Part shown: positions 1-64,000 of the stretch, in pieces
How positions within the stretch are numbered: position 1 is the stretch's first letter
Layout: each line of letters begins with the position of its first letter
Assembly (NCBI GenBank): GCA_964650355.1
Contig: CAZYTL010000008.1
Coordinates: 89-64,088, forward strand
Source of the DNA: an uncultured Gammaproteobacteria bacterium
GTDB taxonomy: Bacteria; Patescibacteriota; Microgenomatia; CAYXHB01; CAZYTL01
Reading direction: 5' to 3'
Length of the DNA stretch: 64,000 nucleotides
Notes under the pieces: generated by a model
Seen by the model: only the letters and a program-made list of their open reading frames with translations
Told to the model about the DNA's origin: nothing
Databases searched by the model: none
Program-made: the position numbers and the translations under genes

Positions 1-171
1 GGAATTCAAGCCTGAACAAACTGGAAAAGACAATCAAAGAGTAATTTCTTCAAACTTGGCCTTAGATTAAGAGATTCGCTTGGCAACTATCCTGCGTTAA
101 TCGAAGGATTTAACCCAGGCTTTTTGGATTTTTGGATTTGGACTGGAAGGAGGTAACTATTCTCTATTATT

Positions 172-199
172 CTGACTTAATCCGAACTTAAGGTATAAT
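172..199 (+). promoter_or_regulatory. sigma70-like promoter (-35 CTGACT, 16-nt spacer, -10 TATAAT); predicted TSS ~206, the first base of the left inverted repeat
   Basis: ctgact at 172-177 and a perfect tataat at 194-199. The expected TSS, 6-8 nt downstream of the -10, falls on the first base of the 12-bp repeat gagagctgtgac at 206-217. Confidence 0.35.
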
Positions 200-205
200 A
201 ACAGT

Positions 206-356
206 AGAGAGCTGTGACAATCGGTATTTGCTGTTGATTTCACGGCAACTAATTGGATTCTTGACTTTACGCCTAACATAAATAACTTTGTTAGGTATTT
301 AAGTATATAGTTTTTGATTGTTCACTTAGGAAAAGTAGCTTTTAGTCACAGCTCTC
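206..356 (+). ncRNA. putative retron-type msr/msd non-coding RNA flanked by a1/a2 inverted repeats
   Basis: Perfect 12-bp inverted repeat gagagctgtgac (206-217) / gtcacagctctc (345-356). It sits immediately upstream of a retron-type RT, as in retrons. Internal hairpins: ttgctg/cggcaa (~231-251) and a 7-bp stem cctaaca/tgttagg (272-295). An SD aagggg lies after the right repeat, 4 nt before the ATG at 371. Confidence 0.4.
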
Positions 357-370
357 CCTTAAGGGGAATC

Positions 371-1909
371 ATGGATACAATAATACAGAGAAATGATGAA
401 GAACTAGAGAATCTCTTTAGATCCTTAAGCAACAATGATGATATTGCTAACTTGCTTGAGGTAAGCAAAGGAACGTTAATTTACTATGTATACAGACTGA
501 ACAAAAGGCTACAGTACAAAACATATCAAGTTGCTAAACGCAATGGTTCTACCCGGACAATCAGTGCGCCTACGTCCAATATCAAGATATTACAACAGAA
601 ATTTAATTATATTTTTCAGTTAGTATATTCACCGAGAGAATGTGCTTTTGCCTATTCTATGGGTAGGAATGTTATACAAAACGCAAGAGTGCACAAACAG
701 TCACGTGTTCTTCTCAAAATTGACCTTAAAAATTTCTTCGAACAAATACACTTTGGAAGAGTCAGAGGATTCTTTATGTCTGAATACCCCTTTGGTTTTG
801 GAGATAAAGTCGCAACAACACTCGCCAACATTTGCACTTTTGAAGGAAAATTACCCCAGGGAGCACCGACCTCTCCCATCATTTCCAATATGATTTGTTG
901 GGGTTTAGATAGAGATCTCCAGCGTCTGTGTAGAAAACTAAAATGCAAGTACACAAGATATGCTGATGACATAATTATCTCAACAAAGCAGAACGAACTG
1001 CCCCTTGATATCGCAATTAATAATAATGGTGTATGCACAATTGGAGAAAAACTTACTTTCTACTTTGAAAAGCACGATTTTGCGTTAAATTTTGATAAGG
1101 TAAAGATGATCAGATCTAATAAAAGACAGTTAGTAACAGGTTTAGTAACAAACGAAATCGTGAATGTCCCCAGAAAATACATCCATGAATTAAGACTTCA
1201 AATGCGAATATGGGAAAAATACGGTTATAAAGAACTGAGTCAATGTGTCCCAAATCGTACTCATAAAAACCCTAAAAAGCGCATAAAGAACTATAAATGG
1301 ACAATCCAGGGAAGATTGAACTATTTGAAACAAGTGAAAGTTGAGAGTGTTTTAGAAGGGCGGCATTATGATATCTATTTAAAGTTGCAACGTTGGTTTG
1401 ACTATCTAATATTGCGCGACAAATTTAATAGTTTAAAAAGTAGTTCTGCTTATCAAGCTAGAGGCTATGCATTAGAGGATATCTTAAACAAATTATTCGT
1501 CATTAATGGCATTAAAGCAAAAAATCCATTTCGTAGGAGGAAAGGTGCAGATCAAATCGATGGTGCGTTTGTATTAGAAAAAAACAAACACTTTTTAATT
1601 GAGTGTAAATGGATAAAAGATACCGACAAAATTAATAAAGAAATTGATGCTTTTGCCAAAAAACTAGATAGATCCGGAGATGAAATTAGTGGTTTATTCA
1701 TCTCGATAGCAGGGTGGAACGAAAATGCTGTACATAATCTTAAAGAAAGCAAAACTAAAAATATTTTACTGTTAGATGGTAAAGATCTAGAAATAGTACT
1801 AACAAATAGAAAAGTAAGCTTAGATGATTTATTTGCCTGGATGCTAGAAAACTTATCTTTTAAAGCTGAACCTCATATACCAGTTAAAGAATTTTTAAAA
1901 ACCTTTTGA
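371..1909 (+). CDS. retron-type reverse transcriptase fused to a C-terminal Mrr-like PD-(D/E)xK nuclease-fold domain
   Basis: RT motifs read from the translation: Y..AKRNGSTRTISAP, NARVH...LLKIDLKNFFEQI (the NAxxH region), LPQGAPTSPIISN, YTRYADDIIIS (YADD at nt 959-970), and the retron-typical KRQLVTGLVTNE (VTG). The C-terminal ~150 aa carries RGYALEDIL...GADQIDGAFVLEKNKHFLIECKW, a D...(D/E)xK pattern typical of Mrr/restriction-endonuclease-like folds. The longest ORF begins at TTG 314, but that start overlaps the right inverted repeat. ATG 371 has an AAGGGG SD. Confidence 0.8.
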   Translation: MDTIIQRNDEELENLFRSLSNNDDIANLLEVSKGTLIYYVYRLNKRLQYKTYQVAKRNGSTRTISAPTSNIKILQQKFNYIFQLVYSPRECAFAYSMGRNVIQNARVHKQSRVLLKIDLKNFFEQIHFGRVRGFFMSEYPFGFGDKVATTLANICTFEGKLPQGAPTSPIISNMICWGLDRDLQRLCRKLKCKYTRYADDIIISTKQNELPLDIAINNNGVCTIGEKLTFYFEKHDFALNFDKVKMIRSNKRQLVTGLVTNEIVNVPRKYIHELRLQMRIWEKYGYKELSQCVPNRTHKNPKKRIKNYKWTIQGRLNYLKQVKVESVLEGRHYDIYLKLQRWFDYLILRDKFNSLKSSSAYQARGYALEDILNKLFVINGIKAKNPFRRRKGADQIDGAFVLEKNKHFLIECKWIKDTDKINKEIDAFAKKLDRSGDEISGLFISIAGWNENAVHNLKESKTKNILLLDGKDLEIVLTNRKVSLDDLFAWMLENLSFKAEPHIPVKEFLKTF

Positions 1910-2013
1910 AGAATGTTTGATTGTGAAGGAGGATAATTCAAGTGTGAGTGTCAAGATTAGTATGTGAAGGGCAAGATTTTTCACCATTGAGGTTTTTAAG
2001 GTAACCCGACAGT

Positions 2014-2275
2014 ATGAGATTGAATGTAATATTTATTCGTTATGTTTATTTAGGTAAACAGCATGGAAGCTATAAAATCGGTGAATCGAAAAACCCAAGT
2101 CGACGTAGAGAAGATAACACTTTTAGGGCCAGAGCCTTTTAAGTTAATCCATGAGATTAAAACAGATGTTATGAATGGAGTTGAGAAGTACTGGCATGAG
2201 AGGTTTAAATCAAAACACAAAAGAGGTGAATGGTTTAATTTATCTAGCACCGACGTTAAGAGTTTTAAGAGGTAG
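2014..2275 (+). pseudogene. T5orf172 / GIY-YIG-like domain gene interrupted by a +1 frameshift near nt 2104
   Basis: Frame 1 (2014-2142) reads MRLNVIFIRYVYLGKQHGSYKIGESKNPSRR..., which matches the YVY...YKIG(x)T...RR N-terminal motif. Frame 2 (2063-2275) reads ...VEKITLLGPEPFKLIHEIKTDVMNGVEKYWHERFKSKHKRGEWFNLS, which matches the ...E..H..F...R..GEWF C-terminal signature. Skipping one nucleotide at ~2104 joins them into an ~87-aa intact domain. Confidence 0.6.
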
Positions 2276-2347
2276 AAACAACCGTTTGGTAGCTGGGTCT
2301 GCCAATTTAAATAGCTTTTTTATCAGACTGAAGGTATTATTACTAAT

Positions 2348-3154
2348 ATGGGCCGAAGGAGTAGTAAGGCAAAAAAAGTTCTCTTTGTTGGGGCAATGGA
2401 AACAGAACTCCGTCCCTTATTGAAAAGTTTGAAGGCAACAGAAAGCAAGAAACTTATTAACATTTACCCTCTTTATAAAGCACGACACCAAACGGCGGAT
2501 ATATTTGTAGTGGAAACATTTGTAGGAGAAGCTAATGCATCAATCGCGGGTTTTGAAGCGATAAGAGAAGTAAATCCTGATTATGTAATCAAATTTGGAG
2601 CAGTTGGGGGAAGTTATCCTGAAAGCAAAGCCAGGGAGATTATCATTCCACTTGGTTTTTTCCATAGAACAGGATGGATTACTAAAGATCAAAAAACTCA
2701 TATACCAACGGCAGATGCTTCTAAATGGGACTCCATTTACGGTGAAAAAGATTACCAAATTCAAGAAAGTAGACACAATTTAGGCGGCATGTCATATTAT
2801 TTTTCAGTTCCCGAACGTTTACAAAGATTTTGTGAGAATACTCTTCGTAAACATAAGATGAAATACGTTACCGCTTATGTGGGGGGCGGTGATATGTGGA
2901 TGACCAATCAACAGGTGTTAAATAATGTTGCGGCAACGATGCTGCCCGCTTCAGCTACACACAGGCGATTTGTATCTGATATGGAGTCATACTCACTTGC
3001 TCATGCCTGTTACCTGACAAAGAAGCCATTTATCGGATGCTATGTGGTAGCAAGTAACGACTACATTAACGAGCTCTACAACCCGGAACTGGTACCGGCT
3101 CAAATGGAGCGGTTGGTGCCATACGCTCTTGAACTCATAAAGACTTTCGGTTAA
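2348..3154 (+). CDS. PNP_UDP_1 family nucleosidase/phosphorylase (MTA/SAH-nucleosidase-like)
   Basis: Motifs VLFVGAMETEL (the GAMEEE-type N-terminus), GEANASIAGFEAIREVNPDYVIKFGAVGGS, YVGGGDMWMTNQ and SDMESYSLAHAC align with Pfs/MtnN active-site segments. It has a ~60-aa insertion relative to the canonical 230-aa enzyme. Confidence 0.7.
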   Translation: MGRRSSKAKKVLFVGAMETELRPLLKSLKATESKKLINIYPLYKARHQTADIFVVETFVGEANASIAGFEAIREVNPDYVIKFGAVGGSYPESKAREIIIPLGFFHRTGWITKDQKTHIPTADASKWDSIYGEKDYQIQESRHNLGGMSYYFSVPERLQRFCENTLRKHKMKYVTAYVGGGDMWMTNQQVLNNVAATMLPASATHRRFVSDMESYSLAHACYLTKKPFIGCYVVASNDYINELYNPELVPAQMERLVPYALELIKTFG

Positions 3155-3206
3155 TAGCGCTTTTAATGAAGGGCTTAGTGAAAATGGCAAAATCAAGATT
3201 CTCTCT

Positions 3207-3986
3207 TTAAACCTTCACTGCATGGATGACCAGGCCAATGGGGCGATCAATGTATTTAGTAAACCCGGGATTGTATTGCAATAACTCTTTATTTAATTCA
3301 GGTTCGTATAAGGCTTTAACGTTATAGCCGCCTCTCACTACCGCATTAAAGTAATCTTCTATTGTCCACTGTTTTTGGTTGACAGCGAAATTTTTCTCAA
3401 CTTTAACGGCTTGGGCAGGTTTGGTCACACTGACGGTGCCCATGAGATACTTAGAGTCGTTGTGGCTGAAGTAACCCCCTAAGTTGATAAATTTACCGCT
3501 GTCTACACCGGCAGTTTGTTGAGCATAAAAATACAACAAATAAGCGGGGTGAAGCACGGAGAAAATTAATTGACCTTGGGTTTTCAACACTCGATGACTT
3601 TCTTGAAGGGGAATATCAATCACCGCCACCTCATTGAGTACCATATTGGAATAGATCAGATCAACTGTCTTTGATTTAAGTGGCCATTTCTTAGTGATAT
3701 CGTGCTGCAAAAATTTAACTCTGGGATCCGATGTTTTTTCTTTGGCGTGCTCCAAATTAGCCGCTGAGATGTCCATCAGCCAAACAGTGGTGGGGTTTTG
3801 CTTTAAAAAGAGGTTTGCCATATATCCATTGCCACAACCCATTTCCATGACCACTTTTTTCTTTAGTGAGCCGACTTTTTCTAGCATCAGCGGATCCAAA
3901 ACATATCTCTTGTAATCTTCGCCTTCATCACCTACTCGACTGTTCCAAAAATCTGAAAACTCCTGGTCTTGATAGATGGACTTCAT
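3207..3986 (-). CDS. class I SAM-dependent methyltransferase (small-molecule type)
   Basis: Motif I VMEMGCGNGY, an acidic motif II (LMDIS), and a Methyltransf_11/25-like layout. It has no DNA-MTase motifs. The longest ORF extends to 4094, but its first 36 aa are low-quality, so the ATG at 3986 is preferred. Confidence 0.65.
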   Translation of the reverse strand: MKSIYQDQEFSDFWNSRVGDEGEDYKRYVLDPLMLEKVGSLKKKVVMEMGCGNGYMANLFLKQNPTTVWLMDISAANLEHAKEKTSDPRVKFLQHDITKKWPLKSKTVDLIYSNMVLNEVAVIDIPLQESHRVLKTQGQLIFSVLHPAYLLYFYAQQTAGVDSGKFINLGGYFSHNDSKYLMGTVSVTKPAQAVKVEKNFAVNQKQWTIEDYFNAVVRGGYNVKALYEPELNKELLQYNPGFTKYIDRPIGLVIHAVKV

Positions 3987-4079
3987 GATGTAAATATACC
4001 AATAACTATCAAAAGTTTGTATACTTAAACAGGTATTATAGGTATTTCTAATTTGCGAACAAAGCAGTGTAAAACTCTT

Positions 4080-4529
4080 ATGAAAACCAGACATCGGACC
4101 ATCGTTTCCGCTTTAATTATCTCAAAAGACAGGAAAGTTCTATTGGGAAAAGAAGAAGAGGGAGGCGTATATCCGGACTGTTGGCACTTACCCGGCGGGG
4201 GACTGGATGCAGGGGAAACTAAACAGGAGGGGTTACGGAGGGAAATTAAAGAGGAAACGGGTATGGATATCACAGGTTTACCCACGAAGTTATTGTCAGA
4301 CAAGGATACGGGAGAACATGTCAAGACTGATAATAAAACCGGCGAAACTTATCTGGCAAAAATGCAGTTTAATGATTATCAAGTCGAATTGGATAAAAAC
4401 GCTGATGAGGTAAAGATAACTTTAGGTGACGATTTGGTGGAATATCGCTGGGTGTCGATTGGTGACCTGAAAAATTACCACCTGACTCCCCCATCTCAGA
4501 AATTATTTACTTCGCTGGGATGGATTTGA
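4080..4529 (+). CDS. NUDIX hydrolase
   Basis: Nudix box GGGLDAGETKQEGLRREIKEETG (GX5EX7REUXEEXGU). The longest ORF starts at TTG 4053. Confidence 0.75.
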   Translation: MKTRHRTIVSALIISKDRKVLLGKEEEGGVYPDCWHLPGGGLDAGETKQEGLRREIKEETGMDITGLPTKLLSDKDTGEHVKTDNKTGETYLAKMQFNDYQVELDKNADEVKITLGDDLVEYRWVSIGDLKNYHLTPPSQKLFTSLGWI

Positions 4530-4606
4530 AAGTTTCATTCTGCGGCAAAGGGGAAATTGACTTTTGAGGTCGCTTTTGGAGTACTCGGGTTGTACAATTA
4601 GGCCTG

Positions 4607-5107
4607 ATGACCAATGTAACCATCAGAAAACCGAATCTTAAAGATCTGCCGGCTTTAATTGTCTTGTGGCACGGCCAGTACGATTATCATCACGATATTG
4701 ACTCGACTTATTACGTACCCAATTCAAAAGAACTGGATCAAAAATTCAGAAAGTATCTTAAAAAGGCAATTTTAAAAAACGGCCCCTATATTTTGCTGGC
4801 TGAAGTGGATAATGAACCGGTGGGTTTTGTTACCTATGAGAAATCACATGTTGATTATTTTGATACCAAAATCGTGGAGTATGGCGACATTATAGAGCTT
4901 TACGTGCGCCCCGAATACAGAAAACAGGGGATTGGCAAGCAGTTAATGGAAGAGGTGGAGAGGTTTTTTAGAGACAAGGGGATCGAATACCTGAGCCTGG
5001 GGTGCTCTACTTTCAACAAAGACGCGTTGGATTTTTATGAAAATTTCGGGTTTGTTAATAGACAGTCACTGCTTTACAAAAGCCTTCAACATGAGAAAAG
5101 CGACTAA
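4607..5107 (+). CDS. GNAT family N-acetyltransferase
   Basis: Motif A IELYVRPEYRKQGIGKQLM (Q/RxxGxG/A). Confidence 0.75.
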   Translation: MTNVTIRKPNLKDLPALIVLWHGQYDYHHDIDSTYYVPNSKELDQKFRKYLKKAILKNGPYILLAEVDNEPVGFVTYEKSHVDYFDTKIVEYGDIIELYVRPEYRKQGIGKQLMEEVERFFRDKGIEYLSLGCSTFNKDALDFYENFGFVNRQSLLYKSLQHEKSD

Positions 5108-5654
5108 TTTAGAAACTTATTTTGAACCATATATTTCGATTTGCAGGCCTGGTGATTGGGAACATGCCAAAAGGGTAGTTGCTTGGATCAAACAACTTGC
5201 TTCTGATCGGGAAGATTTAGATTTGCTAATCATTGCCGGATATATACATGATATTGGCTGGAGTGGATTAGCTCCCAAGACCAAAAGGCTGACTCGAGAT
5301 GAGTTACTAAAGCTCCAACCTCAAGCTGATAAACAAACGGATAAGCTAGTAAAGAAGGCCTTGGCCAGTTGGGCATTGACCGATGGTGAGCTGAATAAAA
5401 TTTTAAGACTTATTAAGGCCACAGAAACTTATGAAGCAAAACAAGAAGATGAGATGATTTTGGTTGATGCAGACAATTTAAGTAAAACATCACCCGACCA
5501 TATCAAAGAAAAATACGCCAGATCAGATTGGTTAAGTCTTTGTGAGCTTTTCGAAGAAAAATTACCGCAAAGAATTAAGACCACCAAAGGAAAACAACTA
5601 TTCCCTGCCAAACTAAAACAACTAAGAAATCAACTGGAAATGGAGCTAGCTTAA
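5091..5654 (+). CDS. HD-domain phosphohydrolase
   Basis: H...HD motif: AGYIHDIGW and an upstream EHAKRV. The longest ORF (5037) overlaps the GNAT gene, so the internal ATG at 5091 is preferred. Confidence 0.55.
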   Translation: MRKATNLETYFEPYISICRPGDWEHAKRVVAWIKQLASDREDLDLLIIAGYIHDIGWSGLAPKTKRLTRDELLKLQPQADKQTDKLVKKALASWALTDGELNKILRLIKATETYEAKQEDEMILVDADNLSKTSPDHIKEKYARSDWLSLCELFEEKLPQRIKTTKGKQLFPAKLKQLRNQLEMELA

Positions 5655-5752
5655 AGTTCGAATTTAAAAAAGTTTTTCCTATCAAGAATGTTCTTTGAGG
5701 AATCAGAGTAGTAAAATTAGTTCAGGGGTGGAAATTTACCAAACAGAGTAAA

Positions 5753-6535
5753 ATGCAGAGGAAGGTATTCATCACCAACAGGAAAGGGTTAAAATTGGCT
5801 ACGGTGGTTGAGGCTCCGAATGATGATGAGAAGTTGCCATGCGTGATACTGCTTCACGGATTTAAAGGATATAAGGAAGAAGAAACCTACACTGATTTGG
5901 CAGAAAGACTAGTTAAAAAGGGTATCTCCTCTGTTCGGTTTGATGCTTCAGGATTCGGAGAAAGCGAAGGAACTTTAGAAGAGGATTACCGATTTTCAAA
6001 CTATATAAATGATACAGAAGATGCCTATGAGTGGTTAAAACAACAGGCCTTTTGTGATCCAGACAGGATTGGGGTGTGCGGACAGAGTATGGGCGCTGTC
6101 CAAACTATTCTTTTTGCTTCTCAACATCCCGAAATCAAGGCAGCCTGCGCTATTTCTCCTCTGAATAAAGTCGGGACCAAAGATGCCCTGGGGCAAGTCG
6201 TGGGCGCATGGAAACAGAAAGGATATTTGGATGAAGTAAGTTCAAAATACGGCAAGATTAGAATTCCTTATGCCTATTTGGAAGACGTTCAGCAGTATGA
6301 TTTTGTTAAGCTGGTTAAAAACGTCAAATGTCCATTATTAATTGTGGCAGGAAAAAAGGATATCACTGTACTTCCCGAGCAAACTATGGCAGTCTATAAG
6401 GCGGCCCATCAGCCTAAGCAGTTACTGGAATTCGATAACATGGACCACTTTTATAAGAGAAACCCCAAGGTATTAGCGGGGATAGACGAAAAAGTTGTTG
6501 CTTTCTTGATGGAAAATTTACAAAGCACTTTGTAA
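5753..6535 (+). CDS. alpha/beta hydrolase fold protein
   Basis: Nucleophile elbow GQSMGA (GxSxG), a HGF oxyanion region (ILLHGFKG), and a C-terminal D...H. Confidence 0.7.
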   Translation: MQRKVFITNRKGLKLATVVEAPNDDEKLPCVILLHGFKGYKEEETYTDLAERLVKKGISSVRFDASGFGESEGTLEEDYRFSNYINDTEDAYEWLKQQAFCDPDRIGVCGQSMGAVQTILFASQHPEIKAACAISPLNKVGTKDALGQVVGAWKQKGYLDEVSSKYGKIRIPYAYLEDVQQYDFVKLVKNVKCPLLIVAGKKDITVLPEQTMAVYKAAHQPKQLLEFDNMDHFYKRNPKVLAGIDEKVVAFLMENLQSTL

Positions 6536-6537
6536 AA

Positions 6538-7404
6538 ATGGACGCCTTTGAGATAAAAGAAATTCAGGCAAAAAGCATTCTTAGTCCTTCAACACTAAAA
6601 GATGTGGACTATGATTACTCTTGTAATCCTTATGTGGGATGCCGTTTCGGGTGTGTATATTGTTATGCCAGCTTTATGGGAAGGATGGTGGGGAAAAAGA
6701 CCAGCGATTGGGGAAATTTTGTCTATGCAAAAATGAATGCTCCTGACCTGTTAAGAAAAGAAGTCCCGAAACTTAAAAATCATGGTCGGGGGAAGGTAAT
6801 TTGGTTTAGCTCCGTAACTGATCCCTATCAGGGTTTAGAGGCTAAATATCAGCTGACACGTAAATGTTTACAGGTGTTGGTTGAGGACAATTTCCAAGGG
6901 GAGGTGTCTTTTCTCACCAAGTCAGACCTGGTGCTCAGAGATATTGATGTTTTAAAGCAACTTAAAAACGTGGAAGTGGGATTGACTGTCACGTCAACCG
7001 ATGACTCCATCTCCCGATATTTTGAGAAATACGCTCCTCCGGTTTCTGCCAGACTAAAGGCGCTTAAAAAGTTGCATCAGGAAAAAATTAAAACTTATGC
7101 CTTTGTGGGCCCACTTTTACCACACTTTATGGCCAACAAGGATGAACTCGACAAACTTTTTGTTTCAATTCATGAGGCAGGAGTGAGAGAAATATATTTT
7201 GAATTTTTAAATTTATCTACTTATATCCGTAATCGGCTGAAAAATGAGCTTAAGGACCTGGATATAAACATCTGGAATGAGTTTTACGCGACCAAAGATA
7301 ATGATTATCGAGACAGGTTTAGCGACCTCGTTTATGGTCTGGTTAAAAAATTCGGATTTAAACTGCGATTGGAAAAGACTTTATATCATGACGAGATGAA
7401 TTAA
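6538..7404 (+). CDS. radical SAM protein, SplB/DNA-repair-photolyase-like (COG1533)
   Basis: CRFGCVYC = CX3CX2C within CNPYVGCRFGCVYCYA. It is translationally coupled to the upstream gene (TAAaaATG). Confidence 0.6.
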   Translation: MDAFEIKEIQAKSILSPSTLKDVDYDYSCNPYVGCRFGCVYCYASFMGRMVGKKTSDWGNFVYAKMNAPDLLRKEVPKLKNHGRGKVIWFSSVTDPYQGLEAKYQLTRKCLQVLVEDNFQGEVSFLTKSDLVLRDIDVLKQLKNVEVGLTVTSTDDSISRYFEKYAPPVSARLKALKKLHQEKIKTYAFVGPLLPHFMANKDELDKLFVSIHEAGVREIYFEFLNLSTYIRNRLKNELKDLDINIWNEFYATKDNDYRDRFSDLVYGLVKKFGFKLRLEKTLYHDEMN

Positions 7405-7604
7405 CAATTCACATTGGCATACAGCATTGAAGTAAGAGTTTTTATTAATTGGAGGTTATAAACTAGTTCAAATGTCAGACATGCTAAAATATGAGAAAGA
7501 TGCTATCTTAACGTTAAGAAGTTTGACCTGGATATAGTCGTCAGCACAAGTCTCTAGCTCAGAATAACCAATGTTGACTCTAAAATTACAAATAACTTTG
7601 TCAC

Positions 7605-8318
7605 ATGGCTGAAGAATTTAGTGAACTTCCGGTAGAGCAACTAGAGTCGTATCTGTTGTCAAAAGATGTTCTGTGGAAATTGCAATTTGCCATTGGAGAC
7701 GCTGCTAAAGACTTCGGCTTAGGTAAAGAAGGTCATGAAATCGAACTGGCACGAGCGGCGAGTAAATTTCCAAACTTGAATACTGATTTTTTCTTTGAGA
7801 CTAGAGGTAATATGGAAGGCTTTAATTATGATCTTAGAACCCATTCTCACTTGGAAAGACTTCTAGATCCGAAAAGGTCAAAGCCGGAAAATTACTTTGG
7901 TTTGCTGTTTGCCCATTATGGAATTGAAGCCGGTAAGCGCCAATATCCGGCCGTTGCGAGTAAAGAGACACCAAGTACGCCCTTCTTTTGGTCGATAGCT
8001 CCTTATTTAGCTCAGGAATTACACTACTATGGTGTCCCTCCGCGGCAAATTGCTGAAACCGTTTTCGCCTGGGGAAACACCGCTGGTAGTAGAGGCCAGA
8101 AACAGTTGCTCGGTATGGATAAATTTTATGGGCTTGATGCTTTTTATAGCATGGAGCTAATCCTGTCAGAAGATCCTGATAACCTTACCCACAAATTCTC
8201 AAGCGGAGTGGCGCAATTACTTTGTCGAAAACACGACATGTTCAAGGATGCAATCAAGGAAGCAAACCCCATGGCGGTCAGAGATACAAACAGAGAATAC
8301 CAGTTCACAGAGGATTAA
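7605..8318 (+). CDS. hypothetical protein
   Basis: 237-aa ORF with an ATG start and no recognisable motif. Confidence 0.4.
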   Translation: MAEEFSELPVEQLESYLLSKDVLWKLQFAIGDAAKDFGLGKEGHEIELARAASKFPNLNTDFFFETRGNMEGFNYDLRTHSHLERLLDPKRSKPENYFGLLFAHYGIEAGKRQYPAVASKETPSTPFFWSIAPYLAQELHYYGVPPRQIAETVFAWGNTAGSRGQKQLLGMDKFYGLDAFYSMELILSEDPDNLTHKFSSGVAQLLCRKHDMFKDAIKEANPMAVRDTNREYQFTED

Positions 8319-8376
8319 CTCGGATACCTCGTTTGACTTACCCACTAACCAGATAATAGTCCCAAAATTAATCGTA

Positions 8377-8865
8377 ATGACACACAATAAATTACTTCAT
8401 GAAGTGGTGATCACGGCCATTGTGGTTAAGAATGGCAAGTACTTAATTACCAAGCGGTCTGCAAATGAAAACCGCTTTCCTAACAAATGGACGGTACCGG
8501 GAGGCAAACTGGAAATCGAAGATTATGTGAACCTGCCAAAAGACACAGAGTTTTACTGGTATAACGTTTTGGAGCAAGTCTTGCGCAGGGAAGTGAAAGA
8601 AGAAGTGGGGATTGAAATTGCCAACATTGAGTATGTGACCAGTTTGGCCACGATTCACGCTGACGGCAAGCCGTCTCTGGTGGTTTCCTGCATGGCGGAT
8701 TATCAGTCCGGAGAAGTGACACTGCAAGAAGAGGAGATGGATGATTTTGCTTGGGTGACTTTGAAAGAAGCCAAAGATTATGATCTGATCGATGGGATTT
8801 ACGATGAACTGGTCATGGCGGAAAAGAAAGCCAAAGGAGAAAAGAGTGAGTGGAAAAGGGCATGA
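8377..8865 (+). CDS. NUDIX hydrolase
   Basis: Nudix box PGGKLE...REVKEEVGIE with an insertion. The internal ATG at 8377 is chosen because the longest ORF overlaps the upstream gene. Confidence 0.7.
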   Translation: MTHNKLLHEVVITAIVVKNGKYLITKRSANENRFPNKWTVPGGKLEIEDYVNLPKDTEFYWYNVLEQVLRREVKEEVGIEIANIEYVTSLATIHADGKPSLVVSCMADYQSGEVTLQEEEMDDFAWVTLKEAKDYDLIDGIYDELVMAEKKAKGEKSEWKRA

Positions 8866-8871
8866 AGCCGA

Positions 8872-9930
8872 CTAAGATTCCCTTTCCTGCCCACCGTAAA
8901 ATACAAAATCTTTAGGTGAGAGTTTAGGCGTCACCCTGGTTTCCACTCCTTGAGATTGACCATTAAGCATCGCGAGTATCATATCCCGTGCTACCAGTCT
9001 GGGTAAGGTAGCGCCACCCATTGGGAGCTGAATCATGTTATAAAATGCTTCGTCATCGATGTTCTTTTTAATCCTAGCTCCATTGAGAAACAGCCACATT
9101 GAAGTCTCTGTATCATCAATGATAGCTCCACTAAGGATTTCACAAAATCTGATGTCGCCGGCTTTTGCTTTTTTAATACAATATTCCAGCATTGCAAATT
9201 TAGCTGCCCCAATGGAATCAACGTATTTATTCAAAACTCTTTCAAACAAAGGACCCACATCAGGAGATACACTTTGCAGACCTTCCGTTATCCTTCTCTG
9301 GTTTTCTTCTTTACTGAAGTGGCCTGGGTAACTATTAGTGGTGAGCACAAGTAGGGGTGACAAATCAGGATACTTTTGTCTTTCCTCCACTGCTGCATCT
9401 AAAATGTTTTTGGGGGTAACGAAGCCAATATTGCGAGCAACCTGTTCGCCCTCGCGCATCCCGCCTGCGGCACAAAAGGCGAGAATTCCTACTGGATATG
9501 TTAGTAGTTCCGGCTGAAATAGTCTCTTTATTTCATCTCTGGTCAGCGGTTCGCTAAAATCCGCTTGAACCGGAAATACAAAAGGTGGCAACTGATCTTT
9601 ATTCTCAAGGTTGCCTAAGGCTAGTGGATAGCGGCTATGATACTGAACAATTAGCGGAGTGTCTCCGTCGCCATATTCAATCAACGCTCTCATCGCTTCT
9701 CCCACAGCTATGCCTACCGGAAGTCCGCTCGCGCCGAAGAACGCTGTGCCATTGGCATTTTTCAGGGACAGGGCTAACATTTGCCGCTCCTGGACGGAAA
9801 GATCTAAACCAGGGATCAATCTCTGTTCCGGACCTCTGATCATAATTGATAAAAGTTTACCATAATTCCTCTGTCCTGAATGGTGGTTAATATCGAGTTG
9901 GTTTGGGTATATACTATTCTTTGTGGGCAA
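8872..9930 (-). CDS. conserved hypothetical protein
   Basis: 352-aa ORF with Gly-rich segments (FFGASGLPVGIAVGEAM, CAAGGMREGE). The fold was not recognised. The start is uncertain: TTG at 9930 or ATG at 9843. Confidence 0.4.
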   Translation of the reverse strand: MPTKNSIYPNQLDINHHSGQRNYGKLLSIMIRGPEQRLIPGLDLSVQERQMLALSLKNANGTAFFGASGLPVGIAVGEAMRALIEYGDGDTPLIVQYHSRYPLALGNLENKDQLPPFVFPVQADFSEPLTRDEIKRLFQPELLTYPVGILAFCAAGGMREGEQVARNIGFVTPKNILDAAVEERQKYPDLSPLLVLTTNSYPGHFSKEENQRRITEGLQSVSPDVGPLFERVLNKYVDSIGAAKFAMLEYCIKKAKAGDIRFCEILSGAIIDDTETSMWLFLNGARIKKNIDDEAFYNMIQLPMGGATLPRLVARDMILAMLNGQSQGVETRVTPKLSPKDFVFYGGQERES

Positions 9931-9941
9931 AAAGGATGATT

Positions 9942-11063
9942 ATGGCTATAAAAACACAACTTTTAAGAACTTTATACCGGTTGCTCGGTAGACCCTGCTT
10001 TTTCCTTATCGACCCAGAGACGATTCACGACCTGATTACCCGGTTGGGATATGGGTTGGGCAGTAACCAGATGCTCAGATCGTTAACCAAATGGAGTTTT
10101 GATTATCAGCATCCGAGTTTGGAACAAACTGTTTGCGGGATGAGATTCCGCAACCCGATTGGGCTGTCAGCCGGATTTGATAAAGACGCTAACTTGGTGC
10201 AGGTATTGCCGGCGGTGGGATTCGGGTATATGCAGGTGGGCACGGTGACGGCAGACCCGTATAAAGGCAACCCCAAGCCCAGATTGTACAGGCTGCCTAA
10301 ATCACAAGCACTGGTGGTTTATTACGGACTGAAAAATATCGGGGCAAAGAAAATTATTGAGAAGATGAAAAAATACCAAGTTAAACGGTTTCCTTTAAGT
10401 ATCTCAATCGGTAAAACAAATAGCTCCAAGACTGCCAAGCAAAAAGCAGGAATTAATGACTATTTTGAATGTCTGGAAATGTTTGCTAAGGCTGAAATCG
10501 GGGATTTTTACACGATTAACATTTCCTGCCCCAATACTTTTGGAGGAGAGCCGTTTACCACCCCGGAATCGCTAGAGTCCTTATTAAAAAAACTCACCAG
10601 TCTGAAAATTAACCGACCCGTATTCCTGAAAATGCCTATTAATCTGCCCTGGCCCAAATTCAAAAAACTTGTGGATGTGGCGGTTAAGTATAAAATAGAC
10701 GGAGTAATTATCGGCAACCTGAATAAAAACCATGGGGACAAAACAGTTATGGATGCGATTCCTGAGAGAGTGAAGGGCGGAATCAGCGGCAAACCCACTT
10801 GGAAGTTGTCAAATGAACTGATCTCTCAAACCTACAAACATTATGGCAAACGACTCACTATCATTGGCGTGGGAGGGATTTTTTCTGCTGAAGATGCTTA
10901 TGAGAAAATCAGAAGAGGATCGTCTTTGGTGCAGTTGATTACCGGCATGATTTATCAAGGCCCGCAATTGATCGGAGAAATTAATCAAGGCTTGGTGGAA
11001 CTATTAACTAACGACGGGTACGAGAATATTCACCAGGCTATCGGAGCTGACTATAGGAAGTGA
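9942..11063 (+). CDS. pyrD: dihydroorotate dehydrogenase (quinone), class 2
   Basis: GLSAGFDKDAN, GFGYMQVGTVT, ISCPNT, IGVGGI. The ATG at 9942 has an AAGGA SD; the longest ORF starts at TTG 9903. Confidence 0.85.
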   Translation: MAIKTQLLRTLYRLLGRPCFFLIDPETIHDLITRLGYGLGSNQMLRSLTKWSFDYQHPSLEQTVCGMRFRNPIGLSAGFDKDANLVQVLPAVGFGYMQVGTVTADPYKGNPKPRLYRLPKSQALVVYYGLKNIGAKKIIEKMKKYQVKRFPLSISIGKTNSSKTAKQKAGINDYFECLEMFAKAEIGDFYTINISCPNTFGGEPFTTPESLESLLKKLTSLKINRPVFLKMPINLPWPKFKKLVDVAVKYKIDGVIIGNLNKNHGDKTVMDAIPERVKGGISGKPTWKLSNELISQTYKHYGKRLTIIGVGGIFSAEDAYEKIRRGSSLVQLITGMIYQGPQLIGEINQGLVELLTNDGYENIHQAIGADYRK

Positions 11064-11148
11064 TCTTGTCCGGGTTACTGTTTCAAGAATTTGGTTTGGT
11101 GAGAAGTATGAGTGAGGGATTTTGAGACGAAATGAGGACTATTATTAG

Positions 11149-12237
11149 ATGGAGGCGAAATCATATTTGGCTGCCTATTCGCAAAATGCCGATCAGTTCC
11201 TAGATGAATTTTTTGCCCACAAGACCAGAGAGGCTCGTCAACTTGGCGATTCAGGCAACGGATTGATTAATGTTCCCGAACAGATGATGGTCATGTATCG
11301 GGAATATATGCGGGGAGGAAAGAAGTTAAGAGGCGCGTTAGTGCAATTGGGTTATGAGTGTGGAGGAGGAGCAAATCTGAAGGAAATATTGCCTATTAGC
11401 GTGGCTTTGGAAATCATTCACAGCTTCATTCTCATGCACGATGATGTGATGGATCAGGATGAGTTGCGGCGGGGAATGTATACCTTGCATAAACAATGGG
11501 AAACCATCAGCAAACAAAAATTAGTCTCCCGAGCCAACCACAAGCATCTGGGAGAATCATTGGCCTATACCACCGGAGACGTGGGCGGTTTTTTAGCTAT
11601 GGGTCTGATCGCCAACTCACAGTTATCTCCTGAAAAGAAATTGACAGCTTTTTCGCATTTAAGCAAGTTCTTATTGAAAACCGGTTATGGTCAGGGTTTG
11701 GATGTGGTTTATGAAGTCAGCGAACACGTGGGGGAACGAGATGTGTTACGAGTGCATTTACACAAGAGCGCCCACTATACGATTTCCGGCCCGCTGATCC
11801 TTGGTGGTTTACTGTCAGGTGCCACCCAACAACAATTGGCTGCCATGGAACAGTTCGGAGAAAAAGTGGGGATCGCCTTTCAACTAAGAGATGACGAGTT
11901 AGGTTTGTTAGGCAACGAACAAATTTTAGGAAAGCCCATTGGGTCTGACATTCGGGAGGGGAAAAATACTTTATTAAGGATCAAGGCCATGGAATTGGCC
12001 AACCAGAGACAAAGAAAACGACTGGAAGAGATTTATGGCAGGCAACAGGTGACTGATCAGGAAATTAATTTGGTTAAAGAAATTACGGTTCAGAGCGGAG
12101 CCTTGGATTATTCCCAAAAACTGACTCGCAAATTGACCACTGAAGGTAAACAGACAATTCCGTTAATCACTGCTGATATCCAACTCCAGGATACTTTGGG
12201 ACAGATTGCGGATTTTATTGTGGAAAGGAAAAAGTAA
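11149..12237 (+). CDS. polyprenyl diphosphate synthase (trans-IPPS, IspA/GGPPS family)
   Basis: FARM LMHDDVMD and SARM FQLRDDELG aspartate-rich motifs. Confidence 0.85.
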   Translation: MEAKSYLAAYSQNADQFLDEFFAHKTREARQLGDSGNGLINVPEQMMVMYREYMRGGKKLRGALVQLGYECGGGANLKEILPISVALEIIHSFILMHDDVMDQDELRRGMYTLHKQWETISKQKLVSRANHKHLGESLAYTTGDVGGFLAMGLIANSQLSPEKKLTAFSHLSKFLLKTGYGQGLDVVYEVSEHVGERDVLRVHLHKSAHYTISGPLILGGLLSGATQQQLAAMEQFGEKVGIAFQLRDDELGLLGNEQILGKPIGSDIREGKNTLLRIKAMELANQRQRKRLEEIYGRQQVTDQEINLVKEITVQSGALDYSQKLTRKLTTEGKQTIPLITADIQLQDTLGQIADFIVERKK

Positions 12238-12261
12238 CTTCCGGCCATTGAGGTGATTTGG

Positions 12262-12984
12262 ATGCCTATGAGTAAACCCGACAAAATTCCCCGCCACGTG
12301 GCCATTATCATGGATGGCAATCGCCGCTGGGCCAAGAAACGCGGACTGCCTGAAGTTGACGGCCATCGCCAGGGAGTAAAGGTGATTAAGCCCATTATCA
12401 GACGGGCGTTTGACTGCGGAGTAGAAGTGATTACTTTTTGGGCTTTTGCCACCAAGAATTTCAAGCGGGATAAGAAATTTTTGAAGGACATCATGGAAGT
12501 TTTTCGGGAAACCCTGGATCGCAGACAATGGTTTGAAGAGATTAAAGATGCCGGAGGAAAGATCAATATTATCGGCGACCCCAAACGATTTCCCAAAGAC
12601 ATTCTTAAGAAGGTTGACCAGTATTTGACTGAAATGCAGCCGAAAAATCCCAAGGGGTTAGTGAATTTTGGCTTGGAATATGAAGGCAGAGACGAAATTG
12701 TGAGAGCGATTAAGAAAATGTATGCCCAGATTGAAAGCGGCGAATTTAAGATTAAGGATTTGACGATTGATACTTTTGTCCAGTTTCTGGATACGGCCGG
12801 AATGCCTGATCCTGATCTGATGATCAGGCCGGGAGGAGAATTGCGGTTGTCAGGATATTTACTGTGGCAGGTTTGTGATGCCGAACTCTACTTCACGGAT
12901 GTACTATGGCCTGACTTTACGGTGGAAGAATTTGATAAAGCTCTGGAAGAATACTCCAGGAGAAATCGGAGGTTTGGTAGATGA
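12262..12984 (+). CDS. uppS: undecaprenyl diphosphate synthase
   Basis: HVAIIMDGNRRWA signature. The ATG at 12262 has a GAGGTGA SD; the longest ORF starts at GTG 12253. Confidence 0.9.
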   Translation: MPMSKPDKIPRHVAIIMDGNRRWAKKRGLPEVDGHRQGVKVIKPIIRRAFDCGVEVITFWAFATKNFKRDKKFLKDIMEVFRETLDRRQWFEEIKDAGGKINIIGDPKRFPKDILKKVDQYLTEMQPKNPKGLVNFGLEYEGRDEIVRAIKKMYAQIESGEFKIKDLTIDTFVQFLDTAGMPDPDLMIRPGGELRLSGYLLWQVCDAELYFTDVLWPDFTVEEFDKALEEYSRRNRRFGR

Positions 12985-12998
12985 CTTGGGATGGTTAT

Positions 12999-14336
12999 TT
13001 AAATTCTTTCTATGGTATAGGTAACGGGTTGGAAGAGAAAAATCGCCGGAACGTCTTCAACTAAATATCTCTGAAAATCAAGATAAATCTCCAGCCGTTC
13101 ATCCTGGTTCAATTCTTTACGACCGTCTTCTAAAAGTTTGTCAATTTTGGGACTCTGGTAATGGGTAATGTTGGTAGACTGAGTTGAATGCCAAAGCACG
13201 TATTGATCCGGATCTTTGGGAACTTCCTGAGTAACCAGGATGGCGTCGAAATTTTCAGGCAGAGAATTAATTACCCGCACTTGAGTGGGCATGCCAAACT
13301 CTGTCCAGTCGTTTGCGATCTGGTCGGCCACGGGCAGAAGCGAAGCCACTGTGGCTAACTGGATGGGTTGAGACTTAGCAGCTTCCAAATCTTCCTCACC
13401 CACTAATTTTTTGGCTCTTTCCTGGTCATAGTCGTAGGGTTTGACATGGGCGTTATAAGCCCAAGAGCTTTCCATGATCGGGGAGATTACCCGCCGAAAC
13501 CCGGCTGATTTGTCTTTAATCGCATACGCCAAAGCTTGGCGAACCGACTTTTGTTTGAATTGAAGGTTATCCATGTTGAAAAACAGGCCCACGTAGCGGT
13601 AAGGATGTTCCTGAGCCGTGGTTTTCACCATGCTCCAATCGGCAAATTCCTGGGCATTGATCAGACCGACAACTTGATTGATTTCTCCTAATTTAAAGGC
13701 AGTTTTGGCAGCTTCTTCCGTGCCATAAAACAGATAGCGTAATTTGGGTAAAGTGCTTCCCTTGCTCACCGGCATCAGGTTAATAGATTTAAAATAGTTG
13801 CCTTCTCTGTGCAAGCGGGTAAATTTATAGGGGCCAATACCCACTAAGTCGTCACGCAGTACGGGAGTCGACACTACAGTAGGAAAAGGAGAAAACGGAT
13901 CCTGAAGTTTGAACTGTAAGTGGTGGTCATCCAAAACTGTGACGGTGACATCCTTAAAATCATATTTGATTTGCGAGGCTTTGATGGGCTGGCCATCTGA
14001 CCAACTGAGCTGGTCATCCAGTTCAAAGGTCCAGATTCTACCTTCGTCGCTTACTTGCCAGCTTTTGGCTAGTCCCGGATAAGGTAAACCCTGCTCGTCG
14101 AGTTGAGTGAGGCCGATGCTTACTTGTTTTAAAATCACCTCGGGGATATCGTTTTGCTGAAAAAGCCCGATTAATCCGATGGTTTGCGTAGGTCGGATTT
14201 TGGGAATGAGGTTGATAATTCTGGGAGTTAACCAGAATCCTGCTACTCCCAGGAAGATGCCAATTAGCAATAAATAAAAGTAACGACGGACAAAAGTATA
14301 AATCAGTCTGGCCGTATAACGCAGTTTACGCCACAT
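12999..14336 (-). CDS. ABC transporter substrate-binding protein, family 5 (oligopeptide-type)
   Basis: 445 aa with an N-terminal TM/signal anchor. The overall composition looks SBP_bac_5-like. Confidence 0.55.
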   Translation of the reverse strand: MWRKLRYTARLIYTFVRRYFYLLLIGIFLGVAGFWLTPRIINLIPKIRPTQTIGLIGLFQQNDIPEVILKQVSIGLTQLDEQGLPYPGLAKSWQVSDEGRIWTFELDDQLSWSDGQPIKASQIKYDFKDVTVTVLDDHHLQFKLQDPFSPFPTVVSTPVLRDDLVGIGPYKFTRLHREGNYFKSINLMPVSKGSTLPKLRYLFYGTEEAAKTAFKLGEINQVVGLINAQEFADWSMVKTTAQEHPYRYVGLFFNMDNLQFKQKSVRQALAYAIKDKSAGFRRVISPIMESSWAYNAHVKPYDYDQERAKKLVGEEDLEAAKSQPIQLATVASLLPVADQIANDWTEFGMPTQVRVINSLPENFDAILVTQEVPKDPDQYVLWHSTQSTNITHYQSPKIDKLLEDGRKELNQDERLEIYLDFQRYLVEDVPAIFLFQPVTYTIERI

Positions 14337-14378
14337 AAAGTTTGGTTTGAGTTAGAGTTAGGGAACTTCGATCAGCAG

Positions 14379-14594
14379 TTAGGTTACTAATACCAAAATA
14401 GAGTTAAGAAAGAACAGAACAGCCAGAATGATGGTTAAGCGGAAGACAAGTTGTTCCACTCCCCTTTTGGAGTGGTAGGCCATGCCTGAGCCACCCCAGG
14501 CTCTACCCAAGCCGGTACCTCTCGCCTGGAGTAGGATGGTAACCGACATTCCTAGCCCAAAGATGATCTGAAGAATTAACAGCCATTCTTTCAT
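14379..14594 (-). CDS. secG: preprotein translocase subunit SecG
   Basis: 71 aa, two TM helices, LLQ..G.GLG...GG motif. Confidence 0.7.
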   Translation of the reverse strand: MKEWLLILQIIFGLGMSVTILLQARGTGLGRAWGGSGMAYHSKRGVEQLVFRLTIILAVLFFLNSILVLVT

Positions 14595-14684
14595 AGGAGC
14601 TATTATAACAAGAGGAGGAACTGAATATCCAGTTTTCTACCAAATTCAACCAAAGGCAAGAGATCGAGCAAAATCTCCAGGGGG

Positions 14685-15092
14685 CTATTTTCTAACTAAC
14701 CAGATTAACAGGCCTGAAATAACGGAAAGGAAAAAAGATACGGCGATCCAGGCAGTCAGGTGGTTAAGATTGATCTGGGGAATGACCAGCCCGGAATAGG
14801 TGAATTCCTGAATGGTAAATGCTTGTACTTGAATTCCGGATACAAAATGGACTACCAGGTAAAGCAAGGCCACATTGGTTACCCAGCGGAACATGCCAAA
14901 GGTAAGCAGGTTAAGAGGCAAAAGCATGAGGGAGAACAAGGGTTTGACGATGACATTGGCAATGGTTAAGCCGATGCCTGCCTGGGCTAAAGTAAGCAGA
15001 CTGTGGTCCCAAACCAGGCCTTGAGGAAAAAATTGGCTCACAGCATACAGACTGACAGTAGAGATCACAAACATGCGGAGCAGGCGCTTCAT
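14685..15092 (-). CDS. DUF360 / phage-holin-4_2 family membrane protein
   Basis: Four TM helices; LNLLTFGMFRWVTNVALLYLV resembles the DUF360 core. Confidence 0.45.
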   Translation of the reverse strand: MKRLLRMFVISTVSLYAVSQFFPQGLVWDHSLLTLAQAGIGLTIANVIVKPLFSLMLLPLNLLTFGMFRWVTNVALLYLVVHFVSGIQVQAFTIQEFTYSGLVIPQINLNHLTAWIAVSFFLSVISGLLIWLVRK

Positions 15093-15121
15093 TAGTTCAA
15101 AATTAACACAAATGGGGTTGG

Positions 15122-15703
15122 TTATTCAATAAGGGATTGGTTTTGGAGGAGCAATTTTTCCAGATCAATTTGGTTAATTTTTTTACCTTGGCGGTCATAA
15201 CAGCTAATCTTTTTGCCTAAAGTTTTGGCTATTTTTACGGTATATAAAGTGCCACCGGATGGCCGGGCCAGAAAAGCCCAGACCTCGTCGGCCATTTGAG
15301 TTAGTCGTCGATTCCTAAGCCGGGAGGCCTGAATGTGATCGGCAATCTGAGAAGCTAGATTGTCGATCAAAGCTGGTTTATTAATTTTAATAACTTGGGA
15401 AACGGACCGTTTTGCTCTGGCTAAACTTTGCTTTAGTTTAGGCGTTAATTTACCGTATTCGGGTTTCCATTGGTAACTCTGCTCAAAGGCATAAGGCAAG
15501 AGCACCTTCAAGTTGTCTAAACCAGGATCCTTTTCCAACAAAGTCTCGATTACAAAAGTATCAACTCCGGTGGCTCCTCCGGTGATAATCAGACAGCCTT
15601 TCTTTAAGGCTTGTTTGGTTTTACTTTTTACTAACTGTTCTAGGATCTCTGCATCTGGCCCGCTGGTTCCGACAATGGCTAAGACTTTTGGAGATGTGGA
15701 CAT
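15122..15703 (-). CDS. DprA/Smf-like Rossmann-fold (SLOG) protein
   Basis: VLAIVGTSG ... IITGGATGVD resembles the DprA GxARGID region. It is shorter than full-length DprA. Confidence 0.35.
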   Translation of the reverse strand: MSTSPKVLAIVGTSGPDAEILEQLVKSKTKQALKKGCLIITGGATGVDTFVIETLLEKDPGLDNLKVLLPYAFEQSYQWKPEYGKLTPKLKQSLARAKRSVSQVIKINKPALIDNLASQIADHIQASRLRNRRLTQMADEVWAFLARPSGGTLYTVKIAKTLGKKISCYDRQGKKINQIDLEKLLLQNQSLIE

Positions 15704-15706
15704 AAG

Positions 15707-17056
15707 CTAGTGATGAATTTTAAGAAGATTTTTCCGGTACTTATTGGCAAAGCGGTGGGCTTCGTCGCGCAGGTGCTGGATCACCTGCAGGGACAGAGAG
15801 GAAACAGATAAGAGTAAGGTGGAATAAGGATGGGTTTTCTGACCGGTGTAGATGATGATTTCCTCCTGTTTTTTGGCCAATCCAATGAGAGGAATGTCCA
15901 GATGGTAAGACTTGAGCACTCCCAAGGCGGCACTAATTTGCGGTTTGCCGCCGTCCACCACGATTAAATCCGGGAGAGGCCAGGAGTCGATATTTCGGGG
16001 TTTCGTTTTGTCGTGGTGTTGGCGTCTAAACCTCCGTTGGAGCATTTCGGCCATCATGGCCACATCATTGGGATGGCCTTCTTTTTTGATTTTAAATCTG
16101 CGGTATTGGGATTTATCAGGTTCTCCCCCGCTGAACACCACCAGCGATCCCGTGGAAAACTGGCCGCTGAGGGTAGAAATGTCGTAAGCTTCGATTCTTT
16201 CCAGTTGATGAACAGCAGGAGAGATTTGGTTCTGGTTTAACACCAGGATTAATTCCTGAAGAGCCTGATGTCTGACTTCCAGCCGGAGATGAGGATTTTC
16301 AATATATTTGAAAGGGGACTGTTGAGGCTGGAGAAGTTGTTGCAAATAGGCGTATCCGTCGCGGTATTCGGCTGCTAATTCGTAATTTTGTGTCCGAGAA
16401 GCATGATTCATTTCCCTTTCAAAGCTCTGTAATACCTTGGGAGCCTCTCCGGACAACAAGCGAGTCAACCAGCGCATCTGTCTGCGATATTGCCGCTTAG
16501 ATTGCCTTTGTTGGGGCGTGTCAAGAGTAAGCACTGTTCGAGGACAAGGTTGGCACAAACCGATTGAAGCATACAAACAGGGTCGTCCCCGATTGCTTTT
16601 ACAGGAGCAATAAGGAAAGATGCGGCGAAGAAATTTGAGCACCTGGCGCACAGTATGAGCTGAAGGAAAGGGACCGAAAATATCTGCCGGACCAATGTCC
16701 TGAGTGCGTCTGACAATCCGCACTTTAGGAAAATCCTCTTTGGTAATGGCAATGTACAGAGGATGTTTGTCGTCTTTGGCAACGGTGTTGAATTTGGGAA
16801 GATATTTTTTGATTAAAGCCGCTTCCAATAAGAGAGCCTCAAATTCGCTGTTGACTTCGATGTGTTCAATCCGGGCAATTTGGGGCAGCAGCAGGGAAAC
16901 TTTGGGCCGGGAATCCTGACCGAGAAAGTAAGATTTTACCCGAGAGCGGAGATCCACGGCTTTGCCCACGTAGAGCACTTGATCCTGGTCATTTTTGAAC
17001 AGGTACACGCCGCAGCTTTTGGGCAATTTTGATACTTGTGAGCGTAATGATGACAC
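15707..17056 (-). CDS. uvrC: excinuclease ABC subunit C (short form)
   Basis: N-terminal GIY-YIG (GVYLFKN...LYVGKA...RV), a Cys cluster, a UVR motif, and the RNase-H-like IPLIGLAKK endonuclease region. It appears to lack the C-terminal (HhH)2. GTG start. Confidence 0.85.
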   Translation of the reverse strand: MSSLRSQVSKLPKSCGVYLFKNDQDQVLYVGKAVDLRSRVKSYFLGQDSRPKVSLLLPQIARIEHIEVNSEFEALLLEAALIKKYLPKFNTVAKDDKHPLYIAITKEDFPKVRIVRRTQDIGPADIFGPFPSAHTVRQVLKFLRRIFPYCSCKSNRGRPCLYASIGLCQPCPRTVLTLDTPQQRQSKRQYRRQMRWLTRLLSGEAPKVLQSFEREMNHASRTQNYELAAEYRDGYAYLQQLLQPQQSPFKYIENPHLRLEVRHQALQELILVLNQNQISPAVHQLERIEAYDISTLSGQFSTGSLVVFSGGEPDKSQYRRFKIKKEGHPNDVAMMAEMLQRRFRRQHHDKTKPRNIDSWPLPDLIVVDGGKPQISAALGVLKSYHLDIPLIGLAKKQEEIIIYTGQKTHPYSTLLLSVSSLSLQVIQHLRDEAHRFANKYRKNLLKIHH

Positions 17057-19340
17057 ATAAACCTCCTATCGCCAATGATACCACTAGTTGCCAAAGATAA
17101 ACTTTCAAAGGCAGGGGCAGAGTGAATTGCTGACCGGCCAGTTTAAGTTTGATGGCTTGACGGTTAAATGCCAATAGGGAAGGCCGGAAGCGGAACTGAT
17201 AATCATAACTGCCATAAGGAGGAATCAAAGGCAAGTATGAATCTGACAGGGACATGAGCGTCAGGGTGTTATCCAGAGAAAAATTAGCCTGGAGATTACT
17301 AGCAGAGGTAGGGCCTAAATTTTTAATGGTCACTCTACCCGACCACCAGGAAAACGGCCACCAGGGATAATCCGCTTTCAGCCGGAGATTTAATTCCGGA
17401 GGATCCTCGGGAAATTGCTGTCCCAGGGTCACGACCACGTCTTTTTGCGGATGAGAGGCGGGTTTGTAATAGCCGGCGGGCAAGGGCCCGGAACTGTCTA
17501 AACCATTGAGAGCCATGGTCAAGTGGTTGTAATCCCAGTGATGAAAGTAGTCACTGCCTCCGGTGGTGACCTCCCAGGTGGGATCGACCGGTTTCCAGAC
17601 CTGCAGGTGATCATCCCAATATTCCGGCCAGGCGTGCAGCACGTCAGCCACCAGGGACAGAGGTTGTAATTCAGGGCTGTCTGAATGGGCATAGCCAATG
17701 GCTTGCCGGGCAGGAATACCGGCCGCCCGGGACAAAGCAATAAACAGATCCGTAAATTCCATACAAATTGCCTCTTGCGGCTGATTAAGAGCCTGAAGAG
17801 CCCCCAAGCGATTGGTTTCATTGGTCAGACGCTGGTAATCGTATTGCAGATGGGTAGTCACATAACCGTAAATGGATTCAGGATTGGACAAAGAGATGGC
17901 CAATTCGCTGATCTTTGGCTGGTTCACCTCCCAATATTTCTGTGATGTCAGCCAAGGTTCGCGTTGCGGCAAGGCGGCGATGCGCCAGGGTTGGGCAAAT
18001 ACCATGGCTGATCCACTGACCTGAATTTCAGAGGTTTGTCCGGCCGTGAGCTGATAACTGGCTAACCAGTTTCCGTCCGGATCAACTGTCACTTGGTCCG
18101 GTAAAGGCGCGATTTTTGAAATGGCGATTCTTTGATAGCTGGTATCAGGAGGCAAGGTGATGGTTTGTTGAGATGAATGTTGCGATTCACCGTTCAAGGT
18201 GTAGGAGAGTTGAAAATCATAAAGTTGAAAATCGCCAAACACCGCCCTCAAGCCCCCTGTCTGCAGTTCGTCCGGGGAAAAAGTGAATTTCTGCCATTCA
18301 GGCAGATTTTCCCTGGAATCGGGTGGGGGAATCAGGTATGCCAACCTGCCCAGACTGTTTTTGACCAATAGTTGGATATGGGTTTGTCTGGCCGAGGGAT
18401 TAGGGGCCATTTTGGGGAGTTTGAGTTCTCTGATTTGGCCCTGATCAACGACAGCCTGGTGAAGATCATAAAAGACCTGAAACCGGGTGGTTTGTCCTTT
18501 ACCCAAAGCCAAAGGGGGATGGTCCGGATCCTGCTGGGTGGGAAAATATACGATCAATTTGATAATAGGTTGATTTAAGGACTGGGATTCAGTGGACTGC
18601 CATTTTAAGGGATGGTTCAACTCATCCTGAGCAAAGATGTTCGTGATTTTTTCTCCGGTCAGAAGAAGAGTATAGCTGTGGGGAAAATTCTCAGTGGTCA
18701 GATTTTCGATGCTGATATCTTCTTTAACTCCGACCACCAGATCTTCGTTTAAGGTATAAGTGACATCCCGATCCACGGCAAAGTCGGCAGCACGGACAAG
18801 TGGCGGTTGCCACAGAAAAATACAGAAACATAGGGAAAAAATAGCTACTAGCCATTTATGGCCGATTTCGTCAAACCTTCTGGTAAATTTGATCGCATGT
18901 TTTTGCATATAGGCAGCAGAAATATTATTAATAAAATGAATCCCTATCCCTAACCAAATTGTTTGCGTCTGATAAGCCACAACTGCCATCAAGGGTCCAA
19001 AGAAAAATGTGGAGTACAAAATTTGTTTAATTAATTCTATTCTGTCTAATAAGAAAATATTTTTAAGATGCCAGAGACCAAAAAATAAAGATGAGATGAT
19101 TAAGGAAAAGGTGAAAGAAAAATTGTGGATAAAGAAGGCAAATATAAGGCCTCGAAAAATAATTTCCTCGTAAACAGGAGCAAATAAATACATGACGTAA
19201 ATACTGATGTTGTGTTTTTGAAAGTATTTTGTTTTCGATAATAACCTTAGGTGCGCATTTAAGGCAAACAGGAATATAATTATGCCAATTTGAATACTGG
19301 GAGTTAAGAAGCCAATGCGTATTAATTGAAAGTAGCTCAT
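16989..19340 (-). CDS. CPBP (CAAX-protease-like) intramembrane protease fused to a transglutaminase-like domain
   Basis: The N-terminal EEIIFRG motif and FGLWH are CPBP signatures. The C-terminal CMEFTDLFIALSRAAGIPAR is a transglutaminase-core Cys motif. Its 3' end overlaps the uvrC start by ~68 nt. Confidence 0.65.
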   Translation of the reverse strand: MSYFQLIRIGFLTPSIQIGIIIFLFALNAHLRLLSKTKYFQKHNISIYVMYLFAPVYEEIIFRGLIFAFFIHNFSFTFSLIISSLFFGLWHLKNIFLLDRIELIKQILYSTFFFGPLMAVVAYQTQTIWLGIGIHFINNISAAYMQKHAIKFTRRFDEIGHKWLVAIFSLCFCIFLWQPPLVRAADFAVDRDVTYTLNEDLVVGVKEDISIENLTTENFPHSYTLLLTGEKITNIFAQDELNHPLKWQSTESQSLNQPIIKLIVYFPTQQDPDHPPLALGKGQTTRFQVFYDLHQAVVDQGQIRELKLPKMAPNPSARQTHIQLLVKNSLGRLAYLIPPPDSRENLPEWQKFTFSPDELQTGGLRAVFGDFQLYDFQLSYTLNGESQHSSQQTITLPPDTSYQRIAISKIAPLPDQVTVDPDGNWLASYQLTAGQTSEIQVSGSAMVFAQPWRIAALPQREPWLTSQKYWEVNQPKISELAISLSNPESIYGYVTTHLQYDYQRLTNETNRLGALQALNQPQEAICMEFTDLFIALSRAAGIPARQAIGYAHSDSPELQPLSLVADVLHAWPEYWDDHLQVWKPVDPTWEVTTGGSDYFHHWDYNHLTMALNGLDSSGPLPAGYYKPASHPQKDVVVTLGQQFPEDPPELNLRLKADYPWWPFSWWSGRVTIKNLGPTSASNLQANFSLDNTLTLMSLSDSYLPLIPPYGSYDYQFRFRPSLLAFNRQAIKLKLAGQQFTLPLPLKVYLWQLVVSLAIGGLCVIITLTSIKIAQKLRRVPVQK

Positions 19341-19345
19341 GATAA

Positions 19346-22300
19346 CTACATTCTACCTTGCCTTGCTTTCTTCAGCCATTCGCCGGTATAAGACCCTTTG
19401 AATTTGGCTAACTCTTCCGGGACCCCGGTGAAAACTACTTCTCCACCCTTTTCGCCTCCTTCCGGACCTAAATCTATTACCCAATCCGCGGACCGGATAA
19501 CGTCCAAGTGGTGCTCTATCACGATCACGGTGTTGCCTTTGTCAACTAAGGCCCGCAGGACCATGAGCAGTTTTTCCAGGTCGGCAAAATGCAAGCCAGT
19601 GGTAGGCTCGTCTAAAATGTACACGGTTTTGCCTGTAGATCGCTTGGATAGTTCAGTGGCCAATTTGACGCGTTGAGCTTCTCCTCCGGACAGGGTGGGG
19701 GCTGACTGGCCTAATTCGATGTAGCCCAAACCCACCTGACGGATGGTGTCCAGTTTTAACCTGATGGGAGGAATGTTGTGAAAAAATTCCCAGGCTTCAT
19801 CCACGGTCATTTTTAATACTTGGGCAATGTTTTTGCCCTTAAATTCCACCTCCAAAGTTTCATCGTTGTAACGCCGGCCTTGGCAGACTTCACAGGTAAC
19901 ATACAGGTCGGAAAGAAACTGCATTTCTATCTTGGTTTGTCCCCCGCCTTCGCAGACTTCGCAGCGCCCGCCTTTGACGTTGAAAGAGAAGCGTCCGGGT
20001 TTATAACCCCGGATGCGGGCTTCTGCGGTTTGGGCAAATAATTCTCTGATAGGGGTAAACACGCTGGTATAGGTAGCCGGATTGCTTCTGGGAGTGCGAC
20101 CAATCGGCGACTGGTCCACCAGAATTACCTTGTCGATCCGCAGATAGCCGGCCAGATCCTCAAATTTTCCGGGTTTTTCTTTGTGGCCGGGATGAAGTTT
20201 CTCTGCCAAGGCATGATAGAGAGTTTCCACGATCAAAGTTGATTTGCCTGACCCACTGACTCCGGTGACCACGATAAACTTACCGAGAGGAAAATCAACA
20301 TTGATGTGTTTCAAATTGAATTCGCTGGCGCCATTAAGCGACAGGTGGTGCGGAGAGGAGTCGGAGTCAGAATTTTGGTGATGATGATTAGAGGCCGGTT
20401 GATGAGCAGCTAACTCATGCTGGTCAGCCGAAGGGGAGGAATTTGTTCTTCCGTTTATTTGGATTTTTTTCTTTCCGGCCAAATATTTGCCGGTGAGTGA
20501 ATGAGGTGCGGTCTTGATCTGCTCTACTGTGCCTTCGGCCACGACTGCGCCACCGTGTTTACCTGCTCCGGGTCCAAAATCAATCACCCAATCTGCTGCT
20601 TCAATGGTGGTTTGGTCATGTTCGACCACAATCACGGTGTTACCCAGATCACGCAAATAATCCAGGCTGTCGATGAGTCTTTGATTGTCTCTGGCATGCA
20701 AGCCAATCGAAGGTTCGTCAAGGACATACAAAACTCCGGACAAGCCGGAACCGATTTGAGAGGCCAGGCGGATGCGCTGGGCTTCACCTCCGGCTAAAGT
20801 AGTAGCGGTGCGGTCCAGGGTCAGATAATCCAGACCCACGGAAACCAAGAATCTGAGCCGGGCTTTGACTTCGCGCAGAATAGGGGTGGCAATGGTTAGT
20901 TCGCGTTCCGACAGGAGAGAATTTCCTTCCTGTTCGGGAAAGTTATTTTTATCTGACTTTTCCAGCGGTTTATCATCCGCAGAGTTTTTGGAAACAGTTG
21001 ACTTTTCGTCTGGGGATAAACTTTCCGCCCAGGCCAGGGTCTTATCAATGGGCCAACTGGTCACCTGAGCAATATTTTGACCTTTGATGGTCACAGACAA
21101 AGATTCGGGCTTCAATCTGGTGCCCTGACATTCACTGCAGACTTCTTTGCGCATGTATTTTTCAATTTCTCCCCGCACCCACTCGGATTCTGTTTCCTGA
21201 TAGCGGCGTTGCAATTCAGGAATGATGCCAATGAATTTTTCGTGGATGGCAGTTAATTTACCTTGCTTGTTCTCGCCGGAAACCGCATATACCCGATTGC
21301 CGGTGCCATAGAGAAGTTTCTGCAAATGATCAGCAGGCAAATCTTTGATGGCTGTCCGCAGGTTAATCTGGTTTTCTTGAGCCATGGTGGACACCAGCCT
21401 GGACCACCAGGTGTCATGCTCAAACATGTTCATGAAAGGCAAAATTCCGCCTTCGGTGACCGACAAGTTGGGCTTGAGAATTAAATGCTCGTCAATTTTC
21501 AGCACCATACCCAAGCCGGTACAGCCCGGACAGGCGCCGTGAGGCGAGTTAAAGGAAAAACTCCGGGGTTCTATAGGAGGCAGGGAGATGTTGTCAACCG
21601 GGCAGGCAAATTGTTCGGAAAAAAGATGGTCCTTAACCTGCTGAGGCTTTTCAGGGATTTCAAATCCGGGGTCTAGAATTTCACCCAGAATCAACTGGCC
21701 GTCAGCCACCCGCAGAGCCTGCTCGACGTCGTTGTTAATCCGCGATTTCAGATTGGCCCAGGCAACTTCATCTTTGAGTTGTGACTTTTCCCAACTCAGA
21801 CGATCCACCACCACGTCTATCTGATGTTTGTTAGTTTTGATTAAGGCAATATCCTCATCCAGTTTAATCATCCTGCCGTCAACCCTGACTCTGATAAATC
21901 CTTGTTTGCGCAAATTTTCAAATAAAGTCACAAACGTGCCCTTACGATCTCTGACCACCGGCCCCAGGATCAATAACCGCACCACGGGTTGTTTCTCCAG
22001 TCGCTCTTTAATTAATTGAAGAGCTTGGTTGGTGATTTGCTGGGCAGATTGAGAGGCAATTTCCTGACCGCAAATGGGACAGTGAGGATGGCCGACCCGG
22101 GCAAAGAGCAAGCGGAGATAATCATAAATTTCCGTAACCGTGCCTACTGTAGATCGGGGATTGTGACTGGTGGATTTTTGATCAATGGAAATGGCCGGGG
22201 ACAGACCGTCAATCTGATCCACGTCCGGCTTGTTCATTACGCCCAAAAACTGGCGGGCGTAGCTGGAAAGCGATTCCACATAGCGCCGTTGGCCTTCGGC

Positions 22301-22450
22301 GTAAATGGTGTCAAAAGCCAGAGAAGATTTGCCGCTCCCGGACAAGCCGGTGAACACTACCAGCTTGTTTTTGGGAATATCTACATTGATGTCTTTGAGG
22401 TTATGTTCTCGGGCTCCACGCACCCGAATAAAATCCGAAGTGTTTTGCAT
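19346..22450 (-). CDS. uvrA: excinuclease ABC subunit A
   Basis: IRVRGAREHNLK, two GLSGSGKS Walker A motifs, and LSGGEAQR signatures. The start is likely the second ATG (MQNTSDFIRVRG); the longest ORF runs to 22462. Confidence 0.95.
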   Translation of the reverse strand: MQNTSDFIRVRGAREHNLKDINVDIPKNKLVVFTGLSGSGKSSLAFDTIYAEGQRRYVESLSSYARQFLGVMNKPDVDQIDGLSPAISIDQKSTSHNPRSTVGTVTEIYDYLRLLFARVGHPHCPICGQEIASQSAQQITNQALQLIKERLEKQPVVRLLILGPVVRDRKGTFVTLFENLRKQGFIRVRVDGRMIKLDEDIALIKTNKHQIDVVVDRLSWEKSQLKDEVAWANLKSRINNDVEQALRVADGQLILGEILDPGFEIPEKPQQVKDHLFSEQFACPVDNISLPPIEPRSFSFNSPHGACPGCTGLGMVLKIDEHLILKPNLSVTEGGILPFMNMFEHDTWWSRLVSTMAQENQINLRTAIKDLPADHLQKLLYGTGNRVYAVSGENKQGKLTAIHEKFIGIIPELQRRYQETESEWVRGEIEKYMRKEVCSECQGTRLKPESLSVTIKGQNIAQVTSWPIDKTLAWAESLSPDEKSTVSKNSADDKPLEKSDKNNFPEQEGNSLLSERELTIATPILREVKARLRFLVSVGLDYLTLDRTATTLAGGEAQRIRLASQIGSGLSGVLYVLDEPSIGLHARDNQRLIDSLDYLRDLGNTVIVVEHDQTTIEAADWVIDFGPGAGKHGGAVVAEGTVEQIKTAPHSLTGKYLAGKKKIQINGRTNSSPSADQHELAAHQPASNHHHQNSDSDSSPHHLSLNGASEFNLKHINVDFPLGKFIVVTGVSGSGKSTLIVETLYHALAEKLHPGHKEKPGKFEDLAGYLRIDKVILVDQSPIGRTPRSNPATYTSVFTPIRELFAQTAEARIRGYKPGRFSFNVKGGRCEVCEGGGQTKIEMQFLSDLYVTCEVCQGRRYNDETLEVEFKGKNIAQVLKMTVDEAWEFFHNIPPIRLKLDTIRQVGLGYIELGQSAPTLSGGEAQRVKLATELSKRSTGKTVYILDEPTTGLHFADLEKLLMVLRALVDKGNTVIVIEHHLDVIRSADWVIDLGPEGGEKGGEVVFTGVPEELAKFKGSYTGEWLKKARQGRM

Positions 22451-22612
22451 ACAACTTGTCATTATATATGAATGTCAATCAAAATTCACGAGCGGGTTTG
22501 CGGATAAAAAATGAAGACAAGTGGTTAGCATTCATGAGTCCACCAGGCACAAAATTACCAGATAATGCAAGATTCATGAGCAGGAGATGCGATGTCGGTT
22601 GTCGAGTTTCTA

Positions 22613-24040
22613 TCAGGAAGAGTGAGTTTTCTTGGCGACTAAAATTGCCTTCTTGACCGCTTCTTGATCTGACCAGGGTGTTTCGGTGGTGCCGAAGCAC
22701 ATGGATTTTTCATGGCCTTTGCCCAGGACGGCGATAGTATCCCCTGATCGGGAGAGTTTAATGGCTAAATTGATGGCTCGTTGACGATCTGCTTGCCTGA
22801 GGAAAACTGGTTTTCCTTGGCGCGGTAACCCCTTCCCTTGCGGGGATTTAATTTCCTTAGCGCCGGCGGTAAGGCACCCTTGGGCGATTTGGTCGATGAT
22901 CTGGTTCACGTCTTCAGTCCGTGGGTCTTCGGCTGTGAGGATAATGATGTCTGCATAGCGGGCAGCAGTTTCTCCCATTTTAGGTCTTTTTATATGGTCG
23001 CGGAGTCCTGCACTGCCGAATACTGCGATTAGTTTTTTATTCTTAGACAGTCCTGATGCCAGGTAACTCAATACTTGTGCGATGGAATCCGGGGTATGGG
23101 CAAAATCAATCACAATTTTTCTTCTCTGGTGCTCGATTATTTCCATGTGTCCGGAAATTTGCGGAAAAGACGCGAGAGCTTTTTGAATTGTTTTTACCTT
23201 GATTTCCAGAGACAAAGCCGCGCCCAAAACCGCAAGTCCGTTGTAAACATTGTATTTGGCCTGGAGATTAAGGTTGATGGGGAATGATTTTGGGTACTGA
23301 AGATATTTATCGGTCGATAATTTACACACAAAGCGGCTTCCTTTTGGAGTGCTTTTTAAACTACGGGCAGAGATCGAGGTGATCTCCCCTATTCCCGACT
23401 GGAAAACGGAAGCGTTATTTTTAATCCCGTATGCAATGATTTCCGCGTCGTAGTTGTGTCTTTTGAGATGATTAAACATGGTTTCATAAGAGTCGTCTTC
23501 CCGATTCAAAACCGCGACTTTGACTGAATTAAAGAGTTTGGCTTTAGCCTGGGTATATGCGAACATGGTCTGGTGGTAGTCCAGATGCTCAGGCTGGATA
23601 TTGGTTAACACTCCGACATCAAATCTAATTCCCCAGAGGCGATGTTGGGCTAACCCGTGGGAAGTAGATTCCAAAACCAAGTATTCGCACTGTTGACGGA
23701 CTGTTTTTTGAATTAATTTTTGTAATAACCAGGGGTCGGGCGAGGTGACATGAAACCCGGTATCGATTTTTTCCTGACCGATCAAGGCTTCCACAGTGGA
23801 AATCATGGCCACTTTTTTTCCAGCGGTTTTTAAGCAGTGGTAAATACCGGTTACGGTAGTGGTTTTACCTTTGGTACCGGTAACTCCGATGACTTTTAAT
23901 TTCCTACCAGGGAACCCGTAATAGAGGTTGGCGGCTATAGCCAAAGGCAAATGCCAGAAGGTGTTGACCCAGGAATGAGGGATCTGATCACGTAACTTGG
24001 TTATTAACGGCCAATTGCGAATTGAAGAGTATATTGACAT
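22613..24040 (-). CDS. Mur ligase family protein (MurE-like UDP-MurNAc-peptide ligase)
   Basis: GVTGTKGKTTT P-loop, DNKVTL.., and C-terminal Mur ligase domains. The ATG at 24040 abuts the gltX stop; the longest ORF starts at TTG 24079. Confidence 0.75.
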   Translation of the reverse strand: MSIYSSIRNWPLITKLRDQIPHSWVNTFWHLPLAIAANLYYGFPGRKLKVIGVTGTKGKTTTVTGIYHCLKTAGKKVAMISTVEALIGQEKIDTGFHVTSPDPWLLQKLIQKTVRQQCEYLVLESTSHGLAQHRLWGIRFDVGVLTNIQPEHLDYHQTMFAYTQAKAKLFNSVKVAVLNREDDSYETMFNHLKRHNYDAEIIAYGIKNNASVFQSGIGEITSISARSLKSTPKGSRFVCKLSTDKYLQYPKSFPINLNLQAKYNVYNGLAVLGAALSLEIKVKTIQKALASFPQISGHMEIIEHQRRKIVIDFAHTPDSIAQVLSYLASGLSKNKKLIAVFGSAGLRDHIKRPKMGETAARYADIIILTAEDPRTEDVNQIIDQIAQGCLTAGAKEIKSPQGKGLPRQGKPVFLRQADRQRAINLAIKLSRSGDTIAVLGKGHEKSMCFGTTETPWSDQEAVKKAILVAKKTHSS

Positions 24041-24041
24041 A

Positions 24042-25460
24042 TTAAGACAAGGTACTGACAGCGTTTTGCAGTCTTTCAACGGCCTTATCTTTCCCGAGAA
24101 TTACCAGACATTCGGTAATCGGCGGGGTGACAGGCTGTCCGGACACGGCCAGACGCAGATTCATGAAGAAGTGGCCGGTTTTCCAATGATGGTTTTCAAT
24201 AGTGGCCATAAATTTGTCTGTCAGATAATTCGTAGTCCAGTTCGGTTCAGTAGTCTGGCTAAGAATTTCCAGTGCAGCTTGTAAATGCTCGGAGGCTAAA
24301 TCTTTCCATCCGGAATCCTGCACTTGAATGTCTGCGAACATAAACCCTGTAAGTTCTTTAAACTCAGCTAAAGTTTTCAGACGTTCTTTAACTAACGGAG
24401 CCAAATGCAGCAGAGTCTGATGATCAGCTGTTTCCGGGGCAAAAGGAGCCAGGCGGTTAGCCAACTCTTCATCATCAAGTTGATGGATGTAATGAGAATT
24501 AAAGTAGTTAAGTTTGTCTATATCAAAGGCTGGGTTAGCGTTGTTGAGATCTTTTAAATCAAAGGCTTGGATGAATTGATCCAAGGTGAAAAACTCCTGG
24601 TCGTCGTGAGGTGACCAACCTAAGAGCATAAGAAAATTGACCATGGCTTCCGGCAGATAACCTTGATCTAAAAAGTAGCGGGCGGTCACATCTCCGTGTC
24701 TTTTGGACATCTTGCCTTTCCTGCCCGGGCTTAAGATCACGGGCAAGTGAGCAAATTCCGGCATGGACCAACCAAAAGCTTGATAGAGAAGCACTTGTTT
24801 GGGAGTAGAAGAAATCCATTCTGATCCCCGCAGGACATGAGAGATGTTCATGAGGTGGTCGTCAACGACTACGGCCAGATGGTAAGTGGGAAAGCCATCC
24901 GATTTGACTAATACGGTGTCGTCGAGATCTTTGGTGTTGATGCTGATTTCGCCCATGACCAAGTCGGTAAATTTGACATCTTGGTTGTCAGGTAGTTTTT
25001 GCCGGATAACGTGAGGAATCTGTTGGTCCAGTTTTTGTTTGGCTTCCTGATCTGTCAAGCGCAGACAGCGTCTGTCATATCTGGGAATCTCACCTCTTTG
25101 TTTTTGTTCCTTCCGCATTTGATCCAGAGTCTCCGGCGTGCAGAAGCAATAATAGGCATGCTGCTGTTCAACTAATTGATGCGCGTGTTGTTGATAGATG
25201 TCTTTTCTTTGGGATTGAATATAAGGCGAATATGGACCGCCAACCTCAGGGCCTTCATCCCATGACAAGCCGTAATCTTTAATATCTTTGAGGATACGTT
25301 CAGTGGCTCCGGGAACCAAGCGCTTTCGGTCCGTATCTTCAATGCGGAGGATAAATAGGCCCTGGTTTTTTTTAGCCCAGGCATAGTTAAAAATCACTCC
25401 TCTGATCGTGCCAATGTGTAACTCTCCAGTCGGGCTGGGGGCCATGCGAGTTCGTACCAT
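24042..25460 (-). CDS. gltX: glutamyl-tRNA synthetase
   Basis: HIGTIRGVI (HIGH) and KMSKRHG (KMSKS). Confidence 0.9.
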   Translation of the reverse strand: MVRTRMAPSPTGELHIGTIRGVIFNYAWAKKNQGLFILRIEDTDRKRLVPGATERILKDIKDYGLSWDEGPEVGGPYSPYIQSQRKDIYQQHAHQLVEQQHAYYCFCTPETLDQMRKEQKQRGEIPRYDRRCLRLTDQEAKQKLDQQIPHVIRQKLPDNQDVKFTDLVMGEISINTKDLDDTVLVKSDGFPTYHLAVVVDDHLMNISHVLRGSEWISSTPKQVLLYQAFGWSMPEFAHLPVILSPGRKGKMSKRHGDVTARYFLDQGYLPEAMVNFLMLLGWSPHDDQEFFTLDQFIQAFDLKDLNNANPAFDIDKLNYFNSHYIHQLDDEELANRLAPFAPETADHQTLLHLAPLVKERLKTLAEFKELTGFMFADIQVQDSGWKDLASEHLQAALEILSQTTEPNWTTNYLTDKFMATIENHHWKTGHFFMNLRLAVSGQPVTPPITECLVILGKDKAVERLQNAVSTLS

Positions 25461-25501
25461 GCTGTTTGCATTTTAGCACAGGCCGCTTATATACTAGAAT
25501 C

Positions 25502-26545
25502 ATGGCTTCAAGCTTAAGTTCAACTGCCTACTATTCCAGGAAAGCGATTAAGTATTTTGCCATCGGGGTGGTTGTTTATCTGATTTTGTATATTGCATAC
25601 AATATCGCTCAGCCTCTGTTGCAAAGAGAGCCACCCCCGCCCCCGATTGTGCCTCAATTCGGAGGGTTGCCCGCGCCGGAATTTCCCCAAGTCAATCAGA
25701 GCTTGAATTTCACTTACCGACTGGAAACTATAACCGGAGGGTTGCCGGTAAACTTTCCTGATCGGACCGTCGTATTTTCTAACCAGCTGCCCCCTTCAGG
25801 ATTCTTTTCTCTCACTAACGTGATCAAATCTGCCGCCAGTTACGGATTCAGAGAAGAGCCCATTCCGATTGCCCCACCGATGTATCAATGGAAAAAGGTT
25901 GATGCCTTGCCAGGATTATTGGAGATTCACACTCTAACCAAAGAAACGGATCTGATTTTTAATTGGAGATTTGATCAGGATTTGTTGATTTCGAATAAAA
26001 GGTTAACGGAACCACAGGCTTTTGGTTTTGCTGTAGGAGCTTTGAAAAAAGGCGGATTATGGAATAAAGACTTGGAAGGAGGAGACCACAAATTACTTTT
26101 TTATCGAGTGTTTAAAGACCAATTGCTTAAGGTGAGTTCCGTTTCCGAAGCTGATATGGTGCAGGTTAATTTCCGGCGGTCAAAAATAAGCGATCTGACC
26201 TCGGTGTTTCCTGACCCGGAGAGACCTCCGGTTTGGGTGATGGTCTCGAGAACAGGGAATTTATTAGAACTTCATTATCATTACTTTCCTAACAGTGAAA
26301 AGACCAGTGAATATCCTCTCCGGCCCGTTCTGAACGCCTGGCAGGATCTGGTGTCGGGAAAAGCATATATCGCCAGAATGGGGGATAATATTCCCGGAGA
26401 TGAGGTGGTTATTCGCCAGGTGGAATTGTCTTACTATATTACCAGTGATTTTCAGCCTTTCACCCAAACAGTGTATGTGTTTAAGGGCGACAAGGATTTT
26501 GTGGCTTATGTGCCTGCTGTAGAAAGAGGTCAGACTTCTAAATAA
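25502..26545 (+). CDS. hypothetical membrane-anchored protein
   Basis: N-terminal TM helix and a Pro-rich linker (PPPPPIVP). The ATG at 25502 is preferred over TTG 25466. Confidence 0.4.
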   Translation: MASSLSSTAYYSRKAIKYFAIGVVVYLILYIAYNIAQPLLQREPPPPPIVPQFGGLPAPEFPQVNQSLNFTYRLETITGGLPVNFPDRTVVFSNQLPPSGFFSLTNVIKSAASYGFREEPIPIAPPMYQWKKVDALPGLLEIHTLTKETDLIFNWRFDQDLLISNKRLTEPQAFGFAVGALKKGGLWNKDLEGGDHKLLFYRVFKDQLLKVSSVSEADMVQVNFRRSKISDLTSVFPDPERPPVWVMVSRTGNLLELHYHYFPNSEKTSEYPLRPVLNAWQDLVSGKAYIARMGDNIPGDEVVIRQVELSYYITSDFQPFTQTVYVFKGDKDFVAYVPAVERGQTSK

Positions 26546-26557
26546 GGAGGAGTTCGA

Positions 26558-27484
26558 TCATGGTTGCCAGATAGTGTCTCGATAAACCCAATCAATTAAT
26601 TCACGAGTATCACCAAAACGATCTTCGCTGGCCAACATAGCAATGAGCACGGAATGTCCATCCCGATCGATGAGGGTAACTAAGGCTTCTTTGGCCTGTT
26701 CGGTCCACCCAGTTTTTACTCCTTTCACGCCGGGTACGGTGGTTAGTAGTTGATTGAGATTGGTAATCTCGTGGCTGGTTTGTTGGTCGACACTGGTAAT
26801 AGTTTTTTCTTTTGTGGCTACGATTTGGGCAAATATTGGCTGCCCTAAGGCGACCTTAGCCAGTTTTAACAAATCAGCAGTAGATGATAAATGCAGGGGG
26901 TCGTGCAAACCCGTGGGGTTAACAAAGTGAGTTTGCTCTAAGCCCAATTCAATGGCTTTCCGATTCATCGCATCGATAAAAGCCGGCACACCTCCTGGAT
27001 AATGGCTGGCCAACGCCCAAGCCGCGTCATTTCCGGATTGCATCAGCATACCATAAAGCAGATTTTCCACTGTCATGGTTTCGCCTGGGTAAAGTTCAAT
27101 TTTGGCTCCGAGCACCTGGTAGTTAGGCACGGTGACCACATCTGTTAACTGGTAGTTGTCCAGAGCGATGAGGGCGGTCATGATTTTAGTAGTGGAAGCA
27201 GGAGGCAAAACGTGGTGGGAGTCTTTTTGGGCCAGAACAGTGTCAGTGTTCAGATCCTGAATGATATAAGATTGAGCACTAATTTGAGGAGGGGTGGTGG
27301 TCAGCTGGGGTGTGGGTAGGGGGGTCGGGGTCAGTGTGAGGGTAGGAGTGGGCGAGAGCGTTACTTCTAAGGTTGCGGGTTGGTAATTGGCAGTGGTAGG
27401 CGGCTGTTGAAATTGGATGATGAAGGTTAAAAGCAGCACTAAACCGATTACGCTGATGATGAAGGATCTCGTCGACATAGACAC
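26558..27484 (-). CDS. D-alanyl-D-alanine carboxypeptidase (serine-type, PBP5/S11 family)
   Basis: Signal anchor, ASTTK (SxxK), SGN (MQSGNDAA) and KTGWT (KTG) motifs. Confidence 0.8.
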   Translation of the reverse strand: MSMSTRSFIISVIGLVLLLTFIIQFQQPPTTANYQPATLEVTLSPTPTLTLTPTPLPTPQLTTTPPQISAQSYIIQDLNTDTVLAQKDSHHVLPPASTTKIMTALIALDNYQLTDVVTVPNYQVLGAKIELYPGETMTVENLLYGMLMQSGNDAAWALASHYPGGVPAFIDAMNRKAIELGLEQTHFVNPTGLHDPLHLSSTADLLKLAKVALGQPIFAQIVATKEKTITSVDQQTSHEITNLNQLLTTVPGVKGVKTGWTEQAKEALVTLIDRDGHSVLIAMLASEDRFGDTRELIDWVYRDTIWQP

Positions 27485-27612
27485 CAGTAACTAGTGATTA
27501 ATAACCGTCCTTAATCCATCATAAAGTTGTTAATCTTAAAAATCAAAAGGTATCTTGATAGCGGCCCTTAATCGGGAGGTAAATTCTCAAAAGTTTATGA
27601 TATACTAGGGAC

Positions 27613-27957
27613 ATGCAGGTGCAGCTAAGTACTGAGAATGTTAGCCTTACTGAAGCGCAAAAACACGCGGTTGATAAACGAATAAAAAAATTGGAGAGAT
27701 TGTGTCGACTATTTAAATCCGAATTGGTGTCCACCCGTCTGAAATTGACAATAAAACCACCGATTAATGCTTATGTTGCCCAATTGACTTTGGCTGTACC
27801 CGGTTCTCAGATGGCGAGTAAATTTCGGGATAAACGCTTTTCAGTAGCCATAGGCAAAGCGTTTGACAAAGTAGCTGCTCAGTTGAGGAAGTACCGCGCC
27901 AGATTAAGAGATACCCGAGACTTTGCCAAGGTAGCCAAAGATAAAGGCAAAGCCTAG
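27613..27957 (+). CDS. hpf: ribosome hibernation promoting factor (HPF/RaiA family)
   Basis: 114 aa with the S30EA pattern: ...KHAVDKRIKKLERL ... FDKVAAQLRKYRARL. AGGGA SD. Confidence 0.8.
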   Translation: MQVQLSTENVSLTEAQKHAVDKRIKKLERLCRLFKSELVSTRLKLTIKPPINAYVAQLTLAVPGSQMASKFRDKRFSVAIGKAFDKVAAQLRKYRARLRDTRDFAKVAKDKGKA

Positions 27958-28046
27958 GTAAGTTTTCAGTTGTTAGTTATCAGTTTTCAGTTCTCTTTAA
28001 TAAAAAACCTACAGCTGTTTATAATAATTTTTGATTTTTTGAGCCA

Positions 28047-28385
28047 ATGGCTCATCAGCCTCTGGCTGAGATTTTTAACTCATTTATCGTGCCTGTCCGC
28101 CATACCATCCATCCCACTTTCAGACAAACCTTTCTTCATGGAATCATCGCCGGGATCGGCTGGGCATTCGGAGCCACCATTGTGTTCGCAATATTAATCG
28201 CTATTTTTGGTTATGTAATCTCTGTCTTAGGACATGTTCCCGGGTTGAACTATTTGATTGCCCCCATAAATAGAATCGTTGAAGATACCCAAGACCCCAG
28301 GGTCGAAGTGTTGGAAAAGGATCAAGGGGTAGTCACCACCTTCCCGACAGGAGATCAAAATCAGATAGACAACCCCAGACGATAA
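28047..28385 (+). CDS. small membrane protein (hypothetical)
   Basis: Two predicted TM segments. Confidence 0.35.
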   Translation: MAHQPLAEIFNSFIVPVRHTIHPTFRQTFLHGIIAGIGWAFGATIVFAILIAIFGYVISVLGHVPGLNYLIAPINRIVEDTQDPRVEVLEKDQGVVTTFPTGDQNQIDNPRR

Positions 28386-28427
28386 GATTAAAGCATGAGG
28401 AAACGAATTAATGCTTCGGAAGGATGA

Positions 28428-29546
28428 TTGAAGATAGCGATATTCGATTATGGATTTAGGGATATAATTACGATAATGAAGCTACCAATTTACTTTCCGG
28501 ATGCAACTCGAGGGGTAGTCCGGGGTTTGGATAGTGAAGATCTCCACGAGGTTGGTATAGAAGGCTTGGTTGTAAATACCTATCACCTGTTATCGCACCC
28601 GGGTATCTCGGTCTTAAAGGCAGCTGAGGGGCTAAAAAATCTAATGAATTGGCATGGCTGGGTGATTTCTGATTCAGGGGGATTCCAAATGCTGTCCCTG
28701 ATTTACCAAAATCAATTGAACGGAAAAGTAAATAAGGATGGAATTGTATTTTATCGTGATACTAAGGGCAAAAAACGCCGAATCGAATTTACTCCGGAGA
28801 AATCTATCCAGACTCAGTTTGCGATTGGCAGTGATGTAATGTTCTGTCTGGACGACTGTCCACCGGTGAAGGCTGGACCAAAAGAGTACGAGGCCAGCGT
28901 GACCAGAACCGTAAGTTGGGCGGAGCGTTGTAAGGATGAATATTTAAGCCAAGTTAAATTAAAAAGGTTGAATGAACAGTCCCGGCCGAAATTATTTGCA
29001 GTAATCCAGGGAGGCAATGATAAAAGACTACGGCAAAGTTGCGCTGAATCTTTGTTGAAAATCGGTTTTGATGGTTATGGGTTTGGGGGTTGGCCACTAG
29101 ATCGTGACGGAAATTATGATTTCGAGATATTGCGTTACACGGCCAGATTAACTCCAGATGAGTTACCGAGATTTGGATTGGGGATCGGGAATCCCCAGGC
29201 AATCATTGATTGTTTCAAGCTGGGATATACGATGTTTGATTGCGTATTGCCGACCAGGGACGCCCGCCACCAACGATTGTATGTTTTTAACCACGATCCT
29301 AACCAAGGTGATTTGTTAGCAGGTAATGGTCATGTGAAGTATCTGCATATCATGCAGGAAAAATATGTCCGGGATACAAGACCGATCAGTCAATGGTGTG
29401 ATTGTCATACCTGTAAGCGTTATAGCCGAGCCTACTTGCGGCATTTGTTTGAGATCGAAGATTCTTTGGCAGGAAGGCTGGCCACGCTTCATAATTTAAG
29501 AACTTACACGACGTTAATAGAAAAGCTGAGAAAATATGTCAAATAA
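28428..29546 (+). CDS. tgt: queuine tRNA-ribosyltransferase
   Basis: LVVNTYHL, SDSGGFQ, DCVLPTR and a CxCxxC...H zinc site (CDCHTC). The start is uncertain: TTG 28428 or ATG 28476. Confidence 0.9.
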   Translation: MKIAIFDYGFRDIITIMKLPIYFPDATRGVVRGLDSEDLHEVGIEGLVVNTYHLLSHPGISVLKAAEGLKNLMNWHGWVISDSGGFQMLSLIYQNQLNGKVNKDGIVFYRDTKGKKRRIEFTPEKSIQTQFAIGSDVMFCLDDCPPVKAGPKEYEASVTRTVSWAERCKDEYLSQVKLKRLNEQSRPKLFAVIQGGNDKRLRQSCAESLLKIGFDGYGFGGWPLDRDGNYDFEILRYTARLTPDELPRFGLGIGNPQAIIDCFKLGYTMFDCVLPTRDARHQRLYVFNHDPNQGDLLAGNGHVKYLHIMQEKYVRDTRPISQWCDCHTCKRYSRAYLRHLFEIEDSLAGRLATLHNLRTYTTLIEKLRKYVK

Positions 29547-30333
29547 CCAGGACATAGACGGCTTGACGGATAAGGTTTTGCAATCCAAAAAGTATAAGTC
29601 CCTTTATAAACCTACGGTGAAAAGGATTGTAGAAGATGTGGCTTCACATTATCCCCCAAACAGGGTTGAAAAGGTAGTAAAAAGGAGACTGCACCAGATT
29701 TGGGGGGCCTATTTTAGGCGTCCCAATTTTGGAAAATTACTAAACAGAATAGAAGAAGATTTGCACGAGGGCACGGACATTAAAGTTGTCTTAAAGAGTC
29801 TATTAAAGTTGCAAACTTCCACGAATGAAAGAATCCCGATTTTAAAGAATTTTTATTCCAGAATTTTTTCTATTGCAGGACGGCCTCAAACAATTATCGA
29901 ACCTGCCTGCGGGTTGAATGCTCTGACTTATTTCTGGATGGGAACTGATATTGAGTACGTTGGTTTTGATGTTGACCAGGAAGAGATTGAATTTATCAAT
30001 TCTGTTTTCAGGTTAGCGGGAGTGCAAAACCAAGCCCGAGTAGAACTGGGTGACATCCTGGCTGGCGACTTTAAAAGTAAATCAGACTTGGTATTTTTGC
30101 TCAAGGTTATGCCAATTCTGGAGCATCAGCAAAAGGGATGCACTTTGGAGATATTAAGGAAACTGAAATGTAAACAGGTAGTAGTTTCGTACCCCACCAG
30201 AAGCATATCAGGGAAGGATAAAGGAATGGTCGATTTTTATCGAAAACAATTTACAAACCTGGTTAGGGGCGAGCCATGGAAGATAGAAAAGCTGGTTTTT
30301 GATACAGAATTGGTTTTTGTGATCAGAAAATAA
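29536..30333 (+). CDS. 16S rRNA (guanine1405-N7)-methyltransferase, ArmA/Rmt (FmrO) family
   Basis: Block-wise match to ArmA/RmtB as I recall them: SKKYKSL, LHQIWGAYF, LQTSTNERIPILKNFY (the HxSTNER block), EPACGLNALTYFW (motif I), DLVFLLKVMPILEHQQ, VVSYPTRSISGKDKGM, ELVFVIRK. Confidence 0.75.
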   Translation: MSNNQDIDGLTDKVLQSKKYKSLYKPTVKRIVEDVASHYPPNRVEKVVKRRLHQIWGAYFRRPNFGKLLNRIEEDLHEGTDIKVVLKSLLKLQTSTNERIPILKNFYSRIFSIAGRPQTIIEPACGLNALTYFWMGTDIEYVGFDVDQEEIEFINSVFRLAGVQNQARVELGDILAGDFKSKSDLVFLLKVMPILEHQQKGCTLEILRKLKCKQVVVSYPTRSISGKDKGMVDFYRKQFTNLVRGEPWKIEKLVFDTELVFVIRK

Positions 30334-30629
30334 AGTTCTAAAATGAAAACAGATATAAGATTAATTTGCTTTGATTTGAATAAAACCTTGATTGAGGAAA
30401 ACACCTGGCTGGAATTAAACCTGGCCATGGGAATGACCAACGAGCGGTTGACTTGGGGAACGAATCGGGTTAAGATACCATCAAATTAAATTTGCTGCGC
30501 AACATTAGAGAGATAGACTCACCAACTATCGAGCAGCAACGCTGATCCCCGAACGGATCGAATCAAGCGGTCCGATTTCACTTCGGACAAGCAAGATGGA
30601 ACCCTCCTGAGTAACGACAAAGGAGTCTT

Positions 30630-30657
30630 GCACCCATTGAAAAACGGGTGCTTTTTT
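30630..30657 (+). terminator. intrinsic-terminator-like hairpin (gcaccc-N10-gggtgc + TTTTTT), probable thrS leader attenuator
   Basis: 6-bp GC-rich stem at 30630-30635 / 30646-30651 followed by tttttt at 30652-30657. It lies 19 nt before the thrS ATG at 30676 and inside the longest-ORF extension. Confidence 0.45.
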
Positions 30658-30675
30658 ATTTGGTATGATGAATAT

Positions 30676-32439
30676 ATGGATAATAAAAACTTAGATAATT
30701 TACGGCATTCAGCCTCTCACCTGTTGGCAGCAGCGGTATTGGAATTGTGGCCGGATGCCAAGCCTACATTGGGACCCCCGATTGAGGACGGGTTTTATTA
30801 TGATTTTGATTTCGGAGAGGCTAAAATTTCTTCTGATGATTTGCCCAAAATTGAGGGAAAGATGCACGAGCTGGTGAACTCATGGAAAGGCTTTGAGCGC
30901 GTAGAAGTTTCTAAGACTGAAGCCAAGAAACAATTTAGCCAAAATGAATATAAGCAAGAATTGATTAATGACTTTTCAGAGAAAGGAGAGAAACTAACTC
31001 TATACAAATCGGGCGATTTTACTGATCTCTGCCGGGGCGGGCACATAGAAAATCCTGCGAAAGAGTTGAAACACTTCAAATTGTTATCAGTGGCCGGAGC
31101 TTACTGGCGGGGTGATGAAAAGAACAAGATGCTGACTCGGATTTACGGGACGATATTCCCAACTAAGAAAGAATTGGACGAGCACTTGGCCCGACTGGAA
31201 GAAGCCAAGCAAAGAGATCATCGAAAATTGGGAAAAGAGCTGGACTTGTTTACCTTTTCAGATCTGGTAGGATCTGGATTGCCTCTTTATACCCCCAAGG
31301 GAGCTCTGATTAGAAGATTGTTAAATGAGTATGTCGAACAAGTGCAATCTAAACAGGATTATCAACAGGTCTGGACACCTCAAATTGCTAAAGCAGAGCT
31401 ATTCAAAACTTCCGGTCATTATTCTAAATATAAAGACGATATGTTTAAGGTCATTTCCAATTATTCTGAAGAAGAATTGTATTTGAAACCCATGAATTGT
31501 CCGCAGCACACACAAATTTATGCCAGCCGGATGCGAAGCTATCGGGATTTACCAATCAGAATGACCGATTTTGCCATGCTTTATCGTGATGAGAAGCCAG
31601 GAGAACTAAGCGGTTTGGCCAGGGTCAGATCATTTTCTCAAGATGACTGTCATATTTTTTGTAGAGAAGACCAGGTTGATGAAGAAATTGATAAGGCATT
31701 AACCATGATCAAGGAAATCATGGGCACCTTTGGTTTCAAATATCGTTATCGACTCTCAACCAGGGATCAGGAACATCCGGAAAAATATTTAGGAGATCCG
31801 AAAATTTGGGACAAGGTTGAAAAATGGGCGGAAGTGATCATGAAAAGAAATAAAATTGATTATTATGACGGACCGGGAGAAGCGGCTTTTTATGCCCCGA
31901 AAATGGATTTAATGGCCACGGATGCTCTAAAAAGAGAATGGCAATTATCCACAGTACAAATCGATTACGTGATGCCGGAAAGGTTTGGACTTAAGTATAT
32001 TGATTCCACCGGATCAGATAAACATCCGATCATGATCCACAGGGCAATCGTGGGTTCACCGGAGCGTTTTATTATGATTCTTTTGGAACACTTTGCCGGA
32101 GCGTTTCCCACCTGGCTGTCCCCTATTCAGGCGAAAGTCTTACCCATCACAGATCAACAATTGGATTATGCGCAAAGGGTGGCGCAATTGTTGCGGGATA
32201 ATCGTGCAAGGGTGGAATTAGACGACCGATCGGAAACTCTGTCAGCGAAAATTCGTGACGCGCAATTGGAAAAGATACCTTATATGGTGATTGTCGGCCA
32301 GCGGGAGGAAAAAGCCAACCAGGTGGCGGTAAGAACCAGAAACGAGCAGGATTTAGGAGCTATGGAGATAGAAAAACTGACAAAACAGCTAACCGAAGAA
32401 ATTGCGACTAAATCGCTGAAATTGATGACTGCTCCTTAA
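30676..32439 (+). CDS. thrS: threonyl-tRNA synthetase (short form lacking the N-terminal TGS domain)
   Basis: LRHSASHLLAAAV (editing-domain His pair), HRDHRKLGKELDLF, class II motifs. Confidence 0.9.
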   Translation: MDNKNLDNLRHSASHLLAAAVLELWPDAKPTLGPPIEDGFYYDFDFGEAKISSDDLPKIEGKMHELVNSWKGFERVEVSKTEAKKQFSQNEYKQELINDFSEKGEKLTLYKSGDFTDLCRGGHIENPAKELKHFKLLSVAGAYWRGDEKNKMLTRIYGTIFPTKKELDEHLARLEEAKQRDHRKLGKELDLFTFSDLVGSGLPLYTPKGALIRRLLNEYVEQVQSKQDYQQVWTPQIAKAELFKTSGHYSKYKDDMFKVISNYSEEELYLKPMNCPQHTQIYASRMRSYRDLPIRMTDFAMLYRDEKPGELSGLARVRSFSQDDCHIFCREDQVDEEIDKALTMIKEIMGTFGFKYRYRLSTRDQEHPEKYLGDPKIWDKVEKWAEVIMKRNKIDYYDGPGEAAFYAPKMDLMATDALKREWQLSTVQIDYVMPERFGLKYIDSTGSDKHPIMIHRAIVGSPERFIMILLEHFAGAFPTWLSPIQAKVLPITDQQLDYAQRVAQLLRDNRARVELDDRSETLSAKIRDAQLEKIPYMVIVGQREEKANQVAVRTRNEQDLGAMEIEKLTKQLTEEIATKSLKLMTAP

Positions 32440-32471
32440 TTCGGGGTGACTTGTTGGCTACGTGAAACACA

Positions 32472-32903
32472 CTATTTGGTTCTAAAGTTGACGTCCATAA
32501 ACAGCTCTGGAGGATCCAAATCTTGTTCCCGGAAATCAAGGCTTTCCAGTTGGCGTTCAAAGGTTTTTAAGGCGCCTTCCAATTGCAGAATTTGGGGATC
32601 GGTATTGTAAATCGTGGGATCACCGATAGTTACGGGCGGCACGCTGGGCCGAGGCACCATGGTAGGCGTGGGAATAATTGCTGCGGGTGGTTTGGGCCCG
32701 GGGGTAGGACCTGATGTACCTCTCTTGACCAAGGTGGTTAAAACTAAAGTGAACACAAAAAACACCCCAGCCCCGATCATAAACGTGGTTTTCAGACTCA
32801 TTTTCTTCTTCGGCGCAAGAGGTTTAGCTTCTGCTCCCGGGGCTTCTTCCGTTGGTTTGCCTGGTAATTTTATGCTCGCGGGTTTTTCTAAAGCGGCTGC
32901 CAT
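32472..32903 (-). CDS. Pro-rich single-pass membrane protein (hypothetical)
   Basis: One TM helix and PT/PG-rich extracellular tails. Confidence 0.4.
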   Translation of the reverse strand: MAAALEKPASIKLPGKPTEEAPGAEAKPLAPKKKMSLKTTFMIGAGVFFVFTLVLTTLVKRGTSGPTPGPKPPAAIIPTPTMVPRPSVPPVTIGDPTIYNTDPQILQLEGALKTFERQLESLDFREQDLDPPELFMDVNFRTK

Positions 32904-32933
32904 AAGTTAATTAATGATCAGACATTCACCTTA

Positions 32934-33737
32934 TCAGTCGAAGCGGATGTCCTGAACGATTTCGAGTAGGATATCATTGATCTCTTTGTGGTATTGGGTA
33001 ACTTTCATCAAATTGTTAATAAAAGTACCAAAAGTTCTGGTGGATACTGTCCTGGTTTTTAATAATGAGGTCAAAGCTGTTTCTTCATCAGCCTGAGATA
33101 AGAAAAGTTTTCTATTGGCTTCGATGATCCAGCGTTCCATATTGTCTGTGGGCATCACATTTTCCTTTTTTATTCTGGCGACTTGTTCGCTAGTTAGGCT
33201 GATGAGTTCGTTGGCAGTTTTTTCTAATGAACGGACTTTGCTGTCAATTACCAAACCTTTCATAAAATAGGATTGAGTAGTGAATTTTTTGTAACGGCCT
33301 TCAACCTGTTTGGATAATTTTTCCAGAGCACCCAAATCTTGCGCGTTATCAAAAAGCGGCTGATTTTCTTCCAGAAAATCTAACTCTTGATTGATGTAAA
33401 GGATTTTTTCTTTGAGTTCTTCTTCTGTCAGTTCCGGGCTTTGTTCCAGTCGTTCTTTCATCATGCGCAAATAAGTGATGAGCACTTGCTGACGGGCATT
33501 AAGAAATTTTTTGGTGGCATCGATAGCTACGTCCTGTGATACTTGGGTTTGGTATTTTAGATACTCCGCCCGGGCCAGATTGTATTGGTCCAAAGTTTGT
33601 TTATAAGTGTCAAAAGCATCACGATAGGCATCAAGAAGTTGCTCGTATGTGGTCTGCGCATGCGCCACGGCAGGAAAAGAAAAGACGCTCAAAACAGAGA
33701 GTAGAATAATGACGAAATAAGTTCCTCTCAGTCTCAT
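32934..33737 (-). CDS. secreted coiled-coil protein (hypothetical)
   Basis: Signal peptide ...FPAVAHA followed by heptad-like charged repeats. Confidence 0.45.
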   Translation of the reverse strand: MRLRGTYFVIILLSVLSVFSFPAVAHAQTTYEQLLDAYRDAFDTYKQTLDQYNLARAEYLKYQTQVSQDVAIDATKKFLNARQQVLITYLRMMKERLEQSPELTEEELKEKILYINQELDFLEENQPLFDNAQDLGALEKLSKQVEGRYKKFTTQSYFMKGLVIDSKVRSLEKTANELISLTSEQVARIKKENVMPTDNMERWIIEANRKLFLSQADEETALTSLLKTRTVSTRTFGTFINNLMKVTQYHKEINDILLEIVQDIRFD

Positions 33738-33764
33738 GATTCCATACTAACATAGAACGACCAT

Positions 33765-35426
33765 TTAATCCTGAGGCACTTCTACTACTTCGGCTTCTTT
33801 GCGTCTTAAAAATTGGCTCCATTCTTCAACTGCCCCTACCAAGGCCTTAAGCGGGGCATCAATGATGACGTCTAAAATAAACATGAAGATGTTAATTTGA
33901 GCCAATCCGGCTGATAACCAGGCTCCCAGACTAATGAACGGCATGGTAAGGACGCTGACCACGTGAGTAATGATTCCTCCGCTGTCTTTGGCAACGGTGA
34001 GTTCTTGTGACTCCCATTTGACCCGATAACCGAAGAGGAGAACCAAACTCATAAACATAAAAAAGATTAACAAGCTGATATAGTTGTAGCCCACGACTTG
34101 TAAAAGGAAGCTGGCAAACAAATAAATTAATACGGAAAACAGGATGAAGTAAAAGATGGAAAAATACTGATTGAGTTTTTTCTGGCGGACAGATAAGGTC
34201 AACTGGGCAGTGAGGGGTTTGTGCTTTTCCTGAGTCTGATAGAGCAATCTTTTCAGTTGTTTTAAAATCCGTTGGGTGTTTCCCTCTCCAGGCACCCGGA
34301 TAGATAATCCGATGACCAACATAAGACCTGGAGGAGTGAGCAGGTTAATGGTTAAAGGTATATATTGAATCTCCCCCAACAGGTAATGTTCATAAGGTAA
34401 TTCAATTATCAGGGCCAGCAAGACTTTGGTGATTAACAGGTAGATAACACTGCGCATGATCGCGTTCGAAATCTGTTGCTGGAGTCTGGAGTACCTGTTA
34501 TCTGCCACTTCGGTAGTGGCCTTAGTCAGAAGCTCCGGTGATTTGATCACGGTTTGGGGTTTGGGGTTGTTGATTAAAATTTCGTTGAGGATGACAAATA
34601 CCGGTGTGAAATGGCGGACAAATCTGAATACTAGGTTGCGTTGAGAGTAGTTGAGCAGGTTTTCGATTTGAACTACCAGTTGAGGAAGGGTTTGAGCCAG
34701 CTGTGACTGTTGGGCAGGTGTGGAAGCAGTTTTCCATTCCGGCTGCAGAAGCAACAGTAACCGGTAACGGAGAATGGGTTGGTCGGATTTGGCCAAAGCT
34801 CGCTGAGCGGCGATAAATAATTGAATTTCCCGATCTTCATCGGATAAGGCCTCAGTATCCCAAGAAAAATTATTCTTCAGCCAGGCAAACATCAAGGGGG
34901 CTAAGACAGTGCGCAAGTATGAAGGAGAGATGGTTTCTTCGATTTCAGTTGAAGCCACTCCTAATAGCCAGGTAGTCCAGTCAGTATGTTCACCCGGTGG
35001 GGAAGAGAATTCTTCGGTTTGTGATAAAAGGTATTGGTATTTGTAAACGATTAAAGTCAGTTCTTTGAGTTTGGAGCGGGGGAGGGTTTCGTTCGCCAGG
35101 AAGCGGGACCAGGTAAGTTCTTTGACTAAGAGTTCGGCTTTTTCTTCGGGAGATTTTTCCAGCCAAAAAAGACGGTTAAGGGTACGTTCGATTGTGGCCC
35201 GGCGGAGCACGTGTTCTCCTCGATATTCTACGGCGGACCGCAGCTTTTCGTAAACATAAGCTACAAAGCCAAAAGTTTCTGAAATATCGAGCATTTCCTC
35301 TTGTTGCTGGCGGCGTTGTTGTTCGGTAAATTCCTGCCAGCTATCCAGGACGTATTGGCCTTCACGAGTAAGCTTAGGCAAGTCAGATGAAGATTTATCC
35401 GGACGTGGTTTAGCCATAGGTTCCAA
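33765..35426 (-). CDS. polytopic membrane protein (hypothetical)
   Basis: 553 aa with a large N-terminal soluble region and 4-5 C-terminal TM helices. Confidence 0.45.
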   Translation of the reverse strand: MEPMAKPRPDKSSSDLPKLTREGQYVLDSWQEFTEQQRRQQQEEMLDISETFGFVAYVYEKLRSAVEYRGEHVLRRATIERTLNRLFWLEKSPEEKAELLVKELTWSRFLANETLPRSKLKELTLIVYKYQYLLSQTEEFSSPPGEHTDWTTWLLGVASTEIEETISPSYLRTVLAPLMFAWLKNNFSWDTEALSDEDREIQLFIAAQRALAKSDQPILRYRLLLLLQPEWKTASTPAQQSQLAQTLPQLVVQIENLLNYSQRNLVFRFVRHFTPVFVILNEILINNPKPQTVIKSPELLTKATTEVADNRYSRLQQQISNAIMRSVIYLLITKVLLALIIELPYEHYLLGEIQYIPLTINLLTPPGLMLVIGLSIRVPGEGNTQRILKQLKRLLYQTQEKHKPLTAQLTLSVRQKKLNQYFSIFYFILFSVLIYLFASFLLQVVGYNYISLLIFFMFMSLVLLFGYRVKWESQELTVAKDSGGIITHVVSVLTMPFISLGAWLSAGLAQINIFMFILDVIIDAPLKALVGAVEEWSQFLRRKEAEVVEVPQD

Positions 35427-35747
35427 TCTATATTATCGCATATCAGAGCAAAAAAGGTTATTAGATTGATAGATTAGGTTAATAATAGCCCTAAAAATAT
35501 TGCCCATCTTTGAACATTGCGTTAAAATCCTGCTAATGGGTCAAGCATGTCGTTTGAGGACAAAGGAAACTCCTAGTCTCGCGTGCGGAAATTGTACCAA
35601 ATCACGTTTCGAATCACCAGACAGTTCAACTGGCACATGCACAGTTTTCGATGTGGTGGTGCGAAGAAGTTCTCAACCAAGAGTGAACACGGAAGGTGGC
35701 GAGAGTTGTCATAGCTACCCTAGCTGGCTACCAATGGCCAGAATTGA

Positions 35748-37640
35748 TTAGAAAGGTAAATCATCTCCAGAAATAGTCGGCTGGTAATTATCAAGAGAGT
35801 AGATGGGACTGCTACCATTAAGGTTGTTGATTAATTCTTCGGGTATATCAGTAATGAATCGGCTGATGGCGTAAGAAGTGCTGCGGCCAAAGTAAAGCCG
35901 GTGATAAGCGTAGGTGAGGTAAAGTTGTTCCATGGCCCTGGTCATGCCTACGTAGCAAAGCCGGCGTTCTTCTTCCATTTGGGTATGATCCAGCTGGCTG
36001 CGGGAATGGGGAAACAGACCTTCTTCCATGCCGATCATAAACACGGTGTTAAATTCCAGGCCTTTGGCCGCATGCACGGTCATGAGGGTAACTTTGTCAG
36101 TGCGCCCGGTTTCCAGTTCTTTGGTGGTTTCCTGCTCTACTAGAGCCACGTTTTCCAAAAACTGGGTTAGGTCAGGGAATCTGTCTGCCACGGACCGCAA
36201 TTCTTTAATGTTCTCTAACCGGGCAAAGTCATCCTGATCTTCGGGATCAAATCTCTCCAGATAACCGGTGGCATCCAGCACCCGGTCCATCAGCTCCTGA
36301 GTAGATGAGGAAGAAGAAGGATTTTCGTTTAACTTTTCTCTCCACCGGACAAAGGTTTCCCATCGGTGTTTGCCCAGCTTTTTGATTCTCTCCTCGGACA
36401 CGGTATCTTTGGGATTGGCGATCAGCCGCAGGTAGCTAATGATGTCTTTGATTTCTCTGCGTTGATAAAATCGGGTGCCTCCTACTAGGAGATAGGGGAT
36501 GCCACCGTGCAATAGGGCCTCTTCCATGACCCGTGATTGAGCGTTCGTCCGATACAAAACCGCAAAATCGCCATAAGTCTTATGTTGAGTTAGTAATTTT
36601 TCTTGAATAGAATTGACCACGAACCTGGCCTCGTCCAACTCATTCCGGGCTGGATAGACAGCGATTTTTTTTCCTGCTGGTTTGTCCGTCCACAACCGGA
36701 GCACCGGATGCAAAGTATTCTTTTGAATCACCTGGTTGGCGCCGGAAAGAATGTTTTGGGTGGAGCGGTAATTTTGCTCCAAATTAATGGTCACTAAATC
36801 GGGAAAGTCTTGTTTCAAATGCTGCAGATTACGGAAATCAGCACCGCGCCATGAATAGATGGACTGGGAAAAATCACCCACGGCCATGAGGTTTTTATGT
36901 TTACCTGCCAACAGTTTGGTTAACACGTATTGGGCTTTGTTAGTATCCTGGTATTCGTCGACCAGCACGTATTTAAGTTGTTGTTGGAAGTTGTTAAGAA
37001 CTGTAGGATGGTTTTGGAATAAATCAACGGTATAGCTTAACAGATCATCGAAGTCCACGGCTGCTGCCTGGCGAAGAAGTTTTTGGTAGGCCTGATAAAG
37101 TTCGGCAATGGTTTCTTGATATGAGGACCGGGCATAGTTAAAATAGTCAGCAGGTTTAATTAGTTCGTTTTTGGCTTCGGAAATGGCAGCCAGTGCTGAT
37201 TTCGGCCGAAATTTTTTGGCATCGACTTTTAATTTATCTAACGCTACTTTAATCAGAGTTTCCTGATCGTCAGCGTCATAAATCACATAATCGTTTTCCA
37301 AACTGATCAGCTGGCCATATTTGCGTAGGATGCGGGCGCAGAAGCTGTGGAAAGTGCCTCCGAAGACACTGGGTCTGGAAGCCGCCGGCCCTGAAGCGGA
37401 AAGAGATGACTGTCCGATTAGTTGTCTGACCCGTCCGAGCATTTCCTCAGCAGCTTTATTGGTAAAAGTAAGGAGGATGAGTTCGTGAGGATGGGCGAGT
37501 TGCTGTTCGATCAGCCAGGCCGCTCTGTAGGTCAGAGTCCGGGTTTTGCCTGATCCGGCACCGGCCAAGACCAGCACCGGTCCGTCTGTGTGGGTGACCG
37601 CTTGCTTTTGTTGATCGTTAAGTTGAGCTAAAATATCCAT
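35748..37640 (-). CDS. ATP-dependent DNA helicase, UvrD/PcrA/Rep family
   Basis: AGAGSGKTRTL (motif I), VDEYQDTN (motif II), and the remaining SF1 motifs. Confidence 0.9.
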   Translation of the reverse strand: MDILAQLNDQQKQAVTHTDGPVLVLAGAGSGKTRTLTYRAAWLIEQQLAHPHELILLTFTNKAAEEMLGRVRQLIGQSSLSASGPAASRPSVFGGTFHSFCARILRKYGQLISLENDYVIYDADDQETLIKVALDKLKVDAKKFRPKSALAAISEAKNELIKPADYFNYARSSYQETIAELYQAYQKLLRQAAAVDFDDLLSYTVDLFQNHPTVLNNFQQQLKYVLVDEYQDTNKAQYVLTKLLAGKHKNLMAVGDFSQSIYSWRGADFRNLQHLKQDFPDLVTINLEQNYRSTQNILSGANQVIQKNTLHPVLRLWTDKPAGKKIAVYPARNELDEARFVVNSIQEKLLTQHKTYGDFAVLYRTNAQSRVMEEALLHGGIPYLLVGGTRFYQRREIKDIISYLRLIANPKDTVSEERIKKLGKHRWETFVRWREKLNENPSSSSSTQELMDRVLDATGYLERFDPEDQDDFARLENIKELRSVADRFPDLTQFLENVALVEQETTKELETGRTDKVTLMTVHAAKGLEFNTVFMIGMEEGLFPHSRSQLDHTQMEEERRLCYVGMTRAMEQLYLTYAYHRLYFGRSTSYAISRFITDIPEELINNLNGSSPIYSLDNYQPTISGDDLPF

Positions 37641-37753
37641 ACATTAATCAGGAACGGTTAAAGGTGGACTCTGTTAATTGTGGAAACCCACCTTGCTCTG
37701 AGATGGAAGGTGTCAAAGGTGCGTAGCTTATTTTATCATTAGTAAAGTCTGGT

Positions 37754-38902
37754 ATGACTAAATTAAAAGTCAAATCCTATCAGCAATTATATTCCCGGAT
37801 CAAAAGACAAGTTTTTAGCCATCCGAAATTAGTGAGACTGGTCATTATCCTGGTAGTGGTGGCTCTGGGGAGTTGGGGTTTATATATCACTTTGGGTAGC
37901 AAGCTGAACTTGTTTGGTTTATTCCGCACATCCAGGACCATGGCGGAGAGCTTTGTTGATCCCACTTCTATCTTAGCTCAAACTAACGGCAGAACCAATA
38001 TTGCCATCTTGGGAATCGGCGGTGCCAGCCATGAAGCTCCTGATTTAACTGATGCCATGATTTTGGTATCCATAGATTTGAAGAGCAATAATGTTTTGCT
38101 CTTGCCCTTGCCCAGAGATATTTGGATTGCTTCTTTAAGAGCCAAATTGAACACCGCCTATCACTACGGGGAAATCTCTCAGCCTGACGGCGGTGGGTTT
38201 ATTCTCACCAAAGCCGCTATTAGTGAAGTGACTGATTTGCCGATTCACTATGCTGTGTTAGTAGATTTTAATGGCTTTGAAAAGTTGATTGATTTATTAG
38301 GAGGCCTTGATCTGGACGTGGAACGGGCATTTGTGGATGACCGCTATCCGATTCCCGGCAAGGAAAATGCTGAACCAGAGTCAGCCAGATACGAACAAAT
38401 TAAATTTGAGGCCGGGTGGCAGCACATGGACGGAGCCACGGCGTTAAAATACGTTCGCTCGCGCAATGCCCAGGGAATTGAAGGTACTGATTTGGCCAGA
38501 TCTGAAAGGCAGAAAAAAGTGCTGCTGGCCATTAAAGATAGACTGTTAACCACCAAAGTGATGTTTAATCGAGCTAAGCTCGAAGAGTTGAAAGCCACTT
38601 TAGGAGAGGCCATCAAAACCGATATTGATGCATCTTTATATCCGGCATTTGCCAGACTGGCGTTAAATTTTAAGCAGGAAAACATCACTTCTGCCCACCT
38701 CCCTATTTATTTGGAAACGGATAATGGAAATTCAGCTTCGGAATCCGCACTGTTAATTCACCCTTCCATTTCCGACCGATATGATGATCAGTGGGTACTG
38801 GAACCTAAAACAGGAGATTTTCAGCAAATTCAGAGTTATGTGCGTTGTTTGCTGAATAGGGGAGGGGACTGTATAGCCATGGTTACCAACACGGACCAGT
38901 AA
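37754..38902 (+). CDS. LytR-CpsA-Psr (LCP) family protein
   Basis: N-terminal TM, NIAILGIGG...DAMILVSID...LLPLPRD (LCP core). Confidence 0.85.
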   Translation: MTKLKVKSYQQLYSRIKRQVFSHPKLVRLVIILVVVALGSWGLYITLGSKLNLFGLFRTSRTMAESFVDPTSILAQTNGRTNIAILGIGGASHEAPDLTDAMILVSIDLKSNNVLLLPLPRDIWIASLRAKLNTAYHYGEISQPDGGGFILTKAAISEVTDLPIHYAVLVDFNGFEKLIDLLGGLDLDVERAFVDDRYPIPGKENAEPESARYEQIKFEAGWQHMDGATALKYVRSRNAQGIEGTDLARSERQKKVLLAIKDRLLTTKVMFNRAKLEELKATLGEAIKTDIDASLYPAFARLALNFKQENITSAHLPIYLETDNGNSASESALLIHPSISDRYDDQWVLEPKTGDFQQIQSYVRCLLNRGGDCIAMVTNTDQ

Positions 38903-38987
38903 TCTAGAGGTGACGGGCAAGGCCGTCATTCTGGAGGCCCGATAAACATCGGCCGATAGAATCCCCTAGGGTGAAACTAATTTCTAA

Positions 38988-39458
38988 ATGGATAAATATC
39001 CCGTGAGTATGAAAGCTAAAATTTTGGCGAAAAATATAGGAGAGTTCTATCTCACGGTGATTATTCCCCTACTCTACTTGGCAATCTGGGGATTGATTGC
39101 CAAAACTCCCAGCACCTTTCCCCTATCCTGGTGGCCCGTCATGCAGTGGTTCGCCTACTCTGCGAGCCGTTACGCTTCCCTATTTATTGCTGGCATAGGG
39201 GTAATTCTTTGGCTGTGGTCTTTTTATAGTTTACGGCACGAGTTCGGGGTTTTGCCTCACAGACCCAAGCAAGTGGTCACATCCGGTCCTTACAGGTATT
39301 TACGCCATCCCATGTATCTGGGAATATTTTTGACCTTTACCGGTCTGGCTCTGGCTAATCTGTCCGTCCCCGGCCTGCTGGCCAACTGGCTGGCCTTAAC
39401 TCCGATCAATTGGTGGAGAGGAAGAAGGGAAGGAAAGTTGTTAAGAGGGGTGCGTTGA
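38988..39458 (+). CDS. isoprenylcysteine carboxyl / phospholipid methyltransferase family membrane protein
   Basis: VTSGPYRYLRHPMYLG motif (ICMT/PEMT). Confidence 0.7.
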   Translation: MDKYPVSMKAKILAKNIGEFYLTVIIPLLYLAIWGLIAKTPSTFPLSWWPVMQWFAYSASRYASLFIAGIGVILWLWSFYSLRHEFGVLPHRPKQVVTSGPYRYLRHPMYLGIFLTFTGLALANLSVPGLLANWLALTPINWWRGRREGKLLRGVR

Positions 39459-39617
39459 ACCTATTGACTTTGGGGATAAAGTAGAAGAGATGCAGATCTA
39501 AGTCTGTTGGGCTCCAGAAGAGATTGACTGATAATATTTATTTACCGAGAAATTATTTTTTACTATGATGAAAGTGTTGGAGTAATTTGGGTTTGAAGGA
39601 AGTAGGCGAGTAATTGT

Positions 39618-40949
39618 ATGGCTAAAACCGTGACGGTTAATTTTCAGCTTTCGGACTGGCAGAAAAAACTGGAAAAGTTTATTCGGAAATATGAATGGTT
39701 AGTGGTCGGATTGGTGCTGCTAGCGGGCGCAGTGGTGAGGTTATATAACTTTGAGTACCGCATAAATTTCGGTCCGGAACAGGCGGATTCGCTGTTAACC
39801 GCGGCTAACCAGTTAAGGGACGGAATTTCCCTGTTGGGGCAGGATTATTTTGCCCGCAAGACTTCTTTCGGACATCAGTTGTTTGCTTCTCCCCTATTCA
39901 CCTACAGTTTATTTCCCTTGTTAAAAATTTTCAGGTATGACCCACAGTGGGTCACCGGTTATTTTGCCGGATTGAATTTGTTGACGGCCGGATTGTTTTA
40001 TTGGCTGGCGAAGAAGATGACCGGAATCTTGCCTGCTTTGCTGGCGTTGGGGCTGTTTTTGTTTGACAGCTATATAGTTTACCATTCGATGTTTATTTGG
40101 ATTCTGAATTACTTACCTTTGGTGGGGGTGTTGACGATTTGGGCAATTTATAAAATCTGGCCGTCGGGAAATGAACGGCAGAAATTGATTTGGTACTTGG
40201 TTCTGGGAGCGCTGACAGGAATCGGAGTGGGGCTGGAATACCTTTATTTGATTACCGGGCTGGTGGTGATGGGAGTGGTTATCTGGAGAAGTCACAACCG
40301 GGTGTTGGGGCTGTTATGTTTCTTTGGGGGTATGGGGTTGGCTAATTTGCCCACTTTACTTTTTGAGGTGAGGAATGACTGGTATCATACCCGCACTCTC
40401 TGGCAATACGTGATCGATACCATGAATTCTCCCGGGCAAAGCGCGATTACTTATTATCACTTTCTGCAGTGGCATCCGCTGCTGGCAGTGGCGGGCAGTC
40501 TGTTGTTGTTGAGGATTTCCGTTTCCAAATGGCTATTTTTAGGGCTGGCTTTGGTGTTTTATTTGTGGTTCAATATGAACTCTCCTTTGTTATCCTGGTC
40601 ATCGGCAGTAGGAATGTCCGAAGACTGGGACTATCCGAGATTAAAAGCAGCAGCTGAAGAAATCGTGGGCCGGCAGCCAACGGACTTTAATGTGGCCTCG
40701 TTAGTGTCCTCGGATACGCTGAGGGCTTATCCATTAAGATATTTGTTGACTTATCGTTACGGTCGGGATCCCCAATCAGTCACGGATTATCCCCGGAGCC
40801 AAGTTTTATATTTAGTGGCAACTGATAATTATTTTGATCAATCTGAATTTCCCTGGGAAGTGCAGAGTATACAGCCGTTTAAGATCACTTGGACTCACGA
40901 TCTGCCAGGGAGATACAAGGTGTATGAATTAGGAAGAGAGGAAGATTGA
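39618..40949 (+). CDS. membrane glycosyltransferase, GT39/ArnT-like (PMT_2)
   Basis: Multi-TM N-terminal region and C-terminal periplasmic domain, typical of dolichyl/undecaprenyl-phosphate sugar transferases. Confidence 0.5.
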   Translation: MAKTVTVNFQLSDWQKKLEKFIRKYEWLVVGLVLLAGAVVRLYNFEYRINFGPEQADSLLTAANQLRDGISLLGQDYFARKTSFGHQLFASPLFTYSLFPLLKIFRYDPQWVTGYFAGLNLLTAGLFYWLAKKMTGILPALLALGLFLFDSYIVYHSMFIWILNYLPLVGVLTIWAIYKIWPSGNERQKLIWYLVLGALTGIGVGLEYLYLITGLVVMGVVIWRSHNRVLGLLCFFGGMGLANLPTLLFEVRNDWYHTRTLWQYVIDTMNSPGQSAITYYHFLQWHPLLAVAGSLLLLRISVSKWLFLGLALVFYLWFNMNSPLLSWSSAVGMSEDWDYPRLKAAAEEIVGRQPTDFNVASLVSSDTLRAYPLRYLLTYRYGRDPQSVTDYPRSQVLYLVATDNYFDQSEFPWEVQSIQPFKITWTHDLPGRYKVYELGREED

Positions 40950-40997
40950 TTACATCTGGGACCTCCAAAGGCGAACAGGTGTTTATGCGTACCTTGT

Positions 40998-41672
40998 TTA
41001 GGTTTTGTTTGTATCTAAAACTAAAGCGTTATTTCCCCTTATTTTACTTTTAGTGGCCGGGTAACCTGATTTTTGAACCAGGTTTGTAGAATTTTCATTT
41101 GGTGCGATGAGGAGTAATTGTTGATGCTGAGTGCGACGGCAGATGTCAATGGCACCGTCTAAAAAAAGTTGTCCCAGCCCAAGATGGGTATGTTGAAACA
41201 TATTCAGTCTGTTTCTATCAACTCCCTGCTTCTCAAGCTCATCAAGAACCTGGCTATTTAATCGGCCTTCCCCTTTGAGGCGGTTTAGGATTCCGTTCCG
41301 ATGTTCTTTGTAGGTACTGTCAAATCCAACGCGTAGAGCCGCTAATGGCACTTTTCGATTCACTATCGTGGCATCTACTTTCTCCACTAATTTTAAGAAC
41401 AAAGGATCCGGTCTTGTGCTTCCATCAGGACTATCAATTCTTGCGACGGCTCCCATTCCTATATTATCACTACAGATCATGCTTGAGCCCTCTTCTGATT
41501 TTTGGTACCCAACAACCTCTTGAAGAAATATAAATCCTGTCGGTTCTAAAGCAGTATCTTGGCTCCCGAGGGAGCGGTCTTCAAATAATCCGAGACAAAA
41601 AACTCTCTTACGATTTGGTCTATCATCATATTCATTTGAATCAAGACTTACTTCTTTTAAGGCTATAGACAA
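40998..41672 (-). CDS. hypothetical protein
   Basis: 224-aa ORF with no confident motif. It is adjacent to the tRNA-Lys att-like repeat. Confidence 0.35.
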   Translation of the reverse strand: MSIALKEVSLDSNEYDDRPNRKRVFCLGLFEDRSLGSQDTALEPTGFIFLQEVVGYQKSEEGSSMICSDNIGMGAVARIDSPDGSTRPDPLFLKLVEKVDATIVNRKVPLAALRVGFDSTYKEHRNGILNRLKGEGRLNSQVLDELEKQGVDRNRLNMFQHTHLGLGQLFLDGAIDICRRTQHQQLLLIAPNENSTNLVQKSGYPATKSKIRGNNALVLDTNKT

Positions 41673-41909
41673 GGGAAGACCATACCCTGACCTGAATACA
41701 GATGGAAGTGGTATCGGAACCGCGGGTTAGGAGTTGGTGCCGCGAGAACACCACACCTCATCGAATAGTATTTCTGATGTTTTAATTTCAGGAGAGCCTG
41801 TTTCGCCCATACTCTAGATTATAATATCCGACATCCTTATTCTGGTATATGAGTTACAAATTGTCTTGATAAACGTGGGTAATGCATCATCAATGCTTTC
41901 CTTGATAAG

Positions 41910-41934
41910 AAATCCCGCCATTGTGGCGGGATTT
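41910..41934 (+). repeat. perfect 11-bp-stem hairpin (aaatcccgcca-ttg-tggcgggattt) running into TTTTT
   Basis: Read directly; it is followed by tt, so ttttt spans 41932-41936. Confidence 0.5.
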
Positions 41935-41939
41935 TTAGC

Positions 41940-41958
41940 TGTGAGCCGCCTGGGACTC
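41940..41958. repeat. 19-bp direct repeat of the tRNA-Lys 3' end (att-like), second copy at 42040-42058
   Basis: tgtgagccgcctgggactc occurs twice, 100 bp apart. The second copy is the intact acceptor/T-arm 3' end of tRNA-Lys. Confidence 0.6.
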
Positions 41959-42041
41959 CCTTCGACTTCGCTCAGGACAAGCTTCTCGTCCCGGTCTAAC
42001 TTAGCCATGCCCAGTGTAGTTTACGCTGAGCTTGTCGAAGT

Positions 42042-42114
42042 GTGAGCCGCCTGGGACTCGAACCCAGAACCGTCCGGTTAAGAGCCGGATGCTCTGCCAA
42101 TTGAGCTAGCGGCC
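42042..42114 (-). tRNA. tRNA-Lys (anticodon CTT)
   Basis: Reverse complement folds with acceptor stem GGGCCGC/GCGGCTC (one G·U pair), anticodon arm TCCGG-CTCTTAA-CCGGA, T-loop TTCGAGT, discriminator A. CCA is not encoded. Confidence 0.9.
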
Positions 42115-42149
42115 CCCTTTTATAAACATTTAAGAGAACAAGCTGTTAT

Positions 42150-42225
42150 CTGGTGCGCCTGGAGGGACTCGAACCCCCAACCTACTGTTCCGAAGACAGC
42201 CGCTCTATCCGTTGAGCTACAGGCG
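42150..42225 (-). tRNA. tRNA-Arg (anticodon TCG)
   Basis: Acceptor stem GCGCCTG/CAGGCGC, anticodon arm GCTGT-CTTCGGA-ACAGT, T-loop TTCGAGT, encoded CCA. Confidence 0.85.
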
Positions 42226-42404
42226 CAAGCTAAACAGTAGCCAAAACGTGGTGTTATCCCTTACTTTACAGGCCAATCATATTATAGCATTCTACCTCCC
42301 AAGTATCAGCTTTAGTTGTGAGCAATCAAAAAGCGTCGGTTTTGTTTCTTTGAGTTCAGTGGAGAGAAATGTTAGAGATCGACCGATATGTAATGAGAGA
42401 TTTT

Positions 42405-42950
42405 TTAGTCCAGCAATTTCTGAAATATAAAAATTACTTCTTTTGCCTGATGTTTATTTCTTAATTCAGATTGGAGTCTTTTTCCTGATTCATAATCAGT
42501 TACTTTCTTTCGGGATATTTCGTTGTGATGTGAATCAAGGGCCACTAATTCATAGGGAAGGTAATTATTTTTTAAATAAAAGTGCTCAACTTTACGATCA
42601 TCTGCCGAAACGACATCAACTTTTGAGAAACCTTTATTTTTGGTAATTTTTTCAAATTCGAAAATTAAATTTGATCCTATACCTTTCCTGGCATACCCCT
42701 TTGTCTGGTCGAGATTGACCGCAATGCCTTGCAAAATGACAGCACCTTCAATTTTTTCTGAAGGACGGCCATAACAAACCCCTATCAGGTTATCCTGGTC
42801 AAGGGCGACCAGATACAAGTCTGGATTTTGTTCGATTCTTTTAACAAATGATGCAAAATTCTCTTTATCTAAATATTCAGATTGAAAAGAGAGAGCTTCA
42901 TGATAATACTTTTTTGATAATGGTTTAATTTTTATGTTCATATACGCCAT
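42405..42950 (-). CDS. GNAT family N-acetyltransferase
   Basis: LQGIAVNLDQTKGYARKGIGSNL (motif A). Confidence 0.7.
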   Translation of the reverse strand: MAYMNIKIKPLSKKYYHEALSFQSEYLDKENFASFVKRIEQNPDLYLVALDQDNLIGVCYGRPSEKIEGAVILQGIAVNLDQTKGYARKGIGSNLIFEFEKITKNKGFSKVDVVSADDRKVEHFYLKNNYLPYELVALDSHHNEISRKKVTDYESGKRLQSELRNKHQAKEVIFIFQKLLD

Positions 42951-42968
42951 AAAATTATTTTTCAGGTA

Positions 42969-43808
42969 ATGAACGGAGAGTTTGAGACGATATGGATGCT
43001 TTTTTATTTTATAATCTTTAGTAGTTGTTTGAAATATATGAGCGAAACTGAATCTCTAGAAGGGTTGGAAAAAGAGAAAAGGAACGAACAAAATTCGTTT
43101 ATCGTGTTTAACGAACCTTTACGACCTGATGACGTTGATGTGGTTCTGGTTCCCTGCCCTTACGATGGCGGTGAAGAAGAAAGAGCTGAAATAGAAGACT
43201 ATTGGTCAAAGCAAAATGAAAAAAGAAAAGCTGAAGGTCGGGGTGAACGATATAATGGGACAATTATTGGTGTTGATGGCTATGTTTATGACGGAAAAAG
43301 ATTATCGGTAAGTCTATACGAAATAGATTATAAAGATCTTCTTGGACTGTGGCATCTAAGAAGGGCTTCTCCTCCTAGAAATGGTTTTACCACTGGATTT
43401 ACCAGAACGAAGGATGGCTACTTTGTATTAGGAACCAAACGTAAAGGTTCACGGATGGGTACCAAGGATGTTCCGGGAGGGATTTTAGAAAAAAGTGAAT
43501 CTCACACAATAACTGCAGGACAAGATTTGTTTCAGTCCCACCAAAACGAGATTGAAGAAGAATTGCCTGTAAGTGATGTGGCGGAGATGGAATTGATAGG
43601 GATAGCTAATAATCAACTATCGATTGGGCTTGTTTTTGAAACTCAATTAGATGTCGACGGGATGACTTTGCAAGAAAAATTTAGGGAGATTGAGAGAGAA
43701 GGAGAGTTTTCTGAGCTCCATTTGATTAACCAACAGCAAGCTAATGATTTTTTTGGTTCAAGTGATGAAGGAGAATATCTTAGATTTCTGGCTCCTTTTG
43801 CTGATTAA
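42969..43808 (+). CDS. Nudix-like hydrolase domain protein
   Basis: DVPGGILEKSE...ITAGQDLFQSHQNEIEEELPV resembles a degenerate Nudix box. An alternative start is ATG 43038. Confidence 0.45.
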   Translation: MNGEFETIWMLFYFIIFSSCLKYMSETESLEGLEKEKRNEQNSFIVFNEPLRPDDVDVVLVPCPYDGGEEERAEIEDYWSKQNEKRKAEGRGERYNGTIIGVDGYVYDGKRLSVSLYEIDYKDLLGLWHLRRASPPRNGFTTGFTRTKDGYFVLGTKRKGSRMGTKDVPGGILEKSESHTITAGQDLFQSHQNEIEEELPVSDVAEMELIGIANNQLSIGLVFETQLDVDGMTLQEKFREIEREGEFSELHLINQQQANDFFGSSDEGEYLRFLAPFAD

Positions 43809-43857
43809 ATGTCCTTTTCAAAAATCTGGAGTGAGCTTAAGATGAAGTCGGAAAGTT

Positions 43858-44136
43858 TTATTCCTGATTCCGAATATATTTATTCCAGTATATAAACATT
43901 CCGATTAGGTTACTAAACACGATTACCAGAACCCACAATAATTTATTCTCAGAATTAACTCTTTTATTTTTTAAGACGTGATAAATATAAAGTGGTTCCA
44001 GTAATAATAATATTAAACATGTAAGTAGACCAAGGAAGAAGATGAGTGGCAATGAGATTAGCCGGGGAACTGTAATCGCTATTAGGATATAAATTACCGG
44101 GAAAAAGGTTAATAAGGTTAAAAGTTTTATATGCAT
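43858..44136 (-). CDS. PLDc_N-domain small membrane protein
   Basis: LLWVLVIVFSNLIGMFIYW matches the PLD-nuclease N-terminal domain (PF13396) pattern. Two TM helices. Confidence 0.55.
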   Translation of the reverse strand: MHIKLLTLLTFFPVIYILIAITVPRLISLPLIFFLGLLTCLILLLLEPLYIYHVLKNKRVNSENKLLWVLVIVFSNLIGMFIYWNKYIRNQE

Positions 44137-44137
44137 G

Positions 44138-44224
44138 CGGCGGGGGAGGGATTCGAACCCTCGTGCCTCTTGCGAAGCGCACGGTTTTCAAGACCGGCCC
44201 GTTAAGCCGCTCCGGCACCCCGCC
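44138..44224 (-). tRNA. tRNA-Ser (anticodon TGA), class II with a long variable arm
   Basis: Acceptor stem GGCGGGG/CCCCGCC, anticodon loop CTTGAAA, T-arm GAGGG-TTCGAAT-CCCTC, discriminator G. Confidence 0.9.
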
Positions 44225-44272
44225 TACCTCTTAATTATAATATATAACTGAACTCAACCCAATATCTTGGCT

Positions 44273-45319
44273 TTAGGCGAAGTGGAGTTTGAGATGAGCG
44301 TAATTGGTGACGGTAAGCACAGCTAAGGCTAGCAGTCCACTCAACAGGCTCAGGTGGCCTAAAAACGAACCGAAGATGATGCGTATCAAGATGGTGTGCA
44401 TGAAATAGATTTTTAGTGAGTGACGGCCTAAAAAGTTAAACAGTTTAGTGGTCAGGTCGCTGACCACCAGCCGCGTTCGCAATCCCCAAATACAGACCAC
44501 TGAGGCGTAGACCAGCACGGGCAAGCGGGTAAATTTTTCCGCCATTAAAGGATCTCTTCCTGTAGTAATGGCCCTGGTAGCCGCCGTGATTAACCACAAC
44601 AAACTCATAAGCAGAAGCCATTTAAGCCAGGGTTGCATTTTTTTCCATGTTGAGGATAACTGGCGGGAAGCCACCAGCGTGCCCAAACCGCAGTAGCCCA
44701 GCCAGCCTAAGATGGGCAGATATTGCCAATAATCAGAGTGAGCTAAGCGGGGAAACCAGCTGGCGAGCAAGCCTGTCTGCAAAAGGAAAACATAGAGTGC
44801 TGAAGTTCCCCCGGTAATCATGATCAGCCAAAACCAGGCACGGTTTAGTCCGCGCAGCAAAGGATAAAGCAAGTAGAATTGAATGATTAAGGGGATGAAA
44901 TAGAATTGATAATCAGCCTGGCCCAAAAGAAAAACTGCCGGCCATTTGTTCCAGGGAATGTGTTCTCCGGTGGTCGACCATTCGGGAATCAACGTCAGCA
45001 ACAGGAAAATTGCTACTGACCACAAAATGTAAGGCGGGAGGATCTTGGTGAATCGTCTCAGGTAAAAGCCGAGTGTACTAAATTTGCGGTTTTGGTACTT
45101 GAGTCCCAGGCCCAGGGCGGAGAGAAACAAAAACATGGGTACGGAAAATCTACTCAATTGATCAAGGATAATGGCTAATTCTTCAGTGGGTTGATGGCGG
45201 GTAATGCTCCAAGGCAAAGCGGAAAGCGTATGCAGTAGGATGACGGCCACAATGGCGATGCCTTTTAGATTCGTGGTGCGCAGTCTGCTATAGGAGTCGG
45301 GAGTTAAGGAGGAGGCCAT
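44273..45319 (-). CDS. acyltransferase family 3 (OafA/YrhL-like) membrane protein
   Basis: ~10 TM helices and N-terminal GIAIVAVILLHT (Acyl_transf_3 signature). Confidence 0.75.
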   Translation of the reverse strand: MASSLTPDSYSRLRTTNLKGIAIVAVILLHTLSALPWSITRHQPTEELAIILDQLSRFSVPMFLFLSALGLGLKYQNRKFSTLGFYLRRFTKILPPYILWSVAIFLLLTLIPEWSTTGEHIPWNKWPAVFLLGQADYQFYFIPLIIQFYLLYPLLRGLNRAWFWLIMITGGTSALYVFLLQTGLLASWFPRLAHSDYWQYLPILGWLGYCGLGTLVASRQLSSTWKKMQPWLKWLLLMSLLWLITAATRAITTGRDPLMAEKFTRLPVLVYASVVCIWGLRTRLVVSDLTTKLFNFLGRHSLKIYFMHTILIRIIFGSFLGHLSLLSGLLALAVLTVTNYAHLKLHFA

Positions 45320-45359
45320 AAGGTGCTTAGTGAAGGGAGTTTAGCAAAACTACAACTTG

Positions 45360-45722
45360 CTAGATCCACTTGTCTTGAGCTGTTAGATTTCCGCCTGTAT
45401 CGCCAGTATTTACTGTTCCGACCGGTTCAACAAGGAGGATTTTACATTCTTGGGCAGCGAACGGTTTATGTTCAACTCCATTAGGAACAACAGCCATTTC
45501 GCCTTTCTTTAAGTTAACGCTTCCGTCTCTAAAATCTATCCGTAGTTCGCCATCTAAGATAATAAAAACTTCGTCAGTATCTTTGTGATCATGCCAGGTA
45601 AAATCTCCTTTAACTCTGGCCAGCTTAAAATGGTAATCATTCATTTGAGCGATAATTTTGGGAGACCATTGATCGGAGAATTTTTTAAACTTCTCCTGGA
45701 AATTAATGGCTTTTGTTTTCAT
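45360..45722 (-). CDS. cupin domain protein
   Basis: [15 protein letters not shown] ... [10 protein letters not shown] (cupin motifs 1 and 2). Confidence 0.7.
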
Positions 45723-45757
45723 GAAGATCAGATTTGTTTAATTAAACCGATAAGAAC

Positions 45758-45848
45758 TGGCGGAGGAGGCGGGATTCGAACCCGCGCGGGACTGTGACAT
45801 CCCTTCGGTTTAGCAAACCGACGCAATAGGCCTCTATGCGACTCCTCC
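45758..45848 (-). tRNA. tRNA-Ser (anticodon GCT), class II
   Basis: Acceptor stem GGAGGAG/CTCCTCC, anticodon arm TCGGT-TTGCTAA-ACCGA, long variable arm, T-arm GCGGG-TTCGAAT-CCCGC, encoded CCA. Confidence 0.9.
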
Positions 45849-45937
45849 TGGGAATAATTCTAAATTCGTGTTTCGAATTCCTAAATAATTGGTATAATTA
45901 TACCTGATTTCCTGAATTGAATGAATGAATAATCGTT

Positions 45938-46408
45938 ATGGAACTGACTAAATCGTTGATAAAAGAGTTTCTGGGGCAGCATCAATTAATGACTTTGGCG
46001 ACCAGCGGGCATGATCATCCCTGGATTGCAGTAGTTTATTACACTTTTGATCAGGATTTGAATTTATATTTTCTGAGTAGTCCGGAAACGCTGCATTGCC
46101 GCCACCTGGTTCACAATAAACAAGTGGCCATTTCCATCTCTGACAGTCGGCAAAAAGTCTCTGACAAGAAAAAGGGGTTACAAATTTACGGGCTGGCGGA
46201 TCAGGTTTCCCGGGCGGATAAAATAAAACATGTTCTGAAGATGTGGAAGCGGGCCATCGGAGTCAAGGATCCGCAATTGTCTTACGAGAATATGATGGGC
46301 AAGGTGATTAAGAGCAAGATATATAAAGTTACTCCCAAGAAAATTAAATTCTTCAATCAGGAATTATTTGAGGTGGAAGCCGGGATGGAGCCGGTGTTGG
46401 AGTTGTAG
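45938..46408 (+). CDS. pyridoxamine 5'-phosphate oxidase-like FMN-binding protein
   Basis: MTLATSG...PWIAVVYY split-barrel N-terminal pattern. Confidence 0.65.
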   Translation: MELTKSLIKEFLGQHQLMTLATSGHDHPWIAVVYYTFDQDLNLYFLSSPETLHCRHLVHNKQVAISISDSRQKVSDKKKGLQIYGLADQVSRADKIKHVLKMWKRAIGVKDPQLSYENMMGKVIKSKIYKVTPKKIKFFNQELFEVEAGMEPVLEL

Positions 46409-46426
46409 TGGTTGATATAATTAAGT

Positions 46427-47827
46427 ATGACAACTCCGAGCTTACAGGTTACAGATGAATATCAGTACGGGTGGGCGGATGAGGAAGAGTTTGTGTTTAA
46501 GTCAGAACCCGGTTTGGATGAGCAAGTGGTGAGGCAGATTTCGGGCCATAAAAATGAGCCTCAATGGATGTTGAATTTCCGGCTGAGAGCTTTGAAAATT
46601 TTCGAGGGTAAAGCCATACCTACTTGGGGCGGAGATTTATCAGAGATTGATTTTGGCCAGATTTATTATTATTTAAAACCCAGTACCGGCGTAGGCAAAA
46701 CCTGGGATGAGGTGCCTGAGTCGGTGAAAAGGACCTACGAGCGGTTGGGGATCCCCGAAGCAGAGCGCAAGTATTTGGCTGGAGTGAAGGCCCAGTACGA
46801 TTCGGAAGTGGTTTACGGATCGATCAAGGAAAAGTTGGCTAAGCAGGGAGTGGTCTTTTTGAGCATGGACCAGGGACTGGCTCAGTATCCGGAATTGGTA
46901 AAGCAGCATTGGTCAACGGTGATTCCGGCGGCGGATAACAAGTTCGCGGCCTTGAATTCAGCGGTGTGGTCAGGAGGCTCGTTTATCTATGTGCCGCCCG
47001 GGGTGAAGGTGGATTTGCCTTTGCAGGCATATTTCAGAATCAACGCCCGTAGGATGGGACAATTTGAAAGAACTTTGATTATTGCGGACGAGGGGTCTCA
47101 GGTACATTACGTGGAAGGGTGCTCGGCGCCAGTCTATGCTGAAGATTCGCTCCACGCAGCCGTGGTGGAGGTGGTGGTTAAACCCGGGGCCCGGGTGAGA
47201 TACACTACAGTGCAGAACTGGTCTAAAGACGTCTACAATTTGGTGACCAAAAGAGCCCGGGTGGAACGGGACGGGGTGATGGAATGGGTTGATTTTAACG
47301 GCGGATCCAAGCTGACCATGAAATATCCCTCGGTCTATTTGGTGGGAGAGAGAGCCCACGGGGAAGTATTGTCGATCGCTTTGGCCGGTGCAGGACAACA
47401 TTTAGATGCCGGAGGCAAAGCCGTCCATTCAGCACCGAACACCACATCGCGGATTGTGTCCAAGTCAATTTCCTACCACGGAGGCAGAACTTCTTATCGC
47501 GGTTTGTTGCAGGCCACGATCAGAGCCACAAACTCCAGATCAAATGTGGTATGCGACGCTTTGATTCTGGATCCTGATTCGGCGTCAGATACCTACCCCA
47601 CCATGACTATTGATTGCGATCAGGTGGAAATCAGTCATGAAGCCACTGTATCCAAGATAGGAGACGAGCAATTGTTTTATCTGCGCAGCCGGGGAATTCC
47701 GGAAGCTGACGCTCAAGCTATGATTGTGAACGGATTTATCGAGCCGATAGTTAAAGAGTTACCCTTGGAATATGCAGTGGAATTGAATCGGTTGATTCAG
47801 TTGGAAATGGAAGGCTCGGTAGGATAA
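46427..47827 (+). CDS. sufB: Fe-S cluster assembly protein SufB
   Basis: 466 aa with strong SufB blocks ([23 protein letters not shown], ...[21 protein letters not shown]). Confidence 0.9.
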
Positions 47828-47836
47828 GATAGAGGG

Positions 47837-48499
47837 ATGAAAGCTAAGGGGATAACTCTGGAAAAGAACCAAACTGGTATCATTTGGGACACGGGCAACA
47901 CGATTCAACTTCTGGGAGAAAATTCTCAAGAAATGGTCGATCTTAGAGAGATACACGTACCCAAGGATGCTACACTTGATTATTATTTTATTTGGAACGG
48001 CTCTTCAATTAATCGAAGATTAACTATTCACTTAAATAAAGAAGGGGCAAGCGCTCGGGTGCTGGGGATATTTATCGCTGAGGATAAAAACAAAATCAAT
48101 TTTGACTCAACTATCATCCACCATGCCCCTAATACTTATGGGAATACTTTGGTAAAGGGGGCGTTAACAGATGCCAGTAAATCCAGTTTGAACGGGATGA
48201 TTAAGATTGATAAAGGAGCAGACGGATCAGATGATTTGTTAACAGAAAGAGTGCTGCTGTTGTCCCCCAAGGCTCGGGCCGAAGCTAAGCCAATGTTGGA
48301 AATTGATGCCAATGAAGTAAAGGCTACTCATGCTGCCACTGTCTCGAAGATTAATGAAGAGCAACTTTATTATTTACGCACCAGGGGAATTACCAAACAG
48401 GTGGCCAGCGATCTGATGGTGCAGGGATTCTTGCAGGAGGTGATTGGCCAATTCCCAGAACAGCTTAAAAAGAGTCTTCCCCAAAAGGTGAGTTTTTAA
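47837..48499 (+). CDS. sufD: SufD-like Fe-S assembly protein (short, SufBD C-terminal domain)
   Basis: ...EVKATHAATVSKINEEQLYYLRTRGI parallels the SufB C-terminus. Confidence 0.7.
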   Translation: MKAKGITLEKNQTGIIWDTGNTIQLLGENSQEMVDLREIHVPKDATLDYYFIWNGSSINRRLTIHLNKEGASARVLGIFIAEDKNKINFDSTIIHHAPNTYGNTLVKGALTDASKSSLNGMIKIDKGADGSDDLLTERVLLLSPKARAEAKPMLEIDANEVKATHAATVSKINEEQLYYLRTRGITKQVASDLMVQGFLQEVIGQFPEQLKKSLPQKVSF

Positions 48500-50289
48500 A
48501 ATAGTTGCATTTGTTGTTTTTTCTTCCGGCGGGCAGCTTTTTGTTTCTGGTATTTTTGAGCAAGTTGGTCTTCCATGACATGCAATAGGGGAGAGGTTAA
48601 AGATTGCAAAAATCTTGATGATTGCGACGGCTGGATTTGATTATGGATGGCTCTTTTGCGAGTAAGAGTGAGATAGAGTTGTTGTTTAGCCCGAGTGATC
48701 CCCACATAGAGCAAACGGCGTTCTTCTTCCAGTTGCTGCTCATCATCTAGGCTCTTGTGATAAGGAAGCAGACCTTCTTCCAGACCAATGATAAATACCA
48801 CTCCGAATTCCAGACCTTTAGCCGCGTGCATGGTAGACAAGGTAACTTTGTTGACTTCAGGCTGATATTCATCCGGGGTCTGCAGCATTTTTAACTGTAA
48901 GAGAAAATCACTCAGGGTGTCTGAAGCCGGCTGGTTGCCGTATTGCAAGGCAATGATTTTTAATCTATCCAATCTATCTTTTTTGGCGCTAGACGATTCC
49001 AGACTGAGTTCCATGATCAGCAAGTCTATCCAAGTATGCAGAGTGGCCTGATCATCTGATTTAAGATCGGTGATCAACTGATATTCTTGAGGTCTTAATA
49101 GCCAACGGTCATCTTCTAGTTCTGGTTGATTAATCAATTCCAAAATTCTGACTATTTGTTCTATTTCTGAGTATTCCAGTAGAGTCTTTTCGCCGATAAC
49201 TTGGTAAGGAATCGTGTCTTTGGCCAGTTGTTTTTCCAAGGATTCCGACAGACTGTGGGTGCGATATAAAATCGCAATATCCCGAAAACCATAATCGTGA
49301 TCCGAGATATTAACTTCGTGATGGATGCTAAAGTCTCCGGCACCGGTGAGTTGCTGAATTTGTTTACTGATCCAATAGGCTTCTGTTAGGTGATCTGTGG
49401 TATTAAGTAATCGGGTTTCCGAAGGTAAGTCATGAACGGCCCTAAGGACGCGGCTGTCTGAAAATAACCTGTCGGACAGATCCAGGATATTTTGTGTTGA
49501 TCGATAATTGGTAGTTAAATTGACGGTTTGAGGTTTATAAAGGCTCTTTAATTGATTAAAGAACTGCGGGGAGGCTCCTCTAAAACCATAAATGGATTGA
49601 TAGGGATCTCCGACAACGAATATTTTTGCATGAGAGATTTTTAACAGGCGGATAATAATTTGAAATTGCAACTGATTTAGGTCCTGAAATTCGTCGACCA
49701 AAATGTACTGGTAATCAAGAGCGGGGGGATTTTGAAGAAAATCCAGAGTTTCTAATAACAAGTCGTCGAAGTCCACTAAGTGATGAGTTTTTAGGTAGTG
49801 CTGATACTGGTCAATGATGGTTTTGAGTTGCTGTCGGTGATCACCATCTATCGGAGAATCGTTCGTCTGCTTCAGAAGGGAAATTTTATCCAGGATATCT
49901 TTGACTTTTTCGCCCTTGGGTTTGAATTCTTTGATGATGCGCTTCTGTTCGGCTTCGGAAATGATTTCTTTGGGATGGTCCTGCCAGTCAGGGTGATGTT
50001 GTTTGAGAAACTGATAACACCACGCGTGAATAGTGCCAATGAACGGTCCCCCTTTCTCTGAAGTTTTCAAGGAGAGACTCTCGTTTAAGCGCGACTTTAA
50101 CTCTTCAGCTGCCTTTTTAGTGAAGGTCAAAGCCATGATCTGCTGAGGAGGAATTTTCTTGTCCTTGAGTAAGTATTTCAGTTTGGCGATTAAAGTGTGA
50201 GTCTTACCCGTACCCGGTCCGGCGATGACAACACAAGATTGATCGGAAGAAACTGCTTGTAATTGTTGGGGATTAAGTTGCTCTTTCAT
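48496..50289 (-). CDS. UvrD/Rep-family SF1 DNA helicase (second copy)
   Basis: IAGPGTGKTHTL (motif I), VDEFQDLN (motif II), VGDPYQSIYGFRGA (motif III). Confidence 0.85.
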   Translation of the reverse strand: MKEQLNPQQLQAVSSDQSCVVIAGPGTGKTHTLIAKLKYLLKDKKIPPQQIMALTFTKKAAEELKSRLNESLSLKTSEKGGPFIGTIHAWCYQFLKQHHPDWQDHPKEIISEAEQKRIIKEFKPKGEKVKDILDKISLLKQTNDSPIDGDHRQQLKTIIDQYQHYLKTHHLVDFDDLLLETLDFLQNPPALDYQYILVDEFQDLNQLQFQIIIRLLKISHAKIFVVGDPYQSIYGFRGASPQFFNQLKSLYKPQTVNLTTNYRSTQNILDLSDRLFSDSRVLRAVHDLPSETRLLNTTDHLTEAYWISKQIQQLTGAGDFSIHHEVNISDHDYGFRDIAILYRTHSLSESLEKQLAKDTIPYQVIGEKTLLEYSEIEQIVRILELINQPELEDDRWLLRPQEYQLITDLKSDDQATLHTWIDLLIMELSLESSSAKKDRLDRLKIIALQYGNQPASDTLSDFLLQLKMLQTPDEYQPEVNKVTLSTMHAAKGLEFGVVFIIGLEEGLLPYHKSLDDEQQLEEERRLLYVGITRAKQQLYLTLTRKRAIHNQIQPSQSSRFLQSLTSPLLHVMEDQLAQKYQKQKAARRKKKQQMQLF

Positions 50290-50301
50290 TAAACGAAAAA
50301 T

Positions 50302-51432
50302 TTATAAGTCCAGTCCGGGAATTCTTTCCAAACTGTCAATATCTGGCCAAATGTTTCCTCTCTGGGCCATGAACCAGGCGGCCACTCCGATCATGGCAGC
50401 GTTGTCGGTAAACAGTTTTTTAGAGTAGGGGACTGCTAGTTGTAGCCCGAATGGTTTAAGGGTTTGACGAAGCGCTGTCCTTAGGGTCAAATTTGACCCG
50501 ACTCCCCCACCCAACCACATGCCCTGGGGTTGGGATTGGTGGAGGGCCCTTTTGGTTTTCATTACCAAGGATTTGACGATCGCCCGCTGGAAGCTAGCGG
50601 CAAAATCGCATGTGGTTTGGCGCTCCAGATCAGGTAACTTTCCCAGACGCACTTGAGTGGTGGACTCGGCGTGCTGCATGGATTTAAGTTTGTACATAGC
50701 GGCGGTTTTTAGTCCGGAAAAGCTAAAATCCAGGCCCGGTTCCCTACTCATGGGAATAGGGAACTGAAATTTTCTGCTGTCCCCTGCTTTGGCCAGCAAC
50801 TCTATTATTTCACCTCCGGGATAGCCTAGTTTGAGCATGCGGGCTACTTTGTCAAAGGCTTCGCCGGCAGCGTCATCTAAAGTCCTGCCTACTACCTGAT
50901 AATCGCCTTTAAGTAAATTTTTGATTAAGACGAGTTCTGTGTGGCCACCTGAAACCAGCAAAGCTAATATTGGCAAAAAGTCGGTCTTTTGGATATCGAT
51001 GTTCAAAGTTCCTTTACCTTTTGAATTTTGAGCCAAGGGCGATAATAAGTGTCCTTCGAGGTGATTGACAGCAATTAAGGGTTTGCGGTATTGGCGGGCC
51101 AATTGTTTGGCTTTTCTGATGCCCACTTCCAAAGCCGGCGCCAAACCAGGGCCATAGGTAACGGCGATGGCGTCAATTTTCGCAGGGCTAAAATCTCCCT
51201 CTTTGTTTCTTTTATAAGAAGTTTTAGCTCTTTGCAGGGCTTCCTTCACCACCGGATCAATTTTTTCCTGGTGGGCTCTTTTGGCTTCAGTGGGATAAAC
51301 GCCCCCGTATTTGCGATGGATTTCTACTTGGGTAGCCAAGACATTGGCGATTACCCTTCTCTGATGGGTAATCGCTACGGAAGTTTCATCACAGGAGGTA
51401 TCAATGGCCAGAATGGTATTTATCGGCTTCAT
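50302..51432 (-). CDS. tsaD: tRNA N6-adenosine threonylcarbamoyltransferase TsaD
   Basis: ILAIDTSCDETSVAI N-terminus, VSGGHTELV, ASFQ..., Kae1/TsaD family. Confidence 0.9.
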   Translation of the reverse strand: MKPINTILAIDTSCDETSVAITHQRRVIANVLATQVEIHRKYGGVYPTEAKRAHQEKIDPVVKEALQRAKTSYKRNKEGDFSPAKIDAIAVTYGPGLAPALEVGIRKAKQLARQYRKPLIAVNHLEGHLLSPLAQNSKGKGTLNIDIQKTDFLPILALLVSGGHTELVLIKNLLKGDYQVVGRTLDDAAGEAFDKVARMLKLGYPGGEIIELLAKAGDSRKFQFPIPMSREPGLDFSFSGLKTAAMYKLKSMQHAESTTQVRLGKLPDLERQTTCDFAASFQRAIVKSLVMKTKRALHQSQPQGMWLGGGVGSNLTLRTALRQTLKPFGLQLAVPYSKKLFTDNAAMIGVAAWFMAQRGNIWPDIDSLERIPGLDL

Positions 51433-51441
51433 GCGCGTATT

Positions 51442-52458
51442 TTATCGCTGTTCAACTGTTTCCTCCAGTGTTTGCGTTTGGTTCAGTTTCTGGCCCAGAA
51501 GTCCATATGACTGGTTAACTTCACTCATTTTGGTGTAAGCGTTATTAAGATGTTTGCCTAAGATAGAGAGATGGTCAGAGGTTTTTTGGTAATCACTCTG
51601 AATCGCGTGCAATAAGCGAAAGATTTGTCTGGCTTGGGTTTCAATTTTTTTGCCTTCATATGACAAGAGGATGGTTTGCAGAAGGGCATAAAGGGTTGAA
51701 GGAGAGACCACATAGACTCTGGCTTTTCTGGCATATTCAAGCAGTTGGGGTTCATTAACCACTTCGTAATATACAGGTTCGGAAGGAATATACATGATGG
51801 CAAAGTCCATGGTGCCTTCCTGAGGCAGAATATATTTGCCGGAAATGTCCCGGATGTGTTTGCGCACGTCATTGATGAAAGCTTTTTTAAAGTTGTTTCT
51901 GTCATTTTCGTGTTCGCTGGCAATCATCTGGCGAAAGTTTTCCATGGGGAATTTGGAATCAATGGGCAGGATGCCGGCATCGGTTTTGATAGCGGCATCA
52001 ACCTTTTCACCGGATTTAAATGTATATTGCAGGTGGAAAGAATGTTTGGGAAACATTTGACTAATCAGGTCCTGCAGGACTTCTTCACCAATATTGCCTC
52101 TTAATTTCGGGCTTTTAAGAAATTCCTGCAGATCTTTCATTGACCTACCGATTTCGGACATTTCCCCGATTTGTTTGGAGAGGGAAGACATGTATTTGGC
52201 TGCATTATCCAGCCGCTCATTCATAGCCTGAGAGCTGTGGTGCAGGGTTTTGTGGAAATCCTGACTTTGCGACCGCAGGGCTTCATTAACGGCTTTGTTG
52301 GTAGCATCAATGGTGGCTTGGGTGCTTTTGAGCCATTCCAGGAGGCCCTGTTCAGAGTCTTTTTGTTGCAGTTGGGATAAGCGTTTATTTACCAGCCAAA
52401 TGATGACCGCAAATCCCCCAATCAAAACTGCTAAGATAAGAGATAGGTCTGATGACAT
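51442..52458 (-). CDS. rmuC: DNA recombination protein RmuC
   Basis: N-terminal TM and coiled coil; C-terminal RmuC nuclease-like domain (DFAIMYIPSE...VVSPSTLYALL). Confidence 0.8.
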   Translation of the reverse strand: MSSDLSLILAVLIGGFAVIIWLVNKRLSQLQQKDSEQGLLEWLKSTQATIDATNKAVNEALRSQSQDFHKTLHHSSQAMNERLDNAAKYMSSLSKQIGEMSEIGRSMKDLQEFLKSPKLRGNIGEEVLQDLISQMFPKHSFHLQYTFKSGEKVDAAIKTDAGILPIDSKFPMENFRQMIASEHENDRNNFKKAFINDVRKHIRDISGKYILPQEGTMDFAIMYIPSEPVYYEVVNEPQLLEYARKARVYVVSPSTLYALLQTILLSYEGKKIETQARQIFRLLHAIQSDYQKTSDHLSILGKHLNNAYTKMSEVNQSYGLLGQKLNQTQTLEETVEQR

Positions 52459-52624
52459 AGATATATTTTACCCTATTTTAAATACCTGTCATTACGAGTC
52501 GTAGACTAAGCAGCTCAGTAGATTAAAGCGTCGGGTATTGCAGAATTAAAAACCAGAATTTAATTCTATCCTCCGGGATTGCTTCCCCCGATGTTTATCG
52601 GGGTCGCAATGACAATGTATAACC

Positions 52625-53044
52625 ATGATTCATAGATTAAGAAATTTAGACCATCTGCACCAGAAATCAGGATTAGCGGCTAGTTTTCAAAGGAGCAAGG
52701 ACCGCCTCAAGAAGAATGACTGGCTGGCAAGTAAATTAGGCTCCAGAAAACATTTCTGGAAATTGCTGATTTTGGATTTGGTTTTGTGGTCGATCTTTGC
52801 AGGCGTAGTGTGGCTGTTTTCCCCGGAAGTCCAACTGGGAGTCGGATTATTTTTCAGTTCTTTGTGTTTAGCGATTTTAGTGCTGACCTTTCTGCTCACC
52901 TACCACAAACGCAGAATGATACTAATAACTGTGGCCCTGATGGGTTTGGTAATCTTAAGATTTTATAGACTAGATCAGTGGTTTAATATGGGGATGTTGC
53001 TAGGTCTGGTAGTTACTATTGAGCTACTGTTTGTGGTCGAATAA
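52625..53044 (+). CDS. hypothetical membrane protein
   Basis: Three to four TM helices. Confidence 0.35.
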   Translation: MIHRLRNLDHLHQKSGLAASFQRSKDRLKKNDWLASKLGSRKHFWKLLILDLVLWSIFAGVVWLFSPEVQLGVGLFFSSLCLAILVLTFLLTYHKRRMILITVALMGLVILRFYRLDQWFNMGMLLGLVVTIELLFVVE

Positions 53045-54457
53045 ATTGACCGCATCTGAGATTAAATTCCTAAAACCTCCGGTAGTGAGGAAGAGGAGCA
53101 CATCTCCCGAGTGATGGTTGGCTGTCAGCCACTTCAATATCTGCTTATCAACGGGCAAATATTCGACATGAGGCTGAGTTTTTTGGATGGCGTTGCGAAT
53201 TTTTTTGCCTGTAACCCGATGTTGTTTAGGTTCGCCTTTTTTGAGTTGGCGGATTTTCATCATGGCAATAATTACCTGATCGGCTTTGTCCAAGGTGTGA
53301 GCATAAAATCTCAAGGAGTGGATATCATGAAGCACTGAAGCGTGAGGATCAATGATTGCGATTAACCTGCGATCCGGATATTGGTCTTTCAAGGCTTCCA
53401 CAGCGGCTTGGAATTTTTTAGGATGTTGGCCCTGGTCTTTGTAGATAGTTACTTGTTGGTTGGCAAAAATTAGTTCCAGATGACGTTTGAGGCCTTTGAA
53501 TGTCTGCATGGCCTTCTGAATCGCTTCTGGCTTGACCCCCAGCAATAAGGCCATAGCTATGGCTCCCACGGCGTTTTCCACATTATGCTTGCCCAGCATG
53601 GAAAACTCTACAGGAAATCTTTGGCCACCTTTATTGTTGATAAATTCAAATTTATAGTCCCCTCTCCCCTCTCCTTTCTGAGAAGAAAGTGAGGCGTAGA
53701 AGTCTGCCTGGGGATCAACAAGACTGTAAGTATATACGGGACAGGGGGCATGCTTGGCTAATGGCTGATTGTGTTCTCCTTCTAGTTTCATCAGAAGAAA
53801 TCCGTCTTTGGGCATTTGCTGAATCCGCTTTTTAAATACATTCAAATACTCGGATTCGGTAGGATAGATATTAAAATGATCCCAAAGTGCGGCTGTCAGT
53901 AACAAGTATTTGGGGGTGAAATAAGCAAATTTGGGCAGTTCACTATATCCTAACGTGGGGTGTTCATCTCCGTGGATGATTGAATAGCGGGAATCTGTAT
54001 TGCGGGTGCCGTCAGGAAAGTTCTCTGGGATTTCTCCGATATCAAAGGAAGGATTGCGACCGGCGGTTTCCAGAACCCAGGCTAATAGAGTGCAGGTGGT
54101 GGTTTTGCCATAGGTGCCGATGACTAAAATAGACTCAGGTTTTTCCAGATATTCATGAAATACTTCCGGATAGGATTTGACTGTCAATCCTAACTTTTTG
54201 GCTTGATCCACTTCAGGATTTTGTTTGGTGATATGAAAGGTATTACCTCCGACTACGACTAAATCAAGATCAGGAGTGATGTGTTCTGCCTGATAAGAAT
54301 CAAAGTAAGGGATATGGTTGTCATCAAGGTAATCAGTTATCGGAGGATAAGCCCCCTGGTCCGCTCCGCTTACCTCCCAGCCCAAATCCTTGAACATTTT
54401 GGCCAAAGGAGCCATGGTACGGCCGCAGATGCCAATGATATAGATTTTCTTCTTCAT
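53024..54457 (-). CDS. mpl: UDP-N-acetylmuramate:L-Ala-gamma-D-Glu-meso-DAP ligase-like (Mpl/MurC family)
   Basis: N-terminus IYIIGICGRTMAPLA...GWEVSGAD...YPP aligns with the Mpl N-terminus. GTYGKTTT P-loop. Confidence 0.75.
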   Translation of the reverse strand: MKKKIYIIGICGRTMAPLAKMFKDLGWEVSGADQGAYPPITDYLDDNHIPYFDSYQAEHITPDLDLVVVGGNTFHITKQNPEVDQAKKLGLTVKSYPEVFHEYLEKPESILVIGTYGKTTTCTLLAWVLETAGRNPSFDIGEIPENFPDGTRNTDSRYSIIHGDEHPTLGYSELPKFAYFTPKYLLLTAALWDHFNIYPTESEYLNVFKKRIQQMPKDGFLLMKLEGEHNQPLAKHAPCPVYTYSLVDPQADFYASLSSQKGEGRGDYKFEFINNKGGQRFPVEFSMLGKHNVENAVGAIAMALLLGVKPEAIQKAMQTFKGLKRHLELIFANQQVTIYKDQGQHPKKFQAAVEALKDQYPDRRLIAIIDPHASVLHDIHSLRFYAHTLDKADQVIIAMMKIRQLKKGEPKQHRVTGKKIRNAIQKTQPHVEYLPVDKQILKWLTANHHSGDVLLFLTTGGFRNLISDAVNLFDHKQ

Positions 54458-54465
54458 AACCCGCT

Positions 54466-55257
54466 TTATTTAAAACCCACTCGGACGCCATGATCGGTCA
54501 TTAACTGCTCAAGTTTTTGCTCCAGATACTGTTGTTTATATTCCTGGTCGTGAAGAAGGTAAGTCGAAGACTTTTTATTGATGAGATATTTCAATTCGTC
54601 TAAGTTATCAGACCACTTCCAGCCGTTGAAGAATTCAAATCCGGAAAATTGGGTCTTGTATAAAGCGCTTTTGGTATAGCAGGTGCCCAGATAAGCAAAC
54701 TGTTTATGTTGTTCCTGCGACCAAATAACAGACTTGAGCATCATGCCCATACCTAAATTGGGATTATCATACTTTAAATCATAAAAGGGATGAGCGTAAT
54801 GAAGAAAATGATCATGCACCACCACAGATGCATAACCGATTGGCTTGTTATCTTGCTGATCAGAGAAAGTAACTACGTGAGTGGTATTAGCTTGAGTAAA
54901 CATTTTACGGATGGCAGCGGTGGGCATCACTCCCCTACCAAACGTCTGATCGGCAAATCGTTTGCACAGTTTTTGAATGGCAGGAGTGTAACTAAACTGA
55001 GCAGCTGGTTGCACAGAGAAAGTAAGTTGTTCGGTTTTTCTTAAGATGCGCCGATTTTCAGAAGAAAGTTTAAATTGGGTCAGCCGCACTCTGGTGCTGC
55101 GGGCCAGGTAGAAGATGTCCTTTTTACTGCGGAAAGGTAAAAATCCACTGTAGTAGATTTGGGACAAATTGTCTTTTTTCTCCCGCACTAGCCAGACTTG
55201 GTAAGGAAATTGATAATGGTTATAGTCGGCGGGATATTCGCCAAAGATTAAACGCAT
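54466..55257 (-). CDS. arginyl/leucyl-tRNA--protein transferase-like (ATE/Bpt family, GNAT fold)
   Basis: YYSGFLPFRS...YLGTCY...ALYKTQFSGFEFF resembles the ATE_C motif. Confidence 0.4.
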   Translation of the reverse strand: MRLIFGEYPADYNHYQFPYQVWLVREKKDNLSQIYYSGFLPFRSKKDIFYLARSTRVRLTQFKLSSENRRILRKTEQLTFSVQPAAQFSYTPAIQKLCKRFADQTFGRGVMPTAAIRKMFTQANTTHVVTFSDQQDNKPIGYASVVVHDHFLHYAHPFYDLKYDNPNLGMGMMLKSVIWSQEQHKQFAYLGTCYTKSALYKTQFSGFEFFNGWKWSDNLDELKYLINKKSSTYLLHDQEYKQQYLEQKLEQLMTDHGVRVGFK

Positions 55258-55359
55258 ATTAGGTAGATTATACGATAACTTATAACTTGACGGGGTTCAG
55301 ATTTTTATGACTTTGCTTAACCATTCCGATCGGGTAGGGGAGAGTAACGCCCCAGATGA

Positions 55360-56157
55360 TTATTTTCTAAATATCTTTTGCCCGGTCCAGAGAACAAAGT
55401 GGATTAAGTAGTATTTGAATAGCCCATGGTAGCGCTGGCTGCTGGGAATGAGGCGTTTCCATTGGTCTTTTTTTTCTACCAATTGTTTACCGCTGCCCCC
55501 CAGGTGGTGAATGACTTGAATATTAGGCAGGTAATAAACCTTTAACCCTGCTTGTTTTAATCGGCGGCAATAATCCAGATCTTCGAAGTAAAAATAGTAC
55601 TTCTCGGCAAGTAAACCGATGCGGTCTAATGTGGTTCTGGGGATAAGCATGGCGGCCATGACTGCGGCCTCGACCGTTTGTGTAGAGGATGTTTGAGGAA
55701 CATAACCGCCAAAGAATTTACCTTGTCCAAGCCAGTATTGTTTGACTGCCCGGGTCAAAGTAGGCAAATAAAACACTGACGCCTGGACTGAATGGTCACT
55801 ATTCAAGAGTTGGGGAACTACTACGCCTACTTTGTTTAAGCCCTTGGCGGCCTTGACTAATTTGTCCAATGTATGTCTGGCAATGAATTCAGTATCCGAG
55901 TTTAACAGCAGGACAAACTCTCCTTTGGCTTGTTTAATGCCCTGATTGTTGGCTTTGGCAAATCCCGCATTATCCTGGTTGGCGATCAACTTAACAAAGG
56001 AGAAGTGCTTTTTGATCATTTCAACAGAGCCGTCTTGGGAATGATTATCCACTACAATAATTTCGTGTTTATTTAAGTCTTCATGGTCTTTAATTGATTG
56101 AAGACATTTTTGAGTCAATTTTTTGGTATTAAAACTGACAATGATGACGGAAACCAT
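55360..56157 (-). CDS. glycosyltransferase family 2
   Basis: VSVIIVSFN, DNHSQDGS, LLNSDT (DxD) motifs. Confidence 0.8.
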   Translation of the reverse strand: MVSVIIVSFNTKKLTQKCLQSIKDHEDLNKHEIIVVDNHSQDGSVEMIKKHFSFVKLIANQDNAGFAKANNQGIKQAKGEFVLLLNSDTEFIARHTLDKLVKAAKGLNKVGVVVPQLLNSDHSVQASVFYLPTLTRAVKQYWLGQGKFFGGYVPQTSSTQTVEAAVMAAMLIPRTTLDRIGLLAEKYYFYFEDLDYCRRLKQAGLKVYYLPNIQVIHHLGGSGKQLVEKKDQWKRLIPSSQRYHGLFKYYLIHFVLWTGQKIFRK

Positions 56158-56169
56158 AGGTGGGGGTTT

Positions 56170-57045
56170 TTAATTTAAGTTCACCAGTCCCCTATCCGCG
56201 ATAGGGGAGTGGCCCAATTTTTGTCGGCTGCTAATCAACATTGGGAGACGCATAAGTGCCAAGATCACAATTCTTAGATAGCCGGGATGATTGATGACTC
56301 TTTTCAATAACCCGCGACAATGGCTAATTAACAGTCCCCTATCTTGAAGATTCTTCCAGTTGAATAGCAAATGGTTGCGTTCCTGCAGTCGGCTTTTATA
56401 TGTCTGATCGAAATGCTCTCCGCCAAAACTTTGTTCTCGTTCATGATAGACTTTAGCCCGGGGATCCCAGAGTACTTTCCAGCCCCTTTTTTGCGCTCGG
56501 TAGCCGATGTCTAAATCCTCCCAATAGCCAGGATCATAAATGGGATCAAAACCGCCTAACTGATCCCAATATTTTTTGCGAAAGGATCCTGTGCCACCAC
56601 TAACCCAGAAAGACAAGGTAACTTTCTGAGGTCTGGGTTTGATAGGTTGGTGGACGATAAAGCCGTCTTGAAAGGCTCCTTTAGTAGGACCGAAATGCTG
56701 TTCTGCTAAGGATACTCCAAACACTTGAGGATCCCTGAAATCCTCTTTTAGAAATTTAAGGATGTCAGGTTGAGGTTTGACGTCCTGATTAAGCAAAACT
56801 ACTACCTCTCCCCTAGCCTGTTGAAATCCCTTGTTAACGTTGCTACCAAAACCCAGATTGGTTTTGTTTCTGTAAACTTTTACTGAAGGGAAGTGCTGTT
56901 TCACGAACTCTGCGTCGTTTTCCGGTGAGGCGTCATCACCCACGATCACCTCGTCGGCGCCCATTTTAAGTACTGCAGGCAGATTTTTCTTAAGTTGTTC
57001 GATTCCCCTCCAGGCGGGAATAACCACAGAAAAAGTCATGGTCAA
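56170..57045 (-). CDS. glycosyltransferase family 2
   Basis: FSVVIPAW, GDDASPEN, LLNQDV motifs. Confidence 0.8.
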   Translation of the reverse strand: MTMTFSVVIPAWRGIEQLKKNLPAVLKMGADEVIVGDDASPENDAEFVKQHFPSVKVYRNKTNLGFGSNVNKGFQQARGEVVVLLNQDVKPQPDILKFLKEDFRDPQVFGVSLAEQHFGPTKGAFQDGFIVHQPIKPRPQKVTLSFWVSGGTGSFRKKYWDQLGGFDPIYDPGYWEDLDIGYRAQKRGWKVLWDPRAKVYHEREQSFGGEHFDQTYKSRLQERNHLLFNWKNLQDRGLLISHCRGLLKRVINHPGYLRIVILALMRLPMLISSRQKLGHSPIADRGLVNLN

Positions 57046-57048
57046 ATT

Positions 57049-57870
57049 TTAGTTTGTATTTAATTCTACCCCCATTCTCATCTTAACAAATTCATTGAAA
57101 ATTAATTTGATGCCGGATTCGTTTTGATACCAACTTTCTTGCCTTAATTCAGGCGATTGTATGGGAGCATTGACCCGGTATAAAGGAATTGGTTCAGGAA
57201 GATATTTCATCATGTGGGACCAGGCCCGGCGTTGACCAAACCAGGCGGTGATCTGAATAATGCCTTGTTGATAATTAACTCCTAATTTATCCATTAAGTT
57301 AAGACTTCTGCGCACGTTATCCGCATATGAGATGGCCTCTGGCTCTAAAATTATTTTGTCTTCCGGAACTCCCAGCTGAATGGCATGGTTTTTAAAGATG
57401 ACGGCTTCGGGTTCTGATTCCTGATAAAGAGGACTTCTTCCAGTGATTAAGATCCGTGAAGCCAGCTTTTGTTTCCATAACTCAACGGCTTTTTCTATCC
57501 GGGAAAGATTTTTGCTCCCATAGACAAATATCAAATCAGAAGGTTGGGGTTGATCTTCTTCTCCTAGATATTGGGAAATTTCAGCACAGAGTTTGGTTAA
57601 GGTCGGGTGGGATTTTTTAATTAGACTTAAGGTTCTGGTTACAACTTCAGGTTTGATCCGTTCTCCCACGGAGACGATCTGTTGCCAGTTGTCTGAATTA
57701 GTTACAAAGGAAGAGTTTACATCAAGGATATTTAACCAATCTATTAATAAACCGAATTCAGGATAATGAATCTGTTCCTTTCCCTGGGCTAAAGGTCTTT
57801 GAGCTTCTTTTTGTAAAAGTTGATATACTTCTGAAACAGAAGGCAATTGTTGGGGTTTTATTCTAGACAT
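57049..57870 (-). CDS. DUF218/YdcF-like domain protein
   Basis: ILITGRSP ... ILEPEAISYADNV matches the YdcF pattern. Confidence 0.45.
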   Translation of the reverse strand: MSRIKPQQLPSVSEVYQLLQKEAQRPLAQGKEQIHYPEFGLLIDWLNILDVNSSFVTNSDNWQQIVSVGERIKPEVVTRTLSLIKKSHPTLTKLCAEISQYLGEEDQPQPSDLIFVYGSKNLSRIEKAVELWKQKLASRILITGRSPLYQESEPEAVIFKNHAIQLGVPEDKIILEPEAISYADNVRRSLNLMDKLGVNYQQGIIQITAWFGQRRAWSHMMKYLPEPIPLYRVNAPIQSPELRQESWYQNESGIKLIFNEFVKMRMGVELNTN

Positions 57871-57877
57871 TTAATCT

Positions 57878-58738
57878 TCAATAAGGACAGACTTGGTAAT
57901 CTGCGGGTGGTTCTATATATCCGTATTTAGCCTCAGATTCTTGATTCAAGTACGCAGATAAGGGATCCCCGTCTCCATAATGCCAGAATTCACCCGGATG
58001 CCAAGTAAATACTTCTTCTGGAGAAAAACAAACACTCGGGGTAGTTAATAAGTGAAAGAGGATGCGCCTGACTTGGCATTTGCTTTTTTCTATCTCAGTC
58101 AAATTGCGCTTTTGTTCTAAAGCAAAAGAGCTGATGACATCTCCGGGATAAGAAAATGACAAAGGAGCTTTTAGTGTCATTGACCAGAGTTCGATGTCTA
58201 TGGCCCCACCGGTGGCGTGGGGAGGAGGTGATTGGTAAACGTCTTGATGCACTTTGGCCAAGCGAATAGTAGCTTCTTTTTCTCCGAACTGGTTTTTTAT
58301 CAACTCTGCAGCCAAAGTTTGAATATCAGGATGACGCCAGCCACTATTAATCACCAGGAATAACCCATGATTTCTTAAAATCTGATCTGCTTTCTGCAAT
58401 CTTTCAGTGACTGACTTGCGCAGCCATGCGAAGGGGTACATGAGCCGCTGCTTAAACGCTGGTAAAAAGCTCTCGTCTTGGGTTAAAAATCCGTCAATAA
58501 GTTTACCCAGATAGTAATCTTTGCTCATCAGGCCAAAGTCAGCACAATTCACTAAGGGTTCCTGATTGTCCTTTATGGAAATTTTTCTATACCCATCTCT
58601 ATAAGGACCCTGATTGTTTTCCCCCACCTGGGCAATTTGCCAGGGATCCAAAACCGGGATTTGTTCCATCAGACCTTTTGCCCAATCATCAAACTGGTGT
58701 TTTTTTAAGTTATTAATTTGGATTTCTTCAGGCGACAT
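57878..58738 (-). CDS. peptidase M15 (VanY/LdcB-like D,D- or L,D-carboxypeptidase)
   Basis: SGWRHPDIQ, HATGGAIDIE (HxxxxxxD), EFWHY (ExxH) zinc-site motifs. Confidence 0.7.
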   Translation of the reverse strand: MSPEEIQINNLKKHQFDDWAKGLMEQIPVLDPWQIAQVGENNQGPYRDGYRKISIKDNQEPLVNCADFGLMSKDYYLGKLIDGFLTQDESFLPAFKQRLMYPFAWLRKSVTERLQKADQILRNHGLFLVINSGWRHPDIQTLAAELIKNQFGEKEATIRLAKVHQDVYQSPPPHATGGAIDIELWSMTLKAPLSFSYPGDVISSFALEQKRNLTEIEKSKCQVRRILFHLLTTPSVCFSPEEVFTWHPGEFWHYGDGDPLSAYLNQESEAKYGYIEPPADYQVCPY

Positions 58739-58743
58739 GAAAG

Positions 58744-59826
58744 TTAAAGATTAGCAAAAATAATTTTGGCAATTTTATTTCTAAACAGGTCTAATGAATC
58801 CGGATTGCTTCTTTTAGGATAAGTCCGATTGGTGAATAACGCGATACCGACTTCGTGCTTAATGTTAAACAACGCCAGACAACCGGTGAATCCACCTCTA
58901 TATAAAGTTCCCGAAGGAAAGGACTGACCAAGTCCCTGAGTGGAATTGCGTATCCACCCTAATCCTCTGAAATCTCTGATTCCCTTTTGTTGGTCTATCT
59001 GCATTTGCGTGATCATAGATCCTGAAAAGAAGCGTTTATTATTTAATTTTCCGTTGTTGAGTAACATTTCCAAAAAGATTAACGTGTCCGGGACAGTAGA
59101 AAACAATCCGGAACAGCCCACCAGGTACTTTTTCTGTAAAGCAGAAGTTATCTCATCGTGTACTTCACCTTGAATAAGTCGCTTCCTCCACTGGGTATCA
59201 ATTTCTGTAGGTAGGATTCTATGTTTGGATAGTCTTTCAAGATGAAAAGTGGTCTGGTTCATTTTTAAAGGATTAAAGAAAACTTCGTCCGCTAGTTGAT
59301 CTAATTTCTTTCCGGTTACTTTTTCAATGACAAAACCGAGAAGGATACCTACCGGGTTACTGGTGACGAATACTTGTCCAGGAGGATATTTTAATTTGGC
59401 AGTATAGACTTTACTTAAAATTTGATCAGGCTCTAAACTTTTGAAGTTCCGCAACCCCGGAAGGTCCAAATATAGGGTGTTAGTCAGTAAGTGTTTAATT
59501 AATACCTGTTTTTTGCGGACATCTCCTTTAGCGAATTCGGGAATGAATTGAATAATTTGATCATCATAAGAGAGTTTTCCTTTATCGATTAGATAGAGAG
59601 CCAGGCAAGCTACGGGGATGGTTTTAGTCATGGTGGCCACGTCAAAGATGGAATCTTCCTTTACTAATGGTGAGGACTGATCGTAAGTGAAATGGCCGAA
59701 GGGGAAAATGTATTTTTCACCTGATTTTCTGACTATGCCAATCACGCATCCGGGAAAGACATGGTCTTGGATGGCTCTGGTGGTCCGGAAGGTTATTTGT
59801 CTTTTAACTTTCTCATTCATGATCAA
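58744..59826 (-). CDS. beta-lactamase-family serine hydrolase
   Basis: SxxK = ATMTK (FDVATMTKTI), class C/PBP-like length. Confidence 0.75.
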   Translation of the reverse strand: MIMNEKVKRQITFRTTRAIQDHVFPGCVIGIVRKSGEKYIFPFGHFTYDQSSPLVKEDSIFDVATMTKTIPVACLALYLIDKGKLSYDDQIIQFIPEFAKGDVRKKQVLIKHLLTNTLYLDLPGLRNFKSLEPDQILSKVYTAKLKYPPGQVFVTSNPVGILLGFVIEKVTGKKLDQLADEVFFNPLKMNQTTFHLERLSKHRILPTEIDTQWRKRLIQGEVHDEITSALQKKYLVGCSGLFSTVPDTLIFLEMLLNNGKLNNKRFFSGSMITQMQIDQQKGIRDFRGLGWIRNSTQGLGQSFPSGTLYRGGFTGCLALFNIKHEVGIALFTNRTYPKRSNPDSLDLFRNKIAKIIFANL

Positions 59827-59860
59827 TGGTTGTCCCTTACCTATATAGTATAATCCAACT

Positions 59861-60853
59861 ATGATTAAGGCGGTAATATTTGATTATGGCGGGGTGGTCA
59901 GTCCCTACGAGAGAAAGATAAGTAAAGCGGTTACGGATCAGTATGGACTAAAAATTGAAGACGTTCTCGGTCCGTTTTTAAATTTAATTACTCCTTTATC
60001 AATGGGAAAAATAACTGAAACAGAATTCGTAAGTGAATTCGGTAGAGCACTTAATTTGTCATCTTTTGAAGATTATTGGGAGGAGTTAACTAATGACTAC
60101 AGACGTTCATTTTATTTGTTCCCAGAGGTCGTCAAGTTAATCCACGAACTAAAACAGGTAAAAATTAAAACAGCCGTGTTATCAAACAACATCCCCGTTC
60201 ATGCCCAAATTGCCAGAGAGCATAATGGGTATGATGATTTTGACGTGACAGTATTGTCATGTGAGGTGGGGTTGCTAAAACCTGACCCAAAAATCTACCA
60301 GATTACTTTGGATAGATTAAATGTTAAACCGGAAGAATGTTTATATGTTGACGATTTGGAGGAAAATTTGGTACCGGCAAGGGAATTAGGGATGAAAACT
60401 CTTTTAGCCAAGAATCCTAAGCAGGTGGTGGCAGATGTTTATCATCTGTTAAATGTTAATTTGGGAGTGGGGATTGTTTTGCTCAAGGATAACTCGGTTC
60501 TTTTACAATTACGTGATAATAAACCCGACATCTCGGCACCAAACACTTGGAAGGTTCCAGGAGGAGGAGCAGGCAAGAATGAAAATCCCATCAAGGCTGT
60601 AAAACGAGAATGCGAAGAAGAGACCGGCTATAAATTACATGATCCGCAGTTTTTTTATAAGCATTTAACCTATTGGGGCGATGAGATAAGTCTTGATAGA
60701 TATTATTGGGAAACATATGACGGGAGACAGGAGATTCAATGTTTTGAAGGACAAAAGATGGAATTTATCCCCATTGATCAGCTGGGTGATATAAATTTAC
60801 TGGAAGGACAAGAGGAGATTATTAAGAAAGCAGTGGAAGTTTCTGAGATCTAA
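59861..60853 (+). CDS. HAD-superfamily hydrolase fused to a C-terminal NUDIX hydrolase
   Basis: N-terminal VIFDYGGV (HAD motif I) ... VDDLEEN. C-terminal Nudix box PGGGAGKNENPIKAVKRECEEETG. Confidence 0.7.
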   Translation: MIKAVIFDYGGVVSPYERKISKAVTDQYGLKIEDVLGPFLNLITPLSMGKITETEFVSEFGRALNLSSFEDYWEELTNDYRRSFYLFPEVVKLIHELKQVKIKTAVLSNNIPVHAQIAREHNGYDDFDVTVLSCEVGLLKPDPKIYQITLDRLNVKPEECLYVDDLEENLVPARELGMKTLLAKNPKQVVADVYHLLNVNLGVGIVLLKDNSVLLQLRDNKPDISAPNTWKVPGGGAGKNENPIKAVKRECEEETGYKLHDPQFFYKHLTYWGDEISLDRYYWETYDGRQEIQCFEGQKMEFIPIDQLGDINLLEGQEEIIKKAVEVSEI

Positions 60854-60921
60854 TAATTCTCTATACAGGCAAGTCGAATTCAGATTTTCAGGAGATGGTT
60901 ATTCGTAAGCAAGTGATGTGT

Positions 60922-62457
60922 TTATAAGCCTCTCATGATCTCAATCTTGGCACCCAGGGTTTGCAAACGATTGGCCAGGTCTTCGTATCCGCGGTTGATG
61001 GAGTAGACATTACGAAGGATGGAAGTACCTTTGGCAGCCAGCATGCCGATAAGGATGATGGTAGCCGGGCGTAGGGCAGGAGGACAGACAACTTCGGCAG
61101 CTTGCAGTTTGGTGGGACCTTTAATGTATACCCGATGGGGATCGACCAAACGGACCTGAGCACCTAGTTTTTCCAGTTCGGTGTAATATATGGCCCGGTT
61201 TTCATACACCCAGTCGTGGATAAACGTCTCCCCCCTGGCCTGAGTGGCAATGGGCACGAATAAAGGCAGGTTATCAATGTTTAGTCCCGGATACGGCCGG
61301 CCGTAGAGTTTATGGTCAAGAGCTTTTAACTTGGAAGGCAGGGTTTTGATATCCACTAGTTTGGTATGGCCGTTTTGAGCCAGATAGTGTTTTAAGATTT
61401 CATACTTGAACCCCATCTTTCCCAGTTTGAGTAATTCCAGTTCCAGAAAGTCAATGGGACAACCCTTGATAATGATAGAAGAATTGGTGGTGGCCGCGAT
61501 GGAGATAAATAGCATGGCTTCAATAGGATCTTCGCTGGGGTAAAATTCCACCCGCCGGTTAATATGCGGTTGGCCTTCGATCACTAAGGTGGTGGTGCCC
61601 AGGCCGTGAATTTTAACGCCAAGTTGTTGTAAGAAGAGGCACAAATCCTGGACTTGATAATTAGCGGACGCGAATTTAATGGTGGTTTTGCCCGGAATTT
61701 TAGCAGCGGCCATTAAGGCGTTTTCGGTAGCTGTATCGCCGGATTCATACATGACGATTTTGGCGGGATGAAGCTTGTTGACCTGCACACGGTGAAAACC
61801 ATGGTTGGTATCGATGTTGACTCCCAAATTTTCCAAAGCATATAAATGGGGTTCCACAATGCGACGGCCAAGCTGACAACCTCCGGAAAAAGGCAATTTA
61901 AACTGGGGTAGCAAATGGATTAATGGACCCAGAAACATGAGAATAGAGCGGGTTTTGACTGCAGACTCGATATTCAACTGATCAAGTTTAATCTTTTTGG
62001 GAGGAGTGATTTGCAAATCATTATTCGCCAGCCACTTGACGGTCACTCCAATGCTTTCCAGCACTTCAATGATTCTGTTGACTTCTTCTATTCTGGGCAT
62101 ATTTTTGAGCAAAGTAGTATTCTGATTTAGTAAAGAAGCACATAAGAGAGCAACGGCAGAGTTTTTAGAGGTTCTGACCTGAATTTCCCCATGAAGTTTT
62201 TTCCCGCCTTCGACTCTGAAGTTAATGGCCTGGCTACCCAGACGAATAATTTGTTTATTTAAAGCCACACTGATTTTGGAGAGCATTTCAGTGCTGAAGT
62301 TTTGTTCACCTTTTTCCATGCGCGCGACTGCACTTTGACTGGTGTTTAAACGATCAGCCAATTCCTTTTGCGTTAAACCCTTTTGTTGACGAAGTGTGGC
62401 TATGAAGCGACCGATTTTAATTTGATTTCGTAATGTGGGCGTGGTTTTACGTGACAT
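60922..62457 (-). CDS. murA: XRE-family HTH domain fused to UDP-N-acetylglucosamine 1-carboxyvinyltransferase (MurA/EPT family)
   Basis: The N-terminal ~85 aa read LRQQKGLTQKELADRLNTSQSAVARMEKGEQNFS (HTH_3). The remaining ~425 aa are an EPT fold with MurA-like blocks (GCQLGRR, GATGTENALMAAA region, KGTSIL). Confidence 0.8.
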   Translation of the reverse strand: MSRKTTPTLRNQIKIGRFIATLRQQKGLTQKELADRLNTSQSAVARMEKGEQNFSTEMLSKISVALNKQIIRLGSQAINFRVEGGKKLHGEIQVRTSKNSAVALLCASLLNQNTTLLKNMPRIEEVNRIIEVLESIGVTVKWLANNDLQITPPKKIKLDQLNIESAVKTRSILMFLGPLIHLLPQFKLPFSGGCQLGRRIVEPHLYALENLGVNIDTNHGFHRVQVNKLHPAKIVMYESGDTATENALMAAAKIPGKTTIKFASANYQVQDLCLFLQQLGVKIHGLGTTTLVIEGQPHINRRVEFYPSEDPIEAMLFISIAATTNSSIIIKGCPIDFLELELLKLGKMGFKYEILKHYLAQNGHTKLVDIKTLPSKLKALDHKLYGRPYPGLNIDNLPLFVPIATQARGETFIHDWVYENRAIYYTELEKLGAQVRLVDPHRVYIKGPTKLQAAEVVCPPALRPATIILIGMLAAKGTSILRNVYSINRGYEDLANRLQTLGAKIEIMRGL

Positions 62458-62600
62458 AGGTAGATGTAGGTATCAACCACCATATCACATATGATATACG
62501 CTGTCAAGATACTGCTGAGTCATGCATTAAACAGGGGTTGGGTGAGTTTGACTGTTAATCTTTCCCTGAAAATTCGAACTAAGACCAACCAATCGAAGCA

Positions 62601-63665
62601 CTAGCTGGTGATTAGGTTTAGAAACTCCTTTACAAACCGGTCTTTGGAGAAGTCCTGGGCTCTTTTTTGGGCTGCCTGGCTGATTTGGTTGATCTCTTCC
62701 TGGTTATTAAATAAAGACGTGGTGCGGTTTAGCAATTCATCAACATCATTCCAAAGGTACCCGTTTCTTTCGTTAATGACTATCTCGCGTAGTCCTCCTT
62801 TATTAAGCACTATAGGCACACAACCTGCAGCCATGGCTTCGACTAAAGAGATACCAAAATGTTCACATTTTTCCGGTTCAGTTGTTTCATCGGCATCATA
62901 GCCTACGGCGGACCAAAATATTTTCGCCTTTGCATAAAGTTTTTTCATCGTGTCCCAATCTACGTCTGTATAAAAACTAATGGGATAGCCTTCTGCCATA
63001 GTTTTTAATTGCTTTAGTAACCCTCCATCCGACCCCACCTCCGTACTGCCAGCCAGCCAAAGTTGATAGTTGCTCACTCCGGTATCACATAGTTGTTTAA
63101 ATGCCTGAATTAGCACGTGGTGACCTTTTTGTTGGAGTAAATTTGAAAATCTTGCAGCGAAAAGGATGGAGTTAATTTTATTTCCGGGTTTCAGTTCGTT
63201 CGTTTCGACAGGTGGATAAATCACTTGGCTATTTATTCCGTACTCCTCATCTACGATTTGTTTTGTGAATTGTGAGTTGACAACAAAATTCGTAATAACC
63301 TTGGTTTTAATTTGATTAATTAAAGATCTACCTTCAACGCGTTTAAAGGGCACCTGTAAGTGTACGATATTCCGTTTGCCAAATAAAAAAGGTAGACTGC
63401 CATCTGATACAAAAAATACTAAGTCGTAGTCTCGTAAATAGTTGATCCTTTTCCAAATCTGGCCTTGTTGAAAAACATTCGGGTGATATTTAGTCGAAGA
63501 GATATTCAAATGGAATTTGTTTTGCACTTGGTCGCTAACTGACTGACCATTCCAAAACAATACCGTTTCCCAACCTTGATTATTTAAAGCCTCAACCAAG
63601 GTCAAAGCATAGCGCTCCCCTCCTCCCAGGGAGTCTAAATAGGGATCGTAAAAAGCGGCGCGCAT
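62601..63665 (-). CDS. glycosyltransferase family 4 (GT-B)
   Basis: EHFGISLVEAMAAGCVPIV (E-x7-E-like GT4 motif). Confidence 0.8.
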   Translation of the reverse strand: MRAAFYDPYLDSLGGGERYALTLVEALNNQGWETVLFWNGQSVSDQVQNKFHLNISSTKYHPNVFQQGQIWKRINYLRDYDLVFFVSDGSLPFLFGKRNIVHLQVPFKRVEGRSLINQIKTKVITNFVVNSQFTKQIVDEEYGINSQVIYPPVETNELKPGNKINSILFAARFSNLLQQKGHHVLIQAFKQLCDTGVSNYQLWLAGSTEVGSDGGLLKQLKTMAEGYPISFYTDVDWDTMKKLYAKAKIFWSAVGYDADETTEPEKCEHFGISLVEAMAAGCVPIVLNKGGLREIVINERNGYLWNDVDELLNRTTSLFNNQEEINQISQAAQKRAQDFSKDRFVKEFLNLITS

Positions 63666-63710
63666 AAGCTTAGTTATTAGTTGCCCCTAAGGGGCCCCTT
63701 TGGGGTTAGT

Positions 63711-63977
63711 TTAGTTTTTAGTTGGCTTGGTCTGCATTTCCCACAAGCGGGCAAAGTTAATAAACTGACTATAACTTTGATAAATAGCATCTATCAAGCC
63801 TTCAGCGCCATCAAGGATGCCGCCCTTAATGATTAAACGGCTAAATAGGCTGGTTAAAAAGGGGTGGATGCTGAGTCTGATAAATCGAAGGGTGGTCAAT
63901 GGCGGATGATGAGCTTGGATATACAACTTAGCCTCTTTTGTTGACCAGTCAATGGTTTTGGAAACGTAGTTTTCCAA
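63711..63977 (-). CDS. hypothetical protein
   Basis: 88-aa ORF at the window edge with no recognisable motif. Confidence 0.3.
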   Translation of the reverse strand: MENYVSKTIDWSTKEAKLYIQAHHPPLTTLRFIRLSIHPFLTSLFSRLIIKGGILDGAEGLIDAIYQSYSQFINFARLWEMQTKPTKN

Positions 63978-64000
63978 CTTTTGAAACTTAATATGTAATA

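What the first reader, a model, noticed from the sequence alone, without database searches (positions are those of the whole stretch)
172..3154. Candidate undescribed retron-like defence module: promoter, inverted-repeat-flanked ncRNA, RT::Mrr-nuclease fusion, T5orf172 (frameshifted) and a PNP/MTAN-family protein
Four elements sit co-directionally within 3 kb. First, a sigma70-like promoter whose predicted TSS falls on the first base of a perfect 12-bp inverted repeat. Second, a ~150-nt structured non-coding stretch bounded by that repeat, which is the a1/a2 architecture of retron msr/msd. Third, an RT carrying retron-diagnostic NAxxH, YADD and VTG motifs, fused to a C-terminal PD-(D/E)xK Mrr-like domain. 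Fourth, a GIY-YIG-like T5orf172 gene and an MTA-nucleosidase/PNP-fold gene. PNP-fold nucleosidases are established ATP/NAD-depleting effectors in CBASS and Detocs, retron RTs pair with diverse effectors, and nuclease-fold domains are common effectors. I do not recognise this exact combination (RT fused to Mrr, with T5orf172 and PNP) as a described retron type or DRT class.
Basis: partly seen in the sequence, partly recalled or inferred. Interest (0 to 1): 0.9.

Follow-up and report, generated by a model that had tools for sequence, protein, structure and literature searches.

The report
Single-gene retron with fused nuclease
This is a compact bacterial retron (promoter, structured RNA, and a reverse transcriptase fused to a restriction-enzyme-like nuclease) of a widespread fusion type missing from current retron classifications; the two downstream genes are unrelated neighbours.

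Summary
The core observation holds. At 172-1909 there is a promoter, a 150-nt RNA element closed by a perfect 12-bp inverted repeat (207-218/345-356), and a 512-aa retron reverse transcriptase with a C-terminal PD-(D/E)xK (Mrr_cat / Card1-like) nuclease domain.

At least 120 full-length homologues exist. Fifteen loci carry the same upstream RNA, with strong covariation: 18 of 25 pairs show compensatory changes, and 92.8% of cells pair against 33-43% in slid controls. The best structural match is retron Eco2 (RT-TOPRIM).

The four-part module is refuted. No homologue locus has a T5orf172 or PNP gene nearby. The PNP gene's own homologues (59-66% identity) lie in other contigs from candidate-phyla-radiation-like bacteria, without any reverse transcriptase. 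No neighbouring gene is conserved, so this is a single-gene retron.

The searchable literature lists TOPRIM, DUF3800, protease and TIR as fused retron effectors. It does not list a PD-(D/E)xK nuclease.

The likely mechanism follows Eco2: msDNA holds the nuclease inactive until phage infection disturbs it. This is inferred, not shown.

Verdict: a new variant (effector type) of a known kind of system. Interest is moderate.

The parts
172..199 (+). Sigma-70-like promoter: -35 CTGACT (172-177), 16-nt spacer, -10 TATAAT (194-199). The predicted transcription start is about 206, at the 5' edge of the inverted repeat.
   Evidence: Best-scoring site in 1-3400, 10 of 12 matches. A TAnnnT -10 element lies 6-8 nt upstream of the repeat in most of 15 homologous loci.
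203..360 (+). Retron ncRNA (msr-msd), whole element as delimited by the covariance model.
   Evidence: Covariance model R1 gives 119.4 bits, E 2.3e-28, and a single copy in the 64-kb window. MFE -46.2 kcal/mol, z = -4.9. No Rfam family matches.
207..218 (+). 5' arm of the terminal inverted repeat (GAGAGCTGTGAC). It pairs with 345-356.
   Evidence: Perfect 12-bp complement. In the 11-pair terminal helix of the alignment, 10 pairs show compensatory changes and 96.4% of cells are paired.
228..248 (+). msr hairpin (UUGCUGU..ACGGCAA).
   Evidence: Present in the window's MFE and centroid folds. In the alignment it has 7 pairs, 5 with compensatory changes, and 92.4% of cells paired.
262..344 (+). 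Presumed msd (template for msDNA). Conserved flanks (ACTTTACGCC ... GGAAAAGTAGC) form the base of a long stem. The interior is variable, with hairpins at 271-296 and about 300-329.
   Evidence: Helices 3 and 4 of the consensus structure are 86-89% paired. The interior differs between loci. Its role as msd is inferred from retron architecture and was not shown.
345..356 (+). 3' arm of the terminal inverted repeat (GTCACAGCTCTC).
371..1909 (+). RT-nuclease fusion gene, 512 aa. The start is ATG 371, after the AAGGGG ribosome-binding site at 361-366. The RT with its thumb covers aa 1 to about 326. Linker helices cover aa about 327-356. The nuclease covers aa 352-512.
   Evidence: Homologue N-termini align to ATG 371. 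PADLOC, NCBIfam and PDB all give retron RTs as best hits. The full-length AlphaFold model (pLDDT 88.7) best matches retron Eco2, E 6.8e-29.
1424..1906 (+). C-terminal PD-(D/E)xK nuclease domain (Mrr_cat / Card1-Can2-like). The catalytic motif is D397 (1559-1561), E411 (1601-1603), K413 (1607-1609).
   Evidence: Pfam Mrr_cat 29.3 bits against a cut-off of 21, E 1e-6. A profile against PDB hits the CARF nuclease Cdn1 8z4i at 1.9e-5 and Can2 8bao at 0.045. The AlphaFold model has pLDDT 93.3. Foldseek hits are MspJI, N.BspD6I, Card1, Cap4, Can2 and EndoMS.
2014..2278 (+). NOT part of the unit: T5orf172/MUG113 (GIY-YIG-like) remnant broken by a frameshift. The N-terminal part is in frame 2014-2142 and the C-terminal part in frame 2063-2278.
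   Evidence: MUG113 6.7e-8 for the C-terminal part only. The frames are shown. The same frameshift is in the second assembly, L168. It is absent from all homologous RT loci.
2348..3154 (+). NOT part of the unit: PNP_UDP_1-superfamily gene (divergent MTA/SAH-nucleosidase-like), a host gene.
   Evidence: PNP_UDP_1 9.5e-19. It is below every NCBIfam cut-off and has no PADLOC hit. Homologues at 59-66% identity lie in other contigs without an RT or T5orf172 nearby.

Best explanation
Positions 172-1909 are a self-contained, single-gene retron. One promoter drives a ~150-nt msr-msd RNA closed by the 207-218/345-356 stem, followed directly by a retron reverse transcriptase fused to a PD-(D/E)xK (Mrr_cat / Card1-like) nuclease.

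Shown here:
- the anatomy of the locus;
- retron-clade membership of the RT;
- the conserved, covarying RNA structure;
- the nuclease fold with an intact D-ExK motif;
- recurrence of exactly this two-part unit, with no conserved partner gene, across many uncultivated bacteria.

Inferred by analogy with the solved RT-TOPRIM retron Eco2 (PMC12916289):
- the RT copies the msd into msDNA that stays bound to the protein;
- the RT-msDNA complex keeps the fused nuclease inactive;
- a phage-induced change to the msDNA, such as degradation by a phage nuclease, frees the nuclease;
- the nuclease then cuts cellular and/or phage nucleic acid and aborts the infection.

The retron sits in a low-GC segment of a chromosome from a Microgenomates-type (candidate phyla radiation) bacterium, next to a decayed T5orf172 gene. 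It was probably acquired horizontally. The PNP gene is an ordinary host neighbour.
For: RT identity:
- PADLOC RT-TIR_XII 1.5e-114, RT-Protease_XI and RT-Toprim_I-C.
- NCBIfam Retron_TIR and retron_Ec67_fus match over the RT part only.
- The best PDB sequence hit is retron Ec67 at 3.6e-54. The best Foldseek hit is Eco2 at 6.8e-29, ahead of other retron RTs, then group II intron, DGR and Abi RTs.
- NAxxH, YADD and VTG are invariant.

ncRNA:
- 15 loci were aligned.
- RNAalifold predicts 25 pairs, 18 with compensatory changes.
- 92.8% of cells are paired against 33-43% when partners are slid, and 0 of 500 shuffles reach the observed score.
- The repeat arms differ in sequence between loci but stay complementary.

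Nuclease: with invariant D397 and E411.

Single-gene unit:
- At least 120 full-length homologues of 500-545 aa exist.
- No conserved neighbour was found in 18 RT-nuclease loci.
- Downstream genes differ in the 66%, 48% and 44% identical relatives.

Horizontal acquisition and host:
- GC is 31-38% in 1-2500 against 41-46% further on.
- Relatives lie next to a serine recombinase, a tyrosine integrase and a terminase-like gene.
- ThrS is 72-75% identical to Woesebacteria, Microgenomates and Pacebacteria proteins.
Against: - Nothing here shows msDNA synthesis, nuclease activity or phage defence.
- The branching G could not be assigned to one conserved column.
- The window's full-length protein does not report Mrr_cat in Pfam. 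The hit appears only when aa 352-512 are scanned alone.
- About a third of family members have ExR instead of ExK. This is unusual for active PD-(D/E)xK enzymes.
- A crude NJ tree of RT domains does not recover the RT-nuclease proteins as one clade.
- Novelty rests on not finding a description in the open-access library. Subscription papers, such as Millman 2020 in Cell, could not be searched.
Confidence: 0.8

Rival explanations
1. A four-part defence module in which the T5orf172 gene and the PNP/MTAN-fold protein are additional effectors working with the retron. For example, the PNP protein would deplete nucleotides, as in CBASS or Detocs.
For: The genes are co-directional and closely spaced within 3 kb. 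The PNP protein is divergent from canonical Pfs, at 46 bits against a cut-off of 169. T5orf172 lies in the same low-GC segment as the retron.
Against: No T5orf172 or PNP homologue occurs in any of 172 fetched loci, except the window's own duplicate contig. The closest RT relatives have different downstream genes. PNP homologues at 59-66% identity sit beside a peptidase M3, GreA, a Trp repressor or an AdoMet decarboxylase, with no RT. PNP has no PADLOC hit. T5orf172 is frameshifted in both assemblies.
Confidence: 0.04
2. The C-terminal PD-(D/E)xK domain is not the killing effector. It acts instead as a nucleic-acid-binding or sensing module, for example by gripping the msDNA or recognising modified phage DNA as Mrr-type enzymes do. 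The toxic activity would lie elsewhere or be absent.
For: ExK is replaced by ExR in about a third of family members and in most stand-alone relatives. Mrr and MspJI relatives are modification-dependent DNA readers and cutters (their known biology is from general knowledge).
Against: D397 and E411 are invariant, and the window's copy has a canonical D...ExK. No other effector gene is conserved nearby. The closest sequence relatives with solved structures are active effector nucleases, Cdn1 and Can2.
Confidence: 0.1
3. A selfish retroelement rather than a defence system. The RT with a C-terminal restriction-like endonuclease resembles R2-type non-LTR retrotransposons, so the nuclease could nick a target for reverse-transcript insertion.
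For: The architecture is analogous: an RT followed by a REase-like endonuclease. The R2 comparison is from memory, not tested. Relatives lie near recombinases and integrases.
Against: The RT is retron-clade, not LINE-like or group II-like. There is a single copy in the 64-kb window. The RNA has the retron closed-stem architecture upstream of the ORF, not a full-length element transcript. Flanking sequences differ between loci, with no sign of target-site structure.
Confidence: 0.03
4. Not a retron at all. It would be a group II intron, DGR, Abi or DRT-type reverse transcriptase that happens to have an upstream inverted repeat.
For: Weak hits to group_II_RT_mat (1.3e-17) and Drt2 (2e-9).
Against: Retron models score about 80-100 orders of magnitude better. 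Structural ranking puts retron RTs first. The RNA covaries as a retron-like fold in 15 loci.
Confidence: 0.01

Closest known systems
Retron type I-C (Retron-Eco2 / Ec67, RT-TOPRIM fusion)
   Same: One polypeptide carries a retron RT and a C-terminal nuclease, with the ncRNA immediately upstream and no accessory gene. It is the best PDB sequence hit (3.6e-54) and the best structural hit (6.8e-29). The covariance model built here also hits upstream of TOPRIM-like relatives L007, L046, L039 and L012.
   Different: The effector fold is TOPRIM in Eco2 and PD-(D/E)xK here. The NCBIfam retron_Ec67_fus score is 300 against a cut-off of 450, and only the RT part aligns. Eco2's trimeric msDNA cage and tRNA cleavage (PMC12916289) are not shown for this family.
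Retron type XII (RT-TIR fusion)
   Same: It is the top PADLOC and NCBIfam hit for the RT portion (381 bits; 316 bits). It has the same single-gene layout.
   Different: There is no TIR domain. The alignments stop at aa ~326, and the NCBIfam score is 316 against a cut-off of 600.
Retron type XI (RT-trypsin-like protease fusion)
   Same: It is the second-best PADLOC hit. Related loci L009 and L011 carry Trypsin_2 C-termini, and the same RNA model hits weakly upstream of them.
   Different: The effector is a serine protease there and a nuclease here.
Card1 / Can2 / Cdn1 (type III CRISPR) and Cap4 (CBASS) PD-(D/E)xK effector nucleases
   Same: They share the nuclease fold and show detectable sequence similarity (8z4i 1.9e-5 and 8bao 0.045; Foldseek hits). 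In each case the domain is the C-terminal effector of a sensor-effector protein.
   Different: Those enzymes are switched on by cyclic oligonucleotides bound to CARF or SAVED domains. Here the partner domain is an RT with its msDNA.
Mrr / MspJI-type type IV restriction endonucleases (Pfam Mrr_cat PF04471)
   Same: The catalytic domain family is the same: Mrr_cat scores 29.3 bits for the window's domain, and 17 of 24 family members hit it. MspJI is the top Foldseek hit.
   Different: There is no N-terminal modified-DNA reader domain. The fusion partner is an RT.

Membership tests
Retron (general) | RT of the retron clade with the NAxxH (region X), YADD and VTG (region Y) motifs | tested here: met
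   N104..H108, Y197-D200 and V255-G257 are invariant in 34 homologues. Retron HMMs and retron structures are the best hits.
Retron (general) | Adjacent ncRNA whose ends pair through inverted repeats (a1/a2) and enclose the msr and msd stem-loops | tested here: met
   A 12-bp perfect repeat at 207-218/345-356. Across 15 loci, 18 of 25 pairs show compensatory changes, and 92.8% of cells are paired against 33-43% in slid controls.
Retron (general) | Conserved branching guanosine next to the 5' repeat arm, priming the 2'-5' linkage | tested here: inconclusive
   G residues occur within a few nt 3' of the 5' arm in most loci (window G223/G224), but they do not fall in one alignment column.
Retron (general) | Production of msDNA | not testable with these tools
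   This needs expression followed by small-DNA gels or sequencing.
Retron (general) | Associated effector (tripartite system) and anti-phage activity | tested here: inconclusive
   A fused PD-(D/E)xK domain is present and conserved. Its effector role and any defence activity are untested.
Retron type I-C | C-terminal TOPRIM domain | tested here: not met
   Only the RT part aligns to the RT-Toprim_I-C and retron_Ec67_fus models. The C-terminus folds as PD-(D/E)xK.
Retron type XII | C-terminal TIR domain | tested here: not met
   The alignment to RT-TIR_XII covers profile positions 3-317 of 478 only. Pfam gives no TIR hit.
Retron type XI | [quoted passage not shown] | tested here: not met
   No protease hit. 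The C-terminus is Mrr_cat.
PD-(D/E)xK nuclease, Mrr_cat family | Pfam Mrr_cat match above the gathering score, the alpha-beta-beta-beta-alpha-beta core, and a D...(D/E)xK catalytic motif | tested here: met
   29.3 bits against a cut-off of 21 for aa 352-512 scanned alone; not reported for longer segments. Strands and helices are in the expected order, with pLDDT 93.3.

The most novel reading that the evidence does not exclude
RT-PD-(D/E)xK fusions are a real, functional and so far unclassified retron type, in which msDNA gates a Mrr/Card1-like nuclease. Their nuclease module is the RT-borne version of a much larger, unrecognised family of ~310-aa single-gene proteins that carry the same module behind interchangeable N-terminal domains. 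That family has about 1,800 clusters at 50% identity with E <= 1e-10. This would reveal a new sensor-effector defence family. A longer shot, under 5%, is that the msDNA also directs the specificity of the nuclease.
Probability: 0.5. Interest if true: 0.6.

Novelty: new variant of a known kind. Interest (0 to 1): 0.5.

Why it matters
- Retrons are classified by their effector. Published classifications list TOPRIM, DUF3800, protease and TIR as domains fused to the RT. A widespread RT-PD-(D/E)xK fusion would add a new type.
- It would show that one conserved RNA-RT chassis has exchanged at least five different C-terminal effectors: TOPRIM, protease, TIR, AlbA_2 and PD-(D/E)xK. PADLOC and NCBIfam gave no full-length match, so such tools would probably name only the RT part.
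- The system is one gene plus 150 nt of RNA. That makes it easy to clone and test, and compact retrons are wanted for genome editing.
- It occurs in a candidate-phyla-radiation bacterium. I found no paper on retrons in that group.
- The same nuclease module marks a large family of stand-alone proteins that may be an undescribed defence family.

Tried and rejected
- Rfam, E-value mode on 1-4000 and gathering mode on the whole window: no retron or other ncRNA family, only four tRNAs.
- Genome-contig scan with the full-length alignment. The patterns fell in the RT, so 78 of 80 loci were other retron RTs. Only L001 and L002 carry the nuclease. They later proved useful as comparators.
- metagenome scan with the C-terminal alignment. 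Most hits were not RT fusions but ~310-aa stand-alone proteins.
- PADLOC on the nuclease module: only marginal hits, PDC-S02 at about 5e-4 and CARF_PDDEXK at 0.014.
- Viral-contig scan: one weak hit, so the module is not phage-borne in IMG/VR.
- NJ tree of RT domains to test for a single origin of the fusion. It was star-like and unresolved, with RT-nuclease proteins in at least three groups interleaved with other types. I draw no conclusion from it.
- Search for a conserved accessory gene around the RT-nuclease genes and around the stand-alone nuclease genes: none found.
- Literature searches for a retron with Mrr, PDDEXK, REase, restriction endonuclease or type XIV found no description. Mestre 2020 supplements are not held.
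- Rejected: the annotated TTG 314 start (531 aa). It overlaps the ncRNA, and homologues align from ATG 371.


Full report
**1. What is in the sequence**

- A sigma-70-like promoter, CTGACT-16-TATAAT at 172-199, is the best-scoring site in 1-3400 with 10 of 12 matches. Such sites are not enriched overall: 7 were found against 10.9 expected.
- About seven bases after the -10 element a perfect 12-bp inverted repeat begins. Its arms are 207-218 and 345-356.
- The enclosed RNA folds with -46.2 kcal/mol and z = -4.9. None of 200 shuffles folds as well.
- After the ribosome-binding site AAGGGG, ATG 371 opens a 512-aa ORF that ends at 1909.
- The mechanically longest ORF starts at TTG 314. One public record calls it as 531 aa. 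It overlaps the RNA and is not supported, because homologues align from ATG 371.

**2. The protein**

*Reverse transcriptase part.*
- PADLOC places the N-terminal ~326 residues with retron RTs of the fused, single-gene types: RT-TIR_XII 1.5e-114, RT-Protease_XI 9.2e-110 and RT-Toprim_I-C 4e-93. In each case only the RT part of the profile aligns.
- NCBIfam gives the same picture. All scores are below the family cut-offs: Retron_TIR 316 against 600, and retron_Ec67_fus 300 against 450.
- The best solved relative by sequence is retron Ec67/Eco2, at 3.6e-54.
- The full-length AlphaFold model has pLDDT 88.7. Its best Foldseek hits are Eco2 (6.8e-29), then other retron RTs, and only then group II intron, DGR, DRT and Abi RTs.
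- NAxxH, YADD and VTG are invariant in an alignment of 34 full-length homologues.

*Nuclease part.*
- Residues 352-512 scanned alone match Pfam Mrr_cat at 29.3 bits, above the cut-off of 21, with E 1e-6. The hit vanishes when a few more N-terminal residues are included. I read this as a filter effect.
- Seventeen of 24 family members match Mrr_cat.
- A profile of the domain finds the nuclease domains of the CRISPR-associated CARF nuclease Cdn1 (8z4i, 1.9e-5) and of Can2 (8bao, 0.045).
- The domain model has pLDDT 93.3. Its Foldseek hits are MspJI, N.BspD6I, Card1, Cap4, Can2 and EndoMS, which are all PD-(D/E)xK enzymes.
- D397 and E411 are invariant. The window's copy has a canonical D...ECK motif.

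**3. The family and its RNA**

The protein search returned at least 120 clusters of 500-545 aa that cover 95-100% of the query. Many have precomputed RVT_1 plus Mrr_cat annotation. Those with source names come from Dehalococcoidales, Thermodesulfobacteriota and Zixibacteria, and carry only generic names.

I collected upstream regions from relatives at 36-66% identity. Fifteen loci have the same 140-170-nt element:
- a -10-like hexamer;
- a 9-14-bp terminal stem whose sequence differs between loci but stays complementary;
- a conserved hairpin;
- conserved flanks around a variable interior.

The window's stem reads GAGAGCTGTGAC. Other loci have GAGGGATATGAG, GGTGCCTGC, GAGGTGTCCGCG and GGGCACTTGTAGG.

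RNAalifold predicts 25 pairs, 18 of them with compensatory double changes. On the named structure, 92.8% of cells pair, against 33-43% when partners are slid by 1-3 columns. None of 500 shuffles reaches the observed covariation. This is the architecture of a retron msr-msd RNA. Rfam has no matching family.

A covariance model built from the alignment finds one copy in the window, at 203-360 with 119 bits. It also hits upstream of related RTs that carry other C-termini:
- TOPRIM-like (L007, L046, L039, L012);
- trypsin-like protease (L009, L011);
- Schlafen/AlbA_2 (L014);
- RT only, about 355 aa (L006, L015, L017, L018).

So one RNA-RT chassis carries interchangeable effector domains.

**4. The neighbours are not part of it**

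*Downstream genes of the closest relatives differ.*
- The 66% relative has a small reverse-strand ORF downstream. A weak Sf6-terminase-like gene and an HTH gene lie upstream.
- The 48% relative has Ham1 downstream and a serine recombinase upstream.
- The 44% relative has DUF6788 downstream, with a tyrosine integrase further on.

*No synteny with the T5orf172 or PNP genes.*
- A tblastn of the repaired T5orf172 protein, the PNP protein and the next methyltransferase against all 172 fetched loci found them only in L168. That locus is a second assembly of the same sequence.
- All-against-all clustering of neighbouring ORFs found no conserved partner in 18 RT-nuclease loci.

*The PNP gene is a host gene.*
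- The PNP protein belongs to a small family. Its named members are from Gottesmanbacteria, Woesebacteria and Paceibacterota.
- Homologues at 59-66% identity lie beside DUF1861 and GreA, a peptidase M3 and a Trp repressor, or an AdoMet decarboxylase. None has an RT nearby.
- It has no PADLOC hit.

*The T5orf172 gene is decayed.* It is an ~87-aa remnant split by a frameshift, and both assemblies show the split.

*Composition and host.*
- GC content is 31-38% over 1-2500 and 41-46% further downstream. This fits a horizontally acquired retron-plus-remnant segment.
- The window is chromosomal: it carries UvrA, ThrS, PcrA and MurA.
- ThrS is 72-75% identical to proteins of Woesebacteria, Microgenomates and Pacebacteria. 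The host is therefore a candidate-phyla-radiation bacterium.

**5. How it most likely works**

Shown:
- a retron RT;
- its cognate structured RNA;
- a fused nuclease domain with an intact catalytic motif;
- strict co-occurrence of these parts, and nothing else.

Inferred from the only mechanistically solved fused retron, Eco2 (PMC12916289). In Eco2 the msDNA scaffolds a trimer that cages the TOPRIM nuclease. The phage nuclease DenB degrades the msDNA, and the freed nuclease cuts tRNAs.

By analogy, I propose four steps for this system:
- the RT makes msDNA from about 262-344;
- the msDNA holds the PD-(D/E)xK domain inactive;
- infection perturbs the msDNA;
- the nuclease then degrades nucleic acid and aborts the infection.

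The domain's nearest characterised relatives (Card1, Can2, Cdn1, Cap4) are non-specific nucleases that stay inactive until signalled. That fits this role. The substrate, the trigger and the oligomeric state are unknown.

One caution: about a third of the family has ExR instead of ExK. Some members may therefore bind rather than cut.

**6. Comparison with what is known, and novelty**

- Mestre et al. 2020 define 13 retron types. Their nuclease-associated systems use HNH, TOPRIM, DUF3800, HEPN and SWIM proteins. Neither 'Mrr' nor 'restriction endonuclease' appears in the text.
- The 2026 Eco2 paper lists fused-effector types as I-C, VII-A1, XI and XII.
- Toro's 2026 SPIRE survey reports two new type XI-like lineages with stand-alone WYL or DnaB_C partners. 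It does not mention a nuclease fusion or Patescibacteria.
- Other searches found nothing relevant.
- Membership tests for types I-C, XI and XII each fail on the defining effector domain.

I therefore class this as a new variant, an additional effector type, of a known kind of system. The literature check covers open-access papers and bioRxiv only.

**7. Wider observation**

A profile of the nuclease module was searched against 1.84 billion cluster representatives. It finds 3,189 clusters at E <= 1e-3 and 1,838 at E <= 1e-10.
- Among the best 150, only about 22 have the RT-fusion length.
- Most are ~300-320-aa proteins with the module at the C-terminus.
- These carry at least four unrelated N-terminal regions.
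- They have no conserved neighbour gene and are almost absent from viral contigs.

This looks like a modular sensor-effector family that the retron has borrowed from. I did not follow it further.

**8. Verdict**

- The RT::nuclease fusion appears undescribed as a retron type.
- The four-gene module is wrong.
- Interest is moderate at 0.5: a testable, compact new retron type rather than a new kind of system.

Noticed in passing
L092 3021-3983; L107 3039-; L109, L110, L120, L121, L130, L151, L152, L164 (similar); L097 2775- and L161 3075- (second N-terminal type); L116 2421- (INT_rpt repeats); L127 2754- (AbiJ_NTD3-like): The same PD-(D/E)xK module, including the preceding helix, forms the C-terminus of many ~310-aa stand-alone proteins with at least four unrelated N-terminal regions. 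The profile search finds 1,838 clusters at E <= 1e-10, and most are not RT fusions. No conserved neighbour gene was found, and PADLOC hits are only marginal (PDC-S02, CARF_PDDEXK). This may be an undescribed single-gene sensor-effector family.
   Followed up: partly
L009 3801-3969 and L011 3789-3963: The RNA covariance model hits, at E 2.5e-4 and 6.6e-4, directly upstream of RT-trypsin-like protease fusions (type XI-like). Mestre 2020 reported no recognisable ncRNA for type XI.
   Followed up: no
L014 3974- (Chloroflexota MAG): A related retron RT is fused to a Schlafen/AlbA_2 domain (Pfam 2.2e-13), and the same upstream RNA is hit at E 4.1e-11. This fused domain is also absent from the lists of retron types I read.
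   Followed up: partly
window 1601-1609 (E411-C412-K413) and the same alignment column in A1: The catalytic ExK lysine is arginine (ECRW) in about a third of RT-nuclease homologues and in most stand-alone relatives. This is unusual for PD-(D/E)xK enzymes, and its effect on activity is unknown.
   Followed up: no
window 1400-1906 versus 1424-1906: The Pfam Mrr_cat hit (29.3 bits, above the cut-off) is reported only when the 161-aa segment is scanned alone. Adding eight or more N-terminal residues, or using the whole protein, loses it. This looks like an HMMER filter effect that would hide the domain in routine annotation.
   Followed up: yes
window 354-366: Just after the 3' repeat arm, CCC-TTAA-GGG can form a small hairpin whose 3' side lies in the ribosome-binding site. 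L081 (CCC-TTAAC-GGG) and L082 (CCCC-TTT-GGGG) keep the pairing with different loops. It may link RNA folding to translation of the RT.
   Followed up: no
window 1-2500 versus 3000-12000: GC content is 31-38% over the retron and T5orf172 remnant, and 41-46% in the following host genes. This suggests the segment was acquired horizontally. The left boundary lies outside the window.
   Followed up: partly
window 314-370: The longest ORF, and one public gene call of 531 aa, starts at TTG 314 inside the ncRNA. Homologue alignment supports ATG 371. Automatic annotation therefore masks the 3' part of the RNA element.
   Followed up: yes
L081 1434-1820; L082 211-1749; L086 8670-9614: Close relatives of the retron lie beside a weak Sf6-terminase-like gene, a large serine recombinase and a tyrosine integrase, respectively. 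This suggests carriage on integrative or prophage-like elements.
   Followed up: no
RT-domain NJ tree from window, P0002-P0118 and L001-L080: RT-nuclease proteins fall into at least three groups, interleaved with TOPRIM, protease and RT-only relatives on very short internal branches. The window's subgroup (window, P0002, P0006) sits next to a Parcubacteria RT-only gene, L010. This means either repeated effector swapping or simply an unresolved tree.
   Followed up: partly

What the first reader, a model, noticed from the sequence alone, without database searches (positions are those of the whole stretch)
206..370. Retron-style non-coding RNA architecture upstream of the RT (a1/a2 repeats, internal hairpins, TSS at a1)
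The 12-bp perfect inverted repeat gagagctgtgac (206-217) / gtcacagctctc (345-356) is 127 nt apart. The right copy sits 15 nt upstream of a strong SD (AAGGGG) and the ATG at 371. A -35/-10 promoter (172-199, perfect TATAAT) would start transcription exactly at the left repeat. Between the repeats are a 6-bp hairpin (ttgctg...cggcaa, ~231-251) and a 7-bp-stem hairpin with a 10-nt loop (272-295), consistent with msr and msd stem-loops. In retrons the a1/a2 duplex positions the priming 2'-OH G just 3' of a1.
Basis: seen in the sequence. Interest (0 to 1): 0.75.

Follow-up and report, generated by a model that had tools for sequence, protein, structure and literature searches.

The report
Retron RNA gene before RT-nuclease fusion
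The 150-base structured stretch at 207-356 is very probably the template RNA gene of a retron, a bacterial anti-phage system that makes small DNA copies. Here the reverse transcriptase is fused to a restriction-enzyme-like nuclease, a combination the retron papers I read do not list.

Summary
A perfect 12-bp inverted repeat (207-218 / 345-356, 126 nt apart) closes a structured region just upstream of a 512-aa ORF, behind a CTGACT-16-TATAAT promoter.

The interpretation as a retron msr-msd RNA is supported.
- The ORF is a retron-type RT: PADLOC types XII, XI and I-C at 1e-114 to 1e-90, with NAxxH, YADD and VTG invariant in 42 homologues. Its best structural match is retron Eco2.
- All 17 distinct full-length homologous loci carry an equivalent repeat (9-15 bp, 115-146 nt apart, ending 5-47 nt before the start). 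The arm sequences differ, so all 11 modelled pairs covary.
- The first hairpin covaries in a structure-blind alignment.
- A perfect TATAAT lies 4-8 nt before the left arm in 10 of 17 loci.

The C-terminal domain is a PD-(D/E)xK (Mrr-like) nuclease, not the Toprim, protease or TIR domains described for this RT clade. A covariance model of the RNA also hits directly upstream of type I-C, XI, XII and RT-Schlafen fusions.

The priming G, msDNA synthesis and defence activity are untested.

Verdict: a genuine retron RNA and a new effector variant of a known kind. Interest is moderate.

The parts
172..199 (+). Sigma-70-type promoter: -35 CTGACT (172-177), 16-nt spacer, -10 TATAAT (194-199). The predicted start is about 205-207, at the 5' edge of a1.
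   Evidence: 10 of 12 matches. A perfect TATAAT lies 4-8 nt upstream of a1 in 10 of 17 homologous loci, including high-GC ones.
207..218 (+). a1, the 5' arm of the terminal inverted repeat (GAGAGCTGTGAC).
   Evidence: All 11 modelled pairs show compensatory changes across 15 family members.
219..227 (+). Single-stranded linker AATCGGTAT holding the favoured candidate priming G (G223, or G224). G216 inside a1 is the alternative.
   Evidence: Inference. G223 aligns with the G of a 5' (A)ATTG motif seen widely across the clade. It lies 4 nt before the hairpin, as branch G15 does in Eco2 (PMC12405507). Not resolved.
228..248 (+). msr stem-loop H1: 228-234 pairs with 242-248; the loop is TGATTTC (235-241).
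   Evidence: RNAalifold on a plain MAFFT alignment gave 6 pairs, 5 of them with double changes. In the model-fitted alignment 5 of 7 pairs covary and 94% of cells are paired. G230 and G236 are invariant.
265..272 (+). Conserved motif CTTTACGC at the inferred msr/msd boundary. It is the 5' half of the msd-closing helices (264-268 with 332-336; 272-276 with 326-330).
   Evidence: Conserved columns. RNAalifold on the 5 closest relatives. Helices 3 and 4 (4 of 6 and 3 of 4 pairs covary).
272..330 (+). Variable msd body. In this window it forms two hairpins (272-278/289-295 and about 300-329) or one closed multiloop. In distant relatives it is a single long hairpin.
   Evidence: The sequence is not conserved but the flanks are.
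329..336 (+). Conserved motif GGAAAAGT, the 3' half of the msd-closing helices.
345..356 (+). a2, the 3' arm of the inverted repeat (GTCACAGCTCTC).
357..370 (+). Leader of the RT gene: a C-run (357-359) that can pair with the G-run of the Shine-Dalgarno AAGGGG (360-365).
   Evidence: three pairs: C357-G366, C358-G365, U359-G364. The same C-run / G-run arrangement is present in L162, L164 and L166. Function not tested.
371..1909 (+). Single 512-aa protein. The retron RT spans about aa 1-330 (NARVH 104-108; YADD 197-200 = nt 959-970; VTG 255-257). A helical linker follows. The C-terminal PD-(D/E)xK nuclease domain spans about aa 360-512 (nt 1448-1906) with D397, E411 and K413.
   Evidence: Pfam RVT_1 4.6e-20. 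PADLOC RT-TIR_XII 1.5e-114, RT-Protease_XI 9e-110, RT-Toprim_I-C 4e-93, matching the RT part only. Motif columns. AlphaFold2 model pLDDT 89.5, best PDB match retron Eco2, E = 1e-29. C-terminal profile against PDB: Cdn1 nuclease domain, E = 1e-5. C-terminal model pLDDT 92.5, best folds MspJI, Nt.BspD6I, Card1, Can2. Mrr_cat passes Pfam's cut-off in homologues.

Best explanation
Positions 207-356 are the msr-msd non-coding RNA gene of a single-protein retron.

Proposed mechanism, with each step marked:
1. Transcription from the promoter at 172-199 starts at the edge of a1 and runs through the RNA into the RT gene. This is inferred from the conserved -10 box.
2. The RNA folds so that a1 (207-218) pairs with a2 (345-356). 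One msr stem-loop (228-248) and a variable msd hairpin region (about 264-344) lie inside. The fold is shown by covariation.
3. The RT encoded at 371-1909 recognises the msr hairpin. It primes on the 2'-OH of a G near the inner end of a1 (candidate G223, alternative G216). It copies the msd template from about 344 back towards the conserved CUUUACGC (265-272), giving a branched msDNA of roughly 70-85 nt. This is inferred by analogy with retrons generally and with Eco2.
4. The msDNA-RNA hybrid stays bound to the protein and keeps the fused C-terminal PD-(D/E)xK nuclease inactive. A phage factor that damages or displaces the msDNA then releases the nuclease, which cuts nucleic acid and aborts the infection. 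This is inferred from Eco2, where msDNA cages the fused TOPRIM nuclease until phage DenB degrades it.
For: Retron RT identity:
- PADLOC retron profiles at 1e-114 to 1e-90.
- NAxxH, YADD and VTG invariant in 42 homologues.
- Best PDB fold match is retron Eco2 over about 540 aligned columns, then Ec86, Eco7, Ec78, Ec83 and Eco8.

RNA:
- 16 of 17 distinct full-length homologous loci have a perfect 9-15 bp inverted repeat, 115-146 nt apart, ending 5-47 nt before the start. The 17th has 10 bp including one G.U. In 13 loci no shuffle reaches the observed arm; in three loci with 9-bp arms 1, 2 and 9 of 100 do.
- The arms differ in sequence. On 15 members 91% of cells pair, against 35-49% when the partners are slid, and 23 of 28 pairs show double changes.
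- H1 covaries in a structure-blind alignment.
- TATAAT lies 4-8 nt before a1 in 10 of 17 loci.
- Model R2 gives 38 hits in about 1 Mb of fetched loci. All are on the RT strand and directly upstream of the RT ORF. They include PADLOC/Pfam-typed I-C, XI and XII retrons.
- The window has one hit on the + strand (133.6 bits), against 17.3 bits on the - strand.

Stand-alone unit: the neighbours of the gene differ between loci.

Nuclease domain.

Eco2 mechanism and RNA layout: PMC12916289 and PMC12405507.
Against: - No experimental data bear on this locus: no msDNA, no mapped transcription start, no phage assay.
- Rfam has no match.
- No G is positionally invariant next to a1, so the defining branch point is not located.
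- The model-fitted alignment leans towards its own structure (caveat).
- The lysine of the E-x-K motif is R in 16 of 42 homologues, so nuclease chemistry across the family is not assured.
- The window protein itself reaches only E = 0.049 to Mrr_cat_2.
- The Eco2 msr hairpin has a 3-nt loop, unlike the 7-nt loop here. The mechanistic analogy is therefore at the level of the clade, not close homology.
- Two family members (L171, L173) have the arms but were missed by the model.
Confidence: 0.85

Rival explanations
1. The structure is a cis-regulatory 5' leader (attenuator, thermosensor or protein-binding operator) that controls translation of the RT-nuclease gene. It is never reverse transcribed.
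For: It lies in the 5' UTR, 14 nt from the start. A C-run after a2 can pair with the Shine-Dalgarno G-run. No msDNA evidence exists.
Against: The same RNA family sits upstream of type I-C retrons, the type whose studied member Eco2 has an RNA that is experimentally a template (PMC12916289). The layout matches retron RNAs: terminal inverted repeat, one conserved hairpin, and a middle hairpin with variable sequence and conserved flanks. A pure leader would not need a long variable insert or 12-18 bp terminal arms.
Confidence: 0.05
2. The RNA is a template or guide for the RT but works in a non-retron way, as in DRT2 or DRT9-type defence RTs: cDNA made without a 2'-5' branch, for example concatemeric or homopolymeric DNA.
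For: The branch G could not be located. DRT9 and DRT2 RT-ncRNA complexes appear among the more distant fold matches.
Against: The RT scores far higher against retron profiles and structures (E = 1e-114; Eco2 E = 1e-29) than against DRT structures (about 1e-9). It carries the retron-specific NAxxH and VTG motifs. The a1/a2 architecture is the retron hallmark.
Confidence: 0.06
3. The inverted repeat is a chance match, or the ends of a small mobile element or a recombination site, unrelated to the RT.
For: Some homologous loci lie next to recombinases or transposases.
Against: The repeat keeps its position relative to the start codon while its sequence changes in a compensatory way in 17 loci from unrelated contexts. 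Shuffles do not reach the observed length. The interior has conserved motifs and a covarying hairpin.
Confidence: 0.01

Closest known systems
Retron-Eco2 (Ec67), type I-C1: a single RT-TOPRIM fusion protein plus msr-msd RNA
   Same: - One gene encodes a retron RT fused at its C-terminus to a nuclease.
- It is the best structural match of the whole predicted protein.
- The RNA is directly upstream, with a1/a2 arms, a single msr stem-loop and an msd hairpin (PMC12405507).
- The RNA model built here hits upstream of two PADLOC-typed I-C loci, L040 and L097.
   Different: - The effector is a PD-(D/E)xK (Mrr-like) domain, not TOPRIM.
- Sequence identity is about 23%.
- The msr loop is 7 nt (UGAUUUC), against 3 nt in Eco2.
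- Trimer formation, caging by msDNA, the DenB trigger and tRNA cleavage are known only for Eco2.
Type XI (RT-trypsin-like protease) and type XII (RT-TIR) retrons, RT clade 8 of Mestre et al. 2020
   Same: - These are the highest-scoring RT profiles.
- They are single-gene systems.
- The same RNA family is detected upstream of loci that Pfam/PADLOC type as XI (L008, L018, L027, L086, L092, L111) and XII (L024, L035, the latter two weakly).
   Different: - The profile matches stop at the end of the RT part. No protease or TIR domain is present.
- Mestre et al. list the RNA of XI and XII as not determined (PMC7736814).
[quoted passage not shown]
   Same: - They are clade-8 RTs without a protease.
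- Their candidate msr/msd-like RNAs with a1/a2 were found de novo upstream of the RT.
   Different: - Those lineages use separate accessory genes (WYL, DnaB_C), not a fused nuclease.
- The words nuclease and Mrr do not occur in that text.
- The neighbours of the gene family studied here are not conserved.
PD-(D/E)xK nuclease domains of Mrr/MspJI-type restriction enzymes and of CARF effectors (Card1, Can2, Cdn1)
   Same: - Fold and the D...E-x-K motif of the C-terminal domain.
- Like the CARF effectors, it is a nuclease module attached to a sensor module.
   Different: - The regulatory partner here is an RT with its RNA/DNA product, not a cyclic-oligoadenylate sensor or a modified-DNA reader.
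- Similarity is remote (E = 1e-5 by profile, about 1e-3 by fold).

Membership tests
Retron (RT + msr-msd RNA + effector) | Retron-type reverse transcriptase with YADD plus the retron-specific NAxxH and VTG motifs | tested here: met
   PADLOC retron RT profiles at 1e-114 to 1e-90. N104/H108, Y197/D199/D200 and V255-T256-G257 are invariant in 42 homologues. Best folds are retron RTs.
Retron (RT + msr-msd RNA + effector) | Non-coding RNA gene adjacent to the RT on the same strand, bounded by inverted repeats a1/a2 | tested here: met
   207-218 / 345-356, 14 nt before the ATG. Conserved in position and compensatory in 17 loci.
Retron (RT + msr-msd RNA + effector) | Internal msr stem-loop(s) and an msd hairpin | tested here: met
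   H1 covaries in a structure-blind alignment. The msd closing helices covary in the fitted alignment. The msd body is variable and hairpin-forming.
Retron (RT + msr-msd RNA + effector) | Conserved branching G at the inner end of a1 | tested here: inconclusive
   No invariant G lies next to a1. The candidates are G216 and G223/G224. G230 is invariant but base-paired in H1.
Retron (RT + msr-msd RNA + effector) | Production of 2'-5' branched msDNA | not testable with these tools
   Needs expression and nucleic-acid analysis.
Retron (RT + msr-msd RNA + effector) | Associated effector protein or fused effector domain | tested here: met
   The C-terminal approx. 150 aa has a PD-(D/E)xK fold and motif. 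It is fused in at least 120 clusters of full-length homologues.
Retron type I-C | TOPRIM domain fused to the RT C-terminus | tested here: not met
   The RT-Toprim_I-C profiles match only aa 12-325. Pfam finds no Toprim. The C-terminal fold is PD-(D/E)xK.
Retron type XI | Trypsin-like serine protease fused to the RT C-terminus | tested here: not met
   No Trypsin family hit, whereas bona fide XI loci give Trypsin_2 at 1e-12 to 1e-18.
Retron type XII | TIR domain fused to the RT C-terminus | tested here: not met
   The RT-TIR_XII profile matches aa 8-326 only. No TIR hit, whereas L024 and L035 give TIR_2.
Rfam RNA families (including any retron msr model it holds) | Covariance-model match at or near the gathering score | tested here: not met
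   Nothing at 207-356 up to E = 10 in a scan of 1-2400.
Clade-8 retron RNA family (defined here by model R2) | Significant match to a model that also hits I-C, XI and XII loci upstream of their RTs | tested here: met
   Window 133.6 bits, but it is a training sequence. Non-training hits include L012, L013, L004, L040, L085, L083, L095, L124, L090 and L089 at E = 1e-5 to 1e-9.

The most novel reading that the evidence does not exclude
RT clade 8 is a family of single-protein retrons built on one shared msr-msd RNA scaffold with interchangeable C-terminal effectors. The RT-PD-(D/E)xK (Mrr-like) fusion in this window would be a so far unclassified effector type of that family, with RT-Schlafen/AlbA_2 as another. 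The same RNA model would also supply the missing RNA for canonical type XI and XII retrons.
Probability: 0.45. Interest if true: 0.55.

Novelty: new variant of a known kind. Interest (0 to 1): 0.45.

Why it matters
Single-protein retrons are the smallest retron defence systems and attractive chassis for in-cell DNA production and genome editing.

- A well-delimited RNA with a conserved promoter, paired with an RT fused to a different nuclease class, gives a new minimal system. It can test whether caging of a fused effector by msDNA, shown for Eco2, is general.
- The RNA model built here also appears to detect the RNA gene of type XI and XII retrons, which the 2020 classification left undetermined. 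That would help annotate such systems.

The basic finding, a retron RNA upstream of a retron RT, is what a specialist would expect.

Tried and rejected
- Rfam scan of 1-2400 at E up to 10: no relevant match.
- Genome and metagenome scans with the full-length profile returned mostly other retron types. Only about 8 full-length family loci came from them, so most loci were fetched one by one.
- Viral contigs searched with the nuclease-domain profile: no relative.
- MAFFT could not put the non-homologous arms in register. The arms were therefore tested independently of alignment and then through covariance models.
- L171 and L173 have clear arms but were not recovered by model R2 with default filters.
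- I tried to fetch the E. coli Eco2 (Ec67) locus, to carry its mapped G15 and termination site onto this RNA.
- I looked for 'two opposing G' at the inner end of a1/a2. They are present in several XI, I-C and Schlafen-type loci (5'-AATT-G facing G-AATT-3') but not in the window's own subclade.
- An upstream TTG start at 314 (531-aa ORF) was rejected. It would overlap a2, and the homologues and the Shine-Dalgarno support ATG 371.
- The annotated starts of P0008 and P0009 were likewise judged about 30 aa too long.

Full report
**1. The observation**

The sequence shows GAGAGCTGTGAC at 207-218 and its exact complement GTCACAGCTCTC at 345-356, with 126 nt between them.
- In 100 shuffles of the upstream 260 nt, the longest repeat at comparable spacing was 10 (mean 6.7). 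A coding control gave 7.
- The scan finds CTGACT-16-TATAAT at 172-199, the only promoter-like site near the element.
- AAGGGG lies at 360-365 and the ATG at 371.
- The RNA fold of 200-370 closes on the 12-bp stem at -47.7 kcal/mol, z = -3.77.
The first is really 228-234/242-248 with loop TGATTTC.
- A further hairpin lies at about 300-329.

**2. The gene downstream**

ORF 371-1909 (512 aa) has a Pfam RVT_1 domain. Its best PADLOC matches are the single-gene retron RTs.
- RT-TIR_XII scores 1.5e-114, RT-Protease_XI 9e-110 and RT-Toprim_I-C 4e-93. For XII and I-C the match ends near residue 326; the XI profiles run on to 416-428, still short of their protease part.
- In an alignment of 42 homologues the retron signatures N104-A-x-x-H108, Y197-A-D-D200 and V255-T-G257 are invariant.
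- An AlphaFold2 model (pLDDT 89.5) matches retron Eco2 (Ec67) best, at E = 1e-29 over about 540 columns. Ec86, Eco7, Ec78, Ec83 and Eco8 follow.

**3. The C-terminal domain**

Residues about 360-512 are not Toprim, protease or TIR.
- A profile of this part matches the PD-(D/E)xK nuclease domain of the CARF nuclease Cdn1 (8z4i) at E = 1e-5.
- Pfam Mrr_cat passes its cut-off in homologues (P0016 25.6 bits, P0144, P0185, P0201). The window protein itself gives only Mrr_cat_2 at E = 0.049.
- A separate model of the domain (pLDDT 92.5) finds MspJI, Nt.BspD6I, Card1, Cap4, Cdn1, Can2 and EndoMS as best folds. All are PD-(D/E)xK, but the E-values are modest (7e-4 to 0.1).
- D397 and E411 are invariant. 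K413 is K in 26 and R in 16 of 42 sequences.
- The full-length architecture is common in metagenomes. The best 120 clusters in the protein search are all 444-547 aa and cover 86-100% of the query.
- Sources name them only as reverse transcriptases.

**4. Conservation of the RNA**

I collected 17 distinct loci that encode full-length relatives at 36-66% identity.
- Sixteen have a perfect inverted repeat of 9-15 bp, 115-146 nt apart, ending 5-47 nt before the start codon. The seventeenth (L164) has 10 bp with one G.U.
- For two loci the repeat only appeared once the over-long annotated starts were corrected.
- The arm sequences are unrelated across the family. Examples are AAGGGGACTATGTT, GGGCACTTGTAGG, AGACATACTTGCATT and GAGGTGTCCGCG. 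The pairing is therefore maintained by compensatory change.
- A plain MAFFT alignment with RNAalifold, blind to my hypothesis, recovered hairpin H1 with 5 of 6 pairs showing double changes.
- RNAalifold on the five closest relatives added two helices that close the msd region, 264-268/332-336 and 272-275/327-330.
- I built covariance models in two rounds and aligned 15 family members to the second.
- In that alignment 91.2% of cells pair, against 35-49% with slid partners. Twenty-three of 28 pairs have double changes, and a1/a2 covaries at 11 of 11 pairs.
- That alignment is fitted to the model, so I rest the case mainly on the tests that do not depend on alignment.
- The interior shows conserved CTTTACGC (265-272) and GGAAAAGT (329-336) flanking a segment of variable sequence that forms hairpins. 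This is the usual look of an msd.

**5. The promoter**

A perfect TATAAT lies 4-8 nt upstream of a1 in 10 of 17 loci, including loci with more than 50% G+C. Close relatives also share a TTGGACA -35.

**6. Reach of the RNA family**

Model R2 was searched over all fetched loci, about 1 Mb on both strands. It gave 38 hits at E < 0.1, every one on the RT strand and directly upstream of the RT ORF. Typing the ORFs showed four groups:
- RT-trypsin fusions, type XI: L008, L018, L027, L086, L092, L111.
- RT-Toprim fusions, type I-C: L040, L097.
- RT-TIR fusions, type XII: L024 and L035. These two hits are weak.
- RT-Schlafen/AlbA_2 fusions (L011, L038), plus short RT-only proteins.

All of these hits have 8-18 bp arms (G.U allowed); except L035 (84 nt) they lie 113-146 nt apart. 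The RNA is therefore shared across RT clade 8.

Mestre et al. 2020 list an RNA family for I-C but 'nd' for XI and XII, and they name only Toprim, TIR and protease as fused domains in clade 8 (PMC7736814). A 2026 preprint reports de novo RNAs for two protease-less XI-like lineages that have separate WYL or DnaB_C genes, and it does not mention a nuclease fusion. My literature searches found no description of an RT-Mrr retron. The library searched is incomplete, so this is not proof of novelty.

**7. Mechanism**

*Shown here:* the RT type, the RNA fold, the conserved promoter position, the fused nuclease fold, and the stand-alone nature of the gene. The neighbours of the gene differ between loci and include recombinases, a transposase, GmrSD and phage-like genes.

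*Inferred:* the RT primes on a G near a1 and copies about 344 back to about 265-272. The product stays bound and restrains the nuclease until a phage factor attacks it. This rests on Eco2, where msDNA cages the TOPRIM domains of a trimer, phage DenB degrades the msDNA, and the freed nuclease cuts tRNA (PMC12916289, PMC12405507).

*The priming G is open.*
- G223 aligns with the G of a clade-wide (A)ATTG motif. It lies 4 nt before H1, the same spacing as G15 before the stem-loop in Eco2.
- G216 is the last G inside a1.
- In several other clade-8 loci 5'-AATT-G faces G-AATT-3', the classic opposing Gs. The window's subclade lacks the 3' partner.

**8. Rivals**

- A purely regulatory leader or a DRT-like non-branching template cannot be excluded without experiments. 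Both fit the evidence less well.
- Chance, or the ends of a mobile element, are excluded by the compensatory conservation.

**9. Verdict**

The element is a retron msr-msd gene. The system is a variant of the clade-8 single-protein retrons with a PD-(D/E)xK effector. Interest is moderate (0.45): the kind is known and the mechanism is expected, but the effector class and the clade-wide RNA model are useful additions.

Noticed in passing
L008, L018, L027, L086, L092, L111 (type XI); L024, L035 (type XII); L040, L097 (type I-C); hit coordinates: The RNA model built from the RT-Mrr family hits directly upstream of RT-protease and RT-TIR retrons. Mestre et al. 2020 list the RNA of these two types as not determined. 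All hits have 8-18 bp terminal arms, all but L035 (84 nt) spaced 113-146 nt.
   Followed up: partly
L011:2974-4557 and L038:303-2033: Retron-type RTs fused to a C-terminal Schlafen/AlbA_2 domain (Pfam 2e-12 and 3e-19), each preceded by the same RNA family. This is another fused effector not in the 13-type scheme as I read it.
   Followed up: partly
Proteins P0123, P0124, P0138 and many others of about 300-320 aa: The same nuclease domain (35-41% identical to window aa 352-511) also occurs at the C-terminus of RT-less proteins of about 310 aa. Their approx. 145-aa N-terminal part has no Pfam match. In all, 1913 representatives match the domain at E < 1e-10.
   Followed up: partly
window 2044-2275: A T5orf172/MUG113 (GIY-YIG-like) gene appears split by a frameshift. 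The N-terminal half (VYLGKQHGSYKIGESKNP...) reads in one frame to a stop near 2140. The C-terminal half is the 70-aa ORF 2063-2275. The same arrangement is in the identical contig L161.
   Followed up: no
window 357-366; also L162, L164, L166 just after a2: A C-run immediately after a2 can pair with the G-run of the Shine-Dalgarno sequence (CCC...GGG(G)). It is conserved in the closest relatives and could couple RNA folding or processing to translation of the RT.
   Followed up: no
window aa 413 (nt 1607-1609) and the alignment A1 column: The lysine of the nuclease E-x-K motif is arginine in 16 of 42 family members, while D397 and E411 are invariant. This is unusual for PD-(D/E)xK enzymes.
   Followed up: no
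L170 (P0008) and L171 (P0009): The deposited gene calls start about 30 codons too early and run through the RNA gene. The likely true starts are L170:3113 and L171:2120.
   Followed up: yes
L004, L012, L013 (Nostoc and relatives): These are RT-only proteins of 353-360 aa from the same clade. The RNA hit lies 105-111 nt upstream of the ORF instead of 5-50 nt. An effector may be encoded separately.
   Followed up: no
window 186-202 and 2327-2343: A 17-nt direct repeat, 82% identical (ACTTAAGGTATAATAAC / ACTGAAGGTATTATTAC). The second copy sits just before the PNP_UDP_1 gene (2348-3154), so the two may be similar -10 regions.
   Followed up: no

Follow-up and report, generated by a model that had tools for sequence, protein, structure and literature searches.

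The window analyzed here, the whole 64-kb stretch of DNA, belongs to a CPR (Microgenomates-like) bacterium and carries in its first two kilobases a promoter-like site, a structured RNA and a gene for a fused reverse transcriptase (RT) and nuclease, all on the + strand. The RT-nuclease gene occupies positions 371..1909 as a single frame of 512 aa from ATG 371, with the stop codon at 1907-1909. The peptide strings quoted in an earlier note on this DNA are present in the + strand ORF ending at 1909; the protein length of 531 aa given in the same note had to be corrected to 512 aa, since it counts from TTG 314. That start codon was rejected because TTG 314 lies inside the upstream non-coding RNA (ncRNA) and because homologues align from ATG 371, which is also the start of the gene called for the identical protein (P0001) on a public Logan contig (L081). 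The element is present in one copy in the 64-kb window, as judged by the covariance model of its RNA (R1, see below), and the GC content of the retron region is 34% versus ~44% in the remainder of the window.

The N-terminal part of the protein (371..1345, aa 1-325) is a retron-type RT domain, recognized by matches to the Pfam family RVT_1 (aa 55-250, E 4.6e-20 in the Pfam scan), to PADLOC profiles, to PDB sequences and, by Foldseek, to known structures. It possesses the conserved catalytic RT motif YADD (nt 959-970, aa 197-200) and two retron-specific motifs, NAxxH (here NARVH, aa 104-108) and VTG (aa 255-257); the residues Y197, D199, D200, T256, G257, N104 and H108 are invariant in the homologue alignment. 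The PADLOC retron RT profiles matched with E-values from 1e-114 to 4e-93, in each case with the alignment confined to the RT part. The top profiles were RT-TIR_XII, RT-Protease_XI and RT-Toprim_I-C, with those of types XI and XII scoring highest (E 1.5e-114 and 9e-110). Of the 15 PDB matches found by phmmer, the first 14 are retron RTs, with Retron Ec67 as the best sequence match (3.6e-54), and the last is a group II intron RT, and the cryo-EM structures of Eco2 are the best Foldseek match of the full-length model (2e-28). It is thus an RT of the retron lineage, nearest to Eco2/Ec67. The PADLOC RT profiles leave 186 residues uncovered after about aa 326, so that the C-terminal extension beyond the RT described in the earlier note is real.

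In the full-length AlphaFold2 monomer model (pLDDT 89.8, pTM 0.79) a long linker helix (1361..1438, aa 331-356) connects the RT thumb to the C-terminal domain; the confidence of the model dips at aa 290-310 and 320-330, suggesting possible hinges. The C-terminal ~150 aa (1451..1906, aa 361-512) are a PD-(D/E)xK restriction-endonuclease-like domain with putative nuclease activity, which falls within Pfam Mrr_cat and is of the same type as the FokI/BspD6I cleavage domains. Its fusion in cis to a retron RT, as the earlier note had proposed, is supported by four independent lines of evidence, including the Pfam match, the alignment of the family profile with a PDB entry and the conservation of residues. 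With the C-terminal 160 aa excised, Mrr_cat (PF04471) scored 29.3 bits (E 1e-6), above its cut-off of 21; the Pfam scan of the full-length protein left Mrr_cat unreported and gave Mrr_cat_2 only, below its own cut-off. Roughly one homologue in four has a precomputed PF04471 match. The family profile matches the CARF nuclease Cdn1 in the PDB (2.6e-5), and the D and ECK motifs of the two line up. In a separate model of the domain (pLDDT 93.6) the alpha-beta-beta-beta-alpha-beta core is present, that is, a restriction-endonuclease fold and not the non-nuclease fold that the earlier note had considered as the opposite outcome. The closest structural matches are FokI/BspD6I-type cleavage domains, not Mrr, at 14-16% sequence identity. 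PADLOC gave for this domain only a weak match to PDC-S02 (4.7e-4), and the Pfam scan detected no TIR or Trypsin domain in the protein.

Conservation of the putative catalytic residues was assessed in 120 homologues with 36-66% identity, which represent the best-scoring 90%-identity clusters among the matches listed. The motif D394-Q-I-D397 (1550..1561) contains D397, the 'PD' aspartate, at the start of strand beta-2 in the model, and at the end of beta-3 stands the (D/E)xK motif, E411-C-K413 (1601..1609). Both D397 and E411 are found in 120 of 120 homologues, as expected if the D-Q-I-D ... E-C-K motif recognized in the earlier note is catalytic. Almost as conserved are Q395 (118/120), C412 (116/120) and position 394, which is E in 110 homologues and D in 9 (119/120 together). 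The family signature can be written as R-x(4-5)-[ED]-Q-I-D-G ... E-C-[KR]-W ... S-G ... G-W. Position 413, a lysine in the protein of the window, is divided among the 120 homologues between K (62) and R (58). To our knowledge, arginine in place of lysine in the ExK motif is unusual among active PD-(D/E)xK enzymes, and the R-bearing half of the family may or may not be active. The Mrr_cat layout suggested originally needs two minor corrections: the nearest structures are of the FokI/BspD6I type, and the lysine is replaced by arginine in half of the family.

Upstream of the gene, a promoter-like site (172..199) is composed of CTGACT, a 16-nt spacer and TATAAT, with 10/12 matches to the consensus. 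Its -10 box ends 7 nt 5' of the first inverted repeat of the ncRNA, and a TATAAT box is equally distant from this repeat at four other loci (L082, L083, L086 and L088); the site probably serves as the promoter of the retron transcript. The msr-msd ncRNA (~155 nt) lies at 202..360 and scores 121.9 bits with R1. Its closing stem has as 5' arm the inverted repeat a1 (GAGAGCTGTGAC, 207..218), with an exact 12-nt reverse complement in the repeat a2 (GTCACAGCTCTC, 345..356), the 3' arm, ending 14 nt before the ATG. Between them are the msr hairpin (228..248; TTGCTGT, loop TGATTTC, ACGGCAA), which corresponds to consensus helix 2, and the presumed msd region (264..344), where a conserved basal stem (ACTTTACGC ... 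GGAAAAGT) encloses variable inner hairpins such as the one at 272-295. By the general architecture of retrons, the msDNA would extend over this msd region. G214 in a1 is invariant in the 12-locus alignment, which makes it a candidate for the branching G.

The fold of this RNA is supported by covariation. The geometry of a1/a2 is constant in 11 loci with differing sequences, and both sides of the stem are changed in 8 of its 10 pairs with pairing kept. Helix 2 consists of 7 pairs, 5 of them with compensatory changes, and is 95% paired; consensus helices 3 and 4 are likewise conserved with covariation, and the msd interior varies in both sequence and length. For the 12-locus alignment as a whole RNAalifold gave 24 pairs, 16 with compensatory changes, and 93.4% of the cells are paired versus 35-44% in slid controls. 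The z-score of the minimum free energy of the ncRNA is -4.3. No Rfam family was found for the ncRNA, either by E-value in a scan of positions 1-3000 or by gathering score across the whole window, and therefore a covariance model of its own, R1, was built. The Rfam matches in the window are four tRNAs, located away from the ncRNA. At loci outside the training set, R1 matches directly upstream of the RT with 80-83 bits in L089, L090 and L093 and with 57 bits in L161; a further match, at the RT-nuclease locus L110, is weak (27.9 bits). R1 also matches upstream of RT-Trypsin_2 genes in L006 and L008, and no R1 RNA was detected at 63 nuclease loci without an RT. Judged by its sequence and predicted pairing, the segment 202-360 is a retron ncRNA with a1/a2 architecture, which would provide template and primer for msDNA synthesis.

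The fusion is widespread. All of the best 120 homologues among the matches listed contain both halves at 86-100% query coverage, and most are 500-545 aa long, with three shorter proteins of 444, 475 and 493 aa. Well over 100 sequence clusters keep the RT and the nuclease in a single ORF, and they come from several phyla, including non-CPR lineages such as Chloroflexota, Thermodesulfobacteriota, Zixibacteria and Syntrophorhabdales. An RT is present at 17 of 80 metagenome loci that hold the nuclease module, and at 15 of these 17 it forms a single reading frame with the nuclease; in L092 and L100 the same-frame ORF covers no more of the RT than its C-terminal part. As to the question of fused versus split genes raised in the earlier note, no split pair of RT and nuclease genes was found among these 80 loci; where the RT is not fused in frame, the flanks contain none. 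The neighborhoods of six homologues revealed no conserved partner genes; recombinase, integrase and terminase genes occur near RT-nuclease genes at other loci. A scan of a genome collection with the full-length alignment returned, among the matches listed, mostly other clade-8 RTs, with the RT-nuclease at two loci (L001, L002), and so illustrates the swapping of effectors rather than giving a census. The phage collection yielded matches to the RT part only and no full-length RT-nuclease.

Each half of the protein is also found in other combinations. Among the N-terminal domains that the nuclease module is joined to are SIR2_2 and others unrelated to RTs, and hundreds of further proteins combine it with SIR2 or with an uncharacterized domain of ~145 aa; in the non-RT relatives of ~315 aa the N-terminal domain has no convincing match in PADLOC or Pfam. 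Conversely, Trypsin_2 or the Schlafen domain AlbA_2 replaces the nuclease in relatives with the same RNA family. The nuclease module is shuffled across N-terminal domains, and the chassis of RT and ncRNA carries varied effector domains.

By sequence and by structure, Eco2 (Ec67, type I-C, RT-Toprim) is the closest solved relative. It is likewise a single protein with an N-terminal RT and a C-terminal nuclease and with the ncRNA immediately upstream, but its effector fold is Toprim, which is unrelated to the PD-(D/E)xK fold found here. Assignment to type I-C was rejected: the C-terminal domain is PD-(D/E)xK and not a Toprim with EGxxD and DxD motifs, the RT-Toprim_I-C and retron_Ec67_fus profiles align to aa 16-326 only, and NCBIfam gives a score of 300 where 450 would be required. 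The same overall plan, a clade-8-like RT followed by a C-terminal effector, characterizes types XI (RT-trypsin-like protease) and XII (RT-TIR) of RT clade 8 (Mestre et al. 2020). The protein was placed in neither of them. For type XII, the TIR domain is missing, the profile match ends at position 317 of 478, and Retron_TIR_antiphage (NCBIfam) scores 316.6 against a cut-off of 600; for type XI, the trypsin-like peptidase is missing and the match ends at 380 of 510, and the relatives L006 and L008 do carry Trypsin_2. The fused domains listed for clade 8 are three, Toprim, TIR and peptidase, with no restriction-endonuclease-like domain among them (PMC7736814). Outside the retrons, the nuclease resembles FokI, N.BspD6I, R.BspD6I and Mrr_cat, where the partner is a DNA-recognition domain and not, as here, an RT, and the Can2, Card1 and Cdn1 CARF nucleases of type III CRISPR systems, of which Cdn1 shares the aligned ECK motif.

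We consider it likely that positions 172-1909 constitute a complete single-protein retron, consisting of promoter, ncRNA and RT-nuclease, in which the msDNA-RT part restrains the nuclease until phage infection. In Eco2, the trimer is caged by msDNA, and degradation of the msDNA by the phage nuclease DenB frees the fused Toprim (PMC12916289, PMC12405507). By analogy, the RT would make msDNA from the ncRNA, and the resulting msDNA-RT nucleoprotein would keep the fused nuclease inactive. A change of the msDNA inflicted by the phage (degradation or modification), or a change of the assembly, could then free or dimerize the nuclease, which would cut nucleic acid non-specifically and abort the infection. 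Such gating by msDNA would agree with the Eco2 experiments, although the Toprim effector of Eco2 has an unrelated fold. The Eco2 Toprim cuts tRNA/RNA, whereas the FokI-like domain modeled here points to DNA; DNA would be the most likely substrate because of this FokI-like fold, though the fold alone does not tell DNA from RNA, and Can2/Card1-type relatives also cut RNA.

Several other roles for the fused domain can be imagined. Maturation of msDNA in classical retrons requires host nucleases, and a CPR host has a small gene repertoire, so the nuclease could serve retron biogenesis by processing ncRNA or msDNA, for instance through trimming of the template RNA or of the ends of the msDNA, in place of a host RNase H or exonucleases that CPR bacteria may lack. 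We regard this as unlikely, as the fusion is spread over many non-CPR phyla, the module occurs on SIR2_2 and other non-RT domains with no msDNA to process, and sister retrons hold effectors at the same position, namely protease, TIR, Toprim and Schlafen (PMC7736814). The domain might alternatively be an inactive PD-(D/E)xK derivative that serves only for oligomerization or for the binding of nucleic acid, be it msDNA or a phage cue, with the toxicity residing elsewhere. The invariance of D397 and E411 and the near-invariance of E/D394 and Q395 make such a loss of activity quite improbable; the replacement of K by R keeps the positive charge, the protein of the window has the canonical D...ExK, the locus encodes no other candidate effector, and its neighbors are not conserved.

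FokI is a non-specific cleavage module, and other systems couple modules of this kind to a separate specificity module. With a FokI-type nuclease and an RT in the same polypeptide, connected through a long helix, and with an msd interior that varies strongly between loci, it could be speculated that msDNA bound to the RT pairs with invader nucleic acid and directs the cleavage, as in DNA-guided Argonaute; if true, the msDNA guide would make the protein a naturally occurring self-programming RT-nuclease. This msDNA-guided reading, put forward in the earlier note, gained no support and appears to us very unlikely. No characterized retron is known to use msDNA as a guide. The msDNA of Eco2 acts as a cage (PMC12916289). 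Little of the msd would be single-stranded, because its interior folds into hairpins, and N-terminal domains other than an RT are partners of this nuclease module as well. A search of 50,697 phage records also gave no match to the ncRNA, which is a weak test because few phages of CPR bacteria have been sampled. The order of the domains finally recalls R2/RLE-type elements, in which an RT is followed by a C-terminal PD-(D/E)xK endonuclease, and which would imply a mobile retroelement inserted by R2-like target-primed reverse transcription with RT and restriction-like endonuclease. We give this next to no credence: unlike R2-type non-LTR retrotransposon proteins, the protein belongs to the retron RT family by its PDB matches and its NAxxH and VTG motifs, its upstream RNA has the a1/a2 msr-msd fold of retrons, and direct reading of the linker (aa 326-361) revealed no Cys/His (zinc) knuckle. 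There is no sign of mobility at this locus, with its single copy in the 64-kb window, and the nuclease module is common to non-RT defense-like proteins. The resemblance to R2 is most likely convergent.

Under the preferred reading, a retron in which msDNA and RT restrain the nuclease, the locus adds to the single-protein ('minimal') retrons an effector class that is not listed among them, a FokI-like nuclease of the PD-(D/E)xK superfamily. Fusions among the published retron types are limited to Toprim, TIR, protease and DUF3800, and we found no description of an RT fused to a PD-(D/E)xK domain in the retron literature. It is not listed in the Millman 2020 preprint, in the 2025 PLoS Biology retron paper or in the 2026 Eco2 paper, nor in Mestre 2020, the supplementary tables of which may hold an unnamed entry. 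This combination of RT and nuclease is absent from the published 13-type classification, yet environmental genomes commonly contain it. To date a mechanism is known for no RT-effector fusion other than Eco2, and the generality of caging by msDNA could be judged from a second one whose nuclease fold is unrelated. The family is also a clear case of effector shuffling, with the nuclease module on SIR2 and on the ~145-aa domain and the chassis with protease and Schlafen-like domains. A compact protein combining the synthesis of single-stranded DNA in vivo with a putative DNA nuclease could be of interest for retron-based genome editing. In the databases these proteins are named 'reverse transcriptase' only, and by retron-typing HMMs their closest types would be XII and XI, which is a practical gap in the annotation of defense systems.

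The RT-nuclease of the window is encoded by one long open reading frame on the + strand, from the ATG at 371 to the stop codon at 1907-1909 (512 aa), and contains all peptides quoted in the earlier note. The protein length of 531 aa given there was not confirmed: it corresponds to a TTG start at 314 from a mechanical ORF list, which was rejected because all homologues align from the Met of ATG 371. The identical protein P0001 on the public Logan contig L081 is also called from this ATG, and the TTG falls in a stretch belonging to an upstream structured RNA; therefore, the 512-aa numbering was adopted. Pfam placed RVT_1 at aa 55-250 (4.6e-20). In the full-length scan Mrr_cat_2 was the only nuclease-type match, under its threshold, and the last 160 aa scanned alone matched Mrr_cat (PF04471) with an E-value of 1e-6 and 29.3 bits (gathering score 21).

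Using a homologue search over 5.8 billion proteins, we found both the RT and the nuclease half in all of the best 120 matches listed (36-66% identity, query coverage 86-100%). These proteins are mostly 500-545 aa long, with three shorter ones (444, 475 and 493 aa); about a quarter have a precomputed PF04471 match, and their database names say only 'reverse transcriptase (domain-containing/family) protein'. No homologue deviates at D397 or E411 (120/120); Q395 is shared by 118, C412 by 116 and W414 by 119, and 119 have E or D at position 394; the RT motif YADD (aa 197-200) and the retron motif VTG (aa 255-257) are likewise conserved. Position 413 is K in 62 homologues, as in the window protein, and R in 58. 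Arg in place of the catalytic Lys, found in about half of the family, is a caveat, as it is unusual among active enzymes of the PD-(D/E)xK superfamily.

AlphaFold2, given 30 homologues, modelled aa 340-512 (pLDDT 93.6) with the element order alpha-alpha-beta-beta-beta-alpha-beta-alpha-beta. The motif residues occupy their canonical positions: strand beta-2 begins with D397, and beta-3 ends with E411 and K413. Against the PDB, the domain profile matched the CARF nuclease Cdn1 (2.6e-5) and a Can2, whose catalytic D and ExK line up with the QID and ECK motifs. The predicted nuclease fold and the conserved catalytic residues, together with the Mrr_cat match and the Cdn1/Can2 alignment, bear out the proposal that the C-terminal extension is a PD-(D/E)xK domain.

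The RT part is of retron type. Its top PADLOC profiles are RT-TIR_XII (1.5e-114), RT-Protease_XI (9e-110) and RT-Toprim_I-C (4e-93), with alignments confined to the RT part, and the NCBIfam models for the TIR fusion and the Ec67 fusion scored under their cut-offs. The closest solved protein by sequence is retron Ec67/Eco2 (3.6e-54), and Foldseek ranked the cryo-EM structures of Eco2 first for the full-length model (pLDDT 89.8, pTM 0.79). In this model, RT and nuclease are connected by a long helix (aa 331-356), flanked on both sides by low-confidence hinges.

Upstream of the ATG, a 12-nt inverted repeat is formed by a1 (GAGAGCTGTGAC, 207-218, +) and a2 (345-356, +). Ten further RT-nuclease loci have a repeat of this geometry (arm spacing 125-140 nt, 8-47 nt from the end of a2 to the start codon); the arm sequences vary from locus to locus. 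A predicted promoter, CTGACT-16-TATAAT (172-199, +), ends 7 nt before a1, and four relatives have a TATAAT box at the same distance. The consensus structure from a 12-locus alignment comprises the a1/a2 stem, a conserved msr hairpin (228-248), the msd stem base and a variable interior. Compensatory changes were found in 16 of its 24 pairs, and 93.4% of cells are paired, versus 78.5% in shuffles and 35-44% with partners slid by 1-3 columns. The window RNA alone folds at -46.2 kcal/mol (z-score -4.3). The derived covariance model scores 121.9 bits on the window (202-360) and matches directly upstream of RT-nuclease genes outside its training set: L089, L090 and L093 (80-83 bits), L161 (57 bits), L110 (27.9 bits, weak) and L146, whose RNA is cut by the contig end. 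It has no match in 63 loci with the nuclease module and no RT, and Rfam holds no family for the window ncRNA. The window element is a retron in every testable respect.

A nuclease-module profile search over 1.84 billion representative proteins retrieved 3,364 clusters at E <=1e-3 and 2,062 at E <=1e-10. RT fusions make up ~16 of the best 150 clusters; most others are proteins of ~300-320 aa whose N-terminal ~145 aa form an uncharacterised domain. Among 80 metagenome loci holding the module, one has it fused to a SIR2_2 domain that also matches ThsA and LmuA profiles (L112:2987-4480), and one carries integrase repeats. An RT is present in 17, and the survey of fused versus split genes suggested earlier turned up no split pair: 15 of the 17 have RT and nuclease in a single frame, the same-frame ORF of the other two (L092, L100) has just the C-terminal part of the RT, and the flanks of the remaining loci contain no RT. 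Conversely, RT relatives with the common ncRNA family bear other C-termini: Trypsin_2 (L006, L008), Schlafen AlbA_2 (L011), unidentified domains, or none. Therefore, both halves behave as exchangeable modules, as expected of a defence effector.

Several relatives deserve separate description. The module (37-43% identity) is most often C-terminal in ~310-330-aa proteins of loci L094-L168 (e.g. L127:408-1352, L144:3539-4483). Neither Pfam nor PADLOC matched the conserved ~145-aa domain at the N-terminus of these proteins (MEIGVEERRLAIEIIATLVHIK...), which may represent an undescribed single-gene defence candidate. L011:5321-6901 encodes a clade-8-like retron RT fused to Schlafen AlbA_2, is preceded by a member of this ncRNA family (49.9 bits), and is a further RT-effector fusion outside the 13 published types. 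The ncRNA model also gave modest matches just upstream of RT-Trypsin_2 (type XI-like) genes, at L006:5270-5439 (32.8 bits) and L008:5788-5963 (29.6 bits); type XI was described as having no recognisable ncRNA module (Mestre et al. 2020, PMC7736814).

The classification into 13 types lists three fused domains in RT clade 8 (Toprim, TIR and trypsin-like peptidase) and DUF3800 in type VII-A1, and anticipates rare additional types in metagenomes (Mestre et al. 2020, PMC7736814). The literature searched, including the main text of that study, yielded no account of a retron RT that carries a restriction-endonuclease-like domain. Unlike types I-C, XI and XII, the window protein does not have their defining effector feature. 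The modular nature of retrons and their nuclease effectors (HNH, Toprim, HEPN) are familiar, so the fusion would come as no great surprise to a specialist. Even so, the RT-nuclease proteins form a large family with no assigned type, reveal a nuclease module that is widely shuffled and, with the window retron, provide a second single-protein retron whose mechanism can be compared.

In Eco2, a trimer scaffolded by msDNA keeps the fused Toprim nuclease caged; once DenB, a phage nuclease, has degraded the msDNA, the active sites are unblocked, and RNA cleavage then stops translation (PMC12916289, PMC12405507). Other fusion retrons were suggested to use msDNA binding similarly (PMC12916289). From Eco2, the closest characterised system, we infer gating by msDNA in the window retron: by analogy, the msDNA-RT assembly would hold the FokI-like domain inactive until a phage cue frees it or allows it to pair. 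FokI-type domains dimerise to cut double-stranded DNA, and the freed nuclease would degrade DNA and abort the infection.

Other roles appear less likely. A nuclease domain serving msDNA processing is improbable, and an inactive binding domain about equally so. The msDNA-guided nuclease offered as an option in the earlier note gained no support and is very unlikely: the msd is mostly hairpin, the ncRNA had no match in phage records (a weak test), and we know of no retron that uses a guide. Least probable is an R2-like mobile element.

The genes adjoining six homologues vary by locus (a serine recombinase, a phage integrase, a terminase-like gene with an HTH gene), thus the unit is the ncRNA and one gene. 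The retron region has 34% GC versus ~44% elsewhere in the window, the rest of which is ordinary chromosome encoding UvrA (19349-22462, a housekeeping gene), MurE, MurA, ThrS and PcrA-like helicases. Since ThrS (30631-32436) shares ~72% identity with its counterparts in Woesebacteria, Microgenomates and Pacebacteria, the host is a CPR (Patescibacteria) bacterium, and a retron in so reduced a genome is noteworthy.

Directly downstream of the retron lies a T5orf172/MUG113 (GIY-YIG-like) gene (2014-2275, +) with an apparent frameshift near 2105-2115: one frame (ORF 2014-2142) encodes the N-terminal YKIGESKNPSRRRE, and the next (ORF 2063-2275) the remainder. When the frames are joined, the product matches MUG113 over its full length (positions 1-69 of 73, 44.5 bits) and also matches T5orf172, and the called 70-aa ORF alone covers only MUG113 positions 21-69 (33.4 bits); either the gene is a pseudogene or the frameshift is a sequencing error. 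The low-GC patch (window 1-2000 versus the rest) holding the retron and this remnant is bounded on one side by the end of a gene at ~70, visible on L081, and on the other by a PNP_UDP_1 gene at 2348, and is consistent with a small horizontally acquired islet. Elsewhere in the window, two PcrA/UvrD-family helicase paralogues lie <=13 kb apart (35751-37640 and 48499-50289, both on the - strand).
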